Shown: positions 1 to 64,000 of the stretch, one piece after another
Numbering within the stretch: the stretch's first letter is position 1
Layout of the letters: every line of letters starts with the position of its first letter
Origin: a virus
Lineage: Duplodnaviria; Caudoviricetes
DNA: 64,000 nucleotides
Virus record (IMG/VR): IMGVR_UViG_3300043434_000734
Span: 96,001 to 160,000 of that record
Strand: one strand, 5' to 3'
Made by a program: the position numbers and the translations under genes
The notes under the pieces: model-generated
Database searches by the model: none
Seen by the model: the letters and a program-made list of their open reading frames with translations, nothing else
What the model was told of the DNA's origin: nothing

Positions 1-171
1 ACGGGAGAAAGAAAAAATTCACATCTTAAAACACATACAAAGAAAGATAATTATTCTATACCAACTAATCTAATAAAAAGTAATTCACATAAAAATTCAA
101 TATCGGCAATTAAAATAGGTGGTTTATTTGAACAAGAAATTGAAAAAATTAAAAAATTAATATCATATTAA
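1..171 (+). CDS. 3' end of truncated gene; ends LFEQEIEKIKKLISY*
   Basis: Frame 1 is open from base 1 to TAA at 169-171; C-terminal helix motif shared with other virion-associated proteins. Confidence 0.7.
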   Translation, partial: TGERKNSHLKTHTKKDNYSIPTNLIKSNSHKNSISAIKIGGLFEQEIEKIKKLISY

Positions 172-172
172 T

Positions 173-850
173 ATGACAAAATTAGACACATTATCTGAAA
201 AATTTAGATTAGACAACATCACAAGAAACCCTTATAACGATAAAAATAACTATTCATCGTTAAGTGCAAACGCTCTATCTGATAAAGATGACAAAGGTAA
301 AGGTGAAAACAATGGTAAAATTGGTTCGGCAACCGACATTATTAATCGCACATCTAACGTTACAAAAAACACTTTTAATGAAAATAATCAATACAACGTA
401 TTAAATCCAAGAGCGCTTGCCGACGGAGATGATTACGGTAAAGGACAAAAAGATAATAACGTTGCTGTTGGTAGTAAAACTGACATTAAAAGTAGAAATG
501 AATTATTATCGAAAAATACATACGGTAAAAATAAAGGATATAGTTCACTTAATCCAAATGCCCTATCTGATAATGATAACAAAGGTAAGGGAGAGAATGA
601 TGGTAAAGTTGGTTCGTTTACTGATATTAAAATGAGAACGGAAAACTTAGGTAGAAATACTTATAATTCAGAAAATGGTTATAATTTAATTAATAAAAAT
701 GCAATATCAGATGGTGACGATTATGGTAAAGGTCAAAATGGACCTAATGGAACTATCGGATCGAAAACTGATATTTTAAAACGAGTTGAAAACACCGGTA
801 AAAACGAATATAACAGTAAAAAGGAATATAATAGACACCCAAAAGTATAA
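173..850 (+). CDS. Tandem-repeat protein (4 x 47-49 aa, ALSDxDxxGKG...GSxTDI)
   Basis: Repeats visible in the translation. Confidence 0.85.
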   Translation: MTKLDTLSEKFRLDNITRNPYNDKNNYSSLSANALSDKDDKGKGENNGKIGSATDIINRTSNVTKNTFNENNQYNVLNPRALADGDDYGKGQKDNNVAVGSKTDIKSRNELLSKNTYGKNKGYSSLNPNALSDNDNKGKGENDGKVGSFTDIKMRTENLGRNTYNSENGYNLINKNAISDGDDYGKGQNGPNGTIGSKTDILKRVENTGKNEYNSKKEYNRHPKV

Positions 851-851
851 A

Positions 852-1565
852 ATGATAATAAATAACACATTCTTTAAAATTCTTGAAGAACAAAATATAT
901 TAAAAACGACAAAAACAAAACCTATTGTTGATGCAATAAAAAATAGGAATAAGATTTCGTTTTATTATTCAGGACCAAGAAAACCTAAAAAAGATAGTGT
1001 AAAATCAGGTTATAGAGTAAAGGCGGAAGTAGTTGCGTTAGGGTTAAGTAAAAAAGGTAATCTAATCATTAGAGCATACGTACAGCCACCATCAACAACC
1101 AAAACCGGTTTTGCTAAAGGTGGATGGAGAACTTTTATGGTCGGTAGAATGGGAAGTGTTCAAATAACTGACGAAAAATTTGACGAAAAAAGACCCAATT
1201 ACAAAGAAGGTGATGACAGTTCGATGTCAGTGACTTATGTAACGGCAAATTGGACTAAACAACCTAAAAAAGTTAAATCAATTGAAAAACCAACAGTAGA
1301 ACCACCACAACAAATCTCTCCAACGGTGCAAGTAACAAAACCCGAAGTAAAAGATATTAAAGTAAGTCCCGAGGAACTTCCTCAACCAAAACCTGAGGAA
1401 AAACCACAACCCCAAGTTGAACCTACAGATGTTAATTTAAAAACTGATGATGAAGAGCTTCCTCAACCAAAACCTGAGGAAAAACCACAACCTAACCCAG
1501 ATGATGAGGAAAATGTGGAACTTAAAGAAAGTATAAAGAAAATTAAGAGTTTAATGTTTTCATAA
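852..1565 (+). CDS. Stand-alone WYL-domain protein with Pro/Glu-rich tail
   Basis: AIKNRNKISFYY...ALG...IRAY...WRTFMVGRM matches the WYL pattern; ATG at 852 follows the upstream stop. Confidence 0.7.
   Translation: MIINNTFFKILEEQNILKTTKTKPIVDAIKNRNKISFYYSGPRKPKKDSVKSGYRVKAEVVALGLSKKGNLIIRAYVQPPSTTKTGFAKGGWRTFMVGRMGSVQITDEKFDEKRPNYKEGDDSSMSVTYVTANWTKQPKKVKSIEKPTVEPPQQISPTVQVTKPEVKDIKVSPEELPQPKPEEKPQPQVEPTDVNLKTDDEELPQPKPEEKPQPNPDDEENVELKESIKKIKSLMFS
1377..1492 (+). repeat. Exact 35-bp direct repeat (1377-1411, 1458-1492) encoding LPQPKPEEKPQP
   Basis: cttcctcaaccaaaacctgaggaaaaaccacaacc occurs twice. Confidence 0.95.
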
Positions 1566-1598
1566 AAAACGTTATTATTATAAAAACAAATTAGAATT

Positions 1599-2171
1599 AT
1601 GGCACAAGGTCAAGGAAGTATTACGTCAAACGATTTAATGTTAAAATTAGTACAAGCGAAGAAAGTAATGAACAAAGTGGATGGTGGTAATTTTGAAAGA
1701 GGTCACGTTAATGAATCTATGTTATTATCTGACCCATCAGAATTTTTAAATTCACAAGAACCAATACAGACTTCAACAAAACCTGTCGGAGTACCTAATG
1801 CTGACAAAATACAAAATTCTAAATTACCTGACGCAATTAAAAAGGCAATGATGGAAAACCCAATTCAACAAATTTCACTTAATGATACCCTAGATATGGA
1901 TTTTGTTAAGGGTGCAAAACGTTTAATGGAACAAGAAGGTGTATCCACAAAGAAACAAACACAACAACCACAAAGACAATCTTCTGGTGTTAATATCGAT
2001 ATGAATGCAATCGCAGTTTTAATCGAAAATACGGTTCGTAAAGTTATGGATGAGAAATTAAATCAAATTCTAACGGCACAAACAACCTCAACAATTAACG
2101 AAAACTTAGTATTAAAGGTTGGAGACTCAATCTTTAAAGGAAAAATTACAGGGGTAAATAAAGCAAAGTAG
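1599..2171 (+). CDS. Hypothetical protein
   Basis: 190-aa ORF with A-rich start context. Confidence 0.8.
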   Translation: MAQGQGSITSNDLMLKLVQAKKVMNKVDGGNFERGHVNESMLLSDPSEFLNSQEPIQTSTKPVGVPNADKIQNSKLPDAIKKAMMENPIQQISLNDTLDMDFVKGAKRLMEQEGVSTKKQTQQPQRQSSGVNIDMNAIAVLIENTVRKVMDEKLNQILTAQTTSTINENLVLKVGDSIFKGKITGVNKAK

Positions 2172-2222
2172 TTTTGTTTTTTCATTTTTTTTTGTTATAT
2201 TTTTCTTATATAACTTAGATTA

Positions 2223-3449
2223 ATGTCAAAAATTAAAATTTTAGCAATCCCATCAGACAAACACGGTGTTGGGAAATTTAGAATGATGGACCCGTATAAA
2301 TTTATCGGGGAAAACCATTCTGATGATGTGCACGTTGATATCACATTCAACGCCGAAGATAAAGACGAATATTTTTTAAATTACGATATTGTAGTTTTTC
2401 ACTCATTTATTCACCAAACAAATCACGATTCTAATATAAAGAGAATAAAATGGTTACAATCAAAAGGTATTAAGGTTGTAATGGACATTGATGATTTATG
2501 GTTTGTTGATCAAAGACACCCAATGTATTATCAAATTAAAGTTTCAGGTATTGCTGAAATGAAGATTGAAATGTTAAAGTTGGTCGATTACGTTTCAACA
2601 ACTACATCCATTTTTGCACAAACAATTAAAGAACGATTAGGTGTGAAAAATGTTGTTATTTTTCCTAATGCAGTTAATGAAGACGAACCACAATTCAAAC
2701 GTGAAACCGTCAAATCTGATAAAGTTAGATTTGGTTGGTTAGGTGGGTCTTCTCACTTATACGATATTGAATTAATGTCAAGTGGTATTGCTACAACTCA
2801 CAATTTATTTAAAGATAAAGTTCAGTTTGTTTTATGTGGTTTTGACATAAGAGGGTCGGTAACTGAAATTGACCCAAAAACTAAGCAACAAAGACAACGA
2901 CAAATTAGACCCATTGAAACAGTTTGGTATAAGTATGAGAAATTCTTTACTGATGATTATCGAGCTGTAAGTCCTGAATATAAATCATACCTTAATACAT
3001 TTGTTGAAACATCTTACGATGATATTAATTTACCATATAGAAGAAAATGGACAAAAGAAATTAATTCATATGCAACAAATTATAATACTTTTGATGTATC
3101 TTTGGCACCGTTAGTGGAATCTATGTTTAATGCTAATAAGTCACAATTAAAAGTTATCGAGGCTGGTTTTCATAAAAAGGCAATTATCGCAAGTGAAACT
3201 CAACCATATACATTAGATTTAATATCTGCAGTTGATGAGGGTAAGTTTAACAATAAAGGAAATGCATTATTCGTTAACCCAAAAAGAAATCATAAAGATT
3301 GGGCAAAACATATGAAACGTTTAATTGAAAATCCTAATATGATTGAGGATTTAGGTGAACGTTTATATGAGACAGTAAAAGACACGTATTCATTAAAAAA
3401 AGTATGTGGAGATAGATTAGAATTTTTTAAAACAATTATAAATAAATAA
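2223..3449 (+). CDS. Glycosyltransferase (GT-B/GT4-like)
   Basis: MDIDDLW, FGWLGGSSH, DVSLAPL..SMFNANKSQLKVIEAG motifs. Confidence 0.85.
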   Translation: MSKIKILAIPSDKHGVGKFRMMDPYKFIGENHSDDVHVDITFNAEDKDEYFLNYDIVVFHSFIHQTNHDSNIKRIKWLQSKGIKVVMDIDDLWFVDQRHPMYYQIKVSGIAEMKIEMLKLVDYVSTTTSIFAQTIKERLGVKNVVIFPNAVNEDEPQFKRETVKSDKVRFGWLGGSSHLYDIELMSSGIATTHNLFKDKVQFVLCGFDIRGSVTEIDPKTKQQRQRQIRPIETVWYKYEKFFTDDYRAVSPEYKSYLNTFVETSYDDINLPYRRKWTKEINSYATNYNTFDVSLAPLVESMFNANKSQLKVIEAGFHKKAIIASETQPYTLDLISAVDEGKFNNKGNALFVNPKRNHKDWAKHMKRLIENPNMIEDLGERLYETVKDTYSLKKVCGDRLEFFKTIINK

Positions 3450-3460
3450 AACAAACAATT

Positions 3461-3691
3461 ATGCACTACACAGTAACAGTAGGATACGAATCCGAACAAT
3501 TAGACAGAGAGGGTAACCCACGTTTAACAAAATCAAATATCATAGTACAAGCCGAGTCAAATGCTGAAGCTAATATTACGGCATCTAAATTTTTAGCTGG
3601 AGATATTCGATCAAGTCAAATTATCGATGTTAAAAGATTAAAAATCGATTGTGTGATTGATGAAAAAAATACACCAGAATATTACAAATAG
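3461..3691 (+). CDS. Hypothetical protein
   Basis: 76-aa ORF in operon context. Confidence 0.75.
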   Translation: MHYTVTVGYESEQLDREGNPRLTKSNIIVQAESNAEANITASKFLAGDIRSSQIIDVKRLKIDCVIDEKNTPEYYK

Positions 3692-3715
3692 AAATAAGTA
3701 AACACCAACTGTACA

Positions 3716-3937
3716 ATGGAATTTTATAGTAAAGATATACAAATTATGCGCCAATCTCAAAGTAAGATGGCGTTAGAATACCTAACTACAGTTGGTGTTC
3801 AAGTTACTTTTGAAGAGTTTCAACGTGTAACTGATGTGTTTGTTGAGTGTTGTTTACGACCTCAAGATAACGACTTAAAAGAGAGAATTAAGAAGTTAGA
3901 TAAATGGATTTTAGAAAAAAAGAATAACAATGGATAA
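3716..3937 (+). CDS. Hypothetical protein
   Basis: 73-aa ORF overlapping the next start. Confidence 0.75.
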   Translation: MEFYSKDIQIMRQSQSKMALEYLTTVGVQVTFEEFQRVTDVFVECCLRPQDNDLKERIKKLDKWILEKKNNNG

Positions 3938-4559
3938 GGGTGAAGCGGAAGAGTATTTAAAAAAATTAGAGAATTTAGAAAAAAACATAAATTCTGATGA
4001 TGGTGATGAAGATGGTATTGATTTAAATTTTATTGGGGAATTAAATGAACTACTATCTAAGTTAGAACAAGAATTTAAAGTAGACCAATCAAAAACACAA
4101 ATGAACAATAATGGTACAATTATTGATAATGGTGTTATGGTTAAGGTTAAGAAATTACAACCGAATGCGGTGATACCATCCTACTCAAAAATTGGCGACG
4201 CTGGAATGGATTTAACAATAACAAGGGAAATTGAAAATACATCTTTTAGTGTTTCATACGGTTTTGGCATTGCAATGGAAATTCCTAAAGGTTATGTCGG
4301 TTTAGTTTTCCCTCGTTCATCAGTACGTAACCAAGATTTGATTCTATCAAATTGTGTTGGTGTTATCGATAGTGGATATAGGGGGGAATTACAGGCAACA
4401 TTTAAAAAAACTAACGGACTCGACTCTCAAAAGTATAAAGTAGGCGAGAGAGGTGCTCAGATTATTATATTACCTTACCCTCAAGTATTTATGACTGAAG
4501 TTCCAGAATTATCTGATTCCGAAAGAGGAGAAGGTGGATTCGGTTCAACTGGAAAATAG
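3930..4559 (+). CDS. dut: Trimeric dUTPase with acidic N-terminal extension
   Basis: AGMDL, PRSS, GVIDSGYRGE, RGEGGFGSTG. Confidence 0.95.
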   Translation: MDKGEAEEYLKKLENLEKNINSDDGDEDGIDLNFIGELNELLSKLEQEFKVDQSKTQMNNNGTIIDNGVMVKVKKLQPNAVIPSYSKIGDAGMDLTITREIENTSFSVSYGFGIAMEIPKGYVGLVFPRSSVRNQDLILSNCVGVIDSGYRGELQATFKKTNGLDSQKYKVGERGAQIIILPYPQVFMTEVPELSDSERGEGGFGSTGK

Positions 4560-4599
4560 TATATTTATAATAAATAATTAGAATTTAAAATAGAAAATT

Positions 4600-5337
4600 T
4601 TGGCATTAAAACCTAAAGTCGGAAAATCACACCAACAAACCACCACCCTTACACCCGATGAAAAGAAAATTTCTCATAAAGAGAAAATTAGACAAATAAT
4701 CAAAAAACCAAAGGAAAAGTTTCTTACAAAAAATCAAGAAGAATACTGGAAAACATTAGGTGAAAATCAAATAACATTATGTTTTGGTCCTGCCGGTGTC
4801 GGTAAATCGTACATTGCTATGAAAAGGGCCGTGGACTTACTTTGGGACGATACCAATAAGTATGAGAAAATAATCATTGTTAGACCAGCTGTCGAAGCAG
4901 AAGAAAAATTAGGTTCACTACCGGGTGGTTTAGAAGAAAAATTAGACCCATATATCTACCCATCTTATTATCTTTTAAACAAAATAATTGGAAAAGAGGC
5001 GAGAGAAAGTTTAAAAGATATGGGTTATATCGAAGTTGCTGCACTTGCTTATATGAGAGGTTGGAACGTAGATAATACCATATTAGTATTTGAAGAAGCA
5101 CAAAACGCCACACCATCACAAATAAAGTTACTTTTAACTCGTATTGGATTCAATTCCAAGTTTTTTATCTCGGGAGATTTGGAACAATCTGACAAATATC
5201 GTGATAAAACTAAATCGGGTTTATATGACGCGAAAAAAAGATTAGGTGATGTAAATGGAATTGGTATTTTTGAATTTGATAATTCGGACATTGTTAGAAA
5301 TCCAATCATTGGTGAAATTTTGAATAGATACGATTAG
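4600..5337 (+). CDS. phoH: PhoH-family ATPase
   Basis: GPAGVGKS, RPAVEA, LPG, YMRG, EEAQN, GDLEQSD. Confidence 0.95.
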   Translation: MALKPKVGKSHQQTTTLTPDEKKISHKEKIRQIIKKPKEKFLTKNQEEYWKTLGENQITLCFGPAGVGKSYIAMKRAVDLLWDDTNKYEKIIIVRPAVEAEEKLGSLPGGLEEKLDPYIYPSYYLLNKIIGKEARESLKDMGYIEVAALAYMRGWNVDNTILVFEEAQNATPSQIKLLLTRIGFNSKFFISGDLEQSDKYRDKTKSGLYDAKKRLGDVNGIGIFEFDNSDIVRNPIIGEILNRYD

Positions 5338-5374
5338 GGTTTACTTATGGACCGTTTAATGTTATATTTCATAT

Positions 5375-6028
5375 ATGGAAATATTCATTAGTATAGATGG
5401 CGTATTAAGAAACACAATACAAAAATTTGATTATCATTATAACGAAGCCTTTTTAGCTGAAGACGTTGTACTTGAAGATAACACCTTTGAATATGGTGTA
5501 ACCGAACCTATTGAAAACGATAAGTTAATTAACTCATACAAATTCCAGTCAAAGGAAGAGTATGAGTTTTTTATGTTTATGGAATACCCAATTGAAATTT
5601 TCGGTCACGCCGGATTAAGTTATTCAACAACATTTACGGATTTACATAAAATAATTTTTGATAATCAGGAACACAACATCACATTAATAGGGTTAGATGA
5701 ACTTGGTAAAGCCAAGCCAGCAACGCTGTTCTTTTTATCTAAAAATGGATTCTTAGGTAACAAGATAAAATTTGCTAAAAGTGACGAAATTGAGAAGTTA
5801 TGGAACGAGTGTGATGTATGGGTTACAGATAGTAAATATGTTTTAGATAACTGTCCAGAAAATAAAACTGGACTCAAATTCATCACTAAGTACAACACAC
5901 ACTTTACTTATAAAAAAGAAATATCTAAATTAACTGAAATACAAGATTTATGGTCGAACTCTTCGGAAAAAACTACTACATTGATCTCGATGGAATCACA
6001 GAAAAATGTAGAACAGGAAACAAAATAG
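5375..6028 (+). CDS. HAD/5'-nucleotidase-like protein with degenerate motif I
   Basis: IFISIDGVLRN resembles hhhDhDGVL with the first Asp replaced by Ser. Confidence 0.55.
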   Translation: MEIFISIDGVLRNTIQKFDYHYNEAFLAEDVVLEDNTFEYGVTEPIENDKLINSYKFQSKEEYEFFMFMEYPIEIFGHAGLSYSTTFTDLHKIIFDNQEHNITLIGLDELGKAKPATLFFLSKNGFLGNKIKFAKSDEIEKLWNECDVWVTDSKYVLDNCPENKTGLKFITKYNTHFTYKKEISKLTEIQDLWSNSSEKTTTLISMESQKNVEQETK

Positions 6029-6234
6029 AAACGGAAGAAACTGATGAAGACACTTTAGAAATTAACATCTTTAAATATGAAATTATTAAGATGTGTTTGG
6101 ATAGGGTTTTATCAGAATATGAGGAAGTTGATGATGCGTTAGGTGCATTTGGTAAAAATGCACAATCATCATCATTTAAAATAGCATTTAACACTTTAAT
6201 AAAATACGAAATATTAATCGAAGACGATGAGTAA
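5950..6234 (+). CDS. Hypothetical protein
   Basis: 94-aa ORF coupled to the next gene. Confidence 0.7.
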   Translation: MVELFGKNYYIDLDGITEKCRTGNKIETEETDEDTLEINIFKYEIIKMCLDRVLSEYEEVDDALGAFGKNAQSSSFKIAFNTLIKYEILIEDDE

Positions 6235-7291
6235 ACAAGAAAACATAGAAAAATTAGAATCTGCAATTAGTAGATTACAAACAAATGAGAATGTCGTATA
6301 TTTTTTATCATACGACACCAAAAATAATGCCAGAGCTTCTGTAAAACATATCTATGATATGGCGTTAACTCTTAAAAATAACGGAGGAAATGTTAAAATT
6401 TTAGTTGAGGATAACACATACAGCGGTGTAAGTGGGTGGTTAGATGAAGAATACACTAATCTACCAATAGTTTCAATTAAAGATGATAAAATTGAAATTT
6501 CAATTGACGATGTGATTGTGGTACCCGAATACTACTCAAACGTATTACAACAATTATCGAATTTAAAATGTACTAAAGTTATGTTAGTACAACAAAAAGA
6601 TTACATTTTTGAAACATTACCAATTGGTAGTAGATGGAGTGATTATGGTTTTGATAAAGTTATCACTACAACTGAAGAATCTAAAAAATATATTTTAGAT
6701 GTATTTCCAGAATCGTTAGTTCATATTATTCCACCAATTATCGGAGATAATTTTACACATAGTGATGGTATTATTAAACCGTACATTGCTATTAGTTGTA
6801 GAGACAGAGTAATACACAGGAAAATAATTTCAGAATTTTATATCAAATACCCACATTTACGTTGGATATCATTTAGAGATATGGTTCAATTACCATATAG
6901 TGAATTCTCTGAAGTATTAAAAGAATGTGCTGTTTCCGTATGGGTTGATGATGAAAGTACATTTGGTACATTCCCATTAGAATCGATGAAGTGTGGCGTA
7001 CCCGTTGTTGGCAAAATCCCAAATACTGAACCTGATTGGTTAACTGAAAATGGTATGTGGACGTATGATGCAAATAAAATTGTTGACTTATTGGGTACAT
7101 ATGTTTTAGCTTGGTTAGAAGGGGTTGAACTAACTGATGAAGTTAAAGATAAGATGAAGGAAACTTTATTACCTTATAACACTGAAATCACAAAGAATAA
7201 CATTACGTCTGTCTTTAATTCTTTCACTAATAAAAGAATCGAAACAATAACAAAGGCATTAGAAAAATTAAAACAAGAAGAGGAAGCATAA
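6227..7291 (+). CDS. Glycosyltransferase-like (GT-B)
   Basis: VWVDDESTFGTFPLESMKCGVPVVG resembles E-x-F-G-x-x-x-x-E-A-M-x-x-G-x-P-V. Confidence 0.75.
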   Translation: MSKQENIEKLESAISRLQTNENVVYFLSYDTKNNARASVKHIYDMALTLKNNGGNVKILVEDNTYSGVSGWLDEEYTNLPIVSIKDDKIEISIDDVIVVPEYYSNVLQQLSNLKCTKVMLVQQKDYIFETLPIGSRWSDYGFDKVITTTEESKKYILDVFPESLVHIIPPIIGDNFTHSDGIIKPYIAISCRDRVIHRKIISEFYIKYPHLRWISFRDMVQLPYSEFSEVLKECAVSVWVDDESTFGTFPLESMKCGVPVVGKIPNTEPDWLTENGMWTYDANKIVDLLGTYVLAWLEGVELTDEVKDKMKETLLPYNTEITKNNITSVFNSFTNKRIETITKALEKLKQEEEA

Positions 7292-7292
7292 T

Positions 7293-8072
7293 ATGAAAAA
7301 TATAACAGTATTATTACCGGTACACACAATCGAGGGAAGTTATGAAGAAATGTTAAACAATGCGGTTAAATCCGTTGAAGATTTTCACAACGACGTGATT
7401 CTTTCAATTGTTTGTCCAAAAAACGTTGCAGATAACTTAGGTACACTATCGGATAAATTAGAAATTAAAATTGTGATTAATGAAGGTCAAACTGATTTTT
7501 GTTCACAAATTAATTTAGGTATAGACAAATGTGAAACTGAGTGGTTTACAATTTTAGAAATTGACGATGAATTTAAATCAGTTTGGTTAAAAACTGTAAA
7601 TCAATATACTAAGGCAAATACCGATGTGGACGTATTTTTACCAATAGTTCGTGACATTAATGAAGAAGGTAAGTTTATTTCATTTACAAATGAATCTGCT
7701 TGGGCTTATGGATTCACGGAAAAACAAGGTTTTATTGATAATGAAGTTTTATTAGATTTTCAAAATTACCAAATTAGTGGTGGATTATATAAAACGTCTG
7801 TCATCAAAGAAAATGGTTCCTTAAAAGAAAATATTAAATTGACCTTTGGTTATGAATTCTTATTGAGATTAACACATAATGGTGTTAAAGTAATGACAAT
7901 GCCAAAGATTGGATATCAACACCTTAACTTTAGAGAAGATTCATTATTTTGGAGTTATAAAAATAATGAGACAACTAAATTGACCGAAGACGAAGTTAAG
8001 TTTTGGTTAGAGGCGGCGAAGAAAGAGTTTTTCTTCAAAAATAAACGAGATGTAAATTATGAAGTAGTTTAA
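7293..8072 (+). CDS. Glycosyltransferase family 2
   Basis: ITVLLPVH start, N.GID.CETEWFTILEIDD (DxD-like). Confidence 0.8.
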   Translation: MKNITVLLPVHTIEGSYEEMLNNAVKSVEDFHNDVILSIVCPKNVADNLGTLSDKLEIKIVINEGQTDFCSQINLGIDKCETEWFTILEIDDEFKSVWLKTVNQYTKANTDVDVFLPIVRDINEEGKFISFTNESAWAYGFTEKQGFIDNEVLLDFQNYQISGGLYKTSVIKENGSLKENIKLTFGYEFLLRLTHNGVKVMTMPKIGYQHLNFREDSLFWSYKNNETTKLTEDEVKFWLEAAKKEFFFKNKRDVNYEVV

Positions 8073-8770
8073 TGCCAAGACCAAGAACCCAAAAGATATA
8101 CTTTGGGGAGGATCAAGAACAAGCGGTAGTACGATATTTAGAGTCCGAATCCGATGATGAAAGAAATAAGATATTCAATGAATATTTAAGAGAACCCCTA
8201 ATTATAATGGTCGAATCAATTATTCGACGTTATAAATTATACAGAAAAGATATGGAATTCGAGGAAATCCATACAGATACTATGTCTTTTCTAATTACGA
8301 AAATTAATAAATTCGACCATACTAAAAACACCAAGGCCTATTCGTATTTTGGTACCATTTGTAAGAATTATCTTATGGGGGCAATACAAAAAGATACGAA
8401 AGAACAAAATCGAAGTGTGTCGTATGATGACATTTCTTCCGATATGGAAGAGAGTCCACATTTATCATATGTCATCGATGAACACGTGATTGATTATCGA
8501 GATGTTATAATAAAACTCACGATGAATTTAGAGGATTTTGTTGAAAATCAAAACCTTACAGATAACGAGAGAAAATTAGGATATGCCTTACTTGAAATTT
8601 TCAGTAATTTCGATAAAATTTTTCAAGTCGGCGACGGTAATAAATTTAACAAAAACCTGATTTTACTCTCATTAAGAGAAATGACATCACTATCAACCAA
8701 AGAAATACGAGTTTCATTAAAACGATTCAAAAAGTTATATGACGGTATTTTAGGTGGATTTTTAGAATAA
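8072..8770 (+). CDS. Sigma-70-like factor (T4 gp55-like late sigma)
   Basis: Region-2-like PLIIMVESIIRRY...FLITKINKFDHTKNTKAYSYFGTICKNYL. Confidence 0.7.
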   Translation: MPRPRTQKIYFGEDQEQAVVRYLESESDDERNKIFNEYLREPLIIMVESIIRRYKLYRKDMEFEEIHTDTMSFLITKINKFDHTKNTKAYSYFGTICKNYLMGAIQKDTKEQNRSVSYDDISSDMEESPHLSYVIDEHVIDYRDVIIKLTMNLEDFVENQNLTDNERKLGYALLEIFSNFDKIFQVGDGNKFNKNLILLSLREMTSLSTKEIRVSLKRFKKLYDGILGGFLE

Positions 8771-8784
8771 ATCTATTTATAGGT

Positions 8785-9165
8785 ATGAGAGAAAGAAAAA
8801 ACAATATTACTTTAGATGTTGACTCTGCATTAGCATTGATGCAGGAAATATACAACGATGTTGTTGAAAACAGAAACACTGCGTCAATCATTATGAAAAA
8901 GATGATGAGTTTTATGAAAGACGCTGAGGATATGAGTGTTATTGGTCCTGTCATTAAAGAACAACAAAAAATTCTAAACGATTGTACTGAAAAGAAAATT
9001 TCGTTAGTTAAACTGCAAGGAGCATTGTTAAAACAGACGCAAGGTACTGGTAACGGTAAGGGAGGACCAATGGGTAAATTAAGTCTTTCTGATGAAGATT
9101 TAGATTTAATTGACAAATTGGTTAAACACGACCAAGATAAGAAAAGTGATAATTATATACTATAA
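8785..9165 (+). CDS. Hypothetical helical protein
   Basis: 126-aa ORF preceded by TATTTATA. Confidence 0.8.
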   Translation: MRERKNNITLDVDSALALMQEIYNDVVENRNTASIIMKKMMSFMKDAEDMSVIGPVIKEQQKILNDCTEKKISLVKLQGALLKQTQGTGNGKGGPMGKLSLSDEDLDLIDKLVKHDQDKKSDNYIL

Positions 9166-11114
9166 TGAGTGTTAAAGATACCATCTCAAAACTTAAGGCA
9201 AAAATTGATGTCATTCAGAAAACTTCGGATGACAATAGGAAAGATCTTGAGAAAAAAATAAATGAGATGGACTTTAGTGGTTTACCTGACTTTAATAAAA
9301 AAGGTAAACGTTTGGAAGGTTTAAAATCTAAAAAAAAGAATACAAAGTTAAAAAAACAAAATGACAAAAACATTTTTGAAGAGTTAATTAGTGTATTTGA
9401 TAAAATTTTAGAATCCGGTCGTAAGGTTGAAGAAGTAGGGATTAATCAATCCAATCAAAGATTGAAACAACACGTTTTAGATTCAATCGAGGTAACTCGA
9501 CACTCCGCAAGACAAATCGTGATGGATTGTGTTAAAGATGCGTTTTTTGCCAACGACGGTATTTGCGGAGGTAATTCTGTATTATCGGGTTCTACTATGG
9601 ACTCCGTTAATATAAGTCCCAAGGAAATTGATTTCTTAAATATGTTAAGAGTTGACCCTAAAAGTGACTACGGTAAAATAATGTATGAATTACCTAAAAT
9701 AGTTAATAACAAAGAAAAAGTTAATTTAGGACTATACAACGCGTTTACTTCTCCGTATTATCAATACGACACCCCAAGTAATAAAACATTGTTCAGAGCA
9801 ACTTGGAAGCCCGAAAATCAATGGTTTGAACTTACTGGTTTAACTCAAGGACCAAGTTTTGGTCAATATGGTACTGTTAATGTTTATGATTTTTTTAACG
9901 ATTATTACTCAAATATTGAAATGCCTAATTTGGGTCATATCATTAAAAATGCTATGTTATTAACACTTAAGGCTTGTGATATTACTGCGGATAAAAACGG
10001 TATATCAGTTGGAGGTAATGTAACGGGAATGGACTCTTCATTAAATTGGGATTCATCTTTAGATGAAGCAATTAATAATTTAGAAAGAATGATAAATAAA
10101 ATTTTTGCATTCTGTAATAATAACGGTAACCCTGGACTCAAAGTTCAAAATGCGTCTAAGTTATTTAATGAAAATGAAGAAAACCAAGATTTTTATTTTG
10201 ATTTTGACGATGTTGAAGGTATCGATTTAGAAGATGAGGACGCTAGACGTAGAAAAGTTTTGAGATTTAAAGATTGTAATAATTATGAGGTCCCGTATAA
10301 TCCGAGTCATATGGAAGATTTTGTTTATTTGGAGAACCGAATCAATAATCGAGATTGGATTGACGGTGCACTAAATAAAGCGGCGTCCGACGCATATGAA
10401 CAATCTGATTTTAGTATCGATTTACCTAGTTTTAAAATTTCATTAAATCTATCATTTATTATTAATTTACCTAAGGCGTTGGTTATGAGTATAATATCAC
10501 CAAAAATGTTTATACCGATTGTTGCAATTTATAAATTATTTGCGGCAACGTCTAAAGACGTAATTGTAGATGTTAAAGTTCTAATGAAAAAATTAAAGAA
10601 ATTATTTCTGTGTATTATCGATAAGTTATTTTGGAAATTCATTAGAGAATTTTGGAAAAGAGTTAAGGCAGATTTAAAAAACTTCTTAGAAAAAGTAATT
10701 AAAAGAATCTTAAGAGAAAAATTAAAAAGGTATTATATTGTAATTGCAGCCTTGGTTGCACTACTTAAAAAAATAATTGAGGACGGTATTGACAATTGCC
10801 AAGATTTATTTGAGGCAATATCGATGGCGATAGATGCTGCGTTGGATGCGTCAGGTGGTCTATCGATACCATTTCCGTTATTATCATTAGCGGGTGCTTT
10901 ACCTGGATTTAGTTCAGTAAAAACACATATGGATACTGTTGAAAGAATGTCTAAAATGGGTATACCTACAGGTGACGTTAATGGAGAGGCAAATTATCAC
11001 TTATTATCACACGCAGCAGCAACCGAATCTATGGGGATGGCGTTAAGTAAGGCACCGATTATTGTTGCAACAACATTTAGTGGATTACCGTCATATGGAT
11101 TATTAAAACCTTAA
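9165..11114 (+). CDS. Hypothetical, probable tail/baseplate protein
   Basis: 649-aa ORF directly upstream of the gp5-like gene; function inferred from context. Confidence 0.6.
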   Translation: MSVKDTISKLKAKIDVIQKTSDDNRKDLEKKINEMDFSGLPDFNKKGKRLEGLKSKKKNTKLKKQNDKNIFEELISVFDKILESGRKVEEVGINQSNQRLKQHVLDSIEVTRHSARQIVMDCVKDAFFANDGICGGNSVLSGSTMDSVNISPKEIDFLNMLRVDPKSDYGKIMYELPKIVNNKEKVNLGLYNAFTSPYYQYDTPSNKTLFRATWKPENQWFELTGLTQGPSFGQYGTVNVYDFFNDYYSNIEMPNLGHIIKNAMLLTLKACDITADKNGISVGGNVTGMDSSLNWDSSLDEAINNLERMINKIFAFCNNNGNPGLKVQNASKLFNENEENQDFYFDFDDVEGIDLEDEDARRRKVLRFKDCNNYEVPYNPSHMEDFVYLENRINNRDWIDGALNKAASDAYEQSDFSIDLPSFKISLNLSFIINLPKALVMSIISPKMFIPIVAIYKLFAATSKDVIVDVKVLMKKLKKLFLCIIDKLFWKFIREFWKRVKADLKNFLEKVIKRILREKLKRYYIVIAALVALLKKIIEDGIDNCQDLFEAISMAIDAALDASGGLSIPFPLLSLAGALPGFSSVKTHMDTVERMSKMGIPTGDVNGEANYHLLSHAAATESMGMALSKAPIIVATTFSGLPSYGLLKP

Positions 11115-11116
11115 AA

Positions 11117-11320
11117 ATGGAAAGTAAAAAATTAATAGAAATAGCCGAAGATGTTGAAAATAAATCAAATAACGATTTATTAACAGTGGCAAATGAGTTA
11201 TACGAAGAATTTGAAAGTACTAAACAATTAATTGTGGATTTAACCAGACATTTAGACGGTGTAGAAAGTTTATATAATAAGGTTAATAAGGAAATAAAAA
11301 AAAGAATAGAAGGTAAATGA
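11117..11320 (+). CDS. Small coiled-coil protein
   Basis: 67 aa with heptad pattern. Confidence 0.7.
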   Translation: MESKKLIEIAEDVENKSNNDLLTVANELYEEFESTKQLIVDLTRHLDGVESLYNKVNKEIKKRIEGK

Positions 11321-12852
11321 AGATAGTAGATATTGGTAAATGTATTGACAATGTTGACCCAAAGGGAATGGGTAGAATACGTGTTAAACGTTACAACGAT
11401 ATGGGTGGTCAGATTGAAAATGCAATAGATTATGAACCTTGGAGTGAACGTGATTTATTTGTTGCTTCACCATTTTTACCAACAAATATTAATTTCATAC
11501 CTGAAATTAATCAATCGGTTAAAATTATCACATACAATACCGAAAAAAGTACTGTCAACGTTGAATACATTGCTGGTCCGTTTACAACGATGTATGATTA
11601 TCATTCTCAGACATTTTCACAACAAGTTACTAACACAACATACGGTAATAGTGTAAAAATAAAACCGGCAATTCGTAATTCAAATGGTCAATATATTAAC
11701 GATAAATCTGAAAATGTATTTGCAAATGAAACTGATTATGCAATATATGGTAAATTTGGGTCCGATCTTTTATTTACGGAAAACGGATTACAATTAAGAG
11801 GAGGTAAATTACTTTCAAAAGAGGCGGCAAGTGAATTAAACAGACAAACAATGGTCGATTATCCATTGTTGGCAAAAAAAGCTGCTAAAATTTATCTAAA
11901 GAAATTTCCTAAAAAAATGACTTTAGATAGTAAGGTGGTTAAAAAAACTGTAGTTGAGAATAAAGACTTATCATACATTGTTGAGTATGAAGTTAATAAT
12001 GTTTCACCAACAACCGGAAATACGTCCACGATTAGTTTTTATGTTTATAAAGTGACAAATCCAAATGGTGACACATTTAAAACTAATTTTTTTACCGAAT
12101 TTTCAAGTGCACCTAATTCTTCAGTTAAATTAATTAATATAGATAACAGCAGTTCAACACCAACATTTCAAATTACCGGTGTTACAGATGTGAGTGATGT
12201 GTATCGTGAGATTAGAGATAAAATCTATAATTTGCACGAAAAAGGATTAAAAGGTTTTGATTTTTTATATGATATTGCCGATTTACCTGAAGACATACAC
12301 CCATTCTTTTTTAGACCGACTAATGTTTTTAAAAATAAAACTTATACGAACACAGGTGAAACCTTTAATAAGAAAGTAATTTTAAGAAACATTAACGTTA
12401 GACGGATTGGACCATCAAGTGGTTTGATTTGGTCGAAAGAAAAGGCAAGAATTGAATCGAAAGAAATTGAAAGTGTCGAAGAATATATAAAATTAGACCC
12501 TAATAGTCCCGAACAAACATTTGGTGCAATAACTGCGGATAAGGTTTATTTATTATCCACCGATTTGGGTGATAACGACACTTCAACACCTGTTCCATTT
12601 TTAGATTTAAATGGGTACGATTATAAACAAGAAGATTATATAAATCTAATTGAACCTAATACATTTTCGACGGTTAGAGGTGAAAACCTTATTGCCGTTT
12701 TAGAGGCTATTATTAAAGTTCTTTATTCACACGTACACAATCCCTTAATGCCTATTTCAGGACAATCTGATTATCAAGATGGTAACTCATTATTAAACTT
12801 AGTTAAAACGTTAGAAAATGACATTTTAAATAAATCGATTAGAATCAACTAA
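11317..12852 (+). CDS. Baseplate hub/spike (gp5/VgrG-like)
   Basis: N-terminal G.CIDNVDPKGMGRIRV OB-fold signature; C-terminal VRGENL...SHVHN (HxH). Confidence 0.75.
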   Translation: MKIVDIGKCIDNVDPKGMGRIRVKRYNDMGGQIENAIDYEPWSERDLFVASPFLPTNINFIPEINQSVKIITYNTEKSTVNVEYIAGPFTTMYDYHSQTFSQQVTNTTYGNSVKIKPAIRNSNGQYINDKSENVFANETDYAIYGKFGSDLLFTENGLQLRGGKLLSKEAASELNRQTMVDYPLLAKKAAKIYLKKFPKKMTLDSKVVKKTVVENKDLSYIVEYEVNNVSPTTGNTSTISFYVYKVTNPNGDTFKTNFFTEFSSAPNSSVKLINIDNSSSTPTFQITGVTDVSDVYREIRDKIYNLHEKGLKGFDFLYDIADLPEDIHPFFFRPTNVFKNKTYTNTGETFNKKVILRNINVRRIGPSSGLIWSKEKARIESKEIESVEEYIKLDPNSPEQTFGAITADKVYLLSTDLGDNDTSTPVPFLDLNGYDYKQEDYINLIEPNTFSTVRGENLIAVLEAIIKVLYSHVHNPLMPISGQSDYQDGNSLLNLVKTLENDILNKSIRIN

Positions 12853-12876
12853 TTTGATATTTATTAATAAAAAGAG

Positions 12877-14247
12877 ATGTCATATTTCCGTTCATATTTC
12901 GAAAAAAATAATACGATAATCAAGGATTCCTTGGTTAACACTGCCAAAAACCCAACCACTGAGATTTTTTATGGTACGGGATTTTCTAAATTCTTATTTA
13001 AAATTGATTTCACCGATTTATTAAGTAAAGTAAATAATGGTGAATATGTGATTGATGAGAATACAAAACACACATTAAATTTAACAAATTGTATTTTTGG
13101 TGATGAAGGTTTTAAAGGTCAAAACCGCGCAACGAGTAGGGATAGGGCAACGTCATTTGATTTAATTTTATTTAAAGTACCTGAATTTTGGGATGAGGGT
13201 GTGGGATTCGATTATTCCGACGATGGATTTGATTATACGAGGGGAAATAAAACATACGACCAGAGACCATCGAATTGGTACAATAGAACAACAACTAACA
13301 CTTGGACTGATGTTGGTGTTTATACCACATCTCCTGAGATTATTTCAACAATAAGTTTTGACAATGGAAATGAAAATATAAACGTTGATATAACCGATTA
13401 CGTAAATGGTATTTTAACAGGCGATACTGATAATGGATTAGGGTTGGCTTTTAGTTTAATATTTGAATTACTATCACCTGATAATGACCAATCCGTTTCA
13501 TTTTTTACAAAATACACACAAACATTCTTTGAACCTTTTGTTGAGTCATTTTTTGATGATAGAATAGAAGATAATAGAAGTCAATTTGCGGTAAATATAA
13601 GTCAAAATTTATACTTATACGTAACCAAGGGAGGTAACTTTTATGATTTAGATACTTTACCTACAGTGGATATCACTGATTCGTTAAATAATCCAATATT
13701 TGGTTTAGATGAACTATTTGTCACAAAAGTTAAAAAGGGTGTGTATAAAGTGTCATTTGGAATACCGATTAATCTTTGTGACGGTAAAAAATTCTATTAT
13801 GATAATTGGTATAATTTAAATATTGATGGGGTTTCGATACCTAACGTCACACAAAAATTTGTACCTAAACCTTATACATCACAATATACGATTGGTACAA
13901 ATCAAACTGAGATAGAACGTTATAAAATACAATTCTTTGGGGTAAAACAAAATGAAAAGATTAAACGAGGTGAAAAGAGAAAAATTGTAGTTTTATTTAA
14001 ATCTATTAATGACCCTAAAACGGTATTATTTAATGAGGTATATTATCGAATGTATATTAAGGAAGGTAGAACTAATGTTACAATACACGATTGGACCCAA
14101 GTGGATATGACAAATGAAAATTCATTTACTTTGGATACGTCAATCTATATCCCTAGAGAATATTTTATTGAAATTAAAGGTAAAACTCACAATGAGGAAA
14201 TATTCTATAACAACGAGATTCAATTTGAAATTATCTCGGAAAAGTAA
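12877..14247 (+). CDS. Probable virion structural protein
   Basis: Beta-rich 456-aa ORF after the spike gene with a late-motif upstream. Confidence 0.6.
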   Translation: MSYFRSYFEKNNTIIKDSLVNTAKNPTTEIFYGTGFSKFLFKIDFTDLLSKVNNGEYVIDENTKHTLNLTNCIFGDEGFKGQNRATSRDRATSFDLILFKVPEFWDEGVGFDYSDDGFDYTRGNKTYDQRPSNWYNRTTTNTWTDVGVYTTSPEIISTISFDNGNENINVDITDYVNGILTGDTDNGLGLAFSLIFELLSPDNDQSVSFFTKYTQTFFEPFVESFFDDRIEDNRSQFAVNISQNLYLYVTKGGNFYDLDTLPTVDITDSLNNPIFGLDELFVTKVKKGVYKVSFGIPINLCDGKKFYYDNWYNLNIDGVSIPNVTQKFVPKPYTSQYTIGTNQTEIERYKIQFFGVKQNEKIKRGEKRKIVVLFKSINDPKTVLFNEVYYRMYIKEGRTNVTIHDWTQVDMTNENSFTLDTSIYIPREYFIEIKGKTHNEEIFYNNEIQFEIISEK

Positions 14248-14260
14248 ACTATTTATAACA

Positions 14261-14866
14261 ATGGAATTAAATGAATTAATTAAAAAACACTTAAAATCTA
14301 TCGTTAAAGAAAACGAAGATAACGGTGGTAACTATATGTTCTTTAGTAATTTAGAACAAATCAAAAGACAATGTGATTTATTATTGAGTTTCGACCAAAA
14401 TATGATAAATCAGTTGTTAAATAATGGTCACGATTGGGCTGATGATCACATATCGACAGCAAAAGAAAATATGGACCAAGTATTCGACTTCATAATGAAT
14501 GAAAAAGAGAAGGGTTCTTCCCAAGAGGGTGATATGAATGAAGAATGTTGGAAAGGTTATAAACAAGTTGGTGGTAAAGTAAAAAACGGTAAAAACGTTC
14601 CAAATTGTGTACCAACAAATGAAGCAAATAACCCTACACAACAGGCGGCAATTGCCATCAATATGAAGAAAAAAGGTGTTGAACCTAAAAATGAATCTGA
14701 GGGAGAAATTAATGAAAGTAAAAATAAACCGACTAATCCAAAATTATGGGCTCAATGTTTAGCGTGGGCCAGGTCAAAATATGACGTTTGTCCAAGTGCT
14801 TATTGTAATGGTGCTGCGGCTAAACGGTACAAATCTAAAGGTGGTGGATGGAGAAAAGAAAAATAA
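14261..14866 (+). CDS. Probable head-associated protein with CWKGY..VPNCVP and PSAYCNG modules
   Basis: ATG at 14261 three bases after TATTTATA; modules recurrent in large phages (recalled). Confidence 0.7.
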   Translation: MELNELIKKHLKSIVKENEDNGGNYMFFSNLEQIKRQCDLLLSFDQNMINQLLNNGHDWADDHISTAKENMDQVFDFIMNEKEKGSSQEGDMNEECWKGYKQVGGKVKNGKNVPNCVPTNEANNPTQQAAIAINMKKKGVEPKNESEGEINESKNKPTNPKLWAQCLAWARSKYDVCPSAYCNGAAAKRYKSKGGGWRKEK

Positions 14867-14867
14867 T

Positions 14868-15629
14868 ATGAATATTATAGTATCTAAAGAAGATAAAGAT
14901 TATATTAACGAATGTCTTGAATCAGGTGAAGTTTTGAAAGAAGATTTAAGAAGATGGTTTAAAGAAAAATGGGTTGACGTTAGTAGAAAGGTAAAAGGAA
15001 AACACCCTCCTTGTGGAAGAAAAGATGCCAACGGTAAATCATATCCTAAATGTAGACCATCAAAAAAAGTATCGAAGGAAACACCAAAAGTTGCATCTTC
15101 ATATGACAAAAAAGAAAAAAGGGCAATGACAAGTCAAAAAAGAAGAGCCGAAAAAAAAGAACCTAAAGTGGGTAAAGGTAATAAACCTACTATGACACAC
15201 TTTGATGAACAAAACAATAGTTTAAAACGTAAAAATATGATTATATCAATCACAGAAGAACAATTTCAAAGATTATTTGAATTTAATGAAGAAACACCCG
15301 TTTTAATATATGAAGATGAATATGGTTCCGTTGAAAAAACAAACTTCGAATCTAATAATATGTTAAACGAGGCCGAATATCAAGGACGTAAAGTACAACT
15401 TGGTAAAATAATGCAAGGTGATGTTAAGAAATTTAAAGTTTACGTTAAAAACGATAAAGGTAAGGTTGTAAAGGTGAACTTTGGGTTTGGTGGAAAGTCC
15501 GCTAAAGGTAAAAGAATGGTTATCAAAAAGAACAACCCTAAAAGACGTAAATCATTTAGGGCTCGTATGAATTGTGATAATCCGGGCCCTCGTTGGAAAC
15601 CGAGATATTGGGCTTGTAAAACTTGGTAA
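14868..15629 (+). CDS. Probable head-associated basic protein (LRRWFKEKWVD and FRARMNC..YWAC modules)
   Basis: ATG at 14868 after the upstream stop; modules recurrent in large phages (recalled). Confidence 0.7.
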   Translation: MNIIVSKEDKDYINECLESGEVLKEDLRRWFKEKWVDVSRKVKGKHPPCGRKDANGKSYPKCRPSKKVSKETPKVASSYDKKEKRAMTSQKRRAEKKEPKVGKGNKPTMTHFDEQNNSLKRKNMIISITEEQFQRLFEFNEETPVLIYEDEYGSVEKTNFESNNMLNEAEYQGRKVQLGKIMQGDVKKFKVYVKNDKGKVVKVNFGFGGKSAKGKRMVIKKNNPKRRKSFRARMNCDNPGPRWKPRYWACKTW

Positions 15630-15639
15630 AAAAATTAAT

Positions 15640-16413
15640 ATGAACTTACAAGAGAATATACAAAGAATTAAAGAAATGATGATTTCTGAGGAGATGGTAC
15701 AATCTGATGCTTGGAAATCACTAAAAAGCACGTTAGATATTCTTAAAACAAAGAAAAAAGTTTTACTATTAAGTTGTTCAAATAGACACAATTGGGATGA
15801 TGATAATATTGACATACCCAAGTCTAAAATGATTGCTATGTACCTTAATGAAGAATTGGGTAATAAATCGACCTTAATTGATGTATCCGAACTAAATATC
15901 GTTCCTTGTGAGGGTAATGTATCGAGAAAGGACGGTAACGGTTGTGGGGTTTTAAAATCCAAACTAAAAGATAAAGATAAAAACCCATCGGGTCAACATA
16001 GATGTTGGGCTAGTTTTAATAATCCAAAAGACGAACTTTGGAAAATAAGTAAAGAATTATTTGAATCGGACGTGGTTATATTTTTTAGCTCTATCAGATG
16101 GGGACAAACAAATATGTTTTATCAAAATCTAATTGAACGTTTAACTTGGATTGAAAATAGACACACAACATTAGGTGAATCTAATTTAGTTAAAGATATT
16201 GAGACAGGTTTTATTTGTGTGGGACAAAATTGGAATGGATCAAATGTAAACGATTTACAAAAGAAGGTACACGAATTCTACGGATTTAAAATAAATGATA
16301 AGTTATATTGGAATTGGCAGTATTCTAAAGATATGAATGATGAGACGGAAAAGTCATATAAAGATTCATATGTAAAATTTTTAAAGGACACTAAACTATC
16401 TGATTTTCAATAA
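15640..16413 (+). CDS. Flavodoxin-fold FMN reductase / Fe-S flavoprotein-like protein
   Basis: VLLLSCSNR, IDVSELNIVPC, SDVVIFFSSIRWG..QNLIERL. Confidence 0.7.
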   Translation: MNLQENIQRIKEMMISEEMVQSDAWKSLKSTLDILKTKKKVLLLSCSNRHNWDDDNIDIPKSKMIAMYLNEELGNKSTLIDVSELNIVPCEGNVSRKDGNGCGVLKSKLKDKDKNPSGQHRCWASFNNPKDELWKISKELFESDVVIFFSSIRWGQTNMFYQNLIERLTWIENRHTTLGESNLVKDIETGFICVGQNWNGSNVNDLQKKVHEFYGFKINDKLYWNWQYSKDMNDETEKSYKDSYVKFLKDTKLSDFQ

Positions 16414-16871
16414 TAAATAACATTGATTCCACACTCACTCAGAAGTTGTTTGGCTTTACTTTGTGATTCTTCCCATTTTTCTTTATTTTTTGTGGTACAA
16501 ACCTCCTTACAATACACTGTCTTTATACCTGAATTAACAATTCCCCTTGCACAATCCATACAAGGTAATCCAGATGTTAAATAAATTGTTGAATTTTTAA
16601 GGGACACACCTTCTAATGCCGCGTTATAAATAGCATTACGTTCTGCGTGTTCTATCCAGAAGTATTTTTCAGGTCTTTCCTGACGTCCTTGTAATGAATC
16701 ATCTAAACCTCTTGGGAATGAATTATAACCCGTAGAAAGAACGTTATTACCTTCGCCCACAACTACTGCACCTATCTGTGTAGATTGGTCCTTAGATTTA
16801 AGTTTAACCACTTCTGCAATCTCTAAAAAATATCGTACCCAATCCATTATATTAATTTTTGTTTTGACCAA
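16407..16871 (-). CDS. dCMP deaminase
   Basis: STGYN, HAERNAI, PCMDC zinc motifs. Confidence 0.92.
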   Translation of the reverse strand: MVKTKINIMDWVRYFLEIAEVVKLKSKDQSTQIGAVVVGEGNNVLSTGYNSFPRGLDDSLQGRQERPEKYFWIEHAERNAIYNAALEGVSLKNSTIYLTSGLPCMDCARGIVNSGIKTVYCKEVCTTKNKEKWEESQSKAKQLLSECGINVIYY

Positions 16872-17167
16872 TAATAAACTACTCCGTTAGCGAATCTCAT
16901 TAAATTTCTTGCCTCTTTTTTTAACATTAGGTTACCGGCTTGGATTAAATGTGAACGATTATGTAAATCAATCCCAATAACATACCCACCATCAAATTTT
17001 TCATATGTGGTTTCTTTTATCGGAATTTGATATTTCCCCTCATCATCGAGTTTTAACATCTTTATCATTTCGTCTTTTTTCGTCTTACATTCTATACCTC
17101 TAGAATATACTAACTTTTCTAAGACGTCTAACCTTAATTTACTGTAATCTACCTCGGCCATATGCAA
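16847..17167 (-). CDS. Hypothetical protein
   Basis: 106-aa ORF. Confidence 0.7.
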   Translation of the reverse strand: MHMAEVDYSKLRLDVLEKLVYSRGIECKTKKDEMIKMLKLDDEGKYQIPIKETTYEKFDGGYVIGIDLHNRSHLIQAGNLMLKKEARNLMRFANGVVYYWSKQKLI

Positions 17168-17189
17168 ATATACTAAATTTTTGACAAAT

Positions 17190-17221
17190 AAAAAACCCCC
17201 GTATTTCTACGAGGGTTTTTA
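17190..17221. terminator. Intrinsic terminator after the major capsid gene
   Basis: GC stem flanked by A- and T-tracts. Confidence 0.75.
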
Positions 17222-17239
17222 TTATGATAAATCCTAAGA

Positions 17240-18982
17240 TTATCTTAAAGTTCCCATATCAAATGTAGTAATACCCGCTACGTCAATGATACCAAAGTAA
17301 CGGTTGTTAACCATTTTCTTCGCGTATCTTGTCATAATTCCTTTGATAGGAGTCATATTGAACGGATTGTACATTGTTGGTGTTAACTGTAATGGCACAT
17401 ATGGTGCGTATACATAACCTGCATCTAACAAAGATTTACCTTTGTGGCCGATTAAGATTTTTCCAGCTGGGAAGTAAGGATCACGATACACTTGGTAACG
17501 ACCTGCTACTGAACCGATTTTCTCGATACCCATATTGTACTGATCTTGCTCTGGTTCTGCGTTAGAAACGTGGAAATACTCTAAATCATCGAATACTGCA
17601 GATACTTCTGAAGAAACAACAATCCAGTTTGCTCCACCTCTTAACGTAGTTTTATGAATTTGTGCAGAAATTTGGTTGATTTTAGTAACCAAAGTTTGGT
17701 TCCAATCTTTTTGAGTGTAACCTTGTAGAGTTGCTCCACTAGTTCCACCGTACTTCCAACCATTGTAATCCCACTTAGCTTTCCAAGCCGCACCTTTACG
17801 TAAATCACGTAAAATTTCACGGTCAACTTCAGCAGCAATTTGCTCAGATAATAAAGCTGTTAATTCAGCTTCAGCATCGATATTGTGGAATGCACTAACG
17901 TCTTGTGCTAATTCTGGAGACCAGCTAGCTCTTAATTTTCTCTCAGTTACAGAAACCGTTACTGATTCTAAATCAAAAGAAACTTCACCAATCATATCTT
18001 CAAACTCTAAAGATGCGTATTGACGATAAGTCGCTGCGAAGTCACCTTTAGCAAGTGTTGAACTTTCAACAGTGTATGGTGAAAATCCTGCAGTTGCACT
18101 GTACTTTTCTAAATCAACTTGAACGTAAATTTTACCTTCGATATCACAAACGTCATAGTATGAACCTGTGTTACCAGCCGCTTTAGCACCATATTCAACA
18201 ATACCTTTACCGTATTTGTTAGTAACTAAGTTGAATGGTAATGTTGCTGAACCTGTGTGACCAGTGATTGCTGCGTCTGCAGTTGTGATTTGTAATGAAG
18301 CTAAGAACTCTTCAGTGTCCATTTCGTTACCGTTAGGACCTGCTAATTTACCAGCACCTGCTTGTGTAAATCCTGTTAATACTAATACGATAGAACTAAC
18401 TGAACTACCAGTTGCAATTGGGTTAACTGAAGTAGTTTGGCCGTTTGCAAATGTAACGATATCAGCAACCGTTAAAGATTGTGAAGTGAAAGAACCTTTT
18501 GAATAATCGAAAAGACCTTGATCGTTAGCATCTGAATTTTCGTAGAAACGATCATAAAGATTTTTTACACCTGTATCGTAACCAGCGGTTGCTGAATCAC
18601 TATTACCTGGCATCTTATAAGGAGCATAATGGTCTGCACCATTTCTCTCTTGAATTTTAGGTACAAAGTAGAATAATTTACCAATTGGTAAGTTCATTGC
18701 TTGTACTGAAACGATATCGTTCGCTAATAATTTAGAGAACACACGACGAATGATAGGGAATACCACAGTCTCGAATGAACCTGAAGCGTCACTTGTAGCC
18801 GCTTCGTTGATTAAATAAGACGCTTGGTTTTCATATAATTGCGCGATGTTATCTTTTTGGTGACCGTCAAGACCTTCTAAAAAGCCTAACTCATCCCATT
18901 TTTTGATGGTATCTTCTTTAATAACACGAAGGTGCTTAAGACCGATGTTACCTACCATACCTGATTCTAATAATGCTCCCAT
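17240..18982 (-). CDS. gp23: Major capsid protein (T4 gp23 family)
   Basis: VSVQAMNLPIG, RKLRASWSPELAQD..A.H.IDAEAELTALLSEQIAAEVDREI, YAPYVPL, GIMTRYA. Confidence 0.97.
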   Translation of the reverse strand: MGALLESGMVGNIGLKHLRVIKEDTIKKWDELGFLEGLDGHQKDNIAQLYENQASYLINEAATSDASGSFETVVFPIIRRVFSKLLANDIVSVQAMNLPIGKLFYFVPKIQERNGADHYAPYKMPGNSDSATAGYDTGVKNLYDRFYENSDANDQGLFDYSKGSFTSQSLTVADIVTFANGQTTSVNPIATGSSVSSIVLVLTGFTQAGAGKLAGPNGNEMDTEEFLASLQITTADAAITGHTGSATLPFNLVTNKYGKGIVEYGAKAAGNTGSYYDVCDIEGKIYVQVDLEKYSATAGFSPYTVESSTLAKGDFAATYRQYASLEFEDMIGEVSFDLESVTVSVTERKLRASWSPELAQDVSAFHNIDAEAELTALLSEQIAAEVDREILRDLRKGAAWKAKWDYNGWKYGGTSGATLQGYTQKDWNQTLVTKINQISAQIHKTTLRGGANWIVVSSEVSAVFDDLEYFHVSNAEPEQDQYNMGIEKIGSVAGRYQVYRDPYFPAGKILIGHKGKSLLDAGYVYAPYVPLQLTPTMYNPFNMTPIKGIMTRYAKKMVNNRYFGIIDVAGITTFDMGTLR

Positions 18983-19016
18983 TTTAAAATTGTATTTTGT
19001 TTTTTGTTTAGTTTAT

Positions 19017-20234
19017 TTATTTTATTTTACTCATCATTTCCTTAATTCTTCTAAACTGAGGATTCTCATACGCTTTAGACTCAGATAAAACTTCAGTAGA
19101 TGAAGAAGATGATGGAGTATTAGAGATTTTTGTCGCAACTGATTCGGTAACTGTTGTTTTTGAACCTAATTCAGTTTTGATTGTTGCGAATAAAGACTTT
19201 GCCTCATTCATTGTAGAAACTGTATCGAATCTCTTTAAGATATTCAATTTCTCTTGTTTTGTTGTAGAATGTTCTGTAAACAAACGAGTAGCGTAAGCTA
19301 AGTTTGCATTAAATACGGCAACTTCGTTAAGTTTTTCCTTGAATAAAACTAATGCTTTCTTATATTCAGCGTTTTGCTTTTTTAAGTTTTCAACTTCTTC
19401 ATTCATTTCGTGACGACCCGCCTTGTATTTCATACCTTGACGTGGACCTTCACCTCTAACGTCATTTGCTTGTGTTCTTGCAGCTTCGGTAGTCTCAATT
19501 TCTTTAGAATCATCTTCTTCAGAAACCTCTTCTTCCTCTTCTTCTTCCTCGTCCAATTCAATTTCGTAAATTGTTTCTTCCTCTTCTTCAGAAACATCAC
19601 CCGCCATATCGTCAGATACAGGTGGGAAATCGGTGTCATCATCTTCAGAATCTAAACCATCAACGGGTAATTCCATTGTGTCTTCAGTTTCTAATGAATC
19701 TTCACCATCTAATTTAATGATGTATTCGTCTTCACCAGTATTGAAATCGATATTATCACCGTCTTTCTTAACTACAATACCATCTTCTGGTTTCATAGCC
19801 TTGAAAACCTTTAAAACTTCATCATCTGAAGCTGTGGTCATATCCATTACATCATCGTCATCCTCAACATCTGTATTATCTAAATCAGGTAATTCTAATG
19901 AATCCCCTTCTTCGTCATTAATACCTCCGTCAAGACCTTCGATGTCTTTACTTGGCTCATTATCGAGGTCTGTGTCATTTTCAGTATCGTCAGCCGTAGC
20001 TTCCTCATCTGACATATCGTCTTCCTCTTCTTCAGGTGTTGGTTGTTCGTCGATAGGAGTTTCTTCCTCCTCTTCTTTCGCAACTTCTTCCTCTTCTTCC
20101 AATGATTCTTTAAGCAAATCTTTAAGTTCTTCCTTCATAGTTGAAGCAAGTATACCTTTTGCATTTTGCTTTACTGCTTCTTCAAGATTCTGTACTTGAA
20201 GTAACGCTTGTTCTAAAATAGATTTTTCAGTCAT
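19017..20234 (-). CDS. Prohead core/scaffold protein (acidic)
   Basis: Between protease and MCP; acidic centre and coiled-coil C-terminus. Confidence 0.8.
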   Translation of the reverse strand: MTEKSILEQALLQVQNLEEAVKQNAKGILASTMKEELKDLLKESLEEEEEVAKEEEEETPIDEQPTPEEEEDDMSDEEATADDTENDTDLDNEPSKDIEGLDGGINDEEGDSLELPDLDNTDVEDDDDVMDMTTASDDEVLKVFKAMKPEDGIVVKKDGDNIDFNTGEDEYIIKLDGEDSLETEDTMELPVDGLDSEDDDTDFPPVSDDMAGDVSEEEEETIYEIELDEEEEEEEEVSEEDDSKEIETTEAARTQANDVRGEGPRQGMKYKAGRHEMNEEVENLKKQNAEYKKALVLFKEKLNEVAVFNANLAYATRLFTEHSTTKQEKLNILKRFDTVSTMNEAKSLFATIKTELGSKTTVTESVATKISNTPSSSSSTEVLSESKAYENPQFRRIKEMMSKIK

Positions 20235-20322
20235 TGTGAAAATTTGTTGTTTTATTACCTTATAAATAGTGTGAAATGTTGAAAAATTCTCTTTTTCAAT
20301 ATAATCACCCCCATAAAATTTA

Positions 20323-21006
20323 TTATTTAGATAAAAAAGTGTCTAAATTACCCATTAATTTTTTCATTCTATCTTCCATTGCGGGTTTCTTAATTTCAGA
20401 TTCTTGATATTGTTCTCTATCCGATGGATCACTAAAAATGTAAGCACCAGGAGTAGATGGGGAGGATACTAAATCAAAACAAACTAATTCAAAGTCCTCT
20501 TGTACGATGTTTTGACCCTTTACATTCTTCAATGAGCCAACACCACGAGAAGAAATACCCAATGTTGCACCGTTCATTATTAACATTGCAGCTTGGTCTC
20601 CTTTTGTTGAAACGATTCCCATCTTCTTCCAACCTGGAGAAGTGAATAATTTTATTTTACCCATAAGAATTTTTCCGTCCCACCAAGTTTCAAGAATTGA
20701 GTGTGAGACCCTATCTAAGTCGATAAGTGAAGATGATGGGTGATTAAGCTCATTTAACGCACTACCCTTCCTAATTAGAGTTTGATATTTTTCGTTTTCT
20801 CTCTTTAATAGAACTTCGGGATAAATTCTTCCATTCTTATTTGGAGTGTCGTATTTTTGTAAAACGGCATAAAGAATAAGGTCTTGTGAAAAGTCCATAT
20901 TCTTCATTTCCGATATAATTTGTTTGTTGTCGTCTGGAGATACGTGTCCTGCGTCGTATTCAATTAAAATCCCGTGTCCAGTTTCCTTTGGTCCTAATAT
21001 CTTCAT
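20323..21006 (-). CDS. gp21: Prohead protease (T4 gp21 family)
   Basis: NKNGRIYP, ELNHP, GISSRGVGS, FDLVSSPSTPGAY. Confidence 0.95.
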   Translation of the reverse strand: MKILGPKETGHGILIEYDAGHVSPDDNKQIISEMKNMDFSQDLILYAVLQKYDTPNKNGRIYPEVLLKRENEKYQTLIRKGSALNELNHPSSSLIDLDRVSHSILETWWDGKILMGKIKLFTSPGWKKMGIVSTKGDQAAMLIMNGATLGISSRGVGSLKNVKGQNIVQEDFELVCFDLVSSPSTPGAYIFSDPSDREQYQESEIKKPAMEDRMKKLMGNLDTFLSK

Positions 21007-21044
21007 TTATAGATTTTATTACTATAAATACATCAATATCTAAG

Positions 21045-21470
21045 TTATTTTTTTGATTTGTAAAAATTGAATAATTTTTTATTGGAAAGACCCTCCTCAA
21101 TAACCGTTAATAAAATATCTTTTACATTATTTTTGGTTTCTTTTGACTTAACATCGAATTGTTTATCGACATATAAAGTCACCTCTAAGTTCATAAAAGA
21201 CCTTTTTTCTAATTTTATTCCTTTTGTTCTTACATCTAAATCAACAATTGATTGTTGTTTAAAATTGGGACTATTAAGATTGTAAATAATTTCTTTTACT
21301 TTTCTTCTGGTTTTACTAATCGTTAAATCAAAATCGTCGGTTTCATTATCAGCTTGAATCCAAGAATTTAATTTAAGATAAATGGTTTTTAAATTTTTAA
21401 AATCTACGGTACCATAACCGATTTTTACGTTTTGGTATGTCCCTAATGGGATATACTTACCTGTCTTCAT
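21045..21470 (-). CDS. Hypothetical protein
   Basis: 141-aa ORF in the head module. Confidence 0.75.
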   Translation of the reverse strand: MKTGKYIPLGTYQNVKIGYGTVDFKNLKTIYLKLNSWIQADNETDDFDLTISKTRRKVKEIIYNLNSPNFKQQSIVDLDVRTKGIKLEKRSFMNLEVTLYVDKQFDVKSKETKNNVKDILLTVIEEGLSNKKLFNFYKSKK

Positions 21471-21547
21471 TAATTTTTCATATTATTTCATTTTATGGTG
21501 TTAATAAAAAATAACAAAAAAAAATTACAATACCAAAAATATTTTTA

Positions 21548-21555
21548 TATATTTG
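21548..21555 (+). promoter_or_regulatory. Bacteroidota-type -7 element (TATATTTG) upstream of rpsU
   Basis: Matches TAnnTTTG, 17 nt before ATG. Confidence 0.7.
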
Positions 21556-21572
21556 TAATATACTTATATATT

Positions 21573-21764
21573 ATGATTATAATTGACTTATCTAAAGAAA
21601 AAAGCATAGAGAGTGCGTTAAGGACTTACAAACAGAAAGTTCAAAAAACTAAACAGATTCAAAAATTGAGGGAAAGAAAAGAATTCACCAAACCTTCAGT
21701 TATTAAAAGAAATGAAAAGTTGAAGGCAGTCTATGTACAACAAATAAAAAATGGTCTTAATTAA
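21573..21764 (+). CDS. rpsU: Ribosomal protein bS21
   Basis: IESALRTYKQKV.KT.....LRERKEFTKPSVIKR (F.KPS..R signature), 63 aa. Confidence 0.92.
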   Translation: MIIIDLSKEKSIESALRTYKQKVQKTKQIQKLRERKEFTKPSVIKRNEKLKAVYVQQIKNGLN

Positions 21765-21776
21765 GACCATTTTTTA
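21745..21776. terminator. 32-bp perfect palindrome / bidirectional terminator spanning two convergent stops
   Basis: taaaaaatggtcttaa|ttaagaccatttttta. Confidence 0.85.
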
Positions 21777-22506
21777 ATTCTGTCAATCTATAGTAATTAT
21801 ATCTTGAAGTTTCCATTTCGTCTACTTCATTTTTTACTTTATTTAATTTACTTATCATTTCACTATCATTTACCACTGACTCGTTTAAAAGTGTATTGAC
21901 TTGATTTGTAATTGATTCTTTTAATTCAATTGTTTTAGATTCCAATTCTTCACTTGGGATTGATAATATGTTTTTCAACTCTTCTTGTTGTGACTCAGAT
22001 AATGTATTTGAATATAATATATTAAAATTATTTGCTAATACTGCGTGTAATAGATTTTCGTTTTGAGAATAAACGACTTGCTTAGATTCGTTTACATCTT
22101 TTTTAGTTATTAAATGGTCGACCAATTTCTTTTTAGCAATCACTTTATTTTCAATATTTGAAAGTGAATCTTTTAACGTTAATTGATCTAACGATTCATA
22201 CAATTGATTAGTTTTAATTTCAACATCACCTAATTTATTATTTAATGATTCACAAAAAACTGTTAAGTCATCTTTAGTCATTAATTGTGATAACATTGTG
22301 CTCACCCCCTCAACGTATAATTTTGCAGTTTCTTTATCCTCAATATACTTGTTTTCAATTTCTTCATAGAACAAATACATTTCTTTAAAGTCTTTATTTT
22401 CTTTAATTGTTTTTAATATATCTTTAACTTCTGTCTTATTTTCTTTTGTGTAAGACTCAGTTAATTTTGTCAACATTTTGGATTTTAATTCCCCGAATTT
22501 GTTCAT
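21757..22506 (-). CDS. Hypothetical head-module protein
   Basis: 249-aa ORF immediately downstream of portal. Confidence 0.8.
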   Translation of the reverse strand: MNKFGELKSKMLTKLTESYTKENKTEVKDILKTIKENKDFKEMYLFYEEIENKYIEDKETAKLYVEGVSTMLSQLMTKDDLTVFCESLNNKLGDVEIKTNQLYESLDQLTLKDSLSNIENKVIAKKKLVDHLITKKDVNESKQVVYSQNENLLHAVLANNFNILYSNTLSESQQEELKNILSIPSEELESKTIELKESITNQVNTLLNESVVNDSEMISKLNKVKNEVDEMETSRYNYYRLTELKNGLN

Positions 22507-22508
22507 TT

Positions 22509-24320
22509 TTAGTCGTTTAATATGTCTTTTATTTTTGTTTCTATTTCATAAATATTCTTTTGTGCTCTTTCCATATCAAATAAGATATTGAAATCTTCGT
22601 TTTCCTCACCCAACATACCTAATATTTTTGATTTTTTTGTTTCACTTAGTGGTTCTTCACCTCCACCACTCGATGGTGGTGGGCCTCCACCCATATCCAT
22701 ACCACCTCCTTCGGCACCCTCACCTGATGCGGCATCCATTGCCTTTTCTCTTTCCTCCTCAGGTATACCATACTTCTTATCCACCTCATCAAATACTCCA
22801 GAACGTTTGATAACCATTTGAGAATTTGTTAATTCGAATCCCATTGCTCTTTCTAAACGTTGTTGTTGTAAATCAAGTAACACTTCACTATCACTCATAC
22901 CTAAGATATTTTTCTTGGCCCAAGTGTGTGAAACAGGTAAGATACCAACTTGTGATTGGTCAGACGTAGCGTCTTTATATAATGTAATTTTTTCTTTCCA
23001 CTGCTCAATACGTAATAAATCGGATTGTGCGGATGGGTTTGTTAATGATAATGTGAAGTTATTTAATTCATCTTCCATACCTAAAAGGTATAGTTGAATA
23101 AGTGCAATTTTATTTAATTCCTGTATTAACGATTTTTGAATTCTGTTAATTGTACGTGCAAAACGAATATCCATTAATGCTAAACTCTTACCCTCGCCAA
23201 CAACCTCCTCAAATCCTAAGAATGCCTTTGGGATACGTAAAGCGGCTAATAACTTTTTTTGAATATATTCAATATCCGCAATCTCACCTAAATTTTGAGC
23301 CCCCGGTAACGTTTCAATTGGGTTGGTTTGTGATGGGTCTCGAACAGGAATAAAATAATCTTGGTCAACGGCCATTTGGTTGTACCTCATATCCACTTGT
23401 CCATTACGTGGGTCGGAAATTTGGTCTCTCTTAAATTTGTTAGCCACACGTTGTACATATGGTTCAATATCTTTATCGTCCATATTACCAACAAATACTT
23501 TAAATACACGTCTTTCAGGTGCTCTCGACGTTCTATAAATTAACATAGCATCTTCAGCAAGTAAAAGTTGTTTCCATATTCTTCTAATCTTATCTAACAT
23601 AGATGTACCATATGGTAATTTTCTATCGTCACCTAATAATCTAAAATGTGCAATTTCCCAAGCTTGGAATTCCATATCTTTGTTCTTCCAAGTAAATCTC
23701 AATTCCCTTGATGGTACTTTTGAATCTTTATTTATGACTCCACCTGCGGTTTTACTTGTTGCGCCCTCTAATCTTTCTATTTCTATATTCGGTAATTGTT
23801 GTACTCCAACAATTCCTTTTTCGGGGTCAATTTTTAGATACACAAAATCATCACCGTACTTACACATACCACGAGCCCACATTTGTAAGTTCGTATTTAT
23901 ATCTAATTGATTATTAAATAAATCTTCTAATATGTTTTTAATTCTATCAGATTCTGAATATATAGTCAATATTTGACCTTTTTCGGACATAGTTGTCGAC
24001 TCTTCAGCATAAATGTCAAGTGCAGCTGAAATCTCAGGTGTAAACTCCATAGATTCAAAATCGTAATATGCAGCCAATCTATTTGGTTCATAATATACCG
24101 ATTGGTTATATAGTGATTGGTCTAACTTGGTCCACTTATCAGCAATGTATTGACTTTGTTGTGCTTGTAACATTGCCTTTTCATACTCTTCTCTACTATC
24201 TGTTTTTAATAATTCATCCTTATTGAAATTAAACGAAGGTGTGTTATCCTGTTTCACACGATTAGGATAACCAAACATTCTGGTCATTTTTTGGAATACT
24301 GTTAAATTTTGATTTGCCAT
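22509..24320 (-). CDS. gp20: Portal protein (T4 gp20 family)
   Basis: YRTSRAPERRVFKVFVGNM, DYFIPVR, LPGAQNLGEIADIEY.QKKL..ALRIP. Confidence 0.95.
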   Translation of the reverse strand: MANQNLTVFQKMTRMFGYPNRVKQDNTPSFNFNKDELLKTDSREEYEKAMLQAQQSQYIADKWTKLDQSLYNQSVYYEPNRLAAYYDFESMEFTPEISAALDIYAEESTTMSEKGQILTIYSESDRIKNILEDLFNNQLDINTNLQMWARGMCKYGDDFVYLKIDPEKGIVGVQQLPNIEIERLEGATSKTAGGVINKDSKVPSRELRFTWKNKDMEFQAWEIAHFRLLGDDRKLPYGTSMLDKIRRIWKQLLLAEDAMLIYRTSRAPERRVFKVFVGNMDDKDIEPYVQRVANKFKRDQISDPRNGQVDMRYNQMAVDQDYFIPVRDPSQTNPIETLPGAQNLGEIADIEYIQKKLLAALRIPKAFLGFEEVVGEGKSLALMDIRFARTINRIQKSLIQELNKIALIQLYLLGMEDELNNFTLSLTNPSAQSDLLRIEQWKEKITLYKDATSDQSQVGILPVSHTWAKKNILGMSDSEVLLDLQQQRLERAMGFELTNSQMVIKRSGVFDEVDKKYGIPEEEREKAMDAASGEGAEGGGMDMGGGPPPSSGGGEEPLSETKKSKILGMLGEENEDFNILFDMERAQKNIYEIETKIKDILND

Positions 24321-24374
24321 TGTATATAAATACTTTTCTTTACAATATAAACTAAATAATTAGCAATGGGAAGT

Positions 24375-26150
24375 TTATCTCGGTTTACCAAATAACCACA
24401 TATGGTCACGATAAACTTCTTTCGACACATTCATTGAATTATTTTGATGATAAATGTTGTTAGTGTCCATACCCATAGAACCAATTTGGTCAAAAGACGT
24501 ACCATATGAATAAAATGTTTTATTCGGTTCATATGTTCTTTCTGTCATAGTCCAAGATTCCAACATTGCCTTATTTGCGTTTTCATTTTTTTGTAATTGA
24601 TTAAACGACATATCCGCCACATAAAGGGCCATTGACATACTCATAATGGCATCATCGTGAGCACCCTTCATATGGTCGGGCCTACCATTTATGTAAACAA
24701 ATGTATTTAACTCGTTTAGTAATCTATTTGACCTAACTTGAAATCCTTTTCTTAATTGTTCTTCGAACGCTGCCACAATTTGAGTTCGTTTATTATTAAA
24801 ATTAAGTCCGGGTATTTTTTCCATAGCTTTTGAATTATACTCCCATATATTTTTGGTGTTAATTCCATCAATATATAAGTTTTTATAATTCATTTCTTGT
24901 AATTTTCTTGAAGTTGCCACACCCATACCTCCGGTAATATCAATCACAATAAACGCCTCATATAAAATCCCCCACTTATAACAAATGGATGCCAAATCAT
25001 CTGGAGGTATTTTACCGATATATTCTGCAACTTGTTCACGCTCATCAAAATCGATTACACATATAGACGAAAAGTCTTCACTATCACCCCTACTTACGTC
25101 AACTCCCATAATGTATCTATGTCCTTGAATTGGTTCTTTCCATTGCCAAAATGTACCTTGCATATACTTTTCTTTAGGTACACGAATCATATTTTTGGCA
25201 ATATTCTCTTGTACATCACCGGGAATTACACCATCTCCCGAACCTAAAAAGTCACATTCTAACTCTTGAGCAATTTTACGTCTATCGTATTTAAACTTTT
25301 TAGACATAGATTCAAACCAAGAAGAATATGGTTTATAACCTTGTTCTTCTAATTCCTGATACTTTTCAATATCAAAATCAGTTATTACAACCTCATCATC
25401 ATTATATTGTTCTCTATTTAACATATAGTGACAAATATCTTGACATTTTACCCAACGTAAATCTTTGGTATATCGAGGGTCTTTAAACCATCTTAAATCA
25501 GTAATATGAAAGTCGTTTAACCCACGAATTGCTTGGTCATAAACACCGTAATATATGGGGTCATAACCATTTGGGGTAGATACTAATATAATCTTACCAC
25601 CCGTAGATAAGGACGCCATTGAAGCTGCCCAAAAATCTTCGCCCGCCTCAATATAGGCTGCCTCGTCAAATACAAGTATGGTCGGTGTATAACCTCGCAA
25701 AGCATCTGCGGATGTTGCCACCGCCTTAACTTCACAACCATTGTTTAATCTAAATCTACTTTCTGAGTTTTTATCTGGTGAAAATCCGACATTTAACCAT
25801 TCGGGCCATTGTTCTAAAAAGTGACGAACTTTGTTCGCCATTTCCACTGCGGTATCTTTTTTATTTGCAATTAATAAAACTCTTTCAGGTTCATCAGGTT
25901 TTGCTGTTTGTAATTTTTTTGAAATCCAAGCGGCGGTTACTGTTGTCACGCCCGCTTGTCTATATTTTCTTGTGATATTTTCGTTATAGACCTCATAATC
26001 TTTTATTAATTGAACTTGGTCTGGAAATAACTCTAACGGTACATATTTTTTTTGTGTATTATCATATGTTGTTAGATATGTTCTTAATGCATATGGAGCG
26101 TCCTTTATGATTTTAGCGTACTCCATTAATTGTTCTGCTCTCGTATTCAT
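24375..26150 (-). CDS. terL: Terminase large subunit (T4 gp17 family)
   Basis: KYRQAGVTT, ILVFDEAA, STPNG, GVDVSRGDSED, HDDAIMS. Confidence 0.96.
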   Translation of the reverse strand: MNTRAEQLMEYAKIIKDAPYALRTYLTTYDNTQKKYVPLELFPDQVQLIKDYEVYNENITRKYRQAGVTTVTAAWISKKLQTAKPDEPERVLLIANKKDTAVEMANKVRHFLEQWPEWLNVGFSPDKNSESRFRLNNGCEVKAVATSADALRGYTPTILVFDEAAYIEAGEDFWAASMASLSTGGKIILVSTPNGYDPIYYGVYDQAIRGLNDFHITDLRWFKDPRYTKDLRWVKCQDICHYMLNREQYNDDEVVITDFDIEKYQELEEQGYKPYSSWFESMSKKFKYDRRKIAQELECDFLGSGDGVIPGDVQENIAKNMIRVPKEKYMQGTFWQWKEPIQGHRYIMGVDVSRGDSEDFSSICVIDFDEREQVAEYIGKIPPDDLASICYKWGILYEAFIVIDITGGMGVATSRKLQEMNYKNLYIDGINTKNIWEYNSKAMEKIPGLNFNNKRTQIVAAFEEQLRKGFQVRSNRLLNELNTFVYINGRPDHMKGAHDDAIMSMSMALYVADMSFNQLQKNENANKAMLESWTMTERTYEPNKTFYSYGTSFDQIGSMGMDTNNIYHQNNSMNVSKEVYRDHMWLFGKPR

Positions 26151-26162
26151 ATATATAAATAC

Positions 26163-26188
26163 AAAAAAAGGGAGTTAAACTCCCTTTT
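26163..26188 (-). terminator. Intrinsic terminator
   Basis: aagggag ttaaa ctccctt with A-tract on +. Confidence 0.75.
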
Positions 26189-26191
26189 AAA

Positions 26192-27511
26192 TTAATCTTT
26201 CGATGTTGTGATACCAAGTGAACCTAAAAAATCGTCCAAATCGTCACCGCCATCTTCATCGTCATAATTATCCATTTCTCGATTATATTCGTCCTCTTCC
26301 CAATCTTCATTTCTTAAACTTTCCTCAATCTCACGTACCATTCTTTCTATAACCTGTTTTGCTCTTGGGTCACCTTTAACAACCATATTCATTAATTTAG
26401 CAAAATCCTTAGTTGATAATTTTGAAATTCTTGAAAACAAGTAATTTTGAATATGTTTTAAATCGTCTTCATATAATCTATCAGGATATGTGGATAATAA
26501 TTTTTCCCATATATACGGTCCAAATCGTAAATCCCATATTTCCATAGGTAAAGTATCCGTAACACCCATTACCATATCAGCCTGTCTTTTTTCATCAGGT
26601 AATCCCTGTGTTGCTATGATTTCCATTGTACCCTTAATTAATTCGTGAACTAACACTGGGAAAAATACTCCACGTGCTCTAACTGTAGGTGGTTCCGTTT
26701 CGGGGTCAATCTCTTCTTTACCGGCTTTAGTTCTTCCATCACCACCTAACATCATCTCATCAGGGAATATCCAATATAACATATCGTTAACGGACATTAA
26801 AATACCGTATAATGTAACAATGTTTGGTTTAAGCGCCACTAATCTTTCAGATACCAATTCAAACATATAGTGGCCCTTTTTTGAAGATCCCTGAATGAGT
26901 GCATTCATCACCTTTCTTTTTGCAACTTCGTCATTGAATATCTCAACTGCACTCATAAATTCCTCAACGTCATCACCAGCTTCTTCCGGATTAACACCAA
27001 ACTCTTGTTCAATTTCTTCTTCAGTTGGGTTCTCAGATTGATTTGCAAACCCCTCATTACTAATATCACCAATGCCGACCAACTTAGCGTCATATTGAAC
27101 TACCCCCTCAGGAACGGCTAATTCTTTCTTAACCAATTCAATCGCTAAGTTTTCTAACATTTCCTTATTCTCAGATTCAAATGATAACACTTCTCTCATT
27201 GCCCCCATCATAGACATTTGTAACTGTCTAAATGTGTTACCGTCGGTCACATTACCTTGTTGTCCTGTGTAATGTTTAACTTTATTAACCACATCAATAA
27301 AACGTTTTGAAGCGATTAATTCTTCAAAATTAGAAGGAATTCCCTCTGGTTGGTCCTGTGGTATGGATGGATTATCCTTATAAGGGGTCTCCTTATCTGC
27401 TAATTTTCTTTCCAAATCAGGATTCATCCTCTCTGGATTATTACCGTAGTCTATTGGCATCTCATTCAATGTTTCTTGAATTAAAGATAACAATTTTTTC
27501 TTGGAAAACAT
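26192..27511 (-). CDS. Hypothetical, probable virion protein
   Basis: 439 aa; N-terminal LIQETLNEM motif. Confidence 0.7.
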   Translation of the reverse strand: MFSKKKLLSLIQETLNEMPIDYGNNPERMNPDLERKLADKETPYKDNPSIPQDQPEGIPSNFEELIASKRFIDVVNKVKHYTGQQGNVTDGNTFRQLQMSMMGAMREVLSFESENKEMLENLAIELVKKELAVPEGVVQYDAKLVGIGDISNEGFANQSENPTEEEIEQEFGVNPEEAGDDVEEFMSAVEIFNDEVAKRKVMNALIQGSSKKGHYMFELVSERLVALKPNIVTLYGILMSVNDMLYWIFPDEMMLGGDGRTKAGKEEIDPETEPPTVRARGVFFPVLVHELIKGTMEIIATQGLPDEKRQADMVMGVTDTLPMEIWDLRFGPYIWEKLLSTYPDRLYEDDLKHIQNYLFSRISKLSTKDFAKLMNMVVKGDPRAKQVIERMVREIEESLRNEDWEEDEYNREMDNYDDEDGGDDLDDFLGSLGITTSKD

Positions 27512-27513
27512 AA

Positions 27514-28203
27514 TTAGTTTTGGTCTTTAAATTTAAAACCTAAATTTTTGAATTTCATAAACTCAGGCATTTTATTTTTTTTATCACCCTCTTCACCCAA
27601 TGCTTTAGGTTTTGGTGTGTGCTTCGGCTCAAAAGGATTTTCTCTTTTTGGTTTACCTGGTTTTGTTGTTGGTTTTTCTCTAACAGGGGTATCAGTATCA
27701 GGTTTTGAAGGTTCCCCCTTGTTTTCGGTTATTTTAACTTTAATGAGTTCCATAATTTCATTTTTTGAAGTGAAACTATGAAATTTTTCATTTTCAACCA
27801 AACCTTTTATCCATTTTTTTATTTGACTTTCCTTTAACTTTTTCGAATCCATAAATTCAGGAATATTATTATGACCCTTAGTGATTTTTTTACCAAAGCT
27901 AGGAGATTCTTCTAAATGTGAATGATCACATTTACAATTTTTAATTGTTTTACCACAATCTTCACATTTTTTAACATCATCATTTTTCTTTTCTCTCAAT
28001 TCAACATTAAGACCTTGATCTGTTAATTTTTTAACGTCATTTGGGTTTGAAGTTACTTTTGACATAACAACACTACCCTTTTTTACTTGTTCACTTAACA
28101 TTCTTTCCGCTAAATTCACAAGTTGTTTATCGTTTAATTTAACTAATGTTTTTTCTGATAAACCCTCGGCAATCAATTTACCTACTATAACGTCTCTTTT
28201 CAT
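27514..28203 (-). CDS. Hypothetical, probable virion protein
   Basis: 229 aa; Pro/Lys-rich C-terminus. Confidence 0.7.
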   Translation of the reverse strand: MKRDVIVGKLIAEGLSEKTLVKLNDKQLVNLAERMLSEQVKKGSVVMSKVTSNPNDVKKLTDQGLNVELREKKNDDVKKCEDCGKTIKNCKCDHSHLEESPSFGKKITKGHNNIPEFMDSKKLKESQIKKWIKGLVENEKFHSFTSKNEIMELIKVKITENKGEPSKPDTDTPVREKPTTKPGKPKRENPFEPKHTPKPKALGEEGDKKNKMPEFMKFKNLGFKFKDQN

Positions 28204-28601
28204 ATATTCTTGAATTTTATTTCTTCATTTAAAAGAATGTAACTTCTTTGTTTTAATTTTTTAGTGACACTTTCAATAGACTCACCAAATTTAAAAGTAA
28301 GTCTTTCATTTTCAGATTCAAAATCAAACTTCTCCCAAGCCATTGCAATTACACCATCTACAGCATCAATAACTCCGAAATAATCGGAGTTTTGAATAAG
28401 TTCTAATTGTAAATCTGTATTTTTTAAAAGTCCCACTAAATCAATATATTCAATATCTGGTGATTTTGGTTCTACACTTAAAGATGCTGGAACCTTGAAC
28501 CATACGTCCATATCTATTTCAGTACTATTGCTGAATATAAATTCGTATTGTTTTTGTCCTTTGTAATCTTCACCGATTTCATTGACATATATCAAATGCA
28601 T
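28200..28601 (-). CDS. Hypothetical protein
   Basis: 133 aa, translationally coupled. Confidence 0.75.
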   Translation of the reverse strand: MHLIYVNEIGEDYKGQKQYEFIFSNSTEIDMDVWFKVPASLSVEPKSPDIEYIDLVGLLKNTDLQLELIQNSDYFGVIDAVDGVIAMAWEKFDFESENERLTFKFGESIESVTKKLKQRSYILLNEEIKFKNI

Positions 28602-29611
28602 TAGTTGAAATGTTTACTTAAAATCTCGTTTGTCATTTTATTGATTTCATCCTTAATTTCATCCAAATCAAGTTCTTTTATTTCATCTTCGTCATTTACC
28701 GATTCAGATGAAACCTCTTCGTCAGTCTCTTTAATTGAATACTTACTTAAGTTAATTTCATCAGTGTCCATTGGAGTACTAATAAATTCTTCCAATGCAT
28801 TAATTCCCACATATTCATCAATATCAGATTCAGGTTCATCAGCCGGCTCTTCAGAAGGAAGTTCATTTGGTACATCTTGACTACCTTTTTCATCTTCTTC
28901 TCTTTCGAATTTTTTACCGATTTCTTCGATATCTTCGTCATCTAATTTATCCAAATCGACAGCGGAGATTATCATATTTAAAATGTATTTAATATCATCA
29001 CTCTCCATCTTATCTTGTAAATCTCTCAATTCCTGACCTAATTTACCTGCATATTTTTGTGCCTCGGCCATATATGACGATCTTTTACCTTCATCTTCAC
29101 CACCTTCTTGAGATATTGAGTCTGATGGTACATCTGACGGTAAATCATTACCAATTGACGTGTCATCACTCATATCAGGCACCTCCTCACCTGAATCGTC
29201 AGGTGTTGGTACAGGTGGTAAATCCATTGATGGTTCCGCAATTGGAGCTTCCGCTTGTGGCTTAGTTTGTTTTAAAACATACTTTGTGGCTTCTTGTAAT
29301 TCTTCTTGACCTTTTAACAATTCAAGTCTTTTATAAGCTTCAGCGTACGACGAGAATTTGTTTTTATTCTTCATAAACATACCACCAATATAATCTAATG
29401 ATGATTCATTTAAACCTCTTTTAACGTAGTATCCGTCTTTTTCTTTTACTACACCATAAACTCCACCTGTTTTAGATTCTTTCACTAATTCAGTTGTTTT
29501 TGAGGAATTACTTTTATTATTGTTGTTTTTAAAGTAAGTAAGTTCAAGGATTCTTTTTAATTTGTCGTCCCCATTTAATTTCTCACTACCTAGTGGTTTT
29601 AAATCTCCCAT
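28601..29611 (-). CDS. Hypothetical acidic protein, probable head-associated
   Basis: 336 aa with late motif upstream. Confidence 0.7.
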   Translation of the reverse strand: MGDLKPLGSEKLNGDDKLKRILELTYFKNNNNKSNSSKTTELVKESKTGGVYGVVKEKDGYYVKRGLNESSLDYIGGMFMKNKNKFSSYAEAYKRLELLKGQEELQEATKYVLKQTKPQAEAPIAEPSMDLPPVPTPDDSGEEVPDMSDDTSIGNDLPSDVPSDSISQEGGEDEGKRSSYMAEAQKYAGKLGQELRDLQDKMESDDIKYILNMIISAVDLDKLDDEDIEEIGKKFEREEDEKGSQDVPNELPSEEPADEPESDIDEYVGINALEEFISTPMDTDEINLSKYSIKETDEEVSSESVNDEDEIKELDLDEIKDEINKMTNEILSKHFN

Positions 29612-29682
29612 TTTATAATTTTGTTAAGATATACTTATTCTTATCCTATAAATACATTGATATATAGAAAAAATAAGGTTCT

Positions 29683-30456
29683 TTATTGTGTTATAGACAA
29701 TTTCCTGTCTACGATGTCCGTTTTAAGCTTTAATAACTTTCCAATATAATTATTCCTTCTTAATAATTTAAATGTAAGGTTTTCATATGAATATTCACCA
29801 CCCGAATCTAAACCACTTTGTCTGAATTTTTTAAGTTTCTTTCTCAAGTCATCAATTTTAGTTAACACATCAACACCTTTATTTGACAATTCAATTAATT
29901 TATCAATTTTATCTCCGTATTCAAGACCCTTCTCAATGATAAGTCTATCATCAATATTCGGTTGATTTTTTTCAGGTTTTATTAACCATTGATTGTTAAG
30001 TATAGAGTAAACTCCCGATGAAATATGATCTTCGTCCACATCTTGAACATAAACCTCAACATCATATCCTTTAATGGTGATATTGTGTGTTTCATTCCAA
30101 ACATTCTTTTTTGCATCAAAAAACTCTTTCACAATTTTATTTACACCCGTAAGTTTTTTATCAACAATTTCGTCAAAATCAATAAGAATATGTAAATCTA
30201 CGTCAGAAAAATTAGACCAATTGTAATTTGCTAATGAACCGGTTAATACTATGTCGTGTATAAAGAATTCCACCCCTAACGAATCGATAAAATTATCCGA
30301 TATTTCTATTAATTTTTTTCTAATATCCTCGTGCATTTTAAATTCATCCCCTTCAACATCAAATATTTGATTAGAAAGGGAGTCTTTAGATTTAAAAGAT
30401 TTAACGATTTTATCGTCCAATTCTTTATCTTCAATCAATTCTTCAAATAAACTCAT
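29683..30456 (-). CDS. Pol-beta-superfamily nucleotidyltransferase
   Basis: LTGSLANYNW..SDVDLH (GS..DxD) plus downstream VEVYVQD. Confidence 0.8.
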   Translation of the reverse strand: MSLFEELIEDKELDDKIVKSFKSKDSLSNQIFDVEGDEFKMHEDIRKKLIEISDNFIDSLGVEFFIHDIVLTGSLANYNWSNFSDVDLHILIDFDEIVDKKLTGVNKIVKEFFDAKKNVWNETHNITIKGYDVEVYVQDVDEDHISSGVYSILNNQWLIKPEKNQPNIDDRLIIEKGLEYGDKIDKLIELSNKGVDVLTKIDDLRKKLKKFRQSGLDSGGEYSYENLTFKLLRRNNYIGKLLKLKTDIVDRKLSITQ

Positions 30457-30698
30457 TATAATTTCTTATAGTTATGACTTCTAGCGATATTTTCGTTGAA
30501 GTGTTTTCCTTGAGATTCGGACATTCTGAATTTAGTGAACTTATTCCAAGGAACTTTATTATATTCATAAATACTCCCATTGTTGAAAGTCACCGTTAAA
30601 TCCTCTGTTTCGGTATTGTATGTTGCTTCTTTTAAATTAGAAGATTGGATGGTGACAGTTATTAGTTTACCATCAATTTTTTCTGATATGATTCCCAT
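30456..30698 (-). CDS. KTSC-domain protein
   Basis: SSNL..ATY......LTVTFNNGSIYEY..VP......F....SQGKHFN. Confidence 0.9.
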   Translation of the reverse strand: MGIISEKIDGKLITVTIQSSNLKEATYNTETEDLTVTFNNGSIYEYNKVPWNKFTKFRMSESQGKHFNENIARSHNYKKL

Positions 30699-30739
30699 AA
30701 TATTTTATTTATACTATATTATACACAATAAATTTTAAA

Positions 30740-30766
30740 TAAAAAACCCCGAAAAATCGGGGTTTG
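30740..30766 (-). terminator. Intrinsic terminator after hsp20
   Basis: aaccccg aaaaat cggggtt with A-tract on +. Confidence 0.8.
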
Positions 30767-30768
30767 TA

Positions 30769-31125
30769 TTAATTTAATGAGACTAAACGCTCGATTGATT
30801 TTTTCCTATCAATCGGAAGGACTAACTCTAAAATACCGTTTTCTACTTTTCCTTCGATATCTCGTTCTTTAACGTCCTCAGGAATGTCATATGACTTGAC
30901 AAAACTATCGACAAAATAATATGATTTATCACTTTCAGTTTTATCAAATGAAATCTTCAACACCCCTTCTTTGGTGGTAATTTTTATATCCTCCTTAGTT
31001 AAGCCAGGAATACTTATCGAAACCTTATATTCGGTTTCACTTTTCATAATTTTAGTTTCAGGAGTTGATAGAAATCTGTTTCCGTCAAAACTCTTAAAAA
31101 ATGGATCGTTAAATAATGTTATCAT
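30769..31125 (-). CDS. Small heat-shock protein (Hsp20)
   Basis: ISIPGLTKEDIKI, FVKSYDIPEDV, IEGKVENGILELVLP. Confidence 0.92.
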   Translation of the reverse strand: MITLFNDPFFKSFDGNRFLSTPETKIMKSETEYKVSISIPGLTKEDIKITTKEGVLKISFDKTESDKSYYFVDSFVKSYDIPEDVKERDIEGKVENGILELVLPIDRKKSIERLVSLN

Positions 31126-31167
31126 AGTTTTGTGTTTTTTTGATTTATATTTTACAAATTGTAAACC

Positions 31168-31225
31168 AAATGTCTAAAACTGACATTTAGACATTTGTTA
31201 GATATTTTTTTAGACATTTTGTCTT
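31168..31225. promoter_or_regulatory. Array of (TA)GACATTT repeats between divergent hsp20 and clpC
   Basis: Copies at 31168 (inverted), 31181, 31188, 31199, 31211. Confidence 0.6.
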
Positions 31226-31282
31226 TTATTTGTTTTTTAGAATGAAAAATGTTATGTTTGTATTCAACTAAACTTATGTAAA

Positions 31283-33301
31283 ATGTCTGTAGATTTTTTT
31301 GAAGAAGGACCAACCACAAATCCTAAAAAAGTAAGAAAAGGGTCTAACACCCCAATTCTTGATAATTTTTCTCGTGACCTTATTAAAATGGCCGAGGAAG
31401 GTAAAATTGACCCTGTTGTTGGTAGGGACAAGGAGGTAAAAAGAATTGCTCAGATTCTTTCTCGAAAAAAGAAAAATAATGCCGTAATTGTTGGTGATGC
31501 TGGTGTTGGTAAATCAGCATTGGTTGAAAAATTAGCAATTATGATTTATAAAGGTGAATGTCCATCTAATTTGTTAGATAAAAGAGTTATGTCTCTTGAT
31601 TTAACTTCATTAGTTGCGGGTACAAAATACCGAGGTCAATTTGAGGAAAGAATTAAAGCAATTTTAAATGAATTACAAGAAAATCCAAATGTAATTGTTT
31701 TCATCGATGAATTACATACAATGGTGGGTGCGGGTAATGCAAGTGGTGCAATGGATGCGGCTAATATCCTTAAACCCGCCTTAGCTCGTGGAGAAATTCA
31801 ATGTATCGGTGCAACCACATTTGACGAATTTAAAAAACACATTGAAAAAGATGCCGCGTTAGTTAGACGTTTTCAAAAGGTGATATTAAAAGAACCAACA
31901 CAAGAAGAGACAGTTGAAATCTTACGTAATTTACAAGAATCATATCAAGAGTATCATAAAGTATCATATGATGAGGGTGTTATTGAATCGATAGTAAAAC
32001 TTTCACATCGTTATATTACGGATAGACAATTTCCTGATAAGGCAATTGATGTATTAGACGAATTAGGTTCAGAAAAACGAGTATCGAGTCGAACACCTGA
32101 ATCGATTGAAAAATTAAAACGTGAAGTTGACGAAATTAAGGAGAAAAAAATACAAGTCGTAAAAAATCAAAATTATGAACAAGCGGCAAAACTTCGTGAT
32201 GAAGAAAAGAAAGTAATTACCAAACTTGAAGATGAAAAATTAAAATGGGTCGATAAACAAAAGAATAATAAAACACCTGTTAGTGTCAGTGATGTTTACG
32301 ATATCATTTCTGATATGACAGGGGTACCTATTACAAAATTAGACACTAAAGAAACTCAAAAGTTATTGAAATTAGAGTCTATTTTATCTACTAAAGTTAT
32401 CGGTCAAAATGAAGCAATCACTTCTATTTCAAAATCAATTAGAAGAAATCGAGTTGGTATAAAAGACGGTAATAAACCAATTGGTTCATTTATCTTCATT
32501 GGTTCTACCGGTGTTGGTAAAACATTTTTAGCGAAATCAATTGCGGATATTTTATTTGGGGATTCAGAAAAAATTATTCGTGTAGATATGAGTGAATTTA
32601 TGGAGAAACATAATGTATCTAAATTGATTGGTTCCCCTCCAGGTTATGTTGGTTATGACGAGGGAGGACAATTAACTGAAAAAGTTAAAAACAATCCATT
32701 TTCAGTAATTTTATTTGACGAGATTGAAAAGGCACATAAAGACGTTTTCAATTTATTATTACAAATTTTAGATGAGGGTCATTTGACTGATTCGTTTGGT
32801 AGAAAAGTAAACTTTACCAATACAATCATTATTATGACATCTAATATTGGGGCAAAACGAGTTTCCGAATTTGGGGGAGGAGTTGGATTCTCAACTTCAT
32901 CAAGCGAACAACAAAAGTATGAAGTCAAAAAAACGATGATTCAGAAATCATTAAAACAACAATTTAATCCTGAATTTTTAAATCGTATTGATGATGTTAT
33001 TTTGTTTAATTCGTTAGATACTGAAACACTTAAAAAAATAATCACAATTGAAATGAGTAAACTAAATTCTCGTTTAATTGACAAGAATTATAAAATTACC
33101 TTTGATAAAACAGTTATTAATAGAATATTCGAATTGAATAGTCAAGAAGAATATGGGGCTCGTCCACTTAAACGAATTATCCAAAATCTTTGCGAAGACT
33201 TTTTAAGTGAAGAAATATTAAAAGGTAATATTGTTGAAAATCAACTATATACCATCAAATATAAAAACGACGAATTAACGATTATTAAAAATTCTAAGTA
33301 G
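31283..33301 (+). CDS. clpC: ClpC-type AAA+ unfoldase lacking the N-terminal Clp-repeat domain
   Basis: Two NBDs (GDAGVGKS, GSTGVGKT), UVR-like M domain, VGF ClpP-docking loop; TATGTTTG promoter at 31253. Confidence 0.88.
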   Translation: MSVDFFEEGPTTNPKKVRKGSNTPILDNFSRDLIKMAEEGKIDPVVGRDKEVKRIAQILSRKKKNNAVIVGDAGVGKSALVEKLAIMIYKGECPSNLLDKRVMSLDLTSLVAGTKYRGQFEERIKAILNELQENPNVIVFIDELHTMVGAGNASGAMDAANILKPALARGEIQCIGATTFDEFKKHIEKDAALVRRFQKVILKEPTQEETVEILRNLQESYQEYHKVSYDEGVIESIVKLSHRYITDRQFPDKAIDVLDELGSEKRVSSRTPESIEKLKREVDEIKEKKIQVVKNQNYEQAAKLRDEEKKVITKLEDEKLKWVDKQKNNKTPVSVSDVYDIISDMTGVPITKLDTKETQKLLKLESILSTKVIGQNEAITSISKSIRRNRVGIKDGNKPIGSFIFIGSTGVGKTFLAKSIADILFGDSEKIIRVDMSEFMEKHNVSKLIGSPPGYVGYDEGGQLTEKVKNNPFSVILFDEIEKAHKDVFNLLLQILDEGHLTDSFGRKVNFTNTIIIMTSNIGAKRVSEFGGGVGFSTSSSEQQKYEVKKTMIQKSLKQQFNPEFLNRIDDVILFNSLDTETLKKIITIEMSKLNSRLIDKNYKITFDKTVINRIFELNSQEEYGARPLKRIIQNLCEDFLSEEILKGNIVENQLYTIKYKNDELTIIKNSK

Positions 33302-33966
33302 TGAATAGTAAAAGAAATCTTTGGGTATTTGGTGATTCATTTTCGGTTCCTTTTAAAAAAATTGAAAATGAACATCCTTATGTCCCTTACAAAGGATATT
33401 GCCCAAAGATTTTTTCGAATATTTTATCCGAAGAATTGGATTTAAACTTAATGGATATGTCAATGGGTGGATGTTCAAATCAATCGATATTCCACACCTA
33501 TATAAAAAACATTAATAAGATAAATGATAATGATATTGTCATTTTTGGTTGGACTCAACCAATTAGATTTAGAATTGCATCTAAACGTAATGATTTTTAT
33601 GATGTAATAATTGCGGTTGCACCTTATATGAGGGAATTTATCGACATATCAATAGATACGTTAAATGAAATAACAATTAATAGATTAACATACTCAATCG
33701 TTTGGGACGAACTAATCGATTACATTAACATAATAGGTAAGTCATCACCCGGATCTCAAATTTTTCATTGGACGTGGGTTGAACCAACAAATAATATCGG
33801 TGTCGACATATACGAACGTAACTTCTTTGAATTATTATTACCCTTCAAAAAGTACAAAACTGTAAAAGAAGAAACTAATGGTGATGTGGACGATTTTCAC
33901 TATGGTGAAATTGGTCATCGTGAATTGGCCAATGATTTATTGATTGAAATTAAAAAAATGTCATAA
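33301..33966 (+). CDS. SGNH-hydrolase-like protein
   Basis: VFGDSFS ... DDFHYGEIGH. Confidence 0.65.
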   Translation: MNSKRNLWVFGDSFSVPFKKIENEHPYVPYKGYCPKIFSNILSEELDLNLMDMSMGGCSNQSIFHTYIKNINKINDNDIVIFGWTQPIRFRIASKRNDFYDVIIAVAPYMREFIDISIDTLNEITINRLTYSIVWDELIDYINIIGKSSPGSQIFHWTWVEPTNNIGVDIYERNFFELLLPFKKYKTVKEETNGDVDDFHYGEIGHRELANDLLIEIKKMS

Positions 33967-34005
33967 ATACTTTACTTTTTGTTAAAAATATATATATTTA
34001 TATTC

Positions 34006-34108
34006 TCAGAGGTTCTCTTTGTCGATTACCTTTTCGTTTTTTTTCATAAGTAAGTGAAGTTGAATTCACCGAAAGACCTTAAAACCCCGACAAATCGTTG
34101 GGGTTTTT
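34006..34108 (+). ncRNA. Putative sRNA A
   Basis: TATTTATA at 33995-34002, internal hairpin, terminator 34082-34108; sequence blocks shared with 61656-61713. Confidence 0.5.
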
Positions 34109-34152
34109 ACTGCATTTTGTTTTCTCAAAATTATTTAGTATATTTACTTTAT

Positions 34153-34368
34153 ATGAAAAAAGTAACATTTATTTTGACCATTGGTGTATTATTTACATTG
34201 ATGTCTTGTGGTTCAGAGTCTACCACAACTCAAACAACTGACTCCACTACAGTTCAATCTGACACCACCACGGTATCGACTGATTCTACAGTATCGGGAG
34301 TACCGGTAGAAGCAACTGAATTACATTCAGATGTAGAAAACCCAACTTCTAATCAAGAAGTAAAATAA
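34153..34368 (+). CDS. Small Thr/Ser-rich lipoprotein
   Basis: MKK-hydrophobic-LMSC lipobox. Confidence 0.8.
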   Translation: MKKVTFILTIGVLFTLMSCGSESTTTQTTDSTTVQSDTTTVSTDSTVSGVPVEATELHSDVENPTSNQEVK

Positions 34369-34421
34369 GAATTTGGGTCGGTTAATCCGACCCTATTTTC
34401 TTTTCATTTAAATTTAAAGTA

Positions 34422-34844
34422 ATGGAAAATGTATTTACAGGAGATTTAATTTTATTAAGAGGTGTGCCTGGTTCAGGTAAAACCACATTAGCAAATGTTA
34501 TTTTACAACAACCAAATAATAATCCACAAGAAGTTTTGTCTGCGGATGATTTTTTTATAAATAAAGAAGGTGAATATATTTTTGAACCTTCAAAAATAAA
34601 AGAAGCACATAACTATTGTCAATTTAGATGTTCTGAAAGGATGAGACAGGGAATTGGTAGAATAGTCATTGCAAATACGTTCACACAAGAATGGGAAATG
34701 AAAACTTATTTTGATATGGCCGAAAGATATAATTATAGAGTCCATACGGTTGTCGTTGAAAATAGACACGGTAATAATAATGTTCACGGCGTTCCCGATT
34801 TAAAACTTCAACAAATGAAAGATAGATTTGAAATCAAATTGTAA
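34422..34844 (+). CDS. P-loop polynucleotide-kinase-like protein (AAA_33 type)
   Basis: RGVPGSGKTT, SADDFF, HNYCQ, IANTF, HGVP. Confidence 0.85.
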   Translation: MENVFTGDLILLRGVPGSGKTTLANVILQQPNNNPQEVLSADDFFINKEGEYIFEPSKIKEAHNYCQFRCSERMRQGIGRIVIANTFTQEWEMKTYFDMAERYNYRVHTVVVENRHGNNNVHGVPDLKLQQMKDRFEIKL

Positions 34845-34901
34845 ACGGATAATTTTATTTTAAAATCAACTCAATCATAAAAAAAACACTAATCAAATAT
34901 T

Positions 34902-35972
34902 GTGTTAACTACCTTAGAAAAATATCACAAAGATGGTTTGTTACATAAACAAACACACCCGACTCTTGATTTAACTATTTGGAATTACACCCCAAAAGTT
35001 CAGTATGAAAAATTATGGGATGAAATCACAATACAATGTCGTGGATTGGTAACTAATTCTAATGGTGACATTGTTGCTCGACCATTTAAGAAATTCTTTA
35101 ATTATGAAGAACATAAACCAGAAGAGATACCAAACGAAGAATTTGTTGTTTATGAAAAATTAGACGGTTCATTAGGTATTTTATTTAATTACCAAGGGGA
35201 ATGGATATTGTGCACTCGTGGATCATTCACATCACCCCAAGCAATTAAGGGTAAAGAGATTCTTAATAGACACGATATAAGTGCGTTAAGAAAAGATAAT
35301 ACACTTTTATTTGAAATTATTTATCCTGAAAATAGAATTGTTGTTGATTATGGTAACGAAGAAAAATTAGTGGTAATTGGTGGTATACATACTGAAACCG
35401 GCGATGAAATATCCGATGAAGGTTTATCTTTTTTACAACAAGCTGGGTTTGAAGTTGTAACAACATATAAAACTTGGGGTGAAGGTTATGATTTACTTAA
35501 AGAGGATATAAGTAAAGATAAAGAAGGATATGTAATTCGTTTTAAAAGTGGTTTTCGTATGAAAATCAAAGGAGACGAATATGTAAGACTTCATCGTATT
35601 TTAACAAACATATCTAATAGGGATATATGGGAGTATTTAAAGGACAATAGACCGTTTGATGAATTACTCGAAAAAGTACCTGATGAATTTAACGATTGGG
35701 TTAAAAAAACCGTTAGTGATTTAAGATATGGATGTTACCAATTAAGAGAACGCGCAGGTAAATTACACGATGGTTTTAGATATGGTAAATTTGGAGACAG
35801 AGAGGTCGAACCATCTAAAAAAGAATTTGCGGAATTTGTAATGAAACAACAAGAAGTCCTACACGGTATTATGTTTGCTATGTGGGACGGTAATAATAAA
35901 AAAGTAGACGAAATAATTTGGAAATTAGTGAAACCAAAATATTCAAAACCATTTAAGAAAGATGAAAATTGA
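34902..35972 (+). CDS. RNA ligase (T4 Rnl1-like)
   Basis: CRGLV, ARPFKKFFNY, EKLDGSLG, FEIIYPENRIVV, EGYV, KIK. Confidence 0.92.
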   Translation: MLTTLEKYHKDGLLHKQTHPTLDLTIWNYTPKVQYEKLWDEITIQCRGLVTNSNGDIVARPFKKFFNYEEHKPEEIPNEEFVVYEKLDGSLGILFNYQGEWILCTRGSFTSPQAIKGKEILNRHDISALRKDNTLLFEIIYPENRIVVDYGNEEKLVVIGGIHTETGDEISDEGLSFLQQAGFEVVTTYKTWGEGYDLLKEDISKDKEGYVIRFKSGFRMKIKGDEYVRLHRILTNISNRDIWEYLKDNRPFDELLEKVPDEFNDWVKKTVSDLRYGCYQLRERAGKLHDGFRYGKFGDREVEPSKKEFAEFVMKQQEVLHGIMFAMWDGNNKKVDEIIWKLVKPKYSKPFKKDEN

Positions 35973-36441
35973 AAAAAAAAGAATATATCTCGATGATGTA
36001 AGAACACCATTACAAGATGATTGGGTAGTTGTCAGAAACTATGATGAATTTGTTAGTAAGATTCGTTTAGTGGGGTTAGAAAATATTGAGGTTATTTCAC
36101 TAGATCACGATTTAGGTGATAGTGCAATGATTGAATATTACAATAATGTAAAGGATAATTATGAATTAGACTACTCAAACATTACAGAAAAAACCGGATA
36201 CGACTGCTGTAAATTTTTAGTTAGTGAGAGTATGAGTAAAAATATCCCATTACCCCAAATTTATGTACATTCCGCAAACCCAATTGGGAGTGCAAATATG
36301 ATGGGGTACATAAATAATTATTTTATGAATTCTAAATTACCACAAACTTGTATTCGTGTCAATATTCAACACACAATTGGAGAAGAGTTTATCTTATCAC
36401 CTGAACTTAGAGAAAAAAAATGGAAAAGAAAGGATAATTAA
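35962..36441 (+). CDS. Receiver-like cyclic-phosphate-processing domain protein
   Basis: YLDDVR, ISLDHDLG, TGYDC, HSANPIG; adjacent to RNA ligase. Confidence 0.75.
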   Translation: MKIEKKRIYLDDVRTPLQDDWVVVRNYDEFVSKIRLVGLENIEVISLDHDLGDSAMIEYYNNVKDNYELDYSNITEKTGYDCCKFLVSESMSKNIPLPQIYVHSANPIGSANMMGYINNYFMNSKLPQTCIRVNIQHTIGEEFILSPELREKKWKRKDN

Positions 36442-36497
36442 TTTTTTTTATTCAAAAAATGATATATTTTTGCTAACCATTTAACTAACTAAACTTT

Positions 36498-36833
36498 ATG
36501 ACTAAAATTGATAACCCAACTAAACAAAAGTACTTCAAAGAATTGAAACTGGAGGGTAAATACAAAGATTTTACGGACTTTTATGATGAAAACAAGGAAA
36601 CCATCTATAAATCAATAATCGACGTTTTTAAAGAGTTTAAAGAGACTAAAAAAACAAAATTAACCTTGAACATATCGGCTAAAATAAAAGGTCTCGAATG
36701 GGATACCGAATTTAATTTCGATAGGTCTGAAACAATAGTTTTAAAAAGAGATGTGATGCCGTATTTTGAAGAAATTGAAGATTACGAGACTTGTGGTGAA
36801 GTATTAAAATTATATGATTGCTTGACTTTTTAA
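36498..36833 (+). CDS. Hypothetical protein
   Basis: 111-aa ORF. Confidence 0.75.
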   Translation: MTKIDNPTKQKYFKELKLEGKYKDFTDFYDENKETIYKSIIDVFKEFKETKKTKLTLNISAKIKGLEWDTEFNFDRSETIVLKRDVMPYFEEIEDYETCGEVLKLYDCLTF

Positions 36834-36860
36834 AGAAATTTAACTATTATAGTATTGTAT

Positions 36861-36923
36861 CAGGAGAGAGGTACATTTATTTTTGTCATATCCCCGTGGG
36901 TTTTTAATCTTCGGGGATTTTTT
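36861..36923 (+). ncRNA. Putative trans-antisense sRNA C
   Basis: 5' 30 nt nearly identical to + strand 46397-46426, so antisense to that mRNA start; ends in atccccg...cggggat-T6 terminator. Confidence 0.65.
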
Positions 36924-37170
36924 ATGAATTAAAAATTTAATTGTACTATATAAAGAACTTCTTGTTATTATTATATTTTTCTTGGTATTCTGATATTTTT
37001 GTTGTATTTTTCTAATAGTTATATAAAAAAAATACAATATGTTAAATTTAATTATAGGTTTATTCGTCTTATGTTCCTCATTTGGAATTACACTTTCTAA
37101 AACACAAACTCATTACGGGTTTCGTAAACAACGTCAACACGTTAAACCTTTAACGTTAGATAAAGATGTG

Positions 37171-38478
37171 TTAAAGCATAACTCTTGATCCGACCAAGAA
37201 GTTACTTAACATTGGGGTATTCGGTTCGGTATTTAAATTCAATTTGTAATTAAAACTGAATCCAAAACGTTTAGTTATTTTATAATCAAAACTACTACCC
37301 AATAAAAACCCAATCTGTCTTCCTACCATAGTACCACCAGTAAAGGTGTTGTAACCTAACGGTGACCACATTGTAAAAACTTGTGGAGATATCGTTAATT
37401 TCTTATTATACTGATACGGTTTTGTCCAAAATACTACTGTGGATGTTGACAAACTAGTTGTGTAGGATTCTTCACCTTTCATTAGTAAGGTAATCAACCC
37501 AACATTATATCCGTAAGTCCCCAATTTAGGGTGAGGTTTAATCCAAGTATAACCTAAGAGACCCATATATGTTCCTTTTAAGTACGCTGAGGTAAATGAA
37601 TAACTATTTAATGAATTCAATTGTCCTTTATTTGTCAATTTCATTACAGTTACTCCCGATGAAATTGCAAATTGGTCAAATGTTGAGAAAGCCATTCCAT
37701 TTAAACTATATGATTTATCACCCATCAAAGATGATTTAGACATTCCTACGGTCATAGCTAAAGAATATGTACCGTCGGCCGATTGTGCGGTTGTTAAATC
37801 CGATGCTATTAACATAGGATTTAAATTTTGTTGTTTTCTTTTCTCTTCTTTTTTCTTTTCTTCCTCTTTTTTCTCTTCTTTCTTAGACTCGGATTTTGAC
37901 TCGTCTTTCTTCTTCTCAGTCTTACTTTCTGATTTTGATTCACTCTTACTTTCTGTTTTTGAATCGGTTTTAGATTCTGACGAAGATGAGGTGTTATTTT
38001 TATTATCCGACGATGAGGGTGGTGTTCCACTATTTGATGATGAGGTTGATGGTTGTGTACTTGTTGTTGCACTTGAACTGACGGCTGACGCAGAATTACT
38101 TGCAGCATTCGATGCTGAATTACTAGCAGCATTGGATGCGGCGGTCGATGCTGCCTGACTTGCCGCAGCAGTTGCAGCCGCTGCAACTTGTTGTGTAATT
38201 GTTTGTTGTACTACGGTATTTGTGGGACATCCCATACTATTATATGCCACATATGTTTGTTGTAACCAAACTTGTAATGAACCACCTTGTACTTGTGCTG
38301 GGGTGAATGTTTTTATTTGATTGTAAAATGAAACTACGGCATTACCATTAACATACGTTGTGGTGGCAATTTTAATCTCACCAGAACATTTATCAACAAA
38401 TGTTTGAGTCATAATTGATTGACCCTTTGTGGTAAAACTAAAAAATAATATTAGGAGAGAGATAATTATTTTTTTCAT
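37171..38478 (-). CDS. Exported protein with Ser/Ala and Lys/Glu linkers and predicted C-terminal beta-barrel
   Basis: Signal peptide; amphipathic beta-strands to the C-terminus (FSFNYKLNLN...NFLVGSRVML). Confidence 0.65.
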   Translation of the reverse strand: MKKIIISLLILFFSFTTKGQSIMTQTFVDKCSGEIKIATTTYVNGNAVVSFYNQIKTFTPAQVQGGSLQVWLQQTYVAYNSMGCPTNTVVQQTITQQVAAAATAAASQAASTAASNAASNSASNAASNSASAVSSSATTSTQPSTSSSNSGTPPSSSDNKNNTSSSSESKTDSKTESKSESKSESKTEKKKDESKSESKKEEKKEEEKKKEEKRKQQNLNPMLIASDLTTAQSADGTYSLAMTVGMSKSSLMGDKSYSLNGMAFSTFDQFAISSGVTVMKLTNKGQLNSLNSYSFTSAYLKGTYMGLLGYTWIKPHPKLGTYGYNVGLITLLMKGEESYTTSLSTSTVVFWTKPYQYNKKLTISPQVFTMWSPLGYNTFTGGTMVGRQIGFLLGSSFDYKITKRFGFSFNYKLNLNTEPNTPMLSNFLVGSRVML

Positions 38479-38488
38479 TATGTTATTT

Positions 38489-39220
38489 CTATTCCATCAA
38501 TTTTAAGTTGTAGTCGTTTATTGTGAATGGACTATATATTGAGTATCTAACATTATTAGATATATTTTTTGTCACTTCGTGAGTGTAATTATATTTTTGA
38601 TGTTCAATTAAAATACATTTTCTAAAATCGGGTAAAAAATCAATAATACCGTTGTTAGTGTATAGCTTTAAGATTGATCCGTCGTCATAACTTCTTTTGT
38701 CGTTTAAAAAAAATAGGATAGTAAATAAACGATTTCCATCTGGATCATTATCCGTATGTTTTCTAATAAACGAACCATTTGGGTAGACGTTAATGTTACC
38801 CATTAAATTTTGTTTAAATTCTTCTTTTACTTTTTTATAAAATAAATCATTTATTATACCTTCATATACCTTTAATAAAATATCATAAATTCCCACATCT
38901 TTTAGGTATTGTATTGGGTGAGTGAGAAAAAAATTAAAATAGTCTTCATCGTAGAATCCAAACTCATCATTTAAATTCTTTAAGAATTGAAAATCGTCAT
39001 ACTTTATTCGATAATTTGAATTGATTTTATTAAATCTTGATAAATCGATTTCTTTTACTTTATTCTGTACATTATCTGACCATTGTAAGAACCCTAATGA
39101 ACTATCTATTTTATTTAAATCAATATTGAAATTATTCACCAACTCACCTAGCCGTGTAAATTCGTCAATATTAAGTAGTTCTTCTAAATTATATATTTTA
39201 TAGTCAAAATTTAAATTCAT
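38489..39220 (-). CDS. 2OG-Fe(II) oxygenase
   Basis: NVYPNGSFIRKHTD, TILFFLN, HEV, RYSI. Confidence 0.85.
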   Translation of the reverse strand: MNLNFDYKIYNLEELLNIDEFTRLGELVNNFNIDLNKIDSSLGFLQWSDNVQNKVKEIDLSRFNKINSNYRIKYDDFQFLKNLNDEFGFYDEDYFNFFLTHPIQYLKDVGIYDILLKVYEGIINDLFYKKVKEEFKQNLMGNINVYPNGSFIRKHTDNDPDGNRLFTILFFLNDKRSYDDGSILKLYTNNGIIDFLPDFRKCILIEHQKYNYTHEVTKNISNNVRYSIYSPFTINDYNLKLME

Positions 39221-39233
39221 AATTATAAATATA

Positions 39234-39257
39234 AAAAAAGGGGTAATTAACCCCTTA
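39234..39257 (-). terminator. Intrinsic terminator
   Basis: aagggg taatta acccctt hairpin with A-tract on +. Confidence 0.7.
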
Positions 39258-39282
39258 ATTTAATATTGTTTTAATTGTACGA

Positions 39283-40002
39283 TTATTTTGTAAAAATCCC
39301 CTTTTTAATCATTCTATCAAGAATGTTGGCACAAGCAATATCAAGTGCTTTCTTTGTTGCAATTGATATTGTTGATTGGTTAAATTTAATTGGGTCAATG
39401 GATGCGTCGGATAATAGAGTTAACTCTCTTTTTGTTGTTGCTTCACCTAAACCCGAGGCACCAAACAAAACACCAGTTTCAGCGTCGGTAAACCTAACTT
39501 GTAAACCAATACGAGTTACCATATTATCTTTAATTCCATCTTTAAGATTAATAGTTTCATCTTCAGAAATTGAATAGTCATAACATTCGATAGTCACAAA
39601 GTATTTTGCTAAATTAATTTTACCACGACCATCTAATTTATTTTCGGAAATACCTGATTGAGATGCTTGAAATTGCTTCACCATACGGTTTTTAATTTCG
39701 GTTTTATCTTCAGTAAACTTAAAACGATTTAAATTCTCTAAATACTCCATTGATATGTTGGCAACACCCAAACCAACACGCTTTTCTTTTAGTTCGGGAT
39801 ACATTTCATAAATTTCATCTGAAATACCACATTTAAGAATTTGAATGGGAATTTGTGGACCTTCGTAATCCATATATTGTGAAATGTCTTTTTTCTTCTC
39901 AAAATCGGCTTTATATTGTTCAGTTTTAGTTGACCCTATTGTTTGTGCGTTTCCTAAAAAACCAATTAGGATTAACGATAATAAAAGAAATATTTTTTTC
40001 AT
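39283..40002 (-). CDS. CsgG/HfaB-like exported protein
   Basis: Signal peptide; GVANISMEYL..LNRFKFTE, GLQVRFTDAETG. Confidence 0.7.
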   Translation of the reverse strand: MKKIFLLLSLILIGFLGNAQTIGSTKTEQYKADFEKKKDISQYMDYEGPQIPIQILKCGISDEIYEMYPELKEKRVGLGVANISMEYLENLNRFKFTEDKTEIKNRMVKQFQASQSGISENKLDGRGKINLAKYFVTIECYDYSISEDETINLKDGIKDNMVTRIGLQVRFTDAETGVLFGASGLGEATTKRELTLLSDASIDPIKFNQSTISIATKKALDIACANILDRMIKKGIFTK

Positions 40003-40005
40003 AAA

Positions 40006-40236
40006 TTATTTTGTTTTTGGTTTTTCATACCAAATATTATTTGGGTTATTTTTAAATGTCCCATCTATTTTCCAAGCAATACGGTTTGAAATGTCTAAAG
40101 CTCTGTTTTCTTGATTTGTGAAGTGTAAATAAATGCCGAATCCCTGAAAGGATAGGGCAAAACCTATCCAAATAACTATTAAAATTAAATATACTTTAAA
40201 GAGTGACTCCCCGACGTTTTTTAATGATATTGTCAT
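40006..40236 (-). CDS. Small membrane protein
   Basis: One long hydrophobic segment. Confidence 0.7.
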   Translation of the reverse strand: MTISLKNVGESLFKVYLILIVIWIGFALSFQGFGIYLHFTNQENRALDISNRIAWKIDGTFKNNPNNIWYEKPKTK

Positions 40237-40262
40237 AATCTATTTTATATATAAATACATCG

Positions 40263-40290
40263 AAAAAAAAAGGAGTCATTTGACTCCTTT
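40263..40290 (-). terminator. Intrinsic terminator
   Basis: aaggagtc attt gactcctt with A-tract on +. Confidence 0.8.
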
Positions 40291-40293
40291 ATA

Positions 40294-40542
40294 TTAACCT
40301 TCAGTTTCTTCTTTCTTTTTATGTGAGAATTTATCCAAAGTATCGGCTCCCATCCCAATACCCGTAATTAACATTACTGCGTTTACCAATTCAGGTGACG
40401 GTGCAAAATCCGAGTGAGAGAACGAATTTAAAACCATTGTTACACATAGGAATAACGCACCTATCATTGCGATTACCGGTTTTACCGATATTGATCCTCT
40501 TTCGTCTTTGAAGAGTTCAATTAACCATTCTTTAAATTTCAT
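40294..40542 (-). CDS. Small 2-TM membrane protein (holin-like topology)
   Basis: Two hydrophobic helices, basic C-terminus. Confidence 0.65.
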   Translation of the reverse strand: MKFKEWLIELFKDERGSISVKPVIAMIGALFLCVTMVLNSFSHSDFAPSPELVNAVMLITGIGMGADTLDKFSHKKKEETEG

Positions 40543-40568
40543 AGTTTTTTATTTTTGTCATTTGTTTA

Positions 40569-41180
40569 TTATCCTTCCATATGTATTTCTGCGTATTCAT
40601 CTTTTACTTTACCACACTTCAAACATTCTTCACTTCCGTCACCATCTAAATCCCCCCAAACGTGTTCACATTGTCTATGAGTAAAGTATTCGTCGATTTT
40701 ACCGTCACCATCAAAGTCCAAACCATCCATTACCCCATCACCATCTTCATCAATTTCAGTACCCTTCTTTTCAATTTTTGTTGTCTCATCAATTTCTATT
40801 GTATTTTCAGTTGTCAATTCTGGTAATACTAAAGGAGATACGGACATCGGTACTATCGGATTGTTTGGTCCGTCATTAGTATTACTTAACGATATGCCAT
40901 CTTCCTCATCCATTTTTTGAACTAACATTTTATCTTTATCCGTATCACTAAACCAATAATCAATAATTTTACCGTAACTACCGATAAAGGCACCCAACAA
41001 TAATAAAAGAAGTTCTTTCCACTCTCCCTCTATTGCTGATTTATTTAAAATCGCACCAAATATCCCCATTATAATTATCATAAAACCACCCAATACGATG
41101 GCCGTGATGAACCATCTACGCTTCATCATACTACTCAATAATTCCTTAAATCCACTTGGTGGTTGTTGTTGTTCACTCAT
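40569..41180 (-). CDS. 2-TM protein with DxDxDG Ca-loops and Cys/His cluster
   Basis: DEDGDGVMD, DFDGDGKID, DLDGDGSEE; CEH...CLKC. Confidence 0.7.
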   Translation of the reverse strand: MSEQQQPPSGFKELLSSMMKRRWFITAIVLGGFMIIIMGIFGAILNKSAIEGEWKELLLLLLGAFIGSYGKIIDYWFSDTDKDKMLVQKMDEEDGISLSNTNDGPNNPIVPMSVSPLVLPELTTENTIEIDETTKIEKKGTEIDEDGDGVMDGLDFDGDGKIDEYFTHRQCEHVWGDLDGDGSEECLKCGKVKDEYAEIHMEG

Positions 41181-41263
41181 CTTTTTTTTTGTTTTTTAAA
41201 AGTATGTCTTATTAAGAACGTTAGTGAACATATAAAGAGCACTAACGTTCGAATTTGATAAAA

Positions 41264-41578
41264 TTACCACTTAGGTGCCTCTTCCTTAAACTCATCACCC
41301 TCCTTTTTCTTAGGTTTTGGTTGAGGTTGTGTCGGCTCTGACGATTTTTCTTTAATTATTATAGTCTTTCCACCTGCAGCTTGTTGTTGAGCTTGTTGAT
41401 TTGAGTTTGTAATATTAATCACCGGCGCAGCCTGTTGTACTGGTGTTTCTTCTTTATCACCACCCGTTAATTGTGTTGTGAACCAACCACCTACACCTAG
41501 TGTAATTGTTGATACTAACCCTAATAGAATGTTCTTTAACGAACCTCCTGTACTTTCTGATTTTTCTTCTTCTGCCAT
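41264..41578 (-). CDS. Single-TM protein with Gln-rich tail
   Basis: ILLGLVSTITLGVGGWF. Confidence 0.75.
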   Translation of the reverse strand: MAEEEKSESTGGSLKNILLGLVSTITLGVGGWFTTQLTGGDKEETPVQQAAPVINITNSNQQAQQQAAGGKTIIIKEKSSEPTQPQPKPKKKEGDEFKEEAPKW

Positions 41579-41597
41579 TGTATTTGTTTTTATATAA

Positions 41598-41978
41598 TTA
41601 TTGTATTTTATTAAAATCTGTTATTCCTAATTGTCTATTGTCGGAATTAAATAATCCAATTCTGTATGCTGATTTTGGGAGGGCATTAGTATATACCTTT
41701 AATACATTATCTCCGGCAACAACATTCATAGTTTCTTTTGAGACTACTCGATTTGCGATATCAAATATTTTAACCGTAACCGAACCAGAGGTTTCCATTT
41801 TAAGGTTCATTGCAACTTCTGAAGTTACAAATGCAGTCTGTAATTTAATACCAACTGAGTTATTAATTTTAAGTTCTTCAGATACTGATTGTGGTATTGG
41901 TACAATATCTTCTTTATAACATCCCGTTAATATTGTCGACACAAGTACCAATAAGAGAATTTTTTTCATTTTTGCCAT
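41598..41978 (-). CDS. Lipoprotein with T9SS C-terminal-domain-like fold
   Basis: LTGC lipobox; VKIFDIANRVV...GDNVLKVYTNALPKSAY. Confidence 0.6.
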   Translation of the reverse strand: MAKMKKILLLVLVSTILTGCYKEDIVPIPQSVSEELKINNSVGIKLQTAFVTSEVAMNLKMETSGSVTVKIFDIANRVVSKETMNVVAGDNVLKVYTNALPKSAYRIGLFNSDNRQLGITDFNKIQ

Positions 41979-41980
41979 TT

Positions 41981-42325
41981 TTAATTTACTATTATTGTTG
42001 TCTTTTTTAATTCTTTCCTATCCACATCTTCGAGTACCAAATATAAATATCCCTTGGGTAGTGAATTAGTGTAAATCTTCTTTACATTTTCACCATTTTG
42101 TCCAATAAATTTTTCTCGACCTATTACCTGATTTGTGTTTTTATCTATTAGTGTTAAATAATGAATAGTATTCGATGTTAAATCAAAGTGTATAGATTGA
42201 CCATTTGAAACACTACTTTCGGTTACACTAAATATATCATCTTTGGCCATAACCTTTGGGTACGGTATTTCAGGTTTAGTACACCCCCAAAGTAAAATAA
42301 CCCATATAAATAATATTCGTTTCAT
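41981..42325 (-). CDS. Lipoprotein, paralog of 41598-41978
   Basis: LWGC lipobox; GENVKKIYTNSLPKGYLYL. Confidence 0.6.
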   Translation of the reverse strand: MKRILFIWVILLWGCTKPEIPYPKVMAKDDIFSVTESSVSNGQSIHFDLTSNTIHYLTLIDKNTNQVIGREKFIGQNGENVKKIYTNSLPKGYLYLVLEDVDRKELKKTTIIVN

Positions 42326-44262
42326 TATTTTAATTTTACTTTTAACTGTGTCCCACCCTTATTTACGGCATCTGTTGTTGATATCGATGTCAACCCCAAA
42401 ATACTACTTAATCCCATTTTCGGTAGAAATGTTATTTTGTATTCCGTTGTCTTATCTAATATAGTTGAACCATCAGTAATCAATGAACCTAACGTTATAT
42501 TATCACCTTTATCGGTCCCAAAATTAGTAGGATTACCTTTTGTTGTGAATTCTATTTTTTGAAATTCTAAAGCCGCATTATCATAGTTTAATTGAAATTG
42601 TGTACCAACTAATTCTTGTTCTAATGGGTCTACCGAAAGTGTTACAATCAACTTATTACCTACATTTTCGCTCATAACTAACACATTTACTTCATTGGTG
42701 GTTGTTTTACTTACCAAACTCATAGTTCTAATCGAATTACTACCAACACTACTTACACTTTGTTGTGCGGAATGTGATAGATTTATATCCCCTAACCAAG
42801 TGCCTGATATATTAAATACATCCGTTGAATTTGTGGTATTGATATCAAATACATAAGTGTTTCCTATGTATTTTGGAAACGTATTCCAATTGGATTTACC
42901 AATTGTATTATAAGTTTGCGTTGGTACTAATTTCACTAAATTAGGAAAGGTAAATGTATCTACTATATTATTAAATCCTGTCAAATGTTGTAATAATCGA
43001 TATGTATCTGATTCATTAAAAATTCCATCTCCGTTTACGTCGGCATTCATATATTGAACGCCATTTGTGAATTCCAGTCCATTTTGATTTCCTAAGATTC
43101 CACCATTTGATAATTCTTTAAATGCCAAATACACGTCCGATACCGTCACAACACTATTATATAATGTAGATAATGAATTTGTTGTCATTATCACTGATTG
43201 TGGTTTGTATTGTTGAATTTGATTAAATGTAAATTCGGCTTTTGTTCCATACCAACCATTTTGTAAACGAAGATATGATTGATATGTGGATGACGTAATT
43301 TTAGTTGAAATATTTGGAACGATTCGGAATATCTTCCAACCGCCAGCATCTTGTACATAAGTTATTGGTCCGTCGTATATATCAAATAATTGAATTGATT
43401 TAACATCTGATGGTGAAATACCCGTACCATCAAACTCTCTCGCATCTATGTATAATCGATGTCCACCAAATGATGTGGAATACACATCTATAATTGCCCA
43501 TTCAACTGAACCTGGAGTTGTTAGTGATTTGTATCCGTTTGGTATTTTGGTAGTATCTAATGAGTTCGTAACATCCACCACACCAGTTGAACTTAATGTA
43601 GTTCCACTTACTGATAATTTTGTTTTATCTAAATTACTACCAAAATCAAAATTGATTTTTGCTTGTTTGGTTGGAACACTTGCCACATTGGTTACTTCAT
43701 TTGTCCAATATGAATATACTTGTGGTGCGGAAGGTTTTGACCAATGTAAGTAAAATGCTTCTCCACCACCATATTCCTGAAATCTTGCAACCACCGAATA
43801 TCTTCTTCCGGCAATTAAATTTATCTGACCATATTGATACCCACTTGCCCCGTGTCCACCATAATATGATGTTACCACAACCCCATCAATTAATAAATCA
43901 GAAGCATCGTCTGAATTCACACCAAAGGTATATGTTCCGGTTTCTTGTGGTATAAAAAAGAATTCAAATTTATACCCAAAGTAATCACTAGCCCAACGAG
44001 GTACATTAAATGAACCGGTTGCAATATTTTGTAAAGTGGTTTCTCCTGTTCTGAATATTGTTGTGTTTGAATTTGTTGTGTTAAACATCGTAACAAAATC
44101 GGATGAAGTATTGGCAAATGCACTATATTGATTTGTTACACCGTTTCCATTGTGGGTTTTGTAAGAAGTATAATTAACATATCCCCAACCCGATTGAGCT
44201 AAGGATATGTTATATGTTAATACCAATAATAAAAGTACAAGTAATTTTTTCATACTACTCAA
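42325..44262 (-). CDS. Exported PA14 + dockerin-like + cohesin-like protein
   Basis: PA14: TGTYTFGVNSDDASDLLIDG; ADVNGDGIFNESD; GTQFQLNYDNAAL. Confidence 0.75.
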   Translation of the reverse strand: MSSMKKLLVLLLLVLTYNISLAQSGWGYVNYTSYKTHNGNGVTNQYSAFANTSSDFVTMFNTTNSNTTIFRTGETTLQNIATGSFNVPRWASDYFGYKFEFFFIPQETGTYTFGVNSDDASDLLIDGVVVTSYYGGHGASGYQYGQINLIAGRRYSVVARFQEYGGGEAFYLHWSKPSAPQVYSYWTNEVTNVASVPTKQAKINFDFGSNLDKTKLSVSGTTLSSTGVVDVTNSLDTTKIPNGYKSLTTPGSVEWAIIDVYSTSFGGHRLYIDAREFDGTGISPSDVKSIQLFDIYDGPITYVQDAGGWKIFRIVPNISTKITSSTYQSYLRLQNGWYGTKAEFTFNQIQQYKPQSVIMTTNSLSTLYNSVVTVSDVYLAFKELSNGGILGNQNGLEFTNGVQYMNADVNGDGIFNESDTYRLLQHLTGFNNIVDTFTFPNLVKLVPTQTYNTIGKSNWNTFPKYIGNTYVFDINTTNSTDVFNISGTWLGDINLSHSAQQSVSSVGSNSIRTMSLVSKTTTNEVNVLVMSENVGNKLIVTLSVDPLEQELVGTQFQLNYDNAALEFQKIEFTTKGNPTNFGTDKGDNITLGSLITDGSTILDKTTEYKITFLPKMGLSSILGLTSISTTDAVNKGGTQLKVKLK

Positions 44263-45904
44263 TTATTAAATCGACTTTATTTCCTTTTGAGTCGACAGCA
44301 TCGGATAATACAAAATAGAATAATCCGGCGGTATTTGTTAAAGATGTTTTTGGTGTAAATATTAATTTGTAAGGTGTACCAACTTTAATTCTTGATGTTT
44401 TTAATTGGTCAATGGAACCAAATGTCAATCTACCATTTTCGTGTGTTGAGAAGTTAGTGATTGTCGAACCCGAATCAAATATTACATTATCCAAAGTTAA
44501 TTTAGATTCGTCGTAATTCATTACAACTTGTAAACCCGCTAATTCCGATTTGGTTAATGTTGTTGTTAAAATAACTTTTCCATTTTCTAAGGTAGAAGTG
44601 ATACCCAATGTTACCTTCTCGAGTGATGTTGTTTTATAAGACATTGGTGAAGTGCTCATAGTTTTTAATGAATTGGTGTTTTTATTACTCACCGAATTAG
44701 TATATTGTCCGTCACTTATTTTAGTTGCAATTACTGACGGGTCGGATGAATGTGACCAATTTAAATCCCCACCCCAAGCAAAAACGGCATATACTTCTTT
44801 AATTGGAGAATCAATTATTACCTTATTTTTAACCATACCATCTAACCAACTTTGATTTAATAAACCACTATACCATCTGACCGATGTTGAGGTACTTGTT
44901 GGAATCATAGCCAATGTTGACATATCTTGACCCATTACGTGAGCAAATAAAGTATATGAATCACTTTCACCAAATGAATTACCATTTAGTGTAACCTTAC
45001 CTATCTTTTTTTCTAACTCAGGTAAAGTAAAGTAATTTCCGGTTCCACTAATATCAGTTTGTGAATGACCTAAAAATGCTTTATATGCGTCCGATACCGT
45101 CACAATATTATTCATCCAACTTTTCTGAAATGCTGCACCAACGAATACACCAACTGAATCACCCACTTTAACTTGTGTGGTAAAAAGTACTTCACCACTG
45201 GCATCTAATGGTAATTGTGCAATAGGTTGTTGTGACCAATCAATATCACCACTACCATCCGATTTTAATTTCATCAGTTGAACATTATGGTCTGTGATGT
45301 TATATCCCTGTGGATATAACACTTTTACTTTAAATTGAGAAGTGTTACCTGTCACACTATTCAAAGATGACCACCCACCACCATAAATAGTTCCCACATT
45401 TGAACCATCGATATCGGTACCTGTAGCTAAATCTATTTTGAAAATATTATTGTATGTATTTTGATCTTTTAGAATATATTTCTGAGTTGCAATCAAACCA
45501 CTAATCGAAGCATCCGCTCTTTGAACTGTTAATTGACCAACATTCCAATCTGCATTAACCACATAATTCCAAGGCGTTAAACCATATTGAACATCTAAAT
45601 CATTATCACTTGCACCACCATTGAAATTAAATTTGTAATTGTTCCAACCTGTATAAAAAGTTTGAGCGGAGGAACCTTGATTAAATGTCGTTGAAATATA
45701 TGACAGTGCTTTGTTATTGTACTGATATCTAAACCAAAGATAACGAGGATTTTTAATCACTTGTCCTTTTGATAATGTATATTTGACAGTAATCGTGTCA
45801 CCAACCTTTAATCCGGTTGTGGGTGTTAGTGATTGACTAATTGTTAATTGACCAAATGATGTTAGACTTATTAATAGTAAACATAAGGAGAGAAGTTTTT
45901 TCAT
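44255..45904 (-). CDS. Exported cohesin-like/dockerin-like protein, paralog of 42325-44262
   Basis: VGDTITV..RYQYNNKAL; shared VTVSDAY.AF, W.GD.N.SHS, GLQVVMNYD. Confidence 0.7.
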   Translation of the reverse strand: MKKLLSLCLLLISLTSFGQLTISQSLTPTTGLKVGDTITVKYTLSKGQVIKNPRYLWFRYQYNNKALSYISTTFNQGSSAQTFYTGWNNYKFNFNGGASDNDLDVQYGLTPWNYVVNADWNVGQLTVQRADASISGLIATQKYILKDQNTYNNIFKIDLATGTDIDGSNVGTIYGGGWSSLNSVTGNTSQFKVKVLYPQGYNITDHNVQLMKLKSDGSGDIDWSQQPIAQLPLDASGEVLFTTQVKVGDSVGVFVGAAFQKSWMNNIVTVSDAYKAFLGHSQTDISGTGNYFTLPELEKKIGKVTLNGNSFGESDSYTLFAHVMGQDMSTLAMIPTSTSTSVRWYSGLLNQSWLDGMVKNKVIIDSPIKEVYAVFAWGGDLNWSHSSDPSVIATKISDGQYTNSVSNKNTNSLKTMSTSPMSYKTTSLEKVTLGITSTLENGKVILTTTLTKSELAGLQVVMNYDESKLTLDNVIFDSGSTITNFSTHENGRLTFGSIDQLKTSRIKVGTPYKLIFTPKTSLTNTAGLFYFVLSDAVDSKGNKVDLIIE

Positions 45905-45906
45905 TT

Positions 45907-46425
45907 TTACTTTTTGTTAAAAAATGTTTTATTAATTAACGATTCACACGTTTTTTTTATGGCAGACGATAACGCTTGTTGATTAACTTTATCACTACCC
46001 TCATCAGTAATTAACGTTGAGGTGGATATTTCCGAACTGGATTCTTCTGAGGTCGACTCTTTAAGTTTCTTACCTGTGTTATCGGTAAGAATCCCTTTCA
46101 TAATAACCAAAGTTTCCTCAACGTCTGAATGAAATACTGACACATTACGTTTTGTTCTATTAACGTCAAAGTATAAAATAACAGCACCAAATATTAAATC
46201 GGCCTGACTTTTGTCCTCCACGATGAAAAACTCCTTGTCTTGTAAAATTTCTTGAAAAATGTTTTTAACACCAAAAGCGAAGTTTCGGTTACCGGTAAAT
46301 TTACCAATTTTGATTTTGTTCTCAACCTCACCAATATATACTTTTCTCGTTTCCTGAGCATATGAAGAGAGTGCTAGGAATGAAAGTAATAAAAGGAGGA
46401 GAGAGGTTCCCTTTATTTTTGTCAT
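45907..46425 (-). CDS. Exported CsgG-like protein, distant paralog of 39283-40002
   Basis: Signal peptide; C-terminal NQQALSSAIKK aligns with NQSTISIATKK; ATG 3 nt after TATTTATT. Confidence 0.55.
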   Translation of the reverse strand: MTKIKGTSLLLLLLSFLALSSYAQETRKVYIGEVENKIKIGKFTGNRNFAFGVKNIFQEILQDKEFFIVEDKSQADLIFGAVILYFDVNRTKRNVSVFHSDVEETLVIMKGILTDNTGKKLKESTSEESSSEISTSTLITDEGSDKVNQQALSSAIKKTCESLINKTFFNKK

Positions 46426-46535
46426 ACCAATAAATACTCCGCATTTAAGTACTGACAAAAATCATATTTAAAAAAATTACTAATATTTTGTTTTGTTATT
46501 AAAATATTGTATATTAGACATATAAACATAAAAAT

Positions 46536-47318
46536 ATGAGTAATTTTAAACATCTTACCGAATTGGAAATCCAACAAATGACATTTGATTGGAGATATAG
46601 AGGTTTCACAGTTTTGGAACTTTTAACCGAAGAAGAATGTGATGAAATAAATGATGAATTGGAAGGATTACGTCAAGCACGTATCGGTACGACTACCGAA
46701 GACGGTAAAGCTTGGGGTGAGTGGGACCCATTCGCATATCCACACAAACTATCTGATAAATTAGCAAAATTATACGTTCACCCTAAACTTATTGAGGCTT
46801 GTGAGTTTTTGATGGAAGGTGAAATCGTAGGTATGCAAAGTTGGGCATATTTTAAACCACCTGGACAATTGGGTAGAGATCAACACCAAAACGCATTTTA
46901 TACTGGATGTAAACATAATGAAATTATCAATACCGCGTTAGCTTTAGATAATCACGACGAGGGTAATGGTGCGGTTTGGAACTATGAGGGTTCACACAGA
47001 TTACCGACATTACCTATTGAGGTGGATGAAGAAAGAACGAAAACGAATCCATCGTTTTGGAGAAATGAAAGAGGTAAACCTTGTATTATGCCCGAAGGAC
47101 ACGATTTCCGTAAAGTGGAAGGTATTTTGAAAAAAGGACAAGTCGTTTTACTTCACTCACACTGTGTACACGGTTCCGAAGCTAACAATTCAAATAGAAT
47201 GAGAAGAAACTATTTGGGTGGATTTTTAAAGAAAGGGGCTTATTACAATCAAGGAAGTCATATGAAACGTGAACCAATTGACGTTTATGAATTAAGAGAT
47301 AAACATTGGGGGAAATAA
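46536..47318 (+). CDS. PhyH-family 2OG-Fe(II) dioxygenase
   Basis: YFKPPG..HQNAFY, GSHRLP, HCVHGSEANNSNRMRR. Confidence 0.85.
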   Translation: MSNFKHLTELEIQQMTFDWRYRGFTVLELLTEEECDEINDELEGLRQARIGTTTEDGKAWGEWDPFAYPHKLSDKLAKLYVHPKLIEACEFLMEGEIVGMQSWAYFKPPGQLGRDQHQNAFYTGCKHNEIINTALALDNHDEGNGAVWNYEGSHRLPTLPIEVDEERTKTNPSFWRNERGKPCIMPEGHDFRKVEGILKKGQVVLLHSHCVHGSEANNSNRMRRNYLGGFLKKGAYYNQGSHMKREPIDVYELRDKHWGK

Positions 47319-47321
47319 ACT

Positions 47322-47708
47322 ATGAAAAAACCAAATGTCATAAACGTTCACGAATGTCCTGAATGTAAAGTACCCAAAGGATGGGGTGAAGAAATTATTA
47401 TTTGCAATCACGAATTATATTGTGGTAAATTAATGTGTTTCAAAAAGGGTGCAATGTTTTCAATGCACTACCATATGATTAAAGATGAGACTTGGTACGT
47501 AAACGAGGGTGAATTTTTATATCGATGGATTGATACTGAGACAGCAGTGGTAAACGAACAACATTTAAAAGTAGGTGATGTTGTGAGACAACTACCAGGA
47601 CAACCTCATCAATTAGAGGCATTAACTGACGGTGTGGTTTTTGAAGTTTCCACGGAACACTTTGATTCTGACTCATATAGAGTTTGGAAAGGAGATTCAC
47701 AAAAATAA
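47322..47708 (+). CDS. Cupin-domain protein
   Basis: KGWGEE, SMHYHMIKDETWYV, PGQPHQLEA, EVST.HFDSDSYR. Confidence 0.85.
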   Translation: MKKPNVINVHECPECKVPKGWGEEIIICNHELYCGKLMCFKKGAMFSMHYHMIKDETWYVNEGEFLYRWIDTETAVVNEQHLKVGDVVRQLPGQPHQLEALTDGVVFEVSTEHFDSDSYRVWKGDSQK

Positions 47709-47748
47709 AATATATTTAACTTTTCTTGATTATATACATATTTATATG

Positions 47749-47756
47749 TATCTTTG
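47749..47756 (+). promoter_or_regulatory. Bacteroidota-type -7 element TATCTTTG
   Basis: TAnnTTTG upstream of leader peptide 1. Confidence 0.75.
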
Positions 47757-47786
47757 TAAAAAGAAACAAACATTAATAAAAATTCA

Positions 47787-47885
47787 ATGAGACAATTTAC
47801 ACATACAATGTCGTTTACAATCTGTTCAAAATGGGCGGATGAAACTCGTATGTCCAATAGTCTCAGAGATATTAATCACGGTTAA
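47787..47885 (+). CDS. Putative attenuator leader peptide 1 (MRQFTHTMSFTICSKWADETRMSNSLRDINHG)
   Basis: A-rich start; carries an 8-nt complement of the downstream terminator arm. Confidence 0.65.
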   Translation: MRQFTHTMSFTICSKWADETRMSNSLRDINHG

Positions 47886-47911
47886 ATGTAAGTTTAACTA
47901 ATAGAATTAAG

Positions 47912-47945
47912 AAACCCTGAGACTTCAAAATCTCAGGGTTTTTTG
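47912..47945 (+). terminator. Terminator/attenuator directly before tRNA-Ala
   Basis: aaaccctgaga-cttcaaaa-tctcagggttt plus T-tract. Confidence 0.9.
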
Positions 47946-47950
47946 TTTAT

Positions 47951-48023
47951 GGGCCTGATGTCAACGGCAGACCATCTGATTTGCAATCAGAATGAATGGG
48001 TTCGATTCCCACAGCGTCCACCA
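47951..48023 (+). tRNA. tRNA-Ala(TGC), bulged acceptor stem, encoded CCA
   Basis: tctga-tttgcaa-tcaga; G3:U70. Confidence 0.8.
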
Positions 48024-48026
48024 AAT

Positions 48027-48099
48027 TGGAATGTAGCTCAATGGTGAGAGCATCCGCCTGATACGCGGAAGGTTATAAGTTCGAGTCTTATCATTCCAA
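48027..48099 (+). tRNA. tRNA-Ile(GAT)
   Basis: tccgc-ctgatac-gcgga; full cloverleaf. Confidence 0.95.
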
Positions 48100-48104
48100 C
48101 ATTG

Positions 48105-48177
48105 GGAACTTTGGTATAGCCGGTGCGTACGTTGGACTGAAAATCCGAAGGAACAAGTTCGATTCTTGTAGGTTCCA
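48105..48177 (+). tRNA. tRNA-Phe(GAA)
   Basis: ttgga-ctgaaaa-tccga. Confidence 0.9.
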
Positions 48178-48240
48178 CAAATAAAGTAAAATTTGAACGA
48201 TAAAGTTAATCACTTTATTAAACAGAAATAACTTTATTAT

Positions 48241-48314
48241 GACCTCTTAGCTCAGTTGGTTAGAGCACCTCACTTTTAATGAGGGAGTCCCGCGTTCGAG
48301 TCGCGGAGGGGTCA
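48241..48314 (+). tRNA. tRNA-Lys(TTT)
   Basis: cctca-cttttaa-tgagg. Confidence 0.95.
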
Positions 48315-48319
48315 CACAC

Positions 48320-48392
48320 ACGGGTATGGTGAAAATGGTTATCATTTTAGTCTCCAAAACTAAAGTTCCTGATTCGAGTTCAGGTATCCGTG
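48320..48392 (+). tRNA. tRNA-Trp(CCA)
   Basis: ttagt-ctccaaa-actaa. Confidence 0.92.
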
Positions 48393-48453
48393 CAAATGTT
48401 CGATTTTTTTAGTCCGTTTCGAACTTTCGTGATATTTATAAATAAAGAACATT

Positions 48454-48993
48454 ATGAAAGAAGAAATATTAAAATTAAGAAATGAAGGTAAAACATTTAA
48501 CCAAATAAAAGAAATAATAAAATGTTCTAAATCTACAATTTCATATTATTGTAGTGAAGGGCAAAAAGAAAAAACAAAAATTAGAACTAAAAAGAGGAGA
48601 GAAAACATTATAATTGATAAATTAGAAAGATTTAAATATAGAAAATCTAAATCGAATAAAGAACGAATTAGAAAATTCAATAAAAGAGATAATCAAATGG
48701 ATGGATTAGTTAACAAAAAAATAGAAATTACATTCACATTTGAAGATGTTATCAAGAAGTTTGGTTATAGTACTGTTTGTTATCTTTCCGGAGAAAAAAT
48801 AAATTTAAATGAAAACACATACCATTTTGACCATATTTTACCATCAAGTAGAGGTGGTGATAACACATTAGAAAATTTAGGTGTTACACACGAAATTGTA
48901 AATAAAATGAAAGGGGACTTAACACCAAAGGAACTTATTCTTTGGTGTGAAAAAATTTTGAAATATAATGGATATGATGTAAATAAAATTTAA
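48454..48993 (+). mobile_element. HNH homing endonuclease with N-terminal HTH
   Basis: CYLSG...HFDHILPSSRGG.NTLENL...VNKMK. Confidence 0.88.
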
Positions 48994-49039
48994 TATTATG
49001 AAAAAAGAATTCGATATGCATTAGTTAAACTAATCGCAT

Positions 49040-49243
49040 ATGACAAACAAAGAGTACAGAGTAAAGAGAATGAAACAATCACACGATTATTGTTTCATAT
49101 GTCAGAAGAGAAATGGAAGTTGGTATTATGATTGCTCCCCAACTTTTGTTCACGGAAGACACGGTAATGGGAAACCGATTGAATCTCATAAAAGAAGAGA
49201 GTATAGAAGTTGGAAGTACAACAGAAAAACTCAATGGAAGTAA
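49040..49243 (+). CDS. Small basic hypothetical protein
   Basis: 67 aa with CxxC. Confidence 0.55.
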   Translation: MTNKEYRVKRMKQSHDYCFICQKRNGSWYYDCSPTFVHGRHGNGKPIESHKRREYRSWKYNRKTQWK

Positions 49244-49272
49244 TGTTTACTATTAACAGTAAACAGTAAACG

Positions 49273-49344
49273 GGTCTCTTGGTGTAACGGATAGCACGAA
49301 ACACTACGGATGTTTTAGTAAGGGTTCAAATCCTTTAGAGACCT
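49273..49344 (+). tRNA. tRNA-Arg(ACG)
   Basis: aaaca-ctacgga-tgttt. Confidence 0.92.
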
Positions 49345-49405
49345 CAATGTTCACAAATTTTTAATGTTCACGTTCCGTGAACAAACAAAAAAAGTGAACA
49401 AAAAA

Positions 49406-49476
49406 GTCAGGTTGGCCGAGCGGCTAGGTGAAGGTCTGCAAAACCTTTAAGATAGGTTCGACTCCTATACTTGACT
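49406..49476 (+). tRNA. tRNA-Cys(GCA)
   Basis: aaggt-ctgcaaa-acctt; U73. Confidence 0.93.
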
Positions 49477-49481
49477 CTTAT

Positions 49482-49553
49482 GGTGTTTGAAGCTTTAAGG
49501 TGAAGCACGAGTTTGTGGAGCTCGGGAAGACGGTTCGATACCGTTCATACACC
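49482..49553 (+). tRNA. tRNA-His(GTG)
   Basis: cgagt-ttgtgga-gctcg; G-1:C73. Confidence 0.92.
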
Positions 49554-49558
49554 CATAT

Positions 49559-49629
49559 TGCGGGGAGGAAGGTTCCCGACCAGTCTCATAAGCTGTGTCT
49601 CCCGAGTTCGATTCTCGGCCCCGCAACCA
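49559..49629 (+). tRNA. Atypical tRNA-Met(CAT): initiator-like acceptor, short D-arm
   Basis: tgcgggg/ccccgca-acca; ctcataa loop. Confidence 0.7.
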
Positions 49630-49680
49630 AAAAGTTTTAAAAATAATTTGAAATAATTTCGGATATTCGTATTTATTTCT

Positions 49681-49688
49681 TACATTTG
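49681..49688 (+). promoter_or_regulatory. Bacteroidota-type -7 element TACATTTG
   Basis: Same tacatttgtaaaacaataa context as 56016. Confidence 0.75.
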
Positions 49689-49709
49689 TAAAACAATAAT
49701 GACAGAAAA

Positions 49710-49838
49710 ATGGCGAAAGCACCGAGAACATCGAAAAGAGTTGGTAAAGTGGCAAGTAAAGCATTAAGAAGTAAAAAAAGTAGCAAGACAACAAAAACTC
49801 TTGCGGGAAGTTCTTTGAGACAACGGAGAAAAAAGTAA
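49710..49838 (+). CDS. 42-aa highly basic peptide (MAKAPRTSKRVGKVASKALRS...)
   Basis: Below the ORF-track cutoff; promoter and A-rich start upstream. Confidence 0.65.
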   Translation: MAKAPRTSKRVGKVASKALRSKKSSKTTKTLAGSSLRQRRKK

Positions 49839-49843
49839 AATAA

Positions 49844-49915
49844 GCCTCTTAAGCATTGCAGGCGATGCGCCAGATTTGTAATCTGGATAACTCGGTTCGA
49901 TTCCGGGCGGAGGCT
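49844..49915 (+). tRNA. tRNA-Thr(TGT)
   Basis: ccaga-tttgtaa-tctgg. Confidence 0.9.
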
Positions 49916-49916
49916 C

Positions 49917-50375
49917 AACAAGTGACGACTGTGGTGTAACCCCACGGTATATAAATCCCAAAGAACTGTCTTGATTCGCGATATCAGAGCAGTGAGGGTA
50001 GAGTTTACTATAAGCGGGGAGTAATTAACCCAATGCGAAAATGTAACCACCAAGTGTAGAGATATATTTGGTTATGATGTACAGAAGGGTACAAAAAACT
50101 TGTTAATTTATTAATTTAGATTCTGATAACTTATAACTAAAGTTTTACTTAAACAAAGGTTATGGAGCAATTTGAGAAATGTTGTTATCACTAAGAATGT
50201 AAATTAATAAAGTTTGATTACGTTAGGTATGTAGTTTAAAAAGAACAATGTCCTAATAGATGAAGGTGTGAGTAATCACCTTACTTAACGTAATTTAAAT
50301 TTAAAACTAACTCAACGAGGACTTTGTTAACCAGAGCAAGACTTGGATGGTGCAACTTAAGGTGAGTTAGAATTT
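49917..50375 (+). ncRNA. Putative ~460-nt structured RNA of unknown class
   Basis: No + strand ORF; helices 50217-27/50284-94, 50263-68/50277-82, 50307-14/50363-70. Confidence 0.5.
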
Positions 50376-50376
50376 T

Positions 50377-50448
50377 GGTCCTGTAGTTAATCGGCTATAA
50401 TATTGCCCTGTCACGGCAAAGTGCCGGGTTCGATTCCCGGTGGGACCG
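50377..50448 (+). tRNA. tRNA-Asp(GTC)
   Basis: ttgcc-ctgtcac-ggcaa. Confidence 0.93.
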
Positions 50449-50672
50449 CAATGAGTAAGAGATACTCAATAGTCTTTAATCCAAGACTCATTTAACAATG
50501 GATGGTGGTTTGTAGTATCAACCTTAACGACTGCATATTGGGAACAAGGATTGTGGACCTACTCTCCCCCAAGTATTAGGTTGACGTTTTAACAGAGGGA
50601 TGCCTCGCAGGTTTTTGAGACAGACAAAAAACCGAAGTAACTACTCATCAGGAATCTCAAGGTGGGGAAAAT

Positions 50673-50760
50673 GGAGAGATGGTAGAGTTGGTCTATTGCA
50701 CCTGACTTGAAATCAGGAGTACTCGTGAGGGTACCGTGGGTTCGAATCCTACTCTCTCCG
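50673..50760 (+). tRNA. tRNA-Ser(TGA)
   Basis: cctga-cttgaaa-tcagg; long variable arm. Confidence 0.95.
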
Positions 50761-50876
50761 CTGTAGAGTTTGCCCGTGGTAACGGTCTGATAAGATACTT
50801 TCAGACTTCTCGCGTCAAAACCCAAAACACTGACCTACTGGTGCTTGGGCTAAATGTAGAAAAAAAACGGGATATT

Positions 50877-50964
50877 GGAGAGATGGCAGAGTTGGTCGAT
50901 TGCGTCAGACTTGAAATCTGAAGAACGGGAAACTGTTCCGTGGGTTCGAATCCTACTCTCTCCG
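50877..50964 (+). tRNA. tRNA-Ser(TGA), second copy
   Basis: tcaga-cttgaaa-tctga; long variable arm. Confidence 0.95.
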
Positions 50965-51063
50965 CGAACCAAAAGTCCAATGGGGAGGATCCACTACACG
51001 ATTAGCAATCGGAAGAGTAGATTAAGACTAAGGTTGCTTGACACTCCGGAAAGACGAGAAAAC

Positions 51064-51202
51064 AATCAAGTAGAGTGGTGGTACACTCACTATGTATGCA
51101 TCGTAAGATGGACGCCTTCTTCCCGCAGAGCACATAGATATGTCGTTTAGTGATATGGAAGAACACGGGAACGATTTGTAGGTTCGAATCCTATCTTGAT
51201 TG
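51064..51202 (+). ncRNA. Oversized tRNA-like RNA 1 (139 nt)
   Basis: Perfect 7-bp acceptor, D-arm and T-arm; 38-nt anticodon loop; 40-nt variable region. Confidence 0.7.
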
Positions 51203-51317
51203 CCTTTCCTTTCAGGGTAACGACCTGATAAATTTTGAGATACTAAAGTTGTAACACCAGGGACTCAACGAAAGAAAGTCGGAAACTAAACTTGACTGAT
51301 GGAAAGACATCAAATTT

Positions 51318-51447
51318 GGGAAGGTAGCAGAAATGGAAGATGCGTTATACGAAAGCTACGTATAAGACGCGATGACGGACACAAAAGTACAATGTGTTGA
51401 ACTAAAGATTACGCATCGTTATGGGTTCGATTCCCACTCCTGTCCCA
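51318..51447 (+). ncRNA. Oversized tRNA-like RNA 2 (130 nt)
   Basis: Bulged acceptor, D-arm, 7-bp anticodon-like stem, 55-nt variable domain, T-arm. Confidence 0.6.
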
Positions 51448-51648
51448 CAGGTCGTCTTTTTATATTGCTCAGTTTGTGGAGTTAACTTTAGAGACGTTAA
51501 ACTTAAAGTAATGAATCCAAGCCCTTTTAAAGTTGTGGTACAACTGGGTCCATTTCCTTACCGAAGGAGGTTTCCGGACCTAAAATAGAAGCCTCAAACG
51601 ACTGAAAAAAGTAGGGACATATGAGACTACCTAATCTCGTCCCGAAAT

Positions 51649-51720
51649 GGCCCTATCGACAAGCGGTTAAGTCACGTCCCTTTCACGGATGAGTCACGGG
51701 TTCGAATCCCGTTGGGGCTA
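51649..51720 (+). tRNA. tRNA-Glu(TTC)
   Basis: cgtcc-ctttcac-ggatg. Confidence 0.95.
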
Positions 51721-51735
51721 CTAAATGGTTTTACT

Positions 51736-51894
51736 ATGAAGAAGATTGTATTTTTATTGTTAGTAATGGTTACAATGAGTAGTTGTTTATATACAACATA
51801 TAGACGACCTTATTATCAACGATATCCGACTTATCAGAAACATTATCAACCAAATAAAAAATATAAACCTTACTTTAGACCAGGTCGTTGGTAA
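51736..51894 (+). CDS. Small Tyr/Arg/Pro-rich lipoprotein
   Basis: MKK-hydrophobic-MSSC lipobox. Confidence 0.75.
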   Translation: MKKIVFLLLVMVTMSSCLYTTYRRPYYQRYPTYQKHYQPNKKYKPYFRPGRW

Positions 51895-51948
51895 AAAATA
51901 TTTACTATTAAATTGAATTTTTATATATTTGTATATACTTATTAAGAA

Positions 51949-52053
51949 ATGAAGAACATAAATAACATATTGTCACTTAGTACTAGACCATTAAATAATG
52001 GTAACGGGTATGGTGTGCAACCCGTGAATTTATGTTCGGATACTCATATTTAG
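51949..52053 (+). CDS. Putative attenuator leader peptide 2 (MKNINNILSLSTRPLNNGNGYGVQPVNLCSDTHI)
   Basis: TATATTTG promoter at 51924; tgttcgg complementary to the terminator 5' arm. Confidence 0.55.
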   Translation: MKNINNILSLSTRPLNNGNGYGVQPVNLCSDTHI

Positions 52054-52075
52054 AAATTTAATTAATTAAAATATA

Positions 52076-52111
52076 GACCCGAACGACTTAAAAAATTGTT
52101 CGGGTTTTTTT
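52076..52111 (+). terminator. Terminator/attenuator before the second tRNA block
   Basis: gacccgaacga...ttgttcgggtt plus T-tract. Confidence 0.88.
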
Positions 52112-52142
52112 ATGTTATTTTTTTTCTTTATATTTGAAATGT

Positions 52143-52155
52143 AGTTCTTTGACAT
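52143..52155 (+). promoter_or_regulatory. boxA-like element AGTTCTTTGACAT
   Basis: Follows TATATTTG (52129-52136); similar copies at 49809, 56042, 59421. Confidence 0.6.
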
Positions 52156-52169
52156 TGTGGAAATGATTT

Positions 52170-52254
52170 GCTCGGGTGGTGTAATGGTAGCCACGAGGGA
52201 CTTAAAATCCCTTGGACAGAAACGTCCGTGCCGGTTCGAGTCCGGCCCCGAGTA
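52170..52254 (+). tRNA. tRNA-Leu(TAA)
   Basis: aggga-cttaaaa-tccct; long variable arm. Confidence 0.95.
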
Positions 52255-52369
52255 CAATGTAATGACTTAGAAATAAGTGACGGAACAGACGCTATGTATG
52301 AAATGGAAACGTTTGAAACATTTTAAAGATGTTGATTCGACACAAACCGTACAGACATTACATTAAATT

Positions 52370-52443
52370 GGTCCAATAGCTCAGCTGGATAGAGCAACTC
52401 TCTTCTAAAGAGTAGGTCTCAGGTTCGAATCCTGATTGGATCA
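52370..52443 (+). tRNA. tRNA-Arg(TCT)
   Basis: actct-cttctaa-agagt. Confidence 0.95.
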
Positions 52444-52588
52444 CGAAGATAATGGTTTTCACCACCTTACGGATGTCGACAATCCACGGTGGAATCTGAA
52501 AACAGCACCCTCTGCCGAGCGCTCGTAAAACTACGATTAAGCAGTTAAGATTGGAACGAGACGGGTATTCCAACATTATCTTTATTTT

Positions 52589-52661
52589 AGAGTAGTTGAC
52601 CAATCGGTAGGTCCCTTGCTTTGGGAGCAAGTGTGTGTAGGTTCGAGTCCTGTCTACTCTA
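52589..52661 (+). tRNA. tRNA-Pro(TGG)
   Basis: cttgc-tttggga-gcaag. Confidence 0.9.
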
Positions 52662-52668
52662 CAAAAAC

Positions 52669-52740
52669 GTTGGTATAGCTTAATGGTGAAGCATTCGGCT
52701 GTTAACCGAAAGACTGTAGGTTCGAGCCCTACTACCAACG
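52669..52740 (+). tRNA. tRNA-Asn(GTT)
   Basis: ttcgg-ctgttaa-ccgaa. Confidence 0.95.
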
Positions 52741-52747
52741 CAAAAAT

Positions 52748-52824
52748 ACCCGTATGGCGGAATTGGCATACGCGTCAGATTTAGGATCTGAATTTTGTAG
52801 GTTCGAGTCCTACTATGGGTACCA
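52748..52824 (+). tRNA. tRNA-Leu(TAG), short variable loop, encoded CCA
   Basis: tcaga-tttagga-tctga. Confidence 0.88.
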
Positions 52825-52870
52825 GGGATTGGTTGACACTAAACAACAAAACCAAAAGGAAGTGTAAAAT

Positions 52871-52954
52871 TGGAGGATGGGTGAGTGGCTAAAACCGGCA
52901 GACTGTAAATCTGCTCTCAGAACGGGTACGGGGGTTCGAATCCCTCTCCTCCAA
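52871..52954 (+). tRNA. tRNA-Tyr(GTA)
   Basis: gcaga-ctgtaaa-tctgc. Confidence 0.95.
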
Positions 52955-52968
52955 CAAAAACAAAAACT

Positions 52969-53616
52969 ATGGCAACATTAGAAACACAGTACAAGAATTA
53001 CTTAAAGTTGAATCCAGATTCAACATTCACATTTGAAGAATGGAAAGAAGATTTCGGTGGTAACGTGCTTAGACAAATGTCCGATATCTTAAAAGAAATC
53101 AAAACTCCTGAATATAAAGAAAGACGTATTAAGGAACACGAAGAACGTCTTAAAAATATTACAATGGATTATCAATTGGGACAATACGTTGGTGAGTACA
53201 TTGTAAGTCACAATCTTCCAACATTATCGACCGATATGATTCACTCTAATCGTGTGATTAAAGTGTCTGACGAAGAACAAACTGAATGTGAAAGATTGGA
53301 TGGTGAATATGTTAAATCATTGGAAGCCAATCAATGGAAAAATGGTGATAGTGAATTATTTGAAGCGTGGAAACAATATCGTAAGGTATTGGAAAAGAAA
53401 TATCTTCCACAAGTTTTAGAGTGTCATCTTAGTTTAATAAGAATTGATGACATAGTAAAATTTAAAGAAGGTTTATCTGATTGTCTTTGGAATTGTGATA
53501 TGTGTTCTTATGACATCAAAGAAGAAAACATCACAATTGAAAATGATTTACTTAACGGATTTACAATTATCAAATTTCAATATGATTCGAGTTGTAATGA
53601 TGAAATGAAAAAATAA
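52969..53616 (+). CDS. Hypothetical protein inside the tRNA array
   Basis: 215-aa ORF with A-rich start. Confidence 0.8.
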   Translation: MATLETQYKNYLKLNPDSTFTFEEWKEDFGGNVLRQMSDILKEIKTPEYKERRIKEHEERLKNITMDYQLGQYVGEYIVSHNLPTLSTDMIHSNRVIKVSDEEQTECERLDGEYVKSLEANQWKNGDSELFEAWKQYRKVLEKKYLPQVLECHLSLIRIDDIVKFKEGLSDCLWNCDMCSYDIKEENITIENDLLNGFTIIKFQYDSSCNDEMKK

Positions 53617-53667
53617 AATATCGTTTAAATATACGATATACGATTTTATCGTCTTAATAAACGATAT

Positions 53668-53741
53668 GGACTTGTAGCTCAGTAGGTTAGAGCAACTGAC
53701 TCATAATCAGTAGGTCCCTGGTTCGAGCCCAGGCTGGTCCA
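53668..53741 (+). tRNA. tRNA(CAT), elongator Met or Ile2 (lysidine)
   Basis: actga-ctcataa-tcagt. Confidence 0.9.
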
Positions 53742-53802
53742 CAAAGAGATTAGGATATTCCTTACCCGTCGCCTCGGGATGACATCGTCAGTCTCTTTAC
53801 AT

Positions 53803-53877
53803 AGAAGATTAGTTCAGTCGGTTCAGAGCATCTGTTTTACACACAGAAAGTCGGGGGTTCGAATCCCTCATCTTCTA
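53803..53877 (+). tRNA. tRNA-Val(TAC)
   Basis: tctgt-tttacac-acaga. Confidence 0.93.
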
Positions 53878-53946
53878 CAAAAAAATTGGGATTGGGTTAA
53901 TACTGATATGGAGGCAATTCCTGGTATTATCGCCGCCCAATTAAAT

Positions 53947-54022
53947 GCGAAAGTAGCTCAGTCGGTAGAGCACAACCTTGCCAAGGTTGGGGTCGCGAGT
54001 TCGAATCTCGTCTTTCGCTCCA
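53947..54022 (+). tRNA. tRNA-Gly(GCC), encoded CCA
   Basis: caacc-ttgccaa-ggttg. Confidence 0.96.
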
Positions 54023-54025
54023 TAT

Positions 54026-54098
54026 GCGAATATAGCTCAATTGGTAGAGCACTAGTTTTCCAAACTGGGGGTTGCAGGATCGTTCCCTGTTATTCGCT
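54026..54098 (+). tRNA. tRNA-Gly(TCC), atypical T-loop ATCGTTC
   Basis: ctagt-tttccaa-actgg. Confidence 0.88.
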
Positions 54099-54192
54099 CA
54101 ACTCAAGTACCCATACCGCTAACGATGGGCTAAGTAAGATACAAATTCGTACCACATTATTGTGGAGGCGGGAAGTAGAATGCTTGAGACAC

Positions 54193-54263
54193 TGTCCTTT
54201 GGTGTAACGGTAACACAATCGTTTTTGGTGCGATTATTTTAGGTTCGAATCCTAAAGGGACAA
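54193..54263 (+). tRNA. tRNA-Gln(TTG)
   Basis: atcgt-ttttggt-gcgat. Confidence 0.88.
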
Positions 54264-54278
54264 CTTAAATTTTTAAGT

Positions 54279-54509
54279 ATGAGTATTTTTGCAATTTACT
54301 ACGTAATATGTATTGCGTATTGTTTCTATCAATTAAATAAAAAATATAGAAACAGAGGTGTTGATTATGGAACATCACCAGAGTTAGATTCCATAATGGT
54401 TTTGGTTATGGCTTGGATTTTAGTGCCAATTGATGTGTCGATAACTTGGATACGAATGGTGAAAGAAGCAGAGGAGTCTAAAAGAAGACAAGAGAAACAA
54501 GTACTTTAA
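54279..54509 (+). CDS. Small 2-TM membrane protein
   Basis: Two hydrophobic segments. Confidence 0.7.
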   Translation: MSIFAIYYVICIAYCFYQLNKKYRNRGVDYGTSPELDSIMVLVMAWILVPIDVSITWIRMVKEAEESKRRQEKQVL

Positions 54510-54570
54510 CTAGTGGGCCACGGTGGTAGGCCAAAAGAAAAATAGATGTTTTTCATCCACCAAATTTTAT

Positions 54571-54656
54571 AGAGAGTTACCCAAGTTGGTGAAGGGGCCT
54601 GTTTGCTAAACAGGTAGGATGTTAAAGTCGCAAGGGTTCGAGCCCCTTACTCTCTA
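54571..54656 (+). tRNA. tRNA-Ser(GCT)
   Basis: cctgt-ttgctaa-acagg; variable arm. Confidence 0.9.
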
Positions 54657-54661
54657 CACAT

Positions 54662-54811
54662 TGTAGTGTGACGAAACTTGGCAGACGTGCCCTCCTGTCT
54701 CGGGGGTGTGGAACAAGAAATAGGTTAATAATATGGGGTAGACCACCAGCCGGCCGGCGAAGTGTTATTAACTGAATCTCCATTTAAGTGGTTCGAATCC
54801 CTTCACTACAG
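54662..54811 (+). tRNA. Oversized tRNA with Asp(GTC) anticodon and 79-nt variable arm (150 nt)
   Basis: tgtagtg/cactaca acceptor; ccctc-ctgtctc-ggggg; 10-bp helix in the insert. Confidence 0.65.
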
Positions 54812-54848
54812 CACTAATAAACCAATAATTATAATAAATGAAAAAGTA

Positions 54849-55310
54849 ATGAAAAAATTCAGAACTCTCCACGGAACCCCAATTCCAGATGTAATCAATT
54901 ACATTAGAGAGTATATTTCAACAAGAGAGGATGTGGAAATTCTCATAGGATCAGATTCACAATCATATTCAAACAGGAAAACTGTTTATGGTGTTGTTAT
55001 TGCCCTTTATACAAAAGGTAAGGGTGCACACGTATTATGTACACGTGAGACATTACCTATGGAATATAATGTGGCATCGAGATTACTTGGTGAAGTTTGG
55101 AAATCAATTGAGATTGCTGAATTTTTAAAAGAGAATGGTTTACCAAAACCTACTTGGATTGATATTGACTTAAATCCCGACCCAAAATACAAATCAAATA
55201 ATGTTCTTAGACAAGCAGTTGGTATGGTTGAGGGTATGGGTTATAAAGTAAGGTACAAACACGTAGGTGCGTTAATGACATATGCCGCAAATCATTTAGT
55301 TAGGTTATAA
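54849..55310 (+). CDS. RNase H-like YkuK-family protein
   Basis: ILIGSDSQ, RLLGEVWKSIEIA, IDIDLN, AANHL. Confidence 0.8.
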   Translation: MKKFRTLHGTPIPDVINYIREYISTREDVEILIGSDSQSYSNRKTVYGVVIALYTKGKGAHVLCTRETLPMEYNVASRLLGEVWKSIEIAEFLKENGLPKPTWIDIDLNPDPKYKSNNVLRQAVGMVEGMGYKVRYKHVGALMTYAANHLVRL

Positions 55311-55347
55311 TTTTGTTTTTTAAAATAATTCAATTACTTTTTATTAT

Positions 55348-55701
55348 ATGGTAAAACAACAAATTATAAATTTAACATATTCTTTAATGTTATTTTTACT
55401 CGGTTCGATAGGACATTGGTACATTATGTATTGGCAATTTAAAATGCCGAATTGGGTTAAGACCCCGTGGCCGTATTTGATATCAGTGGGTTGTACTTTT
55501 TTATGGATTACAGCATCCCATTATGGTGTTAAAGCATTCAACGGTGAAATGTGGAGTAATAGGTTTTTGTTCTTTGTAACAGGTATCATTATTGCGGCAA
55601 TGTTATATCCGTACCATTTCGGTCAACCATTTACAGTTAAAACGATGGTACAATTAATATTGGCATTTACCATAATATTAATTTCACTTTTTTGGAAATA
55701 G
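55348..55701 (+). CDS. 4-TM membrane protein
   Basis: Four hydrophobic segments. Confidence 0.75.
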   Translation: MVKQQIINLTYSLMLFLLGSIGHWYIMYWQFKMPNWVKTPWPYLISVGCTFLWITASHYGVKAFNGEMWSNRFLFFVTGIIIAAMLYPYHFGQPFTVKTMVQLILAFTIILISLFWK

Positions 55702-55752
55702 ATTTTTTTATTTGATTTTTATTTCTTATATTTTAATTATAAAGACAACAAT

Positions 55753-55980
55753 ATGAAATGTATTAAGGCAATTAAAGAAACTAAATCCTATTCATTAGGT
55801 GAAATTCGTAGAACTGATGACGTTGATGCTGACCAAAAAGTGGCTAGTGGTGTATGGACGTTTATTCCTAAATCAGAATGGAAAGTAAGTAAGAAAGGTA
55901 AAAAAGAAGAAGTGGAAATTACTCACGATATGGGTGGTTCTATTGAAGTAAAAAAAGAAAAGAAAAAAAATAAAAAATAA
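55753..55980 (+). CDS. Small basic hypothetical protein
   Basis: 75 aa. Confidence 0.7.
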   Translation: MKCIKAIKETKSYSLGEIRRTDDVDADQKVASGVWTFIPKSEWKVSKKGKKEEVEITHDMGGSIEVKKEKKKNKK

Positions 55981-55992
55981 TTTAATTAATAT

Positions 55993-56023
55993 TTTGTTTT
56001 TATAAAAAGTATTCGTACATTTG
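55993..56023 (+). promoter_or_regulatory. Bacteroidota -33/-7 promoter (TTTG-N19-TACATTTG)
   Basis: Both consensus elements at consensus spacing. Confidence 0.8.
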
Positions 56024-56063
56024 TAAAACAATAAGAGAAAAAGTTCTTTGATTTAAAAATATT

Positions 56064-56870
56064 GGCCGCCTATGGTCGATTAAAATAAACCACGAAAGTG
56101 GGATAAAGTGACGAGTCCTTGGTTGGGACAAGTTGCGGTTTCAGTAATGGAACTTGAGTAGGCAAGTGGAGTATCGTTGAACCTTAAGTACTGAGGGTAA
56201 CACTTTAGGGAAAGTGGTTTGATGACTGAGCAATCCGAGTTGTTTGGTTGAGGTGGGAACACCAATAAGAATAATCCATAGAGTTATTGTGAGAAATATG
56301 GTTATCCGACTATATGATTACGTGATTCAATATGATGGGAATCTTAAAACCGAAAGGTATGGTGAAGTACGAGTGGTGTCGTTATCATCCTTTATTAAAC
56401 TCTACCAAGGGTTTAGTTTTGAAGGGGTCCAAAAATATGGTAGCAGGGATGTTACAGAGAGTAGTTTAGTATCGAGTCGCTCAAAAGGTGGCTTGGCTAG
56501 GTGACGAACCACTACTTTCCAAATTCGGATAACTAAATTTTGTTAATTTTGGTTTAACAACTTAAAATCATACAAGAAAAAGTGTTCGTCAGTCGTTGTA
56601 GACAGGTGGCTACATAGTCGTGAGGGGTTCACGGCCACAAAGGGTCTCAAGCCCAATGTGATTTTTAAAAAAGTTCTCTAAACCCGCAAGGTTGAATCAG
56701 GGAGGCATCTTTGATGAGTAATGAGTATTAAAAGAGTATATAACGACTCAAGGATTGGTTAATCTAATTGACCGCCGCTGATTGGTACTACTCAAAAGGT
56801 AGTGGATATGGGAAGAATCAAATAATGTCCCTAAGTCAATCAAAAAATGGTGTAATCTCAGCCCTTTCTT
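56064..56870 (+). ncRNA. ~800-nt structured RNA, GOLLD-like candidate
   Basis: GC-enriched, no credible ORF, many hairpins, long-range 5'/3' pairing, next to tRNAs. Confidence 0.65.
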
Positions 56871-56943
56871 TTTTCAATTTTGTGTAAAATTGAATGGTGG
56901 AATTAAGTACGATATTAAAAAACCGTGCGGCCCTCAACAAAAT

Positions 56944-56970
56944 TAGTCAGGAGAAATTCTGACTTTTTTT
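56944..56970 (+). terminator. Intrinsic terminator
   Basis: agtcag-gagaaatt-ctgact plus T-tract. Confidence 0.85.
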
Positions 56971-56988
56971 ATGCTCTATTTATTATAT

Positions 56989-57624
56989 ATGTTTGAAGTT
57001 AAAAAAGTAAAATCCTTAGACAATCAGTGTGTTAGTAACATAACAAATTTTTTAGATTCTTATGAATGGGATTCTAATGTTTTTAGTGTTGCAAACAACG
57101 ATACTGTTTATGTGAACAATAACAGAAAATCAGATGGTATAAACACCTTACGTGATTTATCAGAAACTGAAATAAATAAATTCGGTAATTCCGAATTATT
57201 AAACTGTTTAAGTGAAACGATTGAAATCATAAAAAATAATTTTAATCCTTCAATTATATGGTTAATGACATACCCACCTCACACTCGATTAAATTTTCAC
57301 GTAGATGATTCAAAAGAAAGACATATATTAACATTTAACGAAAATAATCGTTTTTTTAATTATGAATATGTACGTAAAATAATTAAAATAAATTCTTTAA
57401 TTTATGTAAATGAAAGCTATCACGATAAAGAACAAGAATTTAATGATTTATTAAAAACTGAGAATTTAAATCTTGATTCTTTTAATGATTACTTTTCCAA
57501 ATTGGATAATACCCAAATAATCAATTTAGAAAAAAATTCAGTCTATTCGTTTGGTGATTCTTTACATAATTTCATAAATGGATCTAACAAATTAAGGATG
57601 ATTTTAGTTTTTGAAAATCTATAG
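56989..57624 (+). CDS. Probable 2OG-Fe(II) oxygenase-fold protein
   Basis: LMTYPPHTRLNFHVD...HNFINGS..RMIL; ATG 4 nt after TATTTATT. Confidence 0.55.
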   Translation: MFEVKKVKSLDNQCVSNITNFLDSYEWDSNVFSVANNDTVYVNNNRKSDGINTLRDLSETEINKFGNSELLNCLSETIEIIKNNFNPSIIWLMTYPPHTRLNFHVDDSKERHILTFNENNRFFNYEYVRKIIKINSLIYVNESYHDKEQEFNDLLKTENLNLDSFNDYFSKLDNTQIINLEKNSVYSFGDSLHNFINGSNKLRMILVFENL

Positions 57625-57665
57625 TTTTATTTTGAATATTAAATTATAATTCGTATATTAGGGGT

Positions 57666-58418
57666 ATGAGAATAATTTGCATTTCCGACACACACAGTCT
57701 TCAAGATTTAATGACTCACCCGATACCCAAAGGTGATGTGTTAATCCATTCTGGTGACATTTCAAATAAAGGTGGTGAAAAAGATGTTACCAATTTTGTA
57801 CATTGGTTTCAAAATATTGAGGGTTTTAACTCTAAGATATTCATCGCTGGTAATCACGATTTTTGTTTTGAGAGAATTAATCAACCTTACCATAAAGGTG
57901 ATTACGATTGGTTAAATAATTTAATGTCACCAGAAAATTTATCACAATCAAACGTAACGTATTTGGAGGATAATGAATTAGTTATTGAATCACCCGAGTT
58001 TTCTAAACCAATCAAGTTTTATGGTAGTCCTTGGCAACCTAATTTCTGGGATTGGGCGTTTAACTTACCAAGAATGGGTGATGAAATAAAAAGTAAATGG
58101 GATATGATTCCTGACGATACTGACGTATTGATCACACACGGACCACCAAACGAAATTAGAGATTTTGTAAGTAATTGGAGACAAGGTGATACGAACGTTG
58201 GTTGTGAATTATTAAGACACCAATTAGAGAATAGACTAAAACCATCTTTACACGTATTTGGACATATTCACGGAGCGTATGGTGCCGCGTTAATTAAAGA
58301 TACACTTTATGTTAATGCATCAATTTGTACTGAAAGATATGAACCATCAAATAAACCAATCATTGTTGACTTAGAAGAAGTCGAAGGTAAAATAATTGCA
58401 AGTTATGTCGAAGAATAA
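57666..58418 (+). CDS. Metallophosphoesterase (MPPED-like)
   Basis: ISDTH, HSGDI, IAGNHD, THGPP, HVFGHIH. Confidence 0.93.
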   Translation: MRIICISDTHSLQDLMTHPIPKGDVLIHSGDISNKGGEKDVTNFVHWFQNIEGFNSKIFIAGNHDFCFERINQPYHKGDYDWLNNLMSPENLSQSNVTYLEDNELVIESPEFSKPIKFYGSPWQPNFWDWAFNLPRMGDEIKSKWDMIPDDTDVLITHGPPNEIRDFVSNWRQGDTNVGCELLRHQLENRLKPSLHVFGHIHGAYGAALIKDTLYVNASICTERYEPSNKPIIVDLEEVEGKIIASYVEE

Positions 58419-59085
58419 TGAAGTGGTTAGTGTTGTAATATCAACACGTAAAATAGACGAGACTTATGTTAGTCACGTTAAAAAAATGTTTTCACACCCA
58501 AAGACCCAAATTCTCATTTATGAGAACGACGGAGAGAAATCATTAACCCAAATGTATAATATTGGATTAAAAGAATCGGTAAATAATATTGTGGTGTTTA
58601 TGCACGATGATCTTATTTTGGAAACGACCAATATAACTCCAAAGATTACTAAGATGTTCGAAAAACATCCCGAATATGGTATTATCGGTATTGCTGGCAC
58701 CGATAAATTAACCAGCGGGATGTGGTGGCAAAATAGGGATAATATGTTTGGTGTTGTTGGTCATCTACATCAAGGTAAACGTCACATTAATCGGTATTCT
58801 AAGGGGGTTTTTAACGACGTTCTTAAAGATGTGGTAGTTGTGGACGGTTTATTCTTTATTGTTCATAAGAATCGAATTAAGAAGGAATTTAACGAAGAGT
58901 TTGAAGGATTTCATTTCTATGATATCTCATTCTGTGTTGAAAACCATTTAGAAGGGGTTAAAGTGGGTTTAACCACTAAATTTGAAGTAACTCACAAGTC
59001 AATTGGAGAAATCAATAAGAAGTGGGAAAAGAATAAATTATTCTTTGAGGCATTATATAGTAAATCCTTACCGTTAACCACTTGA
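58405..59085 (+). CDS. Glycosyltransferase family 2-like protein
   Basis: YNIGLKES...VFMHDDL, DGLF, FHFYD. Confidence 0.8.
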   Translation: MSKNNEVVSVVISTRKIDETYVSHVKKMFSHPKTQILIYENDGEKSLTQMYNIGLKESVNNIVVFMHDDLILETTNITPKITKMFEKHPEYGIIGIAGTDKLTSGMWWQNRDNMFGVVGHLHQGKRHINRYSKGVFNDVLKDVVVVDGLFFIVHKNRIKKEFNEEFEGFHFYDISFCVENHLEGVKVGLTTKFEVTHKSIGEINKKWEKNKLFFEALYSKSLPLTT

Positions 59086-59134
59086 TAATTTACCAAATTT
59101 TGTATATATTTATATTATATAAAAAAACTAATTT

Positions 59135-59347
59135 ATGAAAAAAATTATCGAACTTATTAAGAAACTTTTGGGTAAAGGTACTATGGCGGAAAAGTCAGTA
59201 GTATTGAATGAACTTCAGGTTGAGGTAAAACAAGACATTGAATTGATTCAAGAAGTTGTTAAGGAAGTTAAAGCTAAAAAGGCTAAAGCACCGAAAACAT
59301 CGGCAGAACCAAAAGCACCAAAAGCTAAGAAAACAGTTAAGAAATAA
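59135..59347 (+). CDS. Small protein with Lys/Ala/Pro-rich tail
   Basis: KAKKAKAPKTSAEPKAPKAKK. Confidence 0.7.
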   Translation: MKKIIELIKKLLGKGTMAEKSVVLNELQVEVKQDIELIQEVVKEVKAKKAKAPKTSAEPKAPKAKKTVKK

Positions 59348-59371
59348 TTTTTTTCTTTTGGTAACATAATT

Positions 59372-59403
59372 GAGGGTTAAAATTAGTTTTTTAACCCTTT
59401 TTT
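59372..59403 (+). terminator. Intrinsic terminator
   Basis: agggttaaa...tttaaccct plus T-tract. Confidence 0.8.
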
Positions 59404-59406
59404 GTT

Positions 59407-59433
59407 TACCTTTGTTTTATAGTTCTTTAACAT
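59407..59433 (+). promoter_or_regulatory. -7 element TACCTTTG plus boxA-like AGTTCTTTAACAT before tmRNA
   Basis: Direct sequence match. Confidence 0.7.
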
Positions 59434-59435
59434 AT

Positions 59436-59836
59436 GGGGATGTCTGGTATTGATTTCAGGTATCAGGGATAAATGGCACGTAGTCAGAATTCATCTATGA
59501 CTTAAATCCACGGTGAAACATTTTAGACGGCAACGTTTACAACAATATGGAAATTGCAGGTTTACTTGCAACTTCTAAAGTAGCGGCCTAACCAAGTTAG
59601 CACTACACTCGGGTCGATGTACATATAACCTAGGAACAGAAGTACTTAAGGTGTGATACCACCTAAGAGTGTCAAAGGTCTCGTTCAGAGGGCTACCTTA
59701 AAGTGAACTCGACACAGTTATAGGGAACGATGTTAAAATAGGAACCTTTTATTTGTCTGTTGTGAACTAACAGAATAAACGTGTAGTCATTTATTGTTGA
59801 ACAGGAAAGACACGGGTTCGACTCCCGTCATCTCCA
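59436..59836 (+). ncRNA. ssrA: tmRNA; tag GNVYNNMEIAGLLATSKVAA* (59529-59591)
   Basis: ggggatg/catctcc-a acceptor with G3:U70, T-arm acggg-ttcgact-cccgt, tag ending VAA. Confidence 0.93.
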
Positions 59837-59839
59837 CAT

Positions 59840-59870
59840 AAAAAAACCCACCTAAATGGTGGGTTTTTTA
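59840..59870. terminator. Bidirectional terminator after tmRNA
   Basis: aaaaaacccacc-taaat-ggtgggtttttt. Confidence 0.88.
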
Positions 59871-61603
59871 TTTTCTATTAAACTCATTAGGTGTTCGGCT
59901 AATTCCATATGTCCCACTCTTCCAGTGTGACCGTCCATAACTCCACCATTGGTTTCATCTTTAATTAAACTATATTTCTTATAAGGTATCATATTGTCAA
60001 AACATTTCTTCTTGTGATTGACGGAACCAAAATGTTTAATATTAAATTCGTTGTGTGCGAACCTTTGTCTCTCAGGTGTTCCGTATTCAATGTTGACAAT
60101 TGCAATTTTTTTACCATTATCCGCCAATTTTTTCATCTCAACTAAATCAACGTCGGTTTTTAAATCAACAACATAATCACAATTATTGTTAATCACTTCT
60201 TTTAATTTATCATCGGTATCTCTCCAATTTGGTACCATTAAAGAATGTTTTAAATCAATACTTTCTTGTGACCATATGTTATTTGATACCACAATTTCAG
60301 GATCAACCCAAGTCCAATGGTATATTTTATTTTTGGGTAATAAATTTTTAATCACATCCATAAATTGACTTATTTCTGTCCACCAAATTGAATGAGTGTC
60401 TCTATTAATCGACAATTGTTGGGTACTCGATAAATCTACATCGTCGTTTTGTTTTGGATGTGGTGTGTTTGGTAAGATATCAACAAAGGAATTTACATTA
60501 TTCGCTAATTTAAATCTATTGATTGCTGTCCAACCAAATACCAAAATATCATTTGGTTTTATGGATTTGTAATTGTCCATAAATTTATCAAATATAGTGT
60601 AGTTAGAACATCCACCTATACCGTAGTTATGTAATTCAATGTCATATTTTTTAGAAATTATTTCACTGTAAGTTTCAGGTATGTCACCTAAAAAATCAAA
60701 ATAGTTTTTTGCCCAAACCGTACCAGCATCAAAGTGCGATTTAAATGTTTTTGTATGTGAATCACCAAACGCAAATAATCTCGGTTTTAATCTATCCTCA
60801 ATCATTTTAATTATTTTTTCACCATACATCTTATTACCAAAATAACCGGGATGTTTATCATCGGTAATACCGGGTACCTCATCTTTAATTGTTTGACCGT
60901 TGAATGTGCAGAACTGATTAACACAATTATATTCACCAAATTTTAAATTTTTTTTTGGGTCCAACAAAGAATAAAACTCATCGTATGGATTTTTCATACT
61001 CTCATCGTCAAACCAATAAAAGAATTCAATATTATTTTTTTCTAAAAAACTAAACAACCCAACAAGTTCACCTCTGTATCTATCAACATAGGCAACCGGA
61101 TTGTGATATTTTGATAAATATTCTTTAGTTTCGTCGGTAATTCTACCCTCAAAAAATTCACGTGAATACTTTATTTTATCTTTAGTGATAACTTCTTGTA
61201 TCTGTATTCCTGATAAATTACCAATATTTCTGTCATCGTCATATCTCACATTTGTAATTGCATAATCACCAATTTCATTATAATATTGGTCGACCCTATG
61301 TACTGGACTTGTAATCTCCAATAAGAATAAAGTTTTTCTTGCTTTCTCAATACCAATCTCTTCAATATGTTCATACGTTCTTCTAACTAGTCTTGGTGCT
61401 CCCGAACCCGAAAAAGCATCGTGTATTAATGAAACACCAAAATGGTTGGCGATGTATTTTGGATATGTGACATCTTTTTCATTATCCCATTCTATATTAT
61501 ATAATCTCTTATACTCATTTTTAATCATCCCTTGGTCTAAACCACCACCCGCAGTTAGTGAAGAACCATTAACATATATTCTTGTAAAGTTGTAATATTT
61601 CAT
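59852..61603 (-). CDS. Tandem SGNH-like domain protein, paralog of 33301-33966
   Basis: YVNGSSLT..DDKHP and FAFGDSHT..DGH. Confidence 0.65.
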   Translation of the reverse strand: MKYYNFTRIYVNGSSLTAGGGLDQGMIKNEYKRLYNIEWDNEKDVTYPKYIANHFGVSLIHDAFSGSGAPRLVRRTYEHIEEIGIEKARKTLFLLEITSPVHRVDQYYNEIGDYAITNVRYDDDRNIGNLSGIQIQEVITKDKIKYSREFFEGRITDETKEYLSKYHNPVAYVDRYRGELVGLFSFLEKNNIEFFYWFDDESMKNPYDEFYSLLDPKKNLKFGEYNCVNQFCTFNGQTIKDEVPGITDDKHPGYFGNKMYGEKIIKMIEDRLKPRLFAFGDSHTKTFKSHFDAGTVWAKNYFDFLGDIPETYSEIISKKYDIELHNYGIGGCSNYTIFDKFMDNYKSIKPNDILVFGWTAINRFKLANNVNSFVDILPNTPHPKQNDDVDLSSTQQLSINRDTHSIWWTEISQFMDVIKNLLPKNKIYHWTWVDPEIVVSNNIWSQESIDLKHSLMVPNWRDTDDKLKEVINNNCDYVVDLKTDVDLVEMKKLADNGKKIAIVNIEYGTPERQRFAHNEFNIKHFGSVNHKKKCFDNMIPYKKYSLIKDETNGGVMDGHTGRVGHMELAEHLMSLIENKKPTI

Positions 61604-61643
61604 AATAGAAATATAAATAAATAAAATTAAAAAGGGAATGTAT

Positions 61644-61739
61644 TTAAACGAACAAAGAGGTCTTTAGGACCCCCTTGTCGAGATTAAGAACACCTCCTTT
61701 TCGTTTATATAAGTTATCGTTTAATGGCGACCAAACCAA
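61644..61739 (-). CDS. Possible 31-aa TTG-start leader peptide containing an extended SD
   Basis: (M)VWSPLNDNLYKRKGGVLNLDKGVLKTSLFV*; TATTTATA motif at 61751-61758. Confidence 0.35.
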   Translation of the reverse strand: MVWSPLNDNLYKRKGGVLNLDKGVLKTSLFV

Positions 61740-61762
61740 TTAAACTCTCTTATAAATATCGT

Positions 61763-62371
61763 TTATTTTTTAATTAATCGTTCTTTTAATATATTTTTTA
61801 CAGTTTCTTTTACTATAGATTCTTGTAATTTAACGTAACCTTGTTCTTTACCCAATTTTAAAACTTCATTGTAAATATCCTCAGTTATTTTAGTGTCATT
61901 CGGAGCCAAATACCTTATGTTTCTTAATTTACTTAATAATTCTGGTCCATAAATTTTACCATATTCGTCACCAAACAAAATAGTGTTCATTAAACCTATT
62001 TTGTTGTTTTTACAACCATAATCCCAATCATAGACTTTTTCATCACAATCTTTATAATTAAACGGTTTTGTTGGATTTTGTGCGGCTGGGTATCTTACTT
62101 TATAGTCAATAGTTGTTACAGATTTTTGTGGTTCGGTACTATTCGCTGATTGTTGAGTTGTTGACGATAATGTATCAGTTGTTAGATTCTTTTCATATGT
62201 TACATAATCACCCAAATCGATTTTATTATGAAACATATTCCAAAATTTCTTTCTACCCTCCGGACTTTGCATATTTGTTTTGAAATAATCATATGTAAAC
62301 TGTTTTCTTTGGTCAGAAAATTTTTCACCTAACTTATCCCATATTTTTTTTAATTCTAATTCGTTTACCAT
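61763..62371 (-). CDS. Hypothetical, probable virion protein
   Basis: C-terminal LQESIVKETVKNILKE motif. Confidence 0.7.
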   Translation of the reverse strand: MVNELELKKIWDKLGEKFSDQRKQFTYDYFKTNMQSPEGRKKFWNMFHNKIDLGDYVTYEKNLTTDTLSSTTQQSANSTEPQKSVTTIDYKVRYPAAQNPTKPFNYKDCDEKVYDWDYGCKNNKIGLMNTILFGDEYGKIYGPELLSKLRNIRYLAPNDTKITEDIYNEVLKLGKEQGYVKLQESIVKETVKNILKERLIKK

Positions 62372-62379
62372 AATTTCAT

Positions 62380-63606
62380 TTATTGTTTAAATGGGTCGAT
62401 AATTTGTTCTTTACCTGCACTATCTAATTGATTAGGTTTATTTGGTGATATTTTATTTTTTAATGTTTGAGTCAAACTATCAACTTTAGGTTGATATTCT
62501 TGGTTTAAAGAATCTAATTTAGGTGAGATTTTTTTTATTAAAGTGTCTGCTTTATTTTTGATATATTCTTTAGTCTTCTGTACATTAGTTTTATCATTTT
62601 TCTTATTTTTAATAAAAATCGCATATCGAACAATACTGTCTAATGTTAATCCTATGTAAATAAAAAGAGCATATGGGTTAAGTGACACTATCACCTTTCC
62701 AATATATTGTGCGGCCGCCTTAACCCCAAAAGTTGTGTAACCATCTGCACCCAATGGTCCCTTAAAAGGACCATCTTCACCAGATGCCCTTACAAGGTCC
62801 AACGCACCACTAATAGTCGTTGACCCAATAATAACCATACTGGTGTATTTTGAATCTTTTATATTACGAAGAAAATCAACAATTCCATCATTTAATCTGT
62901 TAATTATTTTTTGTGATAAATTTTTTTCTTCTCCTAATTTTTTCATATTATCCCTTACCTTGACTAACATTTCTTTCTGTTCTGTTGGTGATAGTCTGTC
63001 ATATGATTTTTTTAGATTATTTAGGTGAATTTCAAATTTAGGTGATATTTTTGCAATTTCTTTCTGTACTGCTGAACGTACTTCAAGAATAAATAATTTA
63101 CGGTCAGTTGGTCGAAACTTTTTTAAAAGTCCAAAATTTTTCATTTCATCACCAAAAAACGACCATAATTCATCAATATTCTGTGTAAGTGGAGTGACTC
63201 TTGGAGTTTTCGGTATTTTTAAATTTACCACGTCGTTAGCAAATGCGTTTTTAATACCTAATCTATTTGCAATGTTGGCTTTAGCTTGTTTTATTCCCTG
63301 TGTGGTTGTTAAATCTGATACTCTTAATATTAACTCAATTTCCCTTTCTTTATTTGCAATTATTGATTTAGCAATAATCTGTCTATATTCCTTAAACTCG
63401 ACCCTTAGTAACGCTTTTGATATTTCCTCGTCGGTGGCTCTAGTGAGTTGTCTAACTGACGGATTAATTTTTTGAACCGCACTTAAAAGTGCCCCGTTTG
63501 CCTCACCAACACCCTTTCCCGCAGCTCTTAATGCAAATTCAAAGGCGGCTAAGGGACCTTTTATTGCTTCGTTTAACACCTCACTGTGAATTTCCTCTAA
63601 TTTCAT
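62380..63606 (-). CDS. Hypothetical protein with hydrophobic segments
   Basis: 408 aa; N-terminal VLNEA. Confidence 0.75.
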   Translation of the reverse strand: MKLEEIHSEVLNEAIKGPLAAFEFALRAAGKGVGEANGALLSAVQKINPSVRQLTRATDEEISKALLRVEFKEYRQIIAKSIIANKEREIELILRVSDLTTTQGIKQAKANIANRLGIKNAFANDVVNLKIPKTPRVTPLTQNIDELWSFFGDEMKNFGLLKKFRPTDRKLFILEVRSAVQKEIAKISPKFEIHLNNLKKSYDRLSPTEQKEMLVKVRDNMKKLGEEKNLSQKIINRLNDGIVDFLRNIKDSKYTSMVIIGSTTISGALDLVRASGEDGPFKGPLGADGYTTFGVKAAAQYIGKVIVSLNPYALFIYIGLTLDSIVRYAIFIKNKKNDKTNVQKTKEYIKNKADTLIKKISPKLDSLNQEYQPKVDSLTQTLKNKISPNKPNQLDSAGKEQIIDPFKQ

Positions 63607-63629
63607 AATAATAAATATTGTTTTAGTGA

Positions 63630-64000
63630 TTAATCTTCAAAATCCTCAGGTTTCGCAATTTTTTCGTTTGACCCTCTATTAATCATTTTATCTTCTTCTT
63701 TTTTTTCTTTATATTTAAGACCACCATACATCACAAAACCACTAGCCAGTATATCAAACCCAAATCTTTGTAAATTTAAATTTTTATAAAACGCGGCGGC
63801 AGATGCCTTAGGTAATTTACCACTTTTAAGTAAATTATTAATTTGAGTGGCAACTCTTAACGCTTCTTGTTTAGTTGCTACCTTACTCATTACAATCCCC
63901 TTAATTATATTATTTAATGTATTGGGGTCTTGTTTTAATACTTGCTGTACAATATATTGTTCTTGTTTAGTTAATTTTGATATTGCAGATAAAACCTGTT
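63630..64000 (-). CDS. 3' part of a gene truncated by the window edge
   Basis: Frame is open from 64000 through the ATG at 63890 to the stop at 63630. Confidence 0.7.
   Translation of the reverse strand, partial: QVLSAISKLTKQEQYIVQQVLKQDPNTLNNIIKGIVMSKVATKQEALRVATQINNLLKSGKLPKASAAAFYKNLNLQRFGFDILASGFVMYGGLKYKEKKEEDKMINRGSNEKIAKPEDFED

Follow-up and report, generated by a model that had tools for sequence, protein, structure and literature searches.

We consider it likely that the DNA just upstream of a block of phage tRNA genes is a multivalent, ribosome-mediated (leader-peptide) transcription attenuator that gates this block. The window, by which we mean the whole 64,000-nucleotide stretch of DNA that was analyzed, is phage-like, has a G+C content of 32%, and carries 24 tRNA genes, a tmRNA, and a GOLLD RNA, all on the plus strand. 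The block in question (52170-52955, plus strand) starts with tRNA-Leu(TAA) at 52170 and continues with tRNA-Arg(TCT), -Pro(TGG), -Asn(GTT), -Leu(TAG), and -Tyr(GTA). The first-pass annotation had already read the region upstream as an attenuator, and this reading is supported by a conserved leader frame and terminator, by three mutually exclusive helices, and by leader codons that track the downstream tRNAs. The anatomy of the unit, its conservation, the co-variation of its helices, and the codon match are observed features of the DNA.

The unit begins with a predicted promoter, P1 (51901-51931, plus strand), which consists of a -33 element, TTTA (51901-51904), a 19-nt spacer, and a -7 box, TATATTTG (51924-51931), and as judged from its sequence fits the Bacteroidota -33/-7 promoter form. 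The leader ATG lies 17 nt downstream of the -7 box and opens a frame of 34 codons plus TAG (51949-52053, plus strand), with the predicted peptide MKNINNILSLSTRPLNNGNGYGVQPVNLCSDTHI, in which Asn accounts for 7 of 33 codons, compared to 7.2% in the long frames of the window (P = 0.008). An intrinsic terminator (52076-52111, plus strand) follows; exactly 23 nt separate the stop codon from ACCCGAAC at 52077. The promoter box, the 34-codon ORF with its seven Asn residues, the 23-nt gap, and a tgttcgg at 52033-52039 that duplicates the terminator 3' arm had all been proposed before and were found as described, with the TTTA element 19 nt upstream of the promoter box; tgttcgg is an exact 7-nt copy of 52097-52103.

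Relatives of the unit were collected by pattern scans of IMG/VR contigs, which gave 25 distinct variants of this leader class in phage contigs, mostly of tens to hundreds of kilobases, with the largest over 300 kb. A 16-mer scan with GTTCTTTGACATTGTG returned mostly unrelated contigs, and a distant blastn search against 50,697 deposited phage genomes yielded only tRNA matches to the region. At a mean column identity of about 68% at the DNA level, the stop codon is located 23 to 31 nt before the terminator stem in 25/25 relatives, and GTTCGG lies inside the frame, 41 to 51 nt upstream of the stem, again in 25/25. The frame itself is open at 30 to 36 codons in all 25, and its in-frame length changes are whole codons. 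The -7 box of P1 reads TAnnTTTG in 22 of the 25, the -33 element is TTTG in many of them, and the stretch from P1 to the ATG is strongly conserved. We judge from these comparisons that the arrangement of frame, arm copy, and terminator is more than chance. Where downstream sequence is available, the relatives carry a block led by tRNA-Leu(TAA), in the same general order with minor variations; the block of L190 begins at tRNA-Pro. In one relative, a tRNA-Asn with an ATT anticodon replaces the one with GTT. A tRNA with a CTA anticodon, called Pyl by ARAGORN and possibly an amber suppressor, was also found in relatives, just before the leader promoter; the loci recorded for these anticodons are ∼200 nt upstream of the terminator in L235 and 354 nt downstream in L177.

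That 25 variants of this AT-rich region all retain an open frame of such length speaks for translation of the leader. Pro14 is invariant in the relatives and is encoded by CCA, CCG, or CCC, the Asn19 and Gly20 codons show synonymous changes, and variability is modestly higher at third codon positions (34.2 bits) than at first and second positions (29.1 and 27.3 bits). The peptide had no match to a Pfam or PHROG family.

The terminator hairpin (52076-52106) has a 5' arm at 52076-52086 (region 3), a 9-nt loop, and a 3' arm at 52096-52106 (region 4), which form 11 pairs with a predicted energy of -14.2 kcal/mol, followed by seven T residues at 52105-52111; it is located 58 nt upstream of tRNA-Leu. 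A simple terminator scan missed it because of the 9-nt loop. It is kept in all relatives, with an invariant stem core, a loop that is variable in sequence and length, and a spacer that varies as freely as the loop. The GTTCGG at 52034-52039, which ends region 2 (52028-52039, plus strand), is the copy of the terminator 3' arm and is complementary to CCGAAC (52079-52084) of the 5' arm, in agreement with the earlier claim that the two can pair. Within this copy, the Ser codon is TCG in 24/24 relatives; TCG makes up only 10% of the Ser codons in the long frames of the window. In relatives found via the promoter alone, GTTCGG, ACCCGAAC, and TTCGGGTTTTTT are invariant, and GTTCGG is likewise kept in those found via the central motif alone; since GTTCGG was not a search term in either case, the constraint was not produced by the search. 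Two stem changes occur among the central-motif relatives: one is an A-to-G change that retains a wobble pair in both the 2:3 and the 3:4 helix, and the other is a compensatory A:T-to-G:C change at the outermost pair, outside the 2:3 overlap. This pattern is the one expected of a strand that is bound to pair with two partners.

A further helix joins region 2 to the start of the leader. In the minimum free energy fold of the window sequence, region 1 (51954-51963, plus strand; GAACATAAAT, codons 2 to 5) forms the 5' strand and pairs with ATTTATGTTC of region 2 (52028-52037); in general, helix 1:2 joins frame nucleotides 5 to 22 with the 16 nt that end at the region 2 GTTC. Its partners change together in the relatives (CTTGAT/ATCAAG, CTTGG/CCAAG, CTTAAA/TTTAAG, and CATACTA/TAGTATG), and in L127 and L152/L212 the 5' strand lies 9 nt further 3' with the helix still kept. 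Because of such shifts in register, RNAalifold on a MAFFT alignment saw only the terminator; helix 1:2 was therefore scored by duplex energies against permuted partners. Cognate strands gave a mean of -11.4 kcal/mol and non-cognate strands -7.0 kcal/mol, and with GUUC excluded the co-variation reached a permuted-partner p of ≤2.5e-4, or ≤0.01 with eight representatives only. As helix 1:2 shares GUUC with the GTTCGG copy and co-varies, helices 1:2, 2:3, and 3:4 are mutually exclusive, as in trp-type attenuators. Helix 1:2, which was absent from the first-pass annotation, is what would make the switch translation-dependent.

Translation, stalling, and regulated read-through are what we infer from this arrangement, and the switch would work as follows. 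The host RNA polymerase would start at P1, and a ribosome would begin the 34-codon leader at once. If the leader were left untranslated, region 1 would pair with region 2, the 3:4 terminator would form, and transcription would stop at 52105-52111; when the sequence was folded with no ribosome mask, helix 1:2 formed and then the terminator. If the leader were read smoothly, the ribosome would arrive at the stop codon, 14 nt past GTTCGG, and cover region 2, and the terminator would again form; a mask at the stop codon covered region 2 and left region 3 free for the terminator. A stall within the first ∼10 codons (Asn3, Asn5, Asn6, Leu8, and Leu10) would instead place the ribosome over region 1, so that the free GTTCGG could pair with the CCGAAC of the 5' arm before the 3' arm is made. 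With 2:3 formed, the polymerase would continue into tRNA-Leu, -Arg, -Pro, -Asn, -Leu, and -Tyr. The 2:3 pairing did form in the fold with a ribosome mask at codons 5 to 6; it speaks against the model that a ribosome stalled at codons 13 to 22 would leave regions 1 and 2 both uncovered. Also against it, the 2:3 helix of this class has only 6 pairs (-6.2 kcal/mol alone and -9.4 kcal/mol with its extension, against -14.2 kcal/mol for the terminator), and eight pairs are found in other leader classes. Since the leader is rich in codons read by the downstream tRNAs, their supply would rise when decoding is slow and be shut off once it is restored.

The leader codons match the tRNAs that follow. Among residues 2 to 28 of the window leader, 15 of 27 belong to the set {L,R,P,N,Y}, against a background of 26% (P = 0.001), and 23 of 27 belong to the amino acid set of all 12 downstream tRNAs, against 51% (P = 2e-4). 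Asn is enriched 2.3-fold, Pro 2.0-fold, and Leu 1.6-fold; Lys, Asp, Glu, Phe, and His are depleted, and their tRNAs are located in other blocks. Leader Arg is encoded by AGA in 25 of 26 cases in this class, with Arg(TCT) downstream. These enrichments and the AGA codons match the six downstream tRNAs, which indicates a multivalent sensor that is not specific for Asn. The emphasis that the first-pass annotation had placed on Asn thus stands as far as the seven enriched Asn residues are concerned, and Asn is the largest component of the multivalent sensor, but the unit does not respond to the description of an Asn-specific device, given that Pro and Leu are enriched and Arg is AGA as well.

The match extends to other leaders. 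Over 16 leader classes obtained with a stricter clustering, the codon-tRNA match, scored by wobble rules, was 0.337, compared to 0.216 (standard deviation, 0.022) for shuffled assignments, and 0 of 50,000 shuffles reached the observed value; a first, looser clustering, which merged nearly all leader classes, had given a permutation p of 0.08. A leader containing ..GFNGCDWQQEP.. is followed by Gly, Trp, Cys, Gln, Glu, and Asp tRNAs, one with MRFNNNNQQQYQQNN.. by three Asn tRNAs and a Gln tRNA, and one with ..FKKSFKWFNHMF.. by Trp, Phe, His, and Lys tRNAs, while the tRNAs behind ..KWYQR(CGT)NI.. include Arg(ACG).

The same design was found with unlike peptides. A scan of IMG/VR viral contigs with this terminator sequence returned 89 distinct sites. 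At 63 of these, a short ATG frame ends immediately upstream of the stem, and tRNAs follow immediately downstream. These 63 tRNA-linked units represent many leader classes with unlike peptides, several of which carry the arm copy in the same reading frame, and an upstream GTTCGG copy is present in 44 of the 63. As a control, bacterial and archaeal genomes were inspected for terminators identical in sequence; of 132 such terminators, 3 had an upstream copy and none had a downstream tRNA. Terminators other than CCGAAC types were also found before tRNAs in the loci collected, and in 9 of these 18, 6 nt or more of the terminator's own 3' arm recurred upstream, against 12% in controls. Since the copy corresponds to the arm in these units as well, region 2 follows the terminator, whatever its sequence. 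One leader class, MKTTNKHMNICNPSIQW... (L150, L214, L165, and relatives), has the ACCCGAAC terminator without an upstream GTTCGG and instead repeats the 5' arm (AACCCGAGC) within its frame; in that class, the switch may be wired differently.

Unit 1 of the window (47749-47951) is among the nine units with a copy of their own arm (copy TCTCAG, stem CCCTGAGAC). It resembles the present unit in its promoter, its frame of ∼32 codons, its upstream 3'-arm copy, its terminator, and the tRNAs behind it, and it differs in peptide, tRNA set, and, in this window, stem sequence. Its motif I-C-x-K-W precedes a Cys-like tRNA and tRNAs for Ile, Phe, Lys, and Trp. The Cys-like tRNA (47951-48020, plus strand), which directly follows the unit 1 terminator, was missed by ARAGORN, scored 32 bits against the Rfam tRNA model, and has a GCA (Cys) anticodon as read by eye. 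In the relatives L149, L176, and L143, unit-1-type leaders have the same ACCCGAAC stem as the present unit, so the leader classes appear to be related cassettes, and unit 1 and the present unit look like diverged paralogs. The present unit had been called a second independent attenuator; the shared layout is confirmed, but, with the ACCCGAAC terminator in unit-1-type leaders of relatives, the two are not truly independent.

A second promoter-like -7 box, P2 (TATATTTG; 52129-52136, plus strand), lies between the terminator and the tRNAs, as the first-pass annotation had cautioned when it pointed out that a further promoter there could drive the tRNAs independently; this caution is justified. 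Of the 25 relatives, 16 have a canonical P2, 7 have a degenerate one, and 2 lack it. The distance from the terminator to the box is 18 to 22 nt in the window and in most relatives with a canonical P2, and 31 to 32 nt in two. With a canonical box after the terminator, the tRNAs may be transcribed without read-through, and P2, where present, probably adds a tRNA supply that is independent of the attenuator. In L212 and L190, the gaps between terminator and first tRNA measure 33 and 25 nt, respectively, and contain no TAnnTTTG box, which speaks for read-through there. A conserved motif, GTTCTTTGACATTGTG (52144-52159, plus strand), lies 14 nt before tRNA-Leu, and at 50 distinct sites the form TTCTTTGA[CT]AT ends 12 to 19 nt before the first base of a tRNA. 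A fuller form, GTTCTTTGA[CT]AT(A/T)TTGG, occurs after terminators, promoter boxes, and other tRNAs (for example, at loci L164, L212, and L150); in L212-type units, 9 nt separate the terminator from the motif. The GTTCTTTGACAT motif is present before tRNAs with or without P2 and may be a promoter element, a processing signal, or a protein site; if it is a promoter element, L212 and L190 need no read-through and the argument from these two loci fails. A processing stem formed by GTTCTTTGACAT and the first tRNA's trailer was rejected (cognate, -7.25 kcal/mol; non-cognate, -7.18 kcal/mol), and pairing with the start region of the leader fails, by inspection, in the ATGATGAAC subfamily. RNA libraries (24 runs) were available as assembled contigs only, which show neither RNA ends nor levels. 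One freshwater metatranscriptome contig (X10, record 9) extends from a relative's leader frame to beyond tRNA-Leu, and it was given no weight, as it is possibly DNA carry-over; another (X2, record 17) begins upstream of P1 and has its end within the T run, and the sequencing run it comes from is probably DNA.

P2 and the GTTCTTTGACAT motif are central to another explanation, which we regard as unlikely: P1, the frame, and the terminator would form an independent monocistronic micro-gene whose 34-residue product has its own function, the tRNAs would be driven by P2 or the motif only, and their adjacency would be inherited synteny. The canonical P2 in 16/25 relatives fits this explanation, as do the strength of the terminator (-14.2 kcal/mol with 7 U) and a peptide core (Pro14, GNG, and VQ) that is conserved with synonymous codon changes, but this peptide is without a protein family match. 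A micro-gene would also leave unexplained why an invariant copy of the 3' arm is kept in frame with a rare TCG codon, why units with other terminators contain matching copies, why leader codons track tRNAs over 16 classes, and why helix 1:2 co-varies.

Quite unlikely, in our estimate, is an attenuator with another input, in which a TnaC- or Erm-like arrest peptide would sense a small molecule, a phage factor, or general translation stress and not particular tRNAs. The central peptide RPLNNGNGYG is conserved beyond what a mere string of sensor codons needs, so that an arrest-peptide component is possible; the mid-peptide pattern [RN]-P-[LV]-x-x-G-N-G-x-G shows a degree of conservation that is unusual in leaders, and a stall there would leave region 1 uncovered, which makes a different switch logic conceivable. 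However, other classes share the RNA layout but have unlike peptides, each matching its own tRNA set, and the residues exchanged for one another at the variable leader positions of the present class are Arg(AGA), Asn, Tyr, Pro, and Leu, the amino acids of the downstream tRNAs. That the ∼170-nt transcript from P1 to the terminator is a structured small RNA acting in trans, with a secondary role for the frame, is very improbable: the transcript does fold better than shuffled sequences (z = -3.3), its long-range helix is conserved, and trans roles of attenuator-derived RNAs are described for Sinorhizobium (PMC6614838), but the frame is open in 25/25 variants with whole-codon length changes in a genome of 32% G+C, there is no Rfam family match, and the codon-tRNA match would be unexplained.

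The preferred reading, an attenuator that senses decoding of its leader codons, has close models in the amino acid operon leaders. In trpL, hisL, pheL, and leuL, a short frame rich in sensor codons lies near the promoter, helices 1:2, 2:3, and 3:4 compete, and an intrinsic terminator follows; the position of the stop codon lets a ribosome that terminates there cover region 2. The thrL and ilvL leaders sense several amino acids jointly. The present unit has the structural features of these leaders and is multivalent like thrL and ilvL. It differs in that it is phage-borne, has a Bacteroidota-type promoter and no Shine-Dalgarno sequence, carries its sensor codons scattered and not in a run, and in most members is followed by a second promoter-like box after the terminator. 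Moreover, amino acid operon leaders gate biosynthetic enzymes, whereas this unit would gate tRNAs, so that sensor and product are the same molecules. In Escherichia coli, pheST is controlled by a leader-peptide attenuator (the pheM leader) that acts on an aminoacyl-tRNA synthetase; there, too, the controlled product is a component of the translation apparatus and not a biosynthetic enzyme, but the genes are protein genes on a bacterial chromosome and a single amino acid is sensed, compared to six phage tRNA genes here. T-box riboswitches likewise read the state of specific tRNAs by competing terminator and antiterminator helices and control translation-related genes, but they bind uncharged tRNA directly, involve no ribosome or leader frame, and occur mainly in Firmicutes. 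Rfam models (Trp_leader, Phe_leader, His_leader, T-box, and others) gave no match at E ≤ 1 within 51900-52160; the missing T-box match and the conserved leader frame together point to sensing by the ribosome. Weak matches to the Rfam Trp and Phe leaders were obtained at 59838, at another terminator. The pheV gene of E. coli was considered as a precedent and rejected, as the K-12 sequence upstream has no Phe-rich frame or terminator, and our literature searches turned up no description of tRNA genes controlled by a leader peptide.

Several other features of the window were recorded. A 52-residue lipoprotein-like frame (51736-51894, plus strand), with a signal peptide plus Cys followed by a Tyr/Pro/Arg/Lys-rich tail, is situated between tRNA-Glu and P1; as 51761-51893 is missing from a relative's contig, this frame is dispensable. 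At 49681-49843 (plus strand), a TACATTTG box is followed by a frame of 42 codons in which Lys, Arg, Ser, and Thr are abundant (MAKAPRTSKRVGKVASKALRSKKSSKTTK...); this frame ends 5 nt before tRNA-Thr(TGT) without a terminator in between and may be a different kind of leader. A tRNA-like sequence at 49560-49629 (plus strand), also missed by ARAGORN, has a CAT anticodon by eye and only a weak match to the Rfam tmRNA clan. The GOLLD RNA (56457-56864, plus strand; full-length match to RF02032, 314 bits, E = 9e-90) lies between the tRNA array and the phage tmRNA (59436-59839, plus strand), which has the tag GNVYNNMEIAGLLATSKVAA. Upstream of the tmRNA are TACCTTTG (59407) and TTCTTTAACAT (59423), the latter differing from the pre-tRNA motif by one mismatch.

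The purpose of tRNA genes in phages has been a matter of debate for decades, and next to nothing is known about how these genes are regulated. Among the main proposals discussed in the literature are codon compensation and the replacement of tRNAs destroyed by host defenses (PMC10264068 and PMC11555353). From the unit described here, the phage probably makes more of these six tRNAs when ribosomes decode the matching codons slowly. If this is true, the phage gauges decoding capacity directly and adjusts the supply of tRNAs to demand, by an attenuator whose product is the very molecule that is sensed. A wider picture is possible, and we put it forward tentatively, as one that we would not yet favor: large phages of Bacteroidota may have split their tRNA arrays into demand-sensing sub-operons, each with a codon-matched leader, with which the host ribosome would detect the host tRNAs that have been lost and only those would be replaced, in a self-tuning counter-defense circuit. 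The loss so detected could result, for example, from tRNA-cleaving defense systems or from degraded host translation machinery. The units are small, modular, and widespread, with many leader classes that are each tied to their own tRNA set, and the leaders themselves would predict which tRNAs limit a given phage.

What the first reader, a model, noticed from the sequence alone, without database searches (positions are those of the whole stretch)
54662..54811. 150-nt tRNA: Leu-like D-arm, Asp anticodon with U37, 79-nt variable arm
Perfect acceptor and anticodon stems with loop CUGUCUC (GUC anticodon, pyrimidine at 37). The D-arm acg-aaacttggcaga-cgt is class-II-like and the T-stem is bulged. 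The variable arm holds a 10-bp helix (ggttaataat/gttattaact) capped by GC-rich hairpins. A normal Asp tRNA exists at 50377, so this copy is free to do something else. Inference: a nuclease decoy, a mischarged recoding tRNA, or a carrier of an appended RNA domain.
Basis: partly seen in the sequence, partly recalled or inferred. Interest (0 to 1): 0.8.

Follow-up and report, generated by a model that had tools for sequence, protein, structure and literature searches.

The report
Phage copy of giant-armed tRNA-like RNA
The 150-base stretch is a real, expressed gene for a tRNA-shaped RNA with a 79-base extra arm; it belongs to a large, apparently uncatalogued family shared by Bacteroidota bacteria and their big phages, carries aspartate-tRNA marks but looks unfit for routine decoding, and its job is still unknown.

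Summary
Confirmed. ARAGORN and Rfam 15 miss it.

It is neither chance nor a pseudogene.
- I found 89 distinct full-length phage homologues and over 110 copies in Bacteroidota genomes (Chitinophagaceae, Saprospiraceae, Spirosomataceae).
- On 110 sequences, 98.2% of cells pair against 79% in shuffles, and 28 of 35 pairs show compensatory changes.
- Freshwater metatranscriptome contigs cover phage-type relatives (85% or more alike), arm included, at depths of hundreds to thousands. No high-depth spliced form appeared.

G34-U35-C36, G73, U1-A72 and G2-C71 are invariant. Position 37 is always a pyrimidine, and U33 is replaced in 12-25% of copies. A canonical tRNA-Asp coexists in 20 of 20 carrier genomes.

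Phage copies have a self-complementary tip (81 of 88 copies, 15 variants), which points to tip-to-tip homodimers.

Best reading: a processed, probably AspRS-recognised tRNA-like RNA acting beside normal decoding, with the arm as a docking module. The function is unproven. An asparagine/GatCAB link was tested and is not specific.

This scan had already found the same family on other DNA several times. I found no published description.

The parts
54662..54811 (+). Whole tRNA-like RNA gene, from position 1 to discriminator G73 (150 nt). CCA is not encoded; C follows G73, as in the neighbouring tRNA genes.
   Evidence: Model R1 gives 141.6 bits over its full length. Homologues are aligned.
54662..54668 (+). 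Acceptor stem, 5' strand (UGUAGUG); pairs with 54804-54810.
   Evidence: All 7 pairs are Watson-Crick. Across 110 sequences, 5 of 7 pairs show compensatory changes; U1-A72 and G2-C71 are invariant.
54669..54689 (+). U8, G9, a 3-bp D stem (ACG/CGU), a 12-nt class-II-type D loop with A14, A15, G18 and G19, then G26.
   Evidence: U8, A14, A15 and the GG are invariant. The D stem covaries: A-U, G-C and U-A at pair 10-25, U-A and C-G at pair 11-24. Many phage relatives insert a 10-25-nt hairpin here.
54690..54706 (+). Anticodon-like arm: 5-bp stem and 7-nt loop CUGUCUC (GUC at 54697-54699, U37 at 54700, C38 at 54701).
   Evidence: All 5 stem pairs covary. GUC occurs in 197 of 197 parsed copies. Position 37 is U in 190 and C in 7. 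Position 33 is U in 162, C in 30 and A in 5.
54707..54785 (+). 79-nt variable arm. From base to tip: base helix GUGG/CCAU (54708-11 / 54780-83); helix AGA/UCU (54716-18 / 54777-79); a conserved internal loop; a 10-bp helix (54723-32 / 54764-73); and an apical junction.
   Evidence: Helices 4-6 show compensatory changes in 13 of 15 pairs. RNA contigs run straight through the arm.
54735..54747 (+). Near-invariant motif GGGGU(A/U)GACCACC in the apical junction.
   Evidence: GG, U and GACCAC are invariant in 103 diverse phage and bacterial sequences. Its pairing is untested because it does not vary. It is absent from the short 109-142-nt paralogues.
54749..54758 (+). Self-complementary tip GCCGGCCGGC, a 10-nt perfect palindrome.
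   Evidence: A perfect palindrome of 8 nt or more sits here in 81 of 88 distinct phage copies, against 6% of shuffles. There are 15 different sequences, and the central tetramer is always self-complementary. The hairpin scores -4.0 kcal/mol and the intermolecular duplex -26.9 kcal/mol.
54786..54803 (+). T arm: AAG(U)GG, loop UUCGAAU, CCCUU, with one bulged U in the 5' strand.
   Evidence: GGUUCGA is invariant and the stem covaries. A bulged T stem occurs in 37 of 89 phage copies and 11 of 110 bacterial copies.
54804..54811 (+). Acceptor stem 3' strand (CACUACA) plus discriminator G73.
   Evidence: C71, A72 and G73 are invariant.
54571..54657 (+). tRNA-Ser(GCU), 4 nt upstream on the same strand; the element ends this tRNA array.
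   Evidence: In 57 of 89 phage loci a same-strand tRNA lies within 300 nt upstream, and 44 of these are tRNA-Ser. No tRNA follows in 71 of 89 loci.

Best explanation
This is the phage-borne copy of an uncatalogued family of class-II-shaped, aspartate-type tRNA-like RNAs. The family lives in Chitinophagales, Cytophagales and Saprospirales-type Bacteroidota and in their large freshwater phages.

Shown:
- It is a conserved structured RNA with covariation in every helix, the giant arm included.
- It sits at the 3' end of the phage tRNA array.
- Phage-type relatives are abundant in metatranscriptomes, with the arm retained.
- It is supernumerary to a canonical tRNA-Asp.
- The phage copies form their own clade and carry a self-complementary tip.

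Inferred:
- It is co-transcribed with the array and released by RNase P and the tRNA 3'-end and CCA machinery. It has the same N73-C74 gene end as its neighbours.
- It folds into an L shape from which a roughly 20-bp arm projects.
- Host AspRS recognises it, and probably aspartylates it, through G34-U35-C36, C38, G73 and G2-C71.
- It does not serve routine decoding. Position 37 is always a pyrimidine, U33 is dispensable, and many phage copies have a bulged T stem.
- The arm, with its conserved internal loop and GGGGUWGACCACC motif, is a docking handle for a still unknown partner.
- Phage copies pair tip to tip as homodimers.
- The phage carries it, as it carries tRNAs and tmRNA, to supply or take over a host translation-linked or amino-acid-linked function during infection.
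For: Family and structure:
- I found 89 distinct full-length phage homologues. The acceptor is fully Watson-Crick in 68 and has one G-U pair in 19.
- More than 110 bacterial copies exist.
- RNAalifold finds compensatory changes in 27 of 36 pairs.
- On the model alignment of 110 sequences, 98.2% of cells pair against 79.0% in shuffles and 44-57% with slid partners. 28 of 35 pairs show double changes, and 0 of 500 shuffles reach any measure.

Expression:
- Metatranscriptome contigs at least 85% alike reach word depths of 563, 3398 and 11768 over 54674-54809. The adjacent tRNA-Ser reaches at most 46 and the flanking genes at most 15.
- Contigs span 54688-54800 and 54715-54802 without a joint.
- One contig at depth 858 carries the compensated tip variant GCAUGCAUGC, and other contig ends carry the GCUUGCAAGC and AAGCCGGCCGGC tips. 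These are phage-type RNAs.

Identity marks:
- GUC, G73, U1-A72 and G2-C71 are invariant, and C38 is present in 196 of 197 copies.
- These match six of the seven elements that I recall, from established knowledge, as the E. coli tRNA-Asp identity set.

Supernumerary status:
- A canonical class I tRNA-Asp is present in 20 of 20 carrier genomes, in the window, and in 2 of 3 related phage records.

Non-decoder marks:
- Position 37 is U in 190 copies and C in 7, never a purine.
- Position 33 is not U in 25% of phage copies and 12% of bacterial copies.
- The T stem is bulged in 37 of 89 phage copies.

Dimer tip.

Phage clade:
- The window copy lies in a clade of 38 phage rows plus one MAG contig, with 98% SH-aLRT support. 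The clade is nested among bacterial copies.
- There is one copy per phage record, and no phage-encoded class IIb synthetase.
Against: - No charging, end-mapping or ribosome data exist. All mechanism steps beyond structure, expression and distribution are inference.
- G10, an Asp determinant, is A in the window copy and varies across the family.
- From established structural knowledge, class II AspRS approaches tRNA from the variable-loop side, so a 79-nt arm could clash with it.
- G73, G2-C71 and a long arm also fit SerRS.
- An invariant anticodon, a 7-nt loop, a perfect elbow and residence in tRNA arrays are equally what a true decoder would show.
- An earlier check in this scan reported that short family members are annotated as tRNA-Asp by NCBI, and that the flat claim 'not a decoder' partly fell. 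I could not verify that annotation here.
- One bacterial genome has two tandem short copies with UUC instead of GUC. This is hard to reconcile with AspRS recognition in that lineage.
- The depth figures come from assembled contigs that pool relatives, not from raw reads of this phage.
Confidence: 0.45

Rival explanations
1. It is a genuine decoding tRNA-Asp isoacceptor of unusual class II shape. It is charged by AspRS, delivered by EF-Tu and reads GAC and GAU on the ribosome, with the long arm pointing into solvent as it does for tRNA-Ser, tRNA-Leu and tRNA-Sec. The phage carries it as part of its replacement tRNA pool.
For: - The anticodon GUC is invariant, with a 5-bp stem and 7-nt loop. All universal elbow nucleotides and a perfect acceptor are present.
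- It is located inside tRNA arrays.
- Class II tRNAs are its nearest model matches, at 45-57 bits.
Against: - Position 37 is a pyrimidine in 197 of 197 copies, and U33 is lost in 35 of 197.
- The T stem is bulged in 42% of phage copies.
- It is always redundant with a canonical tRNA-Asp.
- The conserved internal loop and 13-nt motif in the arm have no role in decoding.
- The Rfam tRNA model finds neither the long nor the short forms, even at E = 0.01.
Confidence: 0.2
2. It is a serine-accepting missense or regulatory tRNA, a 7/5 analogue of the allo-tRNAs. SerRS would recognise it through the long arm, G73 and G2-C71, so it would place Ser at Asp codons or act as a regulator.
For: - It has a class II body with G73 and G2-C71.
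- It usually sits directly after tRNA-Ser in phage arrays (44 of 57 nearby upstream tRNAs).
- In the published allo-tRNAs, GUC is one of the three predominant anticodons, and those RNAs accept serine in E. coli (PMC5389517).
- A UUC variant exists.
Against: - The acceptor/T configuration is 7/5, not 8/4 or 9/3.
- If the synthetase ignored the anticodon, anticodons should drift as they do in allo-tRNAs (35 codons). Here GUC is fixed in 197 of 197 copies, with a single UUC lineage.
- G1-C72 is replaced by an invariant U1-A72. C11-G24 is present in only 18 of 110 copies.
- Proteome-wide Asp-to-Ser change would be harmful for a highly expressed RNA.
Confidence: 0.1
3. It is a decoy or sponge that protects the phage from a host tRNA-targeting defence, such as an anticodon nuclease or another tRNase, or that titrates a tRNA-binding host factor.
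For: - Phage tRNAs with altered anticodon loops are known to counter tRNA-cleaving defences (PMC10264068, PMC11464382, PMC11555353, listed).
- Phage copies show more variation at positions 32 and 33, bulged T stems and a phage-specific tip.
Against: - The hosts encode the same RNA as a syntenic chromosomal gene. It lies beside an Lrp/AsnC-family regulator in 75 of 113 loci.
- The unusual loop (U37) is shared by host and phage, so it is not a phage evasion change.
- A decoy does not need a conserved 79-nt arm.
Confidence: 0.1
4. It is a scaffold for tRNA-dependent asparagine synthesis. AspRS would charge it, and GatCAB, which needs U1-A72, would amidate the aspartate away from the ribosome.
For: - U1-A72 is invariant, and it is the published GatCAB determinant (PMC1635274, PMC2811023).
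- The neighbouring regulator belongs to the Lrp/AsnC family.
- Five of five carrier isolates have GatB together with AsnRS and GlnRS.
Against: - GatB is present in 126 of 151 sampled Bacteroidota, but the RNA in only 16. All 16 carriers have GatB, and so do 110 of the 135 non-carriers, so there is no specific link.
- 'AsnC' is only a family name.
- An earlier check in this scan priced this story at 4%: a carrier genome has three asnB genes, and the GatCAB puzzle has a published answer.
Confidence: 0.03
5. It is an intron-containing or degenerate tRNA gene: the 79 nt would be spliced out, or the gene is a dead relic.
For: Relaxed ARAGORN proposes a tRNA-Arg with a 57-nt intron.
Against: - RNA contigs at high depth retain the arm. 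Only one low-depth joint (5.9) skips part of it, and it looks like a natural shorter variant.
- The arm covaries and carries invariant motifs.
- The insertion is at the variable-arm position, not at 37/38.
- About 200 distinct copies keep every helix.
Confidence: 0.02

Closest known systems
Class II tRNAs (bacterial tRNA-Ser, tRNA-Leu, tRNA-Tyr; Rfam RF00005)
   Same: It has a 7/5 acceptor/T branch, a 3-bp D stem with a long D loop, U8, A14, G18-G19, a GUUCGAAUC T loop, and a helical variable arm starting one nucleotide after the anticodon stem. These tRNAs are the next-best matches of the family model, at 30-57 bits.
   Different: The arm is 37 to over 140 nt (79 nt here) instead of 13-21 nt, with a conserved internal loop and a 13-nt motif. 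The anticodon is GUC (Asp). Position 37 is a pyrimidine and U33 is not conserved. U1-A72 is invariant. The RF00005 model does not detect it.
Canonical tRNA-Asp(GUC)
   Same: It shares G34-U35-C36, C38, G73 and G2-C71.
   Different: tRNA-Asp is class I, with a 4-5-nt variable loop, G1-C72, A37 and G10. A canonical copy coexists in every carrier checked.
Allo-tRNAs (Mukai et al. 2017, PMC5389517)
   Same: Both are tRNA-Sec/Ser-like bodies with long variable arms and non-serine anticodons, among which GUC is predominant. Both occur in bacteria and phages and are proposed to be missense or regulatory RNAs.
   Different: Allo-tRNAs are defined by 8/4 or 9/3 acceptor/T branches and ordinary-length arms, have diverse anticodons, and occur in other phyla. 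This family is 7/5, has a nearly fixed GUC and a giant conserved arm, and is restricted to Bacteroidota and their phages.
tRNA-like non-decoding RNAs (tmRNA tRNA-like domain, bacterial Y RNA YrlA, viral 3' tRNA-like structures)
   Same: These are tRNA mimics that use tRNA enzymes while doing another job. tmRNA is likewise carried by this phage (59436-59839).
   Different: There is no G3-U70 and no tag reading frame (tmRNA). The ends lie in the acceptor stem rather than in a Ro-binding stem (YrlA). It is a free-standing gene in a tRNA array rather than a genome 3' end. There were no Rfam matches.
RNAs that self-associate through self-complementary loops (HIV-1 DIS; phi29 pRNA; multimeric GOLLD and ROOL)
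   Same: The phage copies carry a tip that varies in sequence but always stays self-complementary. A GOLLD RNA lies 1.6 kb downstream.
   Different: Here the palindrome spans a short stem plus a 4-nt centre, which suggests an extended duplex rather than a kissing loop. Dimerisation is inferred, not shown.

Membership tests
   The window copy scores 141.6 bits over model positions 1-151. The window's tRNA-Tyr, tRNA-Leu and tRNA-Ser score 30-35 bits.
   All are present in the window copy and invariant or nearly invariant in 103-110 sequences.
Canonical decoding tRNA (RF00005) | Reaches the Rfam tRNA gathering score, or is called by ARAGORN at default settings | tested here: not met
   There is no RF00005 match even at E up to 10, and ARAGORN at default settings does not call it.
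Canonical decoding tRNA (RF00005) | U33 and a purine at position 37 in the anticodon loop | tested here: not met
   The window copy has U33 but U37. Across the family, position 37 is a pyrimidine in 197 of 197 copies, and position 33 is C or A in 35 of 197.
Canonical decoding tRNA (RF00005) | Acceptor, D, anticodon and T helices with universal tertiary nucleotides | tested here: met
tRNA-Asp identity set (E. coli: G34, U35, C36, C38, G73, G2-C71, G10; from established knowledge) | Six anticodon and acceptor determinants | tested here: met
   They are invariant or present in 196 of 197 copies.
tRNA-Asp identity set (E. coli: G34, U35, C36, C38, G73, G2-C71, G10; from established knowledge) | G10 | tested here: not met
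   The window copy has A10-U25. In the family the pair is A-U in 63, G-C in 21, U-A in 15 and G-U in 3.
tRNA-Asp identity set (E. coli: G34, U35, C36, C38, G73, G2-C71, G10; from established knowledge) | Actual aspartylation by AspRS | not testable with these tools
   This needs charging assays.
Allo-tRNA (PMC5389517) | 8/4 or 9/3 acceptor/T-stem configuration | tested here: not met
   It has a 7-bp acceptor and a 5-bp T stem, sometimes with one bulge.
Allo-tRNA (PMC5389517) | Long variable arm, G73, non-serine anticodon | tested here: met
tRNA-Ser (SerRS identity, E. coli; from established knowledge) | G1-C72, G2-C71, C11-G24, G73, long arm | tested here: inconclusive
   G73, G2-C71 and the arm are present. 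The 1-72 pair is an invariant U-A. C11-G24 is present in the window copy but in only 18 of 110 family members.
Intron-containing tRNA | Insert removed from the mature RNA | tested here: not met
   High-depth RNA contigs run through the arm. The only joint has depth 5.9.
tmRNA / Y RNA (YrlA) | Match to the Rfam models; G3-U70 and a tag ORF, or a Ro-binding stem formed by the ends | tested here: not met
   There is no match at E up to 10. U3-A70 is present, there is no ORF, and the ends lie in the acceptor stem.

The most novel reading that the evidence does not exclude
This would be a new class of off-ribosome, aminoacyl-tRNA-like RNA. Its giant arm would dock an unknown partner in an amino-acid-linked process of Bacteroidota. 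Large phages would have copied it and re-engineered it into a tip-to-tip homodimer to take over or block that process during infection.
Probability: 0.3. Interest if true: 0.85.

Novelty: new variant of a known kind. Interest (0 to 1): 0.68.

Why it matters
tRNA-shaped RNAs with jobs outside decoding are few: tmRNA, Y RNAs, cell-wall tRNAs and viral tRNA-like structures. Each of them revealed a new pathway.

This family is abundant in environmental RNA and is conserved with full covariation. It is present in many cultivable soil and freshwater Bacteroidota and in more than a hundred large-phage contigs. Even so, Rfam 15 and ARAGORN at default settings miss it, and I found no description in the papers searched.

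The family offers three things:
- a tractable question, since cultured carriers exist: what is charged on it, what binds the arm, and does it reach the ribosome;
- a host marker for uncultured jumbo phages;
- a natural example of a tRNA scaffold carrying a large, foldable and possibly dimerising RNA module.

Tried and rejected
- **Detection tools.** ARAGORN at default settings and Rfam (gathering threshold, and E up to 10) gave nothing on the element. Relaxed ARAGORN gave only implausible intron or 81-nt models.
- **Single-sequence folding.** The result is not better than shuffles and is not the cloverleaf.
- **GenBank phages.** megablast and blastn found no relative of the element, only tRNA-Ser and tRNA-Gly hits.
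- **Exact 41-mer in IMG/VR.** No hit. One call had a frame error.
- **Whole genome.** No genome is held for the window.
- **Asparagine/GatCAB scaffold.** GatB, AsnRS and GlnRS coexist in 5 of 5 carriers, but GatB is in 126 of 151 Bacteroidota and the RNA in only 16. The link is not specific, so I rejected it as the leading idea.
- **Sole tRNA-Asp.** Rejected: a canonical tRNA-Asp is present in 20 of 20 carriers.
- **Intron.** Rejected.
- **Target search.** I looked for extra genomic copies or antisense targets of the 13-nt motif. With one mismatch the counts equal the control. The exact hits may be further copies of the RNA itself; I did not inspect them.
- **Protein partner next to the phage gene.** None is obligatory. 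A 76-90-aa ORF lies upstream in 31 of 89 loci, and the RNase H-like gene lies downstream in 27 of 89.
- **Phage-encoded class IIb synthetase.** None in three related records.
- **Literature.** Six searches found no description. The bacterial Schlafen paper gave nothing specific to long-armed tRNAs.
- **RNA runs X15 and X17.** On the flanking genes they give only low-depth contigs, and no run covers the whole stretch.
- **Not used.** I did not run protein structure or complex prediction, because no protein partner is claimed.
Full report
**Observation.**
- A perfect 7-bp acceptor stem and G73.
- U8 and G9, then a 3-bp D stem with a 12-nt class-II-type loop.
- A 5-bp stem closing the loop CUGUCUC (GUC, U37, C38).
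- A 79-nt variable region containing a 10-bp helix.
- A T arm with one bulged U.
- A normal tRNA-Asp at 50377.

Standard tools miss it. ARAGORN at default settings and Rfam 15, even at E = 10, report nothing there. Relaxed ARAGORN proposes only an unconvincing intron model. The single-sequence fold is no better than shuffles (z = -0.19). The sequence alone therefore proves little, and the case rests on comparison.

**Setting.** The window is part of a large tailed phage.
- It encodes a major head protein, a portal and a large terminase.
- It carries 25-26 tRNA genes at 47951-54657, a GOLLD RNA and a tmRNA.
- No GenBank phage is related, but IMG/VR holds relatives on contigs of up to 334 kb.
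- The element lies 4 nt after tRNA-Ser(GCU) and ends the array. An RNase H-like gene (PF04308) follows at 54849.

**Homologues in phages.** The flanking gene led to 43 loci, 23 of them with the element.

After de-duplication there are 89 distinct full-length copies of 142-176 nt. In each one the 3' strand after the T arm finds a complementary 5' strand. That strand is fully Watson-Crick in 68 copies and has one G-U pair in 19. Many copies carry an extra 10-25-nt hairpin inside the D loop.

The element is normally the last gene of a same-strand tRNA array, most often just after tRNA-Ser. There is one copy per phage record.

**Homologues in bacteria.** Nearly all are Bacteroidota: Chitinophagaceae, Saprospiraceae, Spirosomataceae and relatives. 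They include isolates such as Runella limosa, Niastella soli, Arcicella gelida, Arachidicoccus rhizosphaerae and Emticicia.

These are chromosomal genes with conserved synteny.
- A divergent Lrp/AsnC-family regulator lies about 154 nt upstream in 75 of 113 loci.
- trmB lies downstream in 30 loci.

In an even sample of 151 Bacteroidota genomes, a covariance model built here finds the RNA in 16 genomes, at 78-151 bits. The next-best hits are ordinary class II tRNAs at 57 bits or less.

Bacteria often carry tandem long and short paralogues of 109-119 nt. Rfam does not recognise the three shorter forms tested (110-142 nt) either.

**Structure.** RNAalifold on the phage set finds compensatory changes in 27 of 36 pairs.

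On the model alignment of 110 phage and bacterial sequences:
- 98.2% of cells form standard pairs, against 79.0% in shuffles and 44-57% when partners are slid.
- 28 of 35 pairs have double changes.
- No shuffle out of 500 reaches any of the observed measures.
- Every helix covaries, including the three helices of the arm.

The alignment was fitted to the model, which favours the structure. However, the independent MAFFT/RNAalifold result agrees with it.

The following positions are invariant in both realms:
- U1, G2, U8, A14, A15 and G18-G19.
- G34-U35-C36.
- Several adenines of the arm's internal loop.
- GG-U-GACCAC in the apical motif.
- GGUUCGA in the T loop.
- C71-A72-G73.

**Expression.** Logan contigs from four metatranscriptomes were laid on 54300-55300 at 85% identity or more.
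- Three runs from different studies give summed word depths of 563, 3398 and 11768 on the element.
- The adjacent tRNA-Ser reaches at most 46, and the protein genes at most 15.
- Contigs run uninterrupted through the arm (54688-54800, 54715-54802).
- The only joint that skips part of the arm has depth 5.9.
- One contig at depth 858 carries four changes that convert the tip to another perfect palindrome. Other contig ends carry further phage-type tips.

So phage-type RNAs, not only host ones, are abundant, and they keep the arm. There are caveats: contigs pool relatives, they cannot define RNA ends, and DNA carry-over cannot be excluded formally. The contrast of more than 100-fold with the flanks argues against carry-over.

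**What the loop says.**
- GUC is present in all 197 parsed copies, and C38 in 196.
- Position 37 is U (190) or C (7), never a purine.
- Position 33 is U in 75% of phage copies and 88% of bacterial copies, and otherwise C or A.
- One sampled genome has two tandem short copies with UUC.
- A canonical class I tRNA-Asp is present in all 20 carrier genomes checked, in the window, and in two of three related phage records.

The RNA is therefore supernumerary. Together with G73 and G2-C71, its loop matches the AspRS identity set as established for E. coli, except for G10. A universal pyrimidine-37 and a dispensable U33 are features that decoding tRNAs almost never show. That is why I favour recognition by AspRS without routine decoding.

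I hold this only moderately, for four reasons:
- Nothing here measures charging.
- Class II AspRS approaches tRNA from the variable-loop side, where the arm sits.
- SerRS shares some of the same marks.
- An earlier check in this scan found that the flat claim 'not a decoder' partly fell.

**Phage-specific traits.** The window copy lies in a well-supported clade (98% SH-aLRT) of 38 phage rows plus one short MAG contig. This clade is nested among Cytophagales and Saprospiraceae copies, and the nearest isolate is Arcicella. The short alignment limits resolution, and the root is arbitrary.

After the GACCAC motif, phage copies carry a tip that is a perfect palindrome of 8 nt or more in 81 of 88 distinct sequences, and of 10 nt or more in 74. 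The corresponding figures in shuffles are 6% and 1.3%. There are 15 different sequences, and the central four bases are always self-complementary: UGCA, GGCC, CCGG or AGCU.

A hairpin needs only its stem to be complementary. A self-complementary centre is what intermolecular pairing predicts. For the window's tip, the hairpin is worth -4.0 kcal/mol and the duplex of two tips -26.9 kcal/mol.

Bacterial copies mostly lack this tip, and the two clear exceptions are phage-like contigs. Some phage D-loop inserts are palindromes too (8 of 34). Bulged T stems are also enriched in phages (37 of 89, against 11 of 110).

**Ideas tested and dropped.** U1-A72 is the published GatCAB determinant (PMC1635274, PMC2811023), and five of five carrier isolates have GatB along with AsnRS and GlnRS. 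However, GatB occurs in 126 of 151 sampled Bacteroidota, including 110 of 135 non-carriers. There is no specific association, which agrees with an earlier negative check.

The intron, pseudogene and sole-tRNA-Asp readings are excluded. No obligatory protein neighbour exists in phages, and no phage-encoded class IIb synthetase was found in three related records.

**Comparison with known things.** The body is that of a class II tRNA. The nearest published relatives in concept are the allo-tRNAs (PMC5389517). These also have long arms, and GUC is among their predominant anticodons. They are defined, however, by 8/4 or 9/3 branches, have diverse anticodons, and occur in other phyla.

I found no description of a Bacteroidota or phage tRNA-like RNA with an arm of this size. 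The library searched is incomplete.

The same family has already been noted and followed up several times in this scan on other DNA. I reached the bacterial homologues, the AsnC synteny and the palindromic tip independently before reading those notes. The notes made me lower the weight of the asparagine idea and of a categorical 'non-decoder' claim.

**Verdict.** The element is a real, expressed, strongly constrained RNA gene and a member of a large family that is not in Rfam 15. Its function is open. The best-supported mechanism is an AspRS-recognised tRNA-like RNA acting beside decoding, with the arm as a docking or dimerising module.

Noticed in passing
window 47951-48020 (+): This is a low-scoring tRNA (Rfam 32 bits) that ARAGORN does not call. 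It has anticodon UGC (Ala) and an encoded CCA. It would complete the array's coverage of all 20 amino acids.
   Followed up: partly
window 56457-56864 (+) and 59436-59839 (+): A GOLLD RNA (314 bits) and a phage tmRNA (tag GNVYNNMEIAGLLATSKVAA) lie within 5 kb downstream of the element, on the same strand.
   Followed up: no
window 54849-55310 (+): An RNase H-like (PF04308, YkuK-type) gene lies immediately downstream of the element. The same gene follows the element in 27 of 89 phage loci.
   Followed up: partly
window 48454-48993 (+): An HNH endonuclease with an N-terminal HTH is inserted between tRNA genes of the array.
   Followed up: no
L288:170-279 and L288:392-500 (genome G139): Two tandem 109-110-nt short family members have a UUC (Glu-type) loop, CUUUCUC, instead of GUC. 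This is the only departure from GUC that I saw.
   Followed up: partly
L220:502-1048, L229:4693-4999, L236:5482-5787, L184:4072-4435: Bacterial genomes often hold tandem arrays of long (150-200 nt) and short (112-119 nt) paralogues. The short ones lack the GGGGUWGACCACC motif but keep the arm's internal loop.
   Followed up: partly
phage loci such as L013:2803-2972, L028:2653-2812, L106:7868-8025, L154:7306-7467: The extra hairpin inserted in the D loop of many phage copies is itself a perfect palindrome of 8-20 nt in 8 of 34 cases. A second self-pairing site is possible.
   Followed up: partly
window about 54672-54673 and about 54802: In RNA contigs from different studies, sequencing adapters abut the element at about position 11-12 (two studies) and about position 141 (one study). 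These may be short abundant fragments or reverse-transcription stops near modified bases.
   Followed up: no
bacterial loci (for example L263:2479-3006): A divergent Lrp/AsnC-family regulator lies about 154 nt upstream of the RNA gene in 75 of 113 bacterial loci, and trmB lies about 1.2 kb downstream in 30. No such neighbour exists in phages.
   Followed up: partly
L164 (3.6-kb contig in a Bacteroidetes MAG) and L198: These contigs, binned as bacterial, carry phage-type copies with a palindromic tip and a D-loop insert. They are probably misbinned phage fragments or prophages.
   Followed up: no

What the first reader, a model, noticed from the sequence alone, without database searches (positions are those of the whole stretch)
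56016..56875. ~800-nt GOLLD-like giant RNA with its own promoter and boxA in a Bacteroidota phage
A full -33/-7 promoter and boxA precede ~800 nt of GC-enriched non-coding sequence. It contains GNRA hairpins (ccac-gaaa-gtgg, acc-gaaa-ggt), a repeated UCAAAAG loop (gtcgc/gtggc and ctac/gtag), and 5' ggtcgattaa (56074-83) pairs with ttaatc...gacc (56759-73). Known: GOLLD RNAs are ~800 nt, phage- and tRNA-associated, and of unknown function. The family call rests on size, context and architecture only.
Basis: partly seen in the sequence, partly recalled or inferred. Interest (0 to 1): 0.75.

Follow-up and report, generated by a model that had tools for sequence, protein, structure and literature searches.

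The report
Phage GOLLD RNA with rRNA-style leader
This gene-free 0.8 kb of a T4-like lake phage encodes an ordinary full-length copy of GOLLD, a known giant phage RNA that builds protein-free cages. It sits behind the same promoter-plus-boxA signal that Bacteroidota bacteria place in front of their ribosomal RNA genes.

Summary
Window 56064-56864 (+) is a full-length GOLLD RNA gene. Rfam RF02032 matches 56457-56864 end to end (314 bits, cut-off 150). The 5' half is the same type as env-38, the GOLLD whose 14-mer cage was solved by cryo-EM. An alignment of 33 diverse phage homologues gives 197 consensus pairs, 144 with compensatory changes.

The proposed 5'-3' closing helix is not conserved and clashes with a covarying local hairpin.

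The boxA motif is the one found in 16S leaders and 16S-23S spacers of three Bacteroidota genomes. It precedes 73 of 76 distinct GOLLD upstream regions, and in this window it also precedes a tRNA block and the tmRNA. Freshwater metatranscriptome contigs from three studies lie on 56082-56882.

Verdict: a new member of a known family, and the cage's function is still unknown. I did not find the rRNA-style leader in print. However, this scan has already reported GOLLD with a boxA leader on other phage genomes (133 notes hold both words). Interest is moderate to low.

The parts
55993..56023 (+). Bacteroidota-type promoter: -33 TTTG (55993-96), 19-nt spacer, -7 TACATTTG (56016-23). Predicted start near 56030.
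   Evidence: Pattern match. The same layout is kept in the closest relatives L046, L075, L087, L092, L094 and L052. Caveat: the bare pattern is not enriched in the window (3 found, 3.9 expected).
56043..56051 (+). boxA-like element GTTCTTTGA in the leader
   Evidence: Exact match. GTTCTTT[GA]A lies 11-92 nt upstream of the GOLLD start in 73 of 76 distinct homologue upstream regions. The same motif is found in the 16S leader and 16S-23S spacer of three Bacteroidota genomes.
56064..56456 (+). GOLLD 5' domain (env-38 type; cap of the cage by homology)
   Evidence: Conservation begins at 56064. 106 consensus pairs, 75 compensatory. Colinear env-38 blocks.
56090..56101 (+). Invariant GAAA hairpin ccac-gaaa-gtgg
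   Evidence: columns 40-43 / 48-51.
56349..56358 (+). GAAA hairpin acc-gaaa-ggt. It probably corresponds to env-38 L11a, the conserved non-bridging GAAA loop.
   Evidence: Covarying stem (columns 322-324 / 344-346). The L11a assignment is an inference from the text and the sequence.
56457..56864 (+). GOLLD 3' domain (Rfam RF02032, model 1-416)
   Evidence: 89 consensus pairs, 69 compensatory.
56476..56492 (+). First UCAAAAG hairpin (A-rich loop; L14-like)
   Evidence: Helix naming is inferred.
56520..56581 (+). Variable A/U-rich linker between the domains. It holds no tRNA here.
   Evidence: Unpaired, poorly conserved stretch of the Rfam alignment and of A2. No tRNA was called there.
56681..56715 (+). 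Two adjacent hairpins with loops CGCAA (56685-89) and GGCA (56705-08). They are candidates for the P21a/P21b symmetric kissing loops of the 14-mer.
   Evidence: The first loop switches GCAA<->TCGA among homologues, as the paper describes for L21a. The review links P21b to the 14-mer form.
56757..56773 (+). Local hairpin GGUUAA-UCUAA-UUGACC.
56788..56802 (+). Second UCAAAAG hairpin (L26-like)
56849..56863 (+). 3'-terminal hairpin with the invariant loop GUAAUCUCA (L27-like)
56865..56882 (+). U-rich tract, the likely 3' end of the transcript
   Evidence: A T-run follows the last hairpin in nearly all homologues. Whole RNA contigs end at 56881 and 56882 (X14 and X11, one study), and a relative's contig ends at 56863 (X18). 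This is a weak hint.
56945..56971 (+). Strong intrinsic terminator (8-bp stem plus T7). It is either a back-up stop for GOLLD or belongs to the small ORF 56894-56962.
   Evidence: Conserved in L075, L094 and L052.

Best explanation
Window 56064 to about 56866 (+) is the gene of a roughly 800-nt GOLLD RNA in a T4-like freshwater phage, probably of Bacteroidota.

Shown:
- family membership
- the two-domain architecture with a variable linker
- strong covariation in both domains
- a conserved promoter-boxA leader
- presence of exactly this stretch in metatranscriptome assemblies

Inferred:
1. Host sigma-A RNA polymerase starts at the -33/-7 promoter, near 56030.
2. The nascent leader exposes boxA (56043-51). 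This recruits host NusB/S10 and the other Nus factors, as on rRNA operons.
3. The long, untranslated, heavily folded RNA is therefore completed despite Rho and folds while it is being made.
4. The leader is trimmed to the conserved 5' end at 56064.
5. Transcription stops in the U-tract after the last hairpin (56865-82), with 56945-71 as a back-up.
6. By homology with env-38, the RNA assembles without protein into a D7 14-mer cage. The 5' domains form the caps, the 3' domains the rings, and the linker 56520-81 points inward.

What the cage does is unknown. The setting among 24 tRNAs and a tmRNA points to translation.

The confidence given (0.85) is for the core: a genuine, expressed GOLLD gene behind a conserved rrn-like leader. 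I put Nus-dependent antitermination at about 0.55-0.6 and 14-mer cage formation at about 0.7.
For: Family:
- Rfam GOLLD, full model, 314 bits against a cut-off of 150.
- The two nearest phage records also score 275 and 287 bits.

5' domain:
- The env-38 construct starts AUGGCCGCUAUGGUC... and runs colinear with the window.
- Two env-38 16-mers occur at 56153-56208 with the same 24-nt spacing.
- A 29-nt 5'-domain motif occurs in at least 118 viral contigs, 771-806 nt before the 3' motif.

Structure: 197 pairs, 144 compensatory. Both domains far exceed slid controls.

Cage: env-38 forms a 14-mer, and the window keeps both P21a- and P21b-like hairpins.

Leader:
- Promoter and boxA.
- boxA is kept in 73 of 76 upstream regions, against a background of 0.115 per kb.
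- The same motif sits at -91, -97 and -101 from the 27F site of the 16S gene and again in the 16S-23S spacer of Bacteroidota genomes.
- It resembles the NusB-binding B. subtilis boxA, AUGAUCUUUGAAA.
- Across the phage loci, 143 of 247 motifs lie within 120 nt upstream of a GOLLD, tRNA or tmRNA gene, against about 7 for random positions.

RNA: four metatranscriptome runs from three studies give contigs on 56082-56882. One is a whole 774-nt contig with 1 mismatch.

Phage: Gp23, Gp20 and TerL.
Against: - No transcription start or 3' end was measured. Only assembled contigs were available, and these cannot show ends, strand or level.
- No laid RNA contig reaches into the leader. It is therefore open whether boxA is transcribed with GOLLD and then cut off, or whether another start lies next to 56064.
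- The bare -33/-7 pattern is no commoner in the window than chance.
- In the window, GTTCTTTG lies 19 nt after a TTTG, so it could itself be read as a weak -7 box.
- Nus binding and cage formation are inferred from homology only.
- Oligomer number varies within the family: 12 in S. agalactiae and 14 in env-38.
- The host assignment is indirect. The only genome hit is a 2-kb contig binned into a Bacteroidetes MAG.
Confidence: 0.85

Rival explanations
1. GTTCTTTGA is not an antitermination signal in the RNA. Instead it is a DNA promoter element: a degenerate -7 box paired with TTTG 56020-23, or the site of a phage-encoded factor. On this reading GOLLD is initiated directly just upstream of 56064.
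For: In the window, TTTG (56020-23), 19 nt and GTTCTTTG (56043-50) fits the -33/-7 spacing. A full-length RNA contig of a relative begins exactly at the conserved GCCGCC. In some phage loci the motif follows directly on a terminator with no recognisable promoter between them.
Against: In most homologues the motif lies 42-92 nt from the GOLLD start, with a TAnnTTTG box commonly 26-28 nt further upstream (30 of 73). That is a promoter-then-boxA order. The identical extended motif (GTTCTTTGACATATTG) sits in 16S-23S spacers, where boxA is expected and a promoter is not. It lacks the TA of the -7 consensus.
Confidence: 0.15
2. The stretch is a long structured 5' leader or attenuator of the downstream genes (56971 onward), not a free-standing RNA.
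For: It is on the same strand as the downstream ORFs, and a small ORF plus terminator lies between them.
Against: Whole RNA contigs end at 56881/56882 and none bridges into 56971 onward. A T-run follows the last hairpin in nearly all homologues, and what lies downstream varies (a tRNA in L001, L014, L018 and L074). GOLLD acts as a discrete RNA in the solved cases.
Confidence: 0.04
3. It is a new RNA class that only resembles GOLLD in size and context.
For: None after testing. The 5' half is not covered by the Rfam model.
Against: Full-length Rfam hit at twice the gathering score. The 5' half is colinear with env-38.
Confidence: 0.01
4. The region is protein-coding (for example the 86-aa TTG ORF 56244-56504).
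For: An ORF of 86 aa exists.
Against: Substitutions among 33 homologues preserve base pairs, and indels are not in threes. The ORF spans covarying helices of the 5' domain and the start of the Rfam-modelled domain.
Confidence: 0.01

Closest known systems
GOLLD RNA env-38 (JCVI_SCAF_1096627009515/1239-410; cryo-EM D7 14-mer, PDB 9MEE; Kretsch et al. 2025, PMC12286853)
   Same: Same two-domain plan, the same 5' start (GGCCGC.UAUGGUC), and colinear conserved blocks in the 5' domain. The GAAA loops, the two A-rich CAAAAG loops, the P21a/P21b-like hairpins and the GUAAUCUCA 3' loop are all present. It lies near tRNA genes.
   Different: About 800 nt against 833 nt, with several shorter hairpins (for example acc-gaaa-ggt where env-38 has a longer stem). 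Freshwater rather than marine. The oligomer state was not measured. I did not compute a full-length identity, because the env-38 sequence could not be brought in by reference.
Streptococcus agalactiae GOLLD (700 nt, dodecamer, PDB 9L0R; reviewed in PMC12990946)
   Same: Same Rfam family and the same conserved 3' domain.
   Different: It lacks P9, P11a-c and P21b and forms a 12-mer. The window has the env-38-type 5' domain and a P21b-like hairpin. Different host phylum.
ROOL RNA (Rfam; phage- and tRNA-associated cage-forming RNA)
   Same: A large ornate phage RNA near tRNA islands that forms RNA-only cages.
   Different: Unrelated sequence and fold. There is no ROOL hit in the window at gathering score.
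Bacterial rrn operon leader and spacer boxA (Nus-factor antitermination). Phage precedents: lambda nut and the boxA behind the T7 early promoters (PMC3709561).
   Same: A promoter followed by a boxA that is identical to the boxA-like motif in Bacteroidota rrn leaders and spacers. Many homologues also have a hairpin just before boxA. Phage use of host boxA is in print for T7.
   Different: The cargo is a GOLLD RNA (and, in this phage, tRNAs and a tmRNA) rather than rRNA or early mRNAs. There is no leader-trailer processing helix. Nus dependence is untested.

Membership tests
GOLLD RNA (Rfam RF02032) | Scores above the curated gathering threshold against the family covariance model, over the whole model | tested here: met
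   314.2 bits against 150, model 1-416 of 416, E 4.3e-89, window 56457-56864
GOLLD RNA (Rfam RF02032) | Conserved 3' domain helices supported by covariation, including two CAAAAG loops and the GUAAUCUCA terminal loop | tested here: met
   89 pairs, 69 compensatory, 96.7% canonical against 37-46% in slid controls
GOLLD RNA (Rfam RF02032) | A structured but less conserved 5' domain upstream, joined by a variable linker, about 800 nt in all | tested here: met
   5' domain 56064-56456 with 106 pairs, 75 compensatory. Linker 56520-81. 771-806 nt from motif to motif in 72 copies. Colinear with env-38.
GOLLD RNA (Rfam RF02032) | Phage or prophage location, often beside tRNA genes | tested here: met
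   T4-like Gp23, Gp20 and TerL. 24 tRNAs at 47951-54657 and a tmRNA at 59436.
GOLLD RNA (Rfam RF02032) | Made as a discrete RNA | tested here: inconclusive
   Metatranscriptome contigs of 3 studies lie on 56082-56882. Contigs cannot prove ends, strand or level.
GOLLD RNA (Rfam RF02032) | RNA-only homo-oligomeric cage (12- to 14-mer) | not testable with these tools
   Inferred from env-38 and S. agalactiae structures. Needs mass photometry or cryo-EM.
rrn-type boxA antitermination leader | Sequence equals the host group's rrn boxA | tested here: met
   GTTCTTTGA at 56043-51. The same motif is found in 3 of 3 Bacteroidota 16S leaders, and GTTCTTTGA in 2 of 3 spacers. 11 of 13 positions match the B. 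subtilis boxA consensus, by my comparison with the sequence quoted.
rrn-type boxA antitermination leader | Conserved position between promoter and the RNA gene across relatives | tested here: met
   73 of 76 distinct upstream regions. A TAnnTTTG box lies 26-28 nt upstream in 30 of them.
rrn-type boxA antitermination leader | boxA lies within the transcript (downstream of the start site) | tested here: inconclusive
   Predicted from promoter geometry only. No laid RNA contig includes the leader.
rrn-type boxA antitermination leader | Binds NusB/S10 and confers resistance to termination | not testable with these tools
   Needs binding and transcription assays.
rrn-type boxA antitermination leader | Leader-trailer helix flanking the mature RNA (as for 16S and 23S) | tested here: not met
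   Upstream 40 nt against downstream 60 nt in 32 homologues: mean z +0.3 against shuffles. This feature belongs to rRNA processing, not to boxA function.

The most novel reading that the evidence does not exclude
Large lake phages of Bacteroidota copy the host's rRNA-operon leader (promoter, often a hairpin, then boxA) in front of all their stable RNAs: GOLLD, tRNA blocks and tmRNA. On this reading GOLLD synthesis, and perhaps its co-transcriptional folding into the cage subunit, depends on the host Nus antitermination/chaperone complex. That would give the first handle on how GOLLD is made in cells, and a genetic lever (boxA mutants) for asking what it does.
Probability: 0.55. Interest if true: 0.5.

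Novelty: new member of a known kind. Interest (0 to 1): 0.35.

Why it matters
GOLLD is one of the largest bacterial and phage non-coding RNAs. Its cage structure is solved but its function is unknown. This copy adds little to the family itself.

What is useful:
1. It places an env-38-type GOLLD in an identifiable T4-like phage with a probable Bacteroidota host.
2. It shows the RNA in several lake metatranscriptomes.
3. It shows that this whole clade of GOLLD genes is wired like a host rRNA operon.

The third point makes a concrete, testable statement about GOLLD biogenesis: Nus-dependent, Rho-resistant, with chaperoned folding. It also links GOLLD with the phage's tRNAs and tmRNA as one class of 'stable RNA' cargo.

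Tried and rejected
Rejected on comparative counts.
- **Leader-trailer (RNase III-type) helix flanking GOLLD.** No complementarity above shuffles.
- **Exact or near-exact env-38 5' end in viral contigs or in the window.** No match. I therefore compared env-38 by short blocks only.
- **Whole genome of the window.** Not held.
- **GOLLD in 151 sampled Bacteroidota genomes.** Not found in those searched. The control genomes rang nowhere, so this says nothing about absence.
- **16S in the MAG that holds the one genome hit.** None found. I used relatives instead.
- **Uncovered stretches.** No laid RNA contig lies on 55400-56065 (which includes the leader) or on 56954-57600.
- **One low-depth RNA contig in X17** joins 56424 to 56610, skipping 185 nt (depth 5). 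It is unexplained and possibly an assembly artefact.
- **blastn against phage records.** It found only the 5' half in two huge phages. The 3' halves were recovered only with the covariance model.
- **Literature.** Among the listed results, no paper links GOLLD with boxA, antitermination or NusB. Weinberg 2009 and Morgado 2020 are not held.
- **boxA with one mismatch across the window.** Not enriched: 33 found, 31 expected. Only the exact motif and its positions carry weight.

Full report
**Observation**

- *Coding potential.* The sequence 55990-56980 has no ORF longer than 86 aa on either strand.
- *Composition.* GC is 0.37-0.41, against 0.22-0.33 on either side.
- *Promoter and boxA.* A perfect match to TTTG-N19-TAnnTTTG lies at 55993-56023. 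GTTCTTTGA lies at 56043-51.
- *Hairpins.* The two GAAA hairpins (56090-56101, 56349-58) and the two UCAAAAG hairpins (56476-92, 56788-56802) are present. All four stems are kept, with compensatory changes, among homologues.
- *Fold energy.* The lone-sequence fold is modestly better than shuffles (z -2.9).

**Identity**

Rfam's GOLLD model (RF02032) matches 56457-56864 over its whole length at 314 bits, against a gathering score of 150 (E 4e-89). No other large-RNA family matched. That model covers only the conserved 3' domain.

For the 5' half I used three lines of evidence.

1. blastn against phage records found the 5' half in two huge uncultured phages, LR756502 and LR745206. Their downstream sequence also scores as GOLLD. 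The three align over about 800 nt, from window 56064 to 56864.
2. A 29-nt motif of the 5' half occurs in at least 118 IMG/VR viral contigs. In 72 complete copies it always lies 771-806 nt before the 3'-terminal TAATCTCA motif; in the window the distance is 777 nt.
3. The sequence of env-38, the GOLLD solved by cryo-EM, is printed in the paper's supplement. It starts AUGGCCGCUAUGGUC... and runs colinear with the window through the 5' domain. Two of its 16-mers occur in the window with the same 24-nt spacing.

So this is a full-length GOLLD with the env-38-type 5' domain.

**Structure**

Thirty-three homologues, each under 92% identical to the others (58-97% to the window), were aligned. RNAalifold gives 197 pairs, 144 with compensatory changes.

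| Domain | Pairs | Canonical | Compensatory | Slid controls |
|---|---|---|---|---|
| 5' domain | 106 | 96.8% | 75 | 23-36 compensatory, about 40% canonical |
| 3' domain | 89 | 96.7% | 69 | 19-36 compensatory, 37-46% canonical |

One caveat applies: the structure was derived from the same alignment.

Only 56% of cells pair, and its centre pairs in 2-7 of 33 sequences. Its 3' arm forms the Rfam local hairpin, which shows a clean GC<->AU swap. This fits the solved structure, in which the 5' and 3' domains are separate bodies.

**Setting**

The window is part of a T4-like phage. It carries a Gp23 capsid protein, a Gp20 portal and a T4-type large terminase. It also has 24 tRNA genes (47951-54657) and a tmRNA (59436-59839), all on the + strand. 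Runs that hold the stretch are mostly labelled freshwater metagenomes, from 12 studies.

**The leader**

GTTCTTT[GA]A lies 11-92 nt upstream of the conserved GOLLD start in 73 of 76 distinct upstream regions. The background is 0.115 per kb. A TAnnTTTG box commonly sits 26-28 nt further upstream (30 of 73), and often a small hairpin lies between them.

To learn what the motif is, I used the one genome hit of the GOLLD motif, a 2-kb contig binned into a Bacteroidetes MAG. From it I reached related genomes and fetched three 16S loci.

- All three carry GTTCTTTGA about 91-101 nt before the 27F site, in two of them directly after a hairpin.
- All three carry the motif again in the 16S-23S spacer: GTTCTTTGACATATTG in two, and GTTCTTTAA in two (one locus has both).

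That is the classical placement of boxA. The motif is also close to the NusB-binding boxA of B. subtilis (AUGAUCUUUGAAA) and to the E. coli consensus (gamma-proteobacterial consensus GYTCTTTAANA).

In the window the exact motif occurs three times, always on the + strand and always just before an RNA gene:

- 56043, before GOLLD.
- 52144, as TATATTTG-N7-boxA-N17-tRNA-Leu.
- 49810, 25 nt before tRNA-Thr, with no promoter seen.

The variant GTTCTTTAACA, a perfect fit to GYTCTTTAANA, sits between a TACCTTTG box and the tmRNA.

Over all phage loci, 143 of 247 motifs lie within 120 nt upstream of a GOLLD, tRNA or tmRNA gene. Random positions give about 7. The loci were chosen for GOLLD and are partly redundant, which inflates the GOLLD count.

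**Expression**

Six metatranscriptomes hold the stretch. I laid four of them, from three studies. Their contigs lie on 56082-56882:

- a whole 774-nt contig with one mismatch, 56109-56882;
- a whole 622-nt contig ending at 56881;
- a 797-nt contig of a close relative that begins at the conserved GCCGCC and ends at 56863.

Contigs cannot prove ends, strand or abundance, so I read this only as 'the RNA exists', plus a weak hint that it ends in the U-tract.

**Mechanism**

Shown: family, fold, conserved leader, presence as RNA.

Inferred:
1. Host RNA polymerase starts near 56030.
2. boxA in the nascent leader recruits NusB/S10 and the rrn-type antitermination complex. This protects a long untranslated RNA from Rho and is known to aid rRNA folding.
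3. The leader is removed to give the conserved 5' end.
4. The RNA assembles into a 14-mer cage like env-38, since both P21a- and P21b-like kissing hairpins are present.

The main rival is that the motif is a promoter element and that GOLLD starts directly at about 56064. I give this 0.15. It fits the window's spacing. It does not fit the variable 42-92-nt distance in most homologues, nor the motif's presence in rRNA spacers.

**Comparison and novelty**

GOLLD is a described family with solved structures, so the RNA itself is a new member of a known kind. Phage use of host boxA is also known, for lambda nut sites and for T7 early transcription. I found no paper linking GOLLD with boxA or antitermination.

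This scan has already noted the same GOLLD-with-boxA arrangement on other phage genomes: 133 notes hold both words, in at least 112 genomes. My results agree with those notes and were obtained independently of them.

**Verdict**

The element is ordinary, with one moderately interesting and testable feature: the rRNA-style leader.

Noticed in passing
window 59401-59839: A phage tmRNA (tag GNVYNNMEIAGLLATSKVAA) sits directly behind a terminator, a TACCTTTG box, 7 nt, and GTTCTTTAACA. That last element is a perfect fit to the boxA consensus GYTCTTTAANA and lies 5 nt before the gene.
   Followed up: partly
window 52080-52170: A terminator hairpin is followed by TATATTTG, 7 nt, GTTCTTTGA, 17 nt and tRNA-Leu. 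This is a second promoter-boxA unit, heading a tRNA block.
   Followed up: partly
window 49810-49818: A third exact GTTCTTTGA lies 25 nt before tRNA-Thr. No promoter is visible, and it apparently lies at the end of a lysine-rich reading frame. It could be chance or read-through boxA.
   Followed up: no
window 56875-56971: Between GOLLD and the next gene lie three features: a covarying hairpin (56875-92), a 22-codon ORF (56894-56962, with the start ATGGTGGAAT invariant in L075, L094 and L052, and an in-frame indel), and a strong terminator overlapping its stop. It is possibly a leader-peptide attenuator for the 56971 gene.
   Followed up: partly
L122 (MAG contig CAIJZG010000155.1, 2092 bp): The only genome-contig hit. 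It is a short contig binned as 'uncultured Bacteroidetes' that carries a tmRNA, a tRNA and then the 5' end of a GOLLD. It looks like a phage fragment rather than host DNA.
   Followed up: partly
L001 3820-3892; L014, L018, L074 downstream flanks: In several homologues a tRNA(-like) sequence begins within about 10-25 nt of the GOLLD 3' end. RNase P cleavage could therefore set the GOLLD 3' end there. The window has no tRNA at that place.
   Followed up: no
A2 columns 325-343 (L018, L019, L043, L055): Four homologues replace the GAAA loop of the 56349-58 hairpin with an extra 13-15-nt stem-loop. This is a variable site on the surface of the 5' domain.
   Followed up: no
window 56424/56610 in run X17: One low-depth RNA contig joins 56424 to 56610. 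That removes the end of the 5' domain, the first 3'-domain hairpin and the linker (185 nt). It may be an artefact or a deletion variant.
   Followed up: no
window 54762-55310 and 57666-59085: The neighbouring genes are an RNase H-like protein, a calcineurin-like phosphoesterase and a family-2 glycosyltransferase. None is an obvious GOLLD partner.
   Followed up: no
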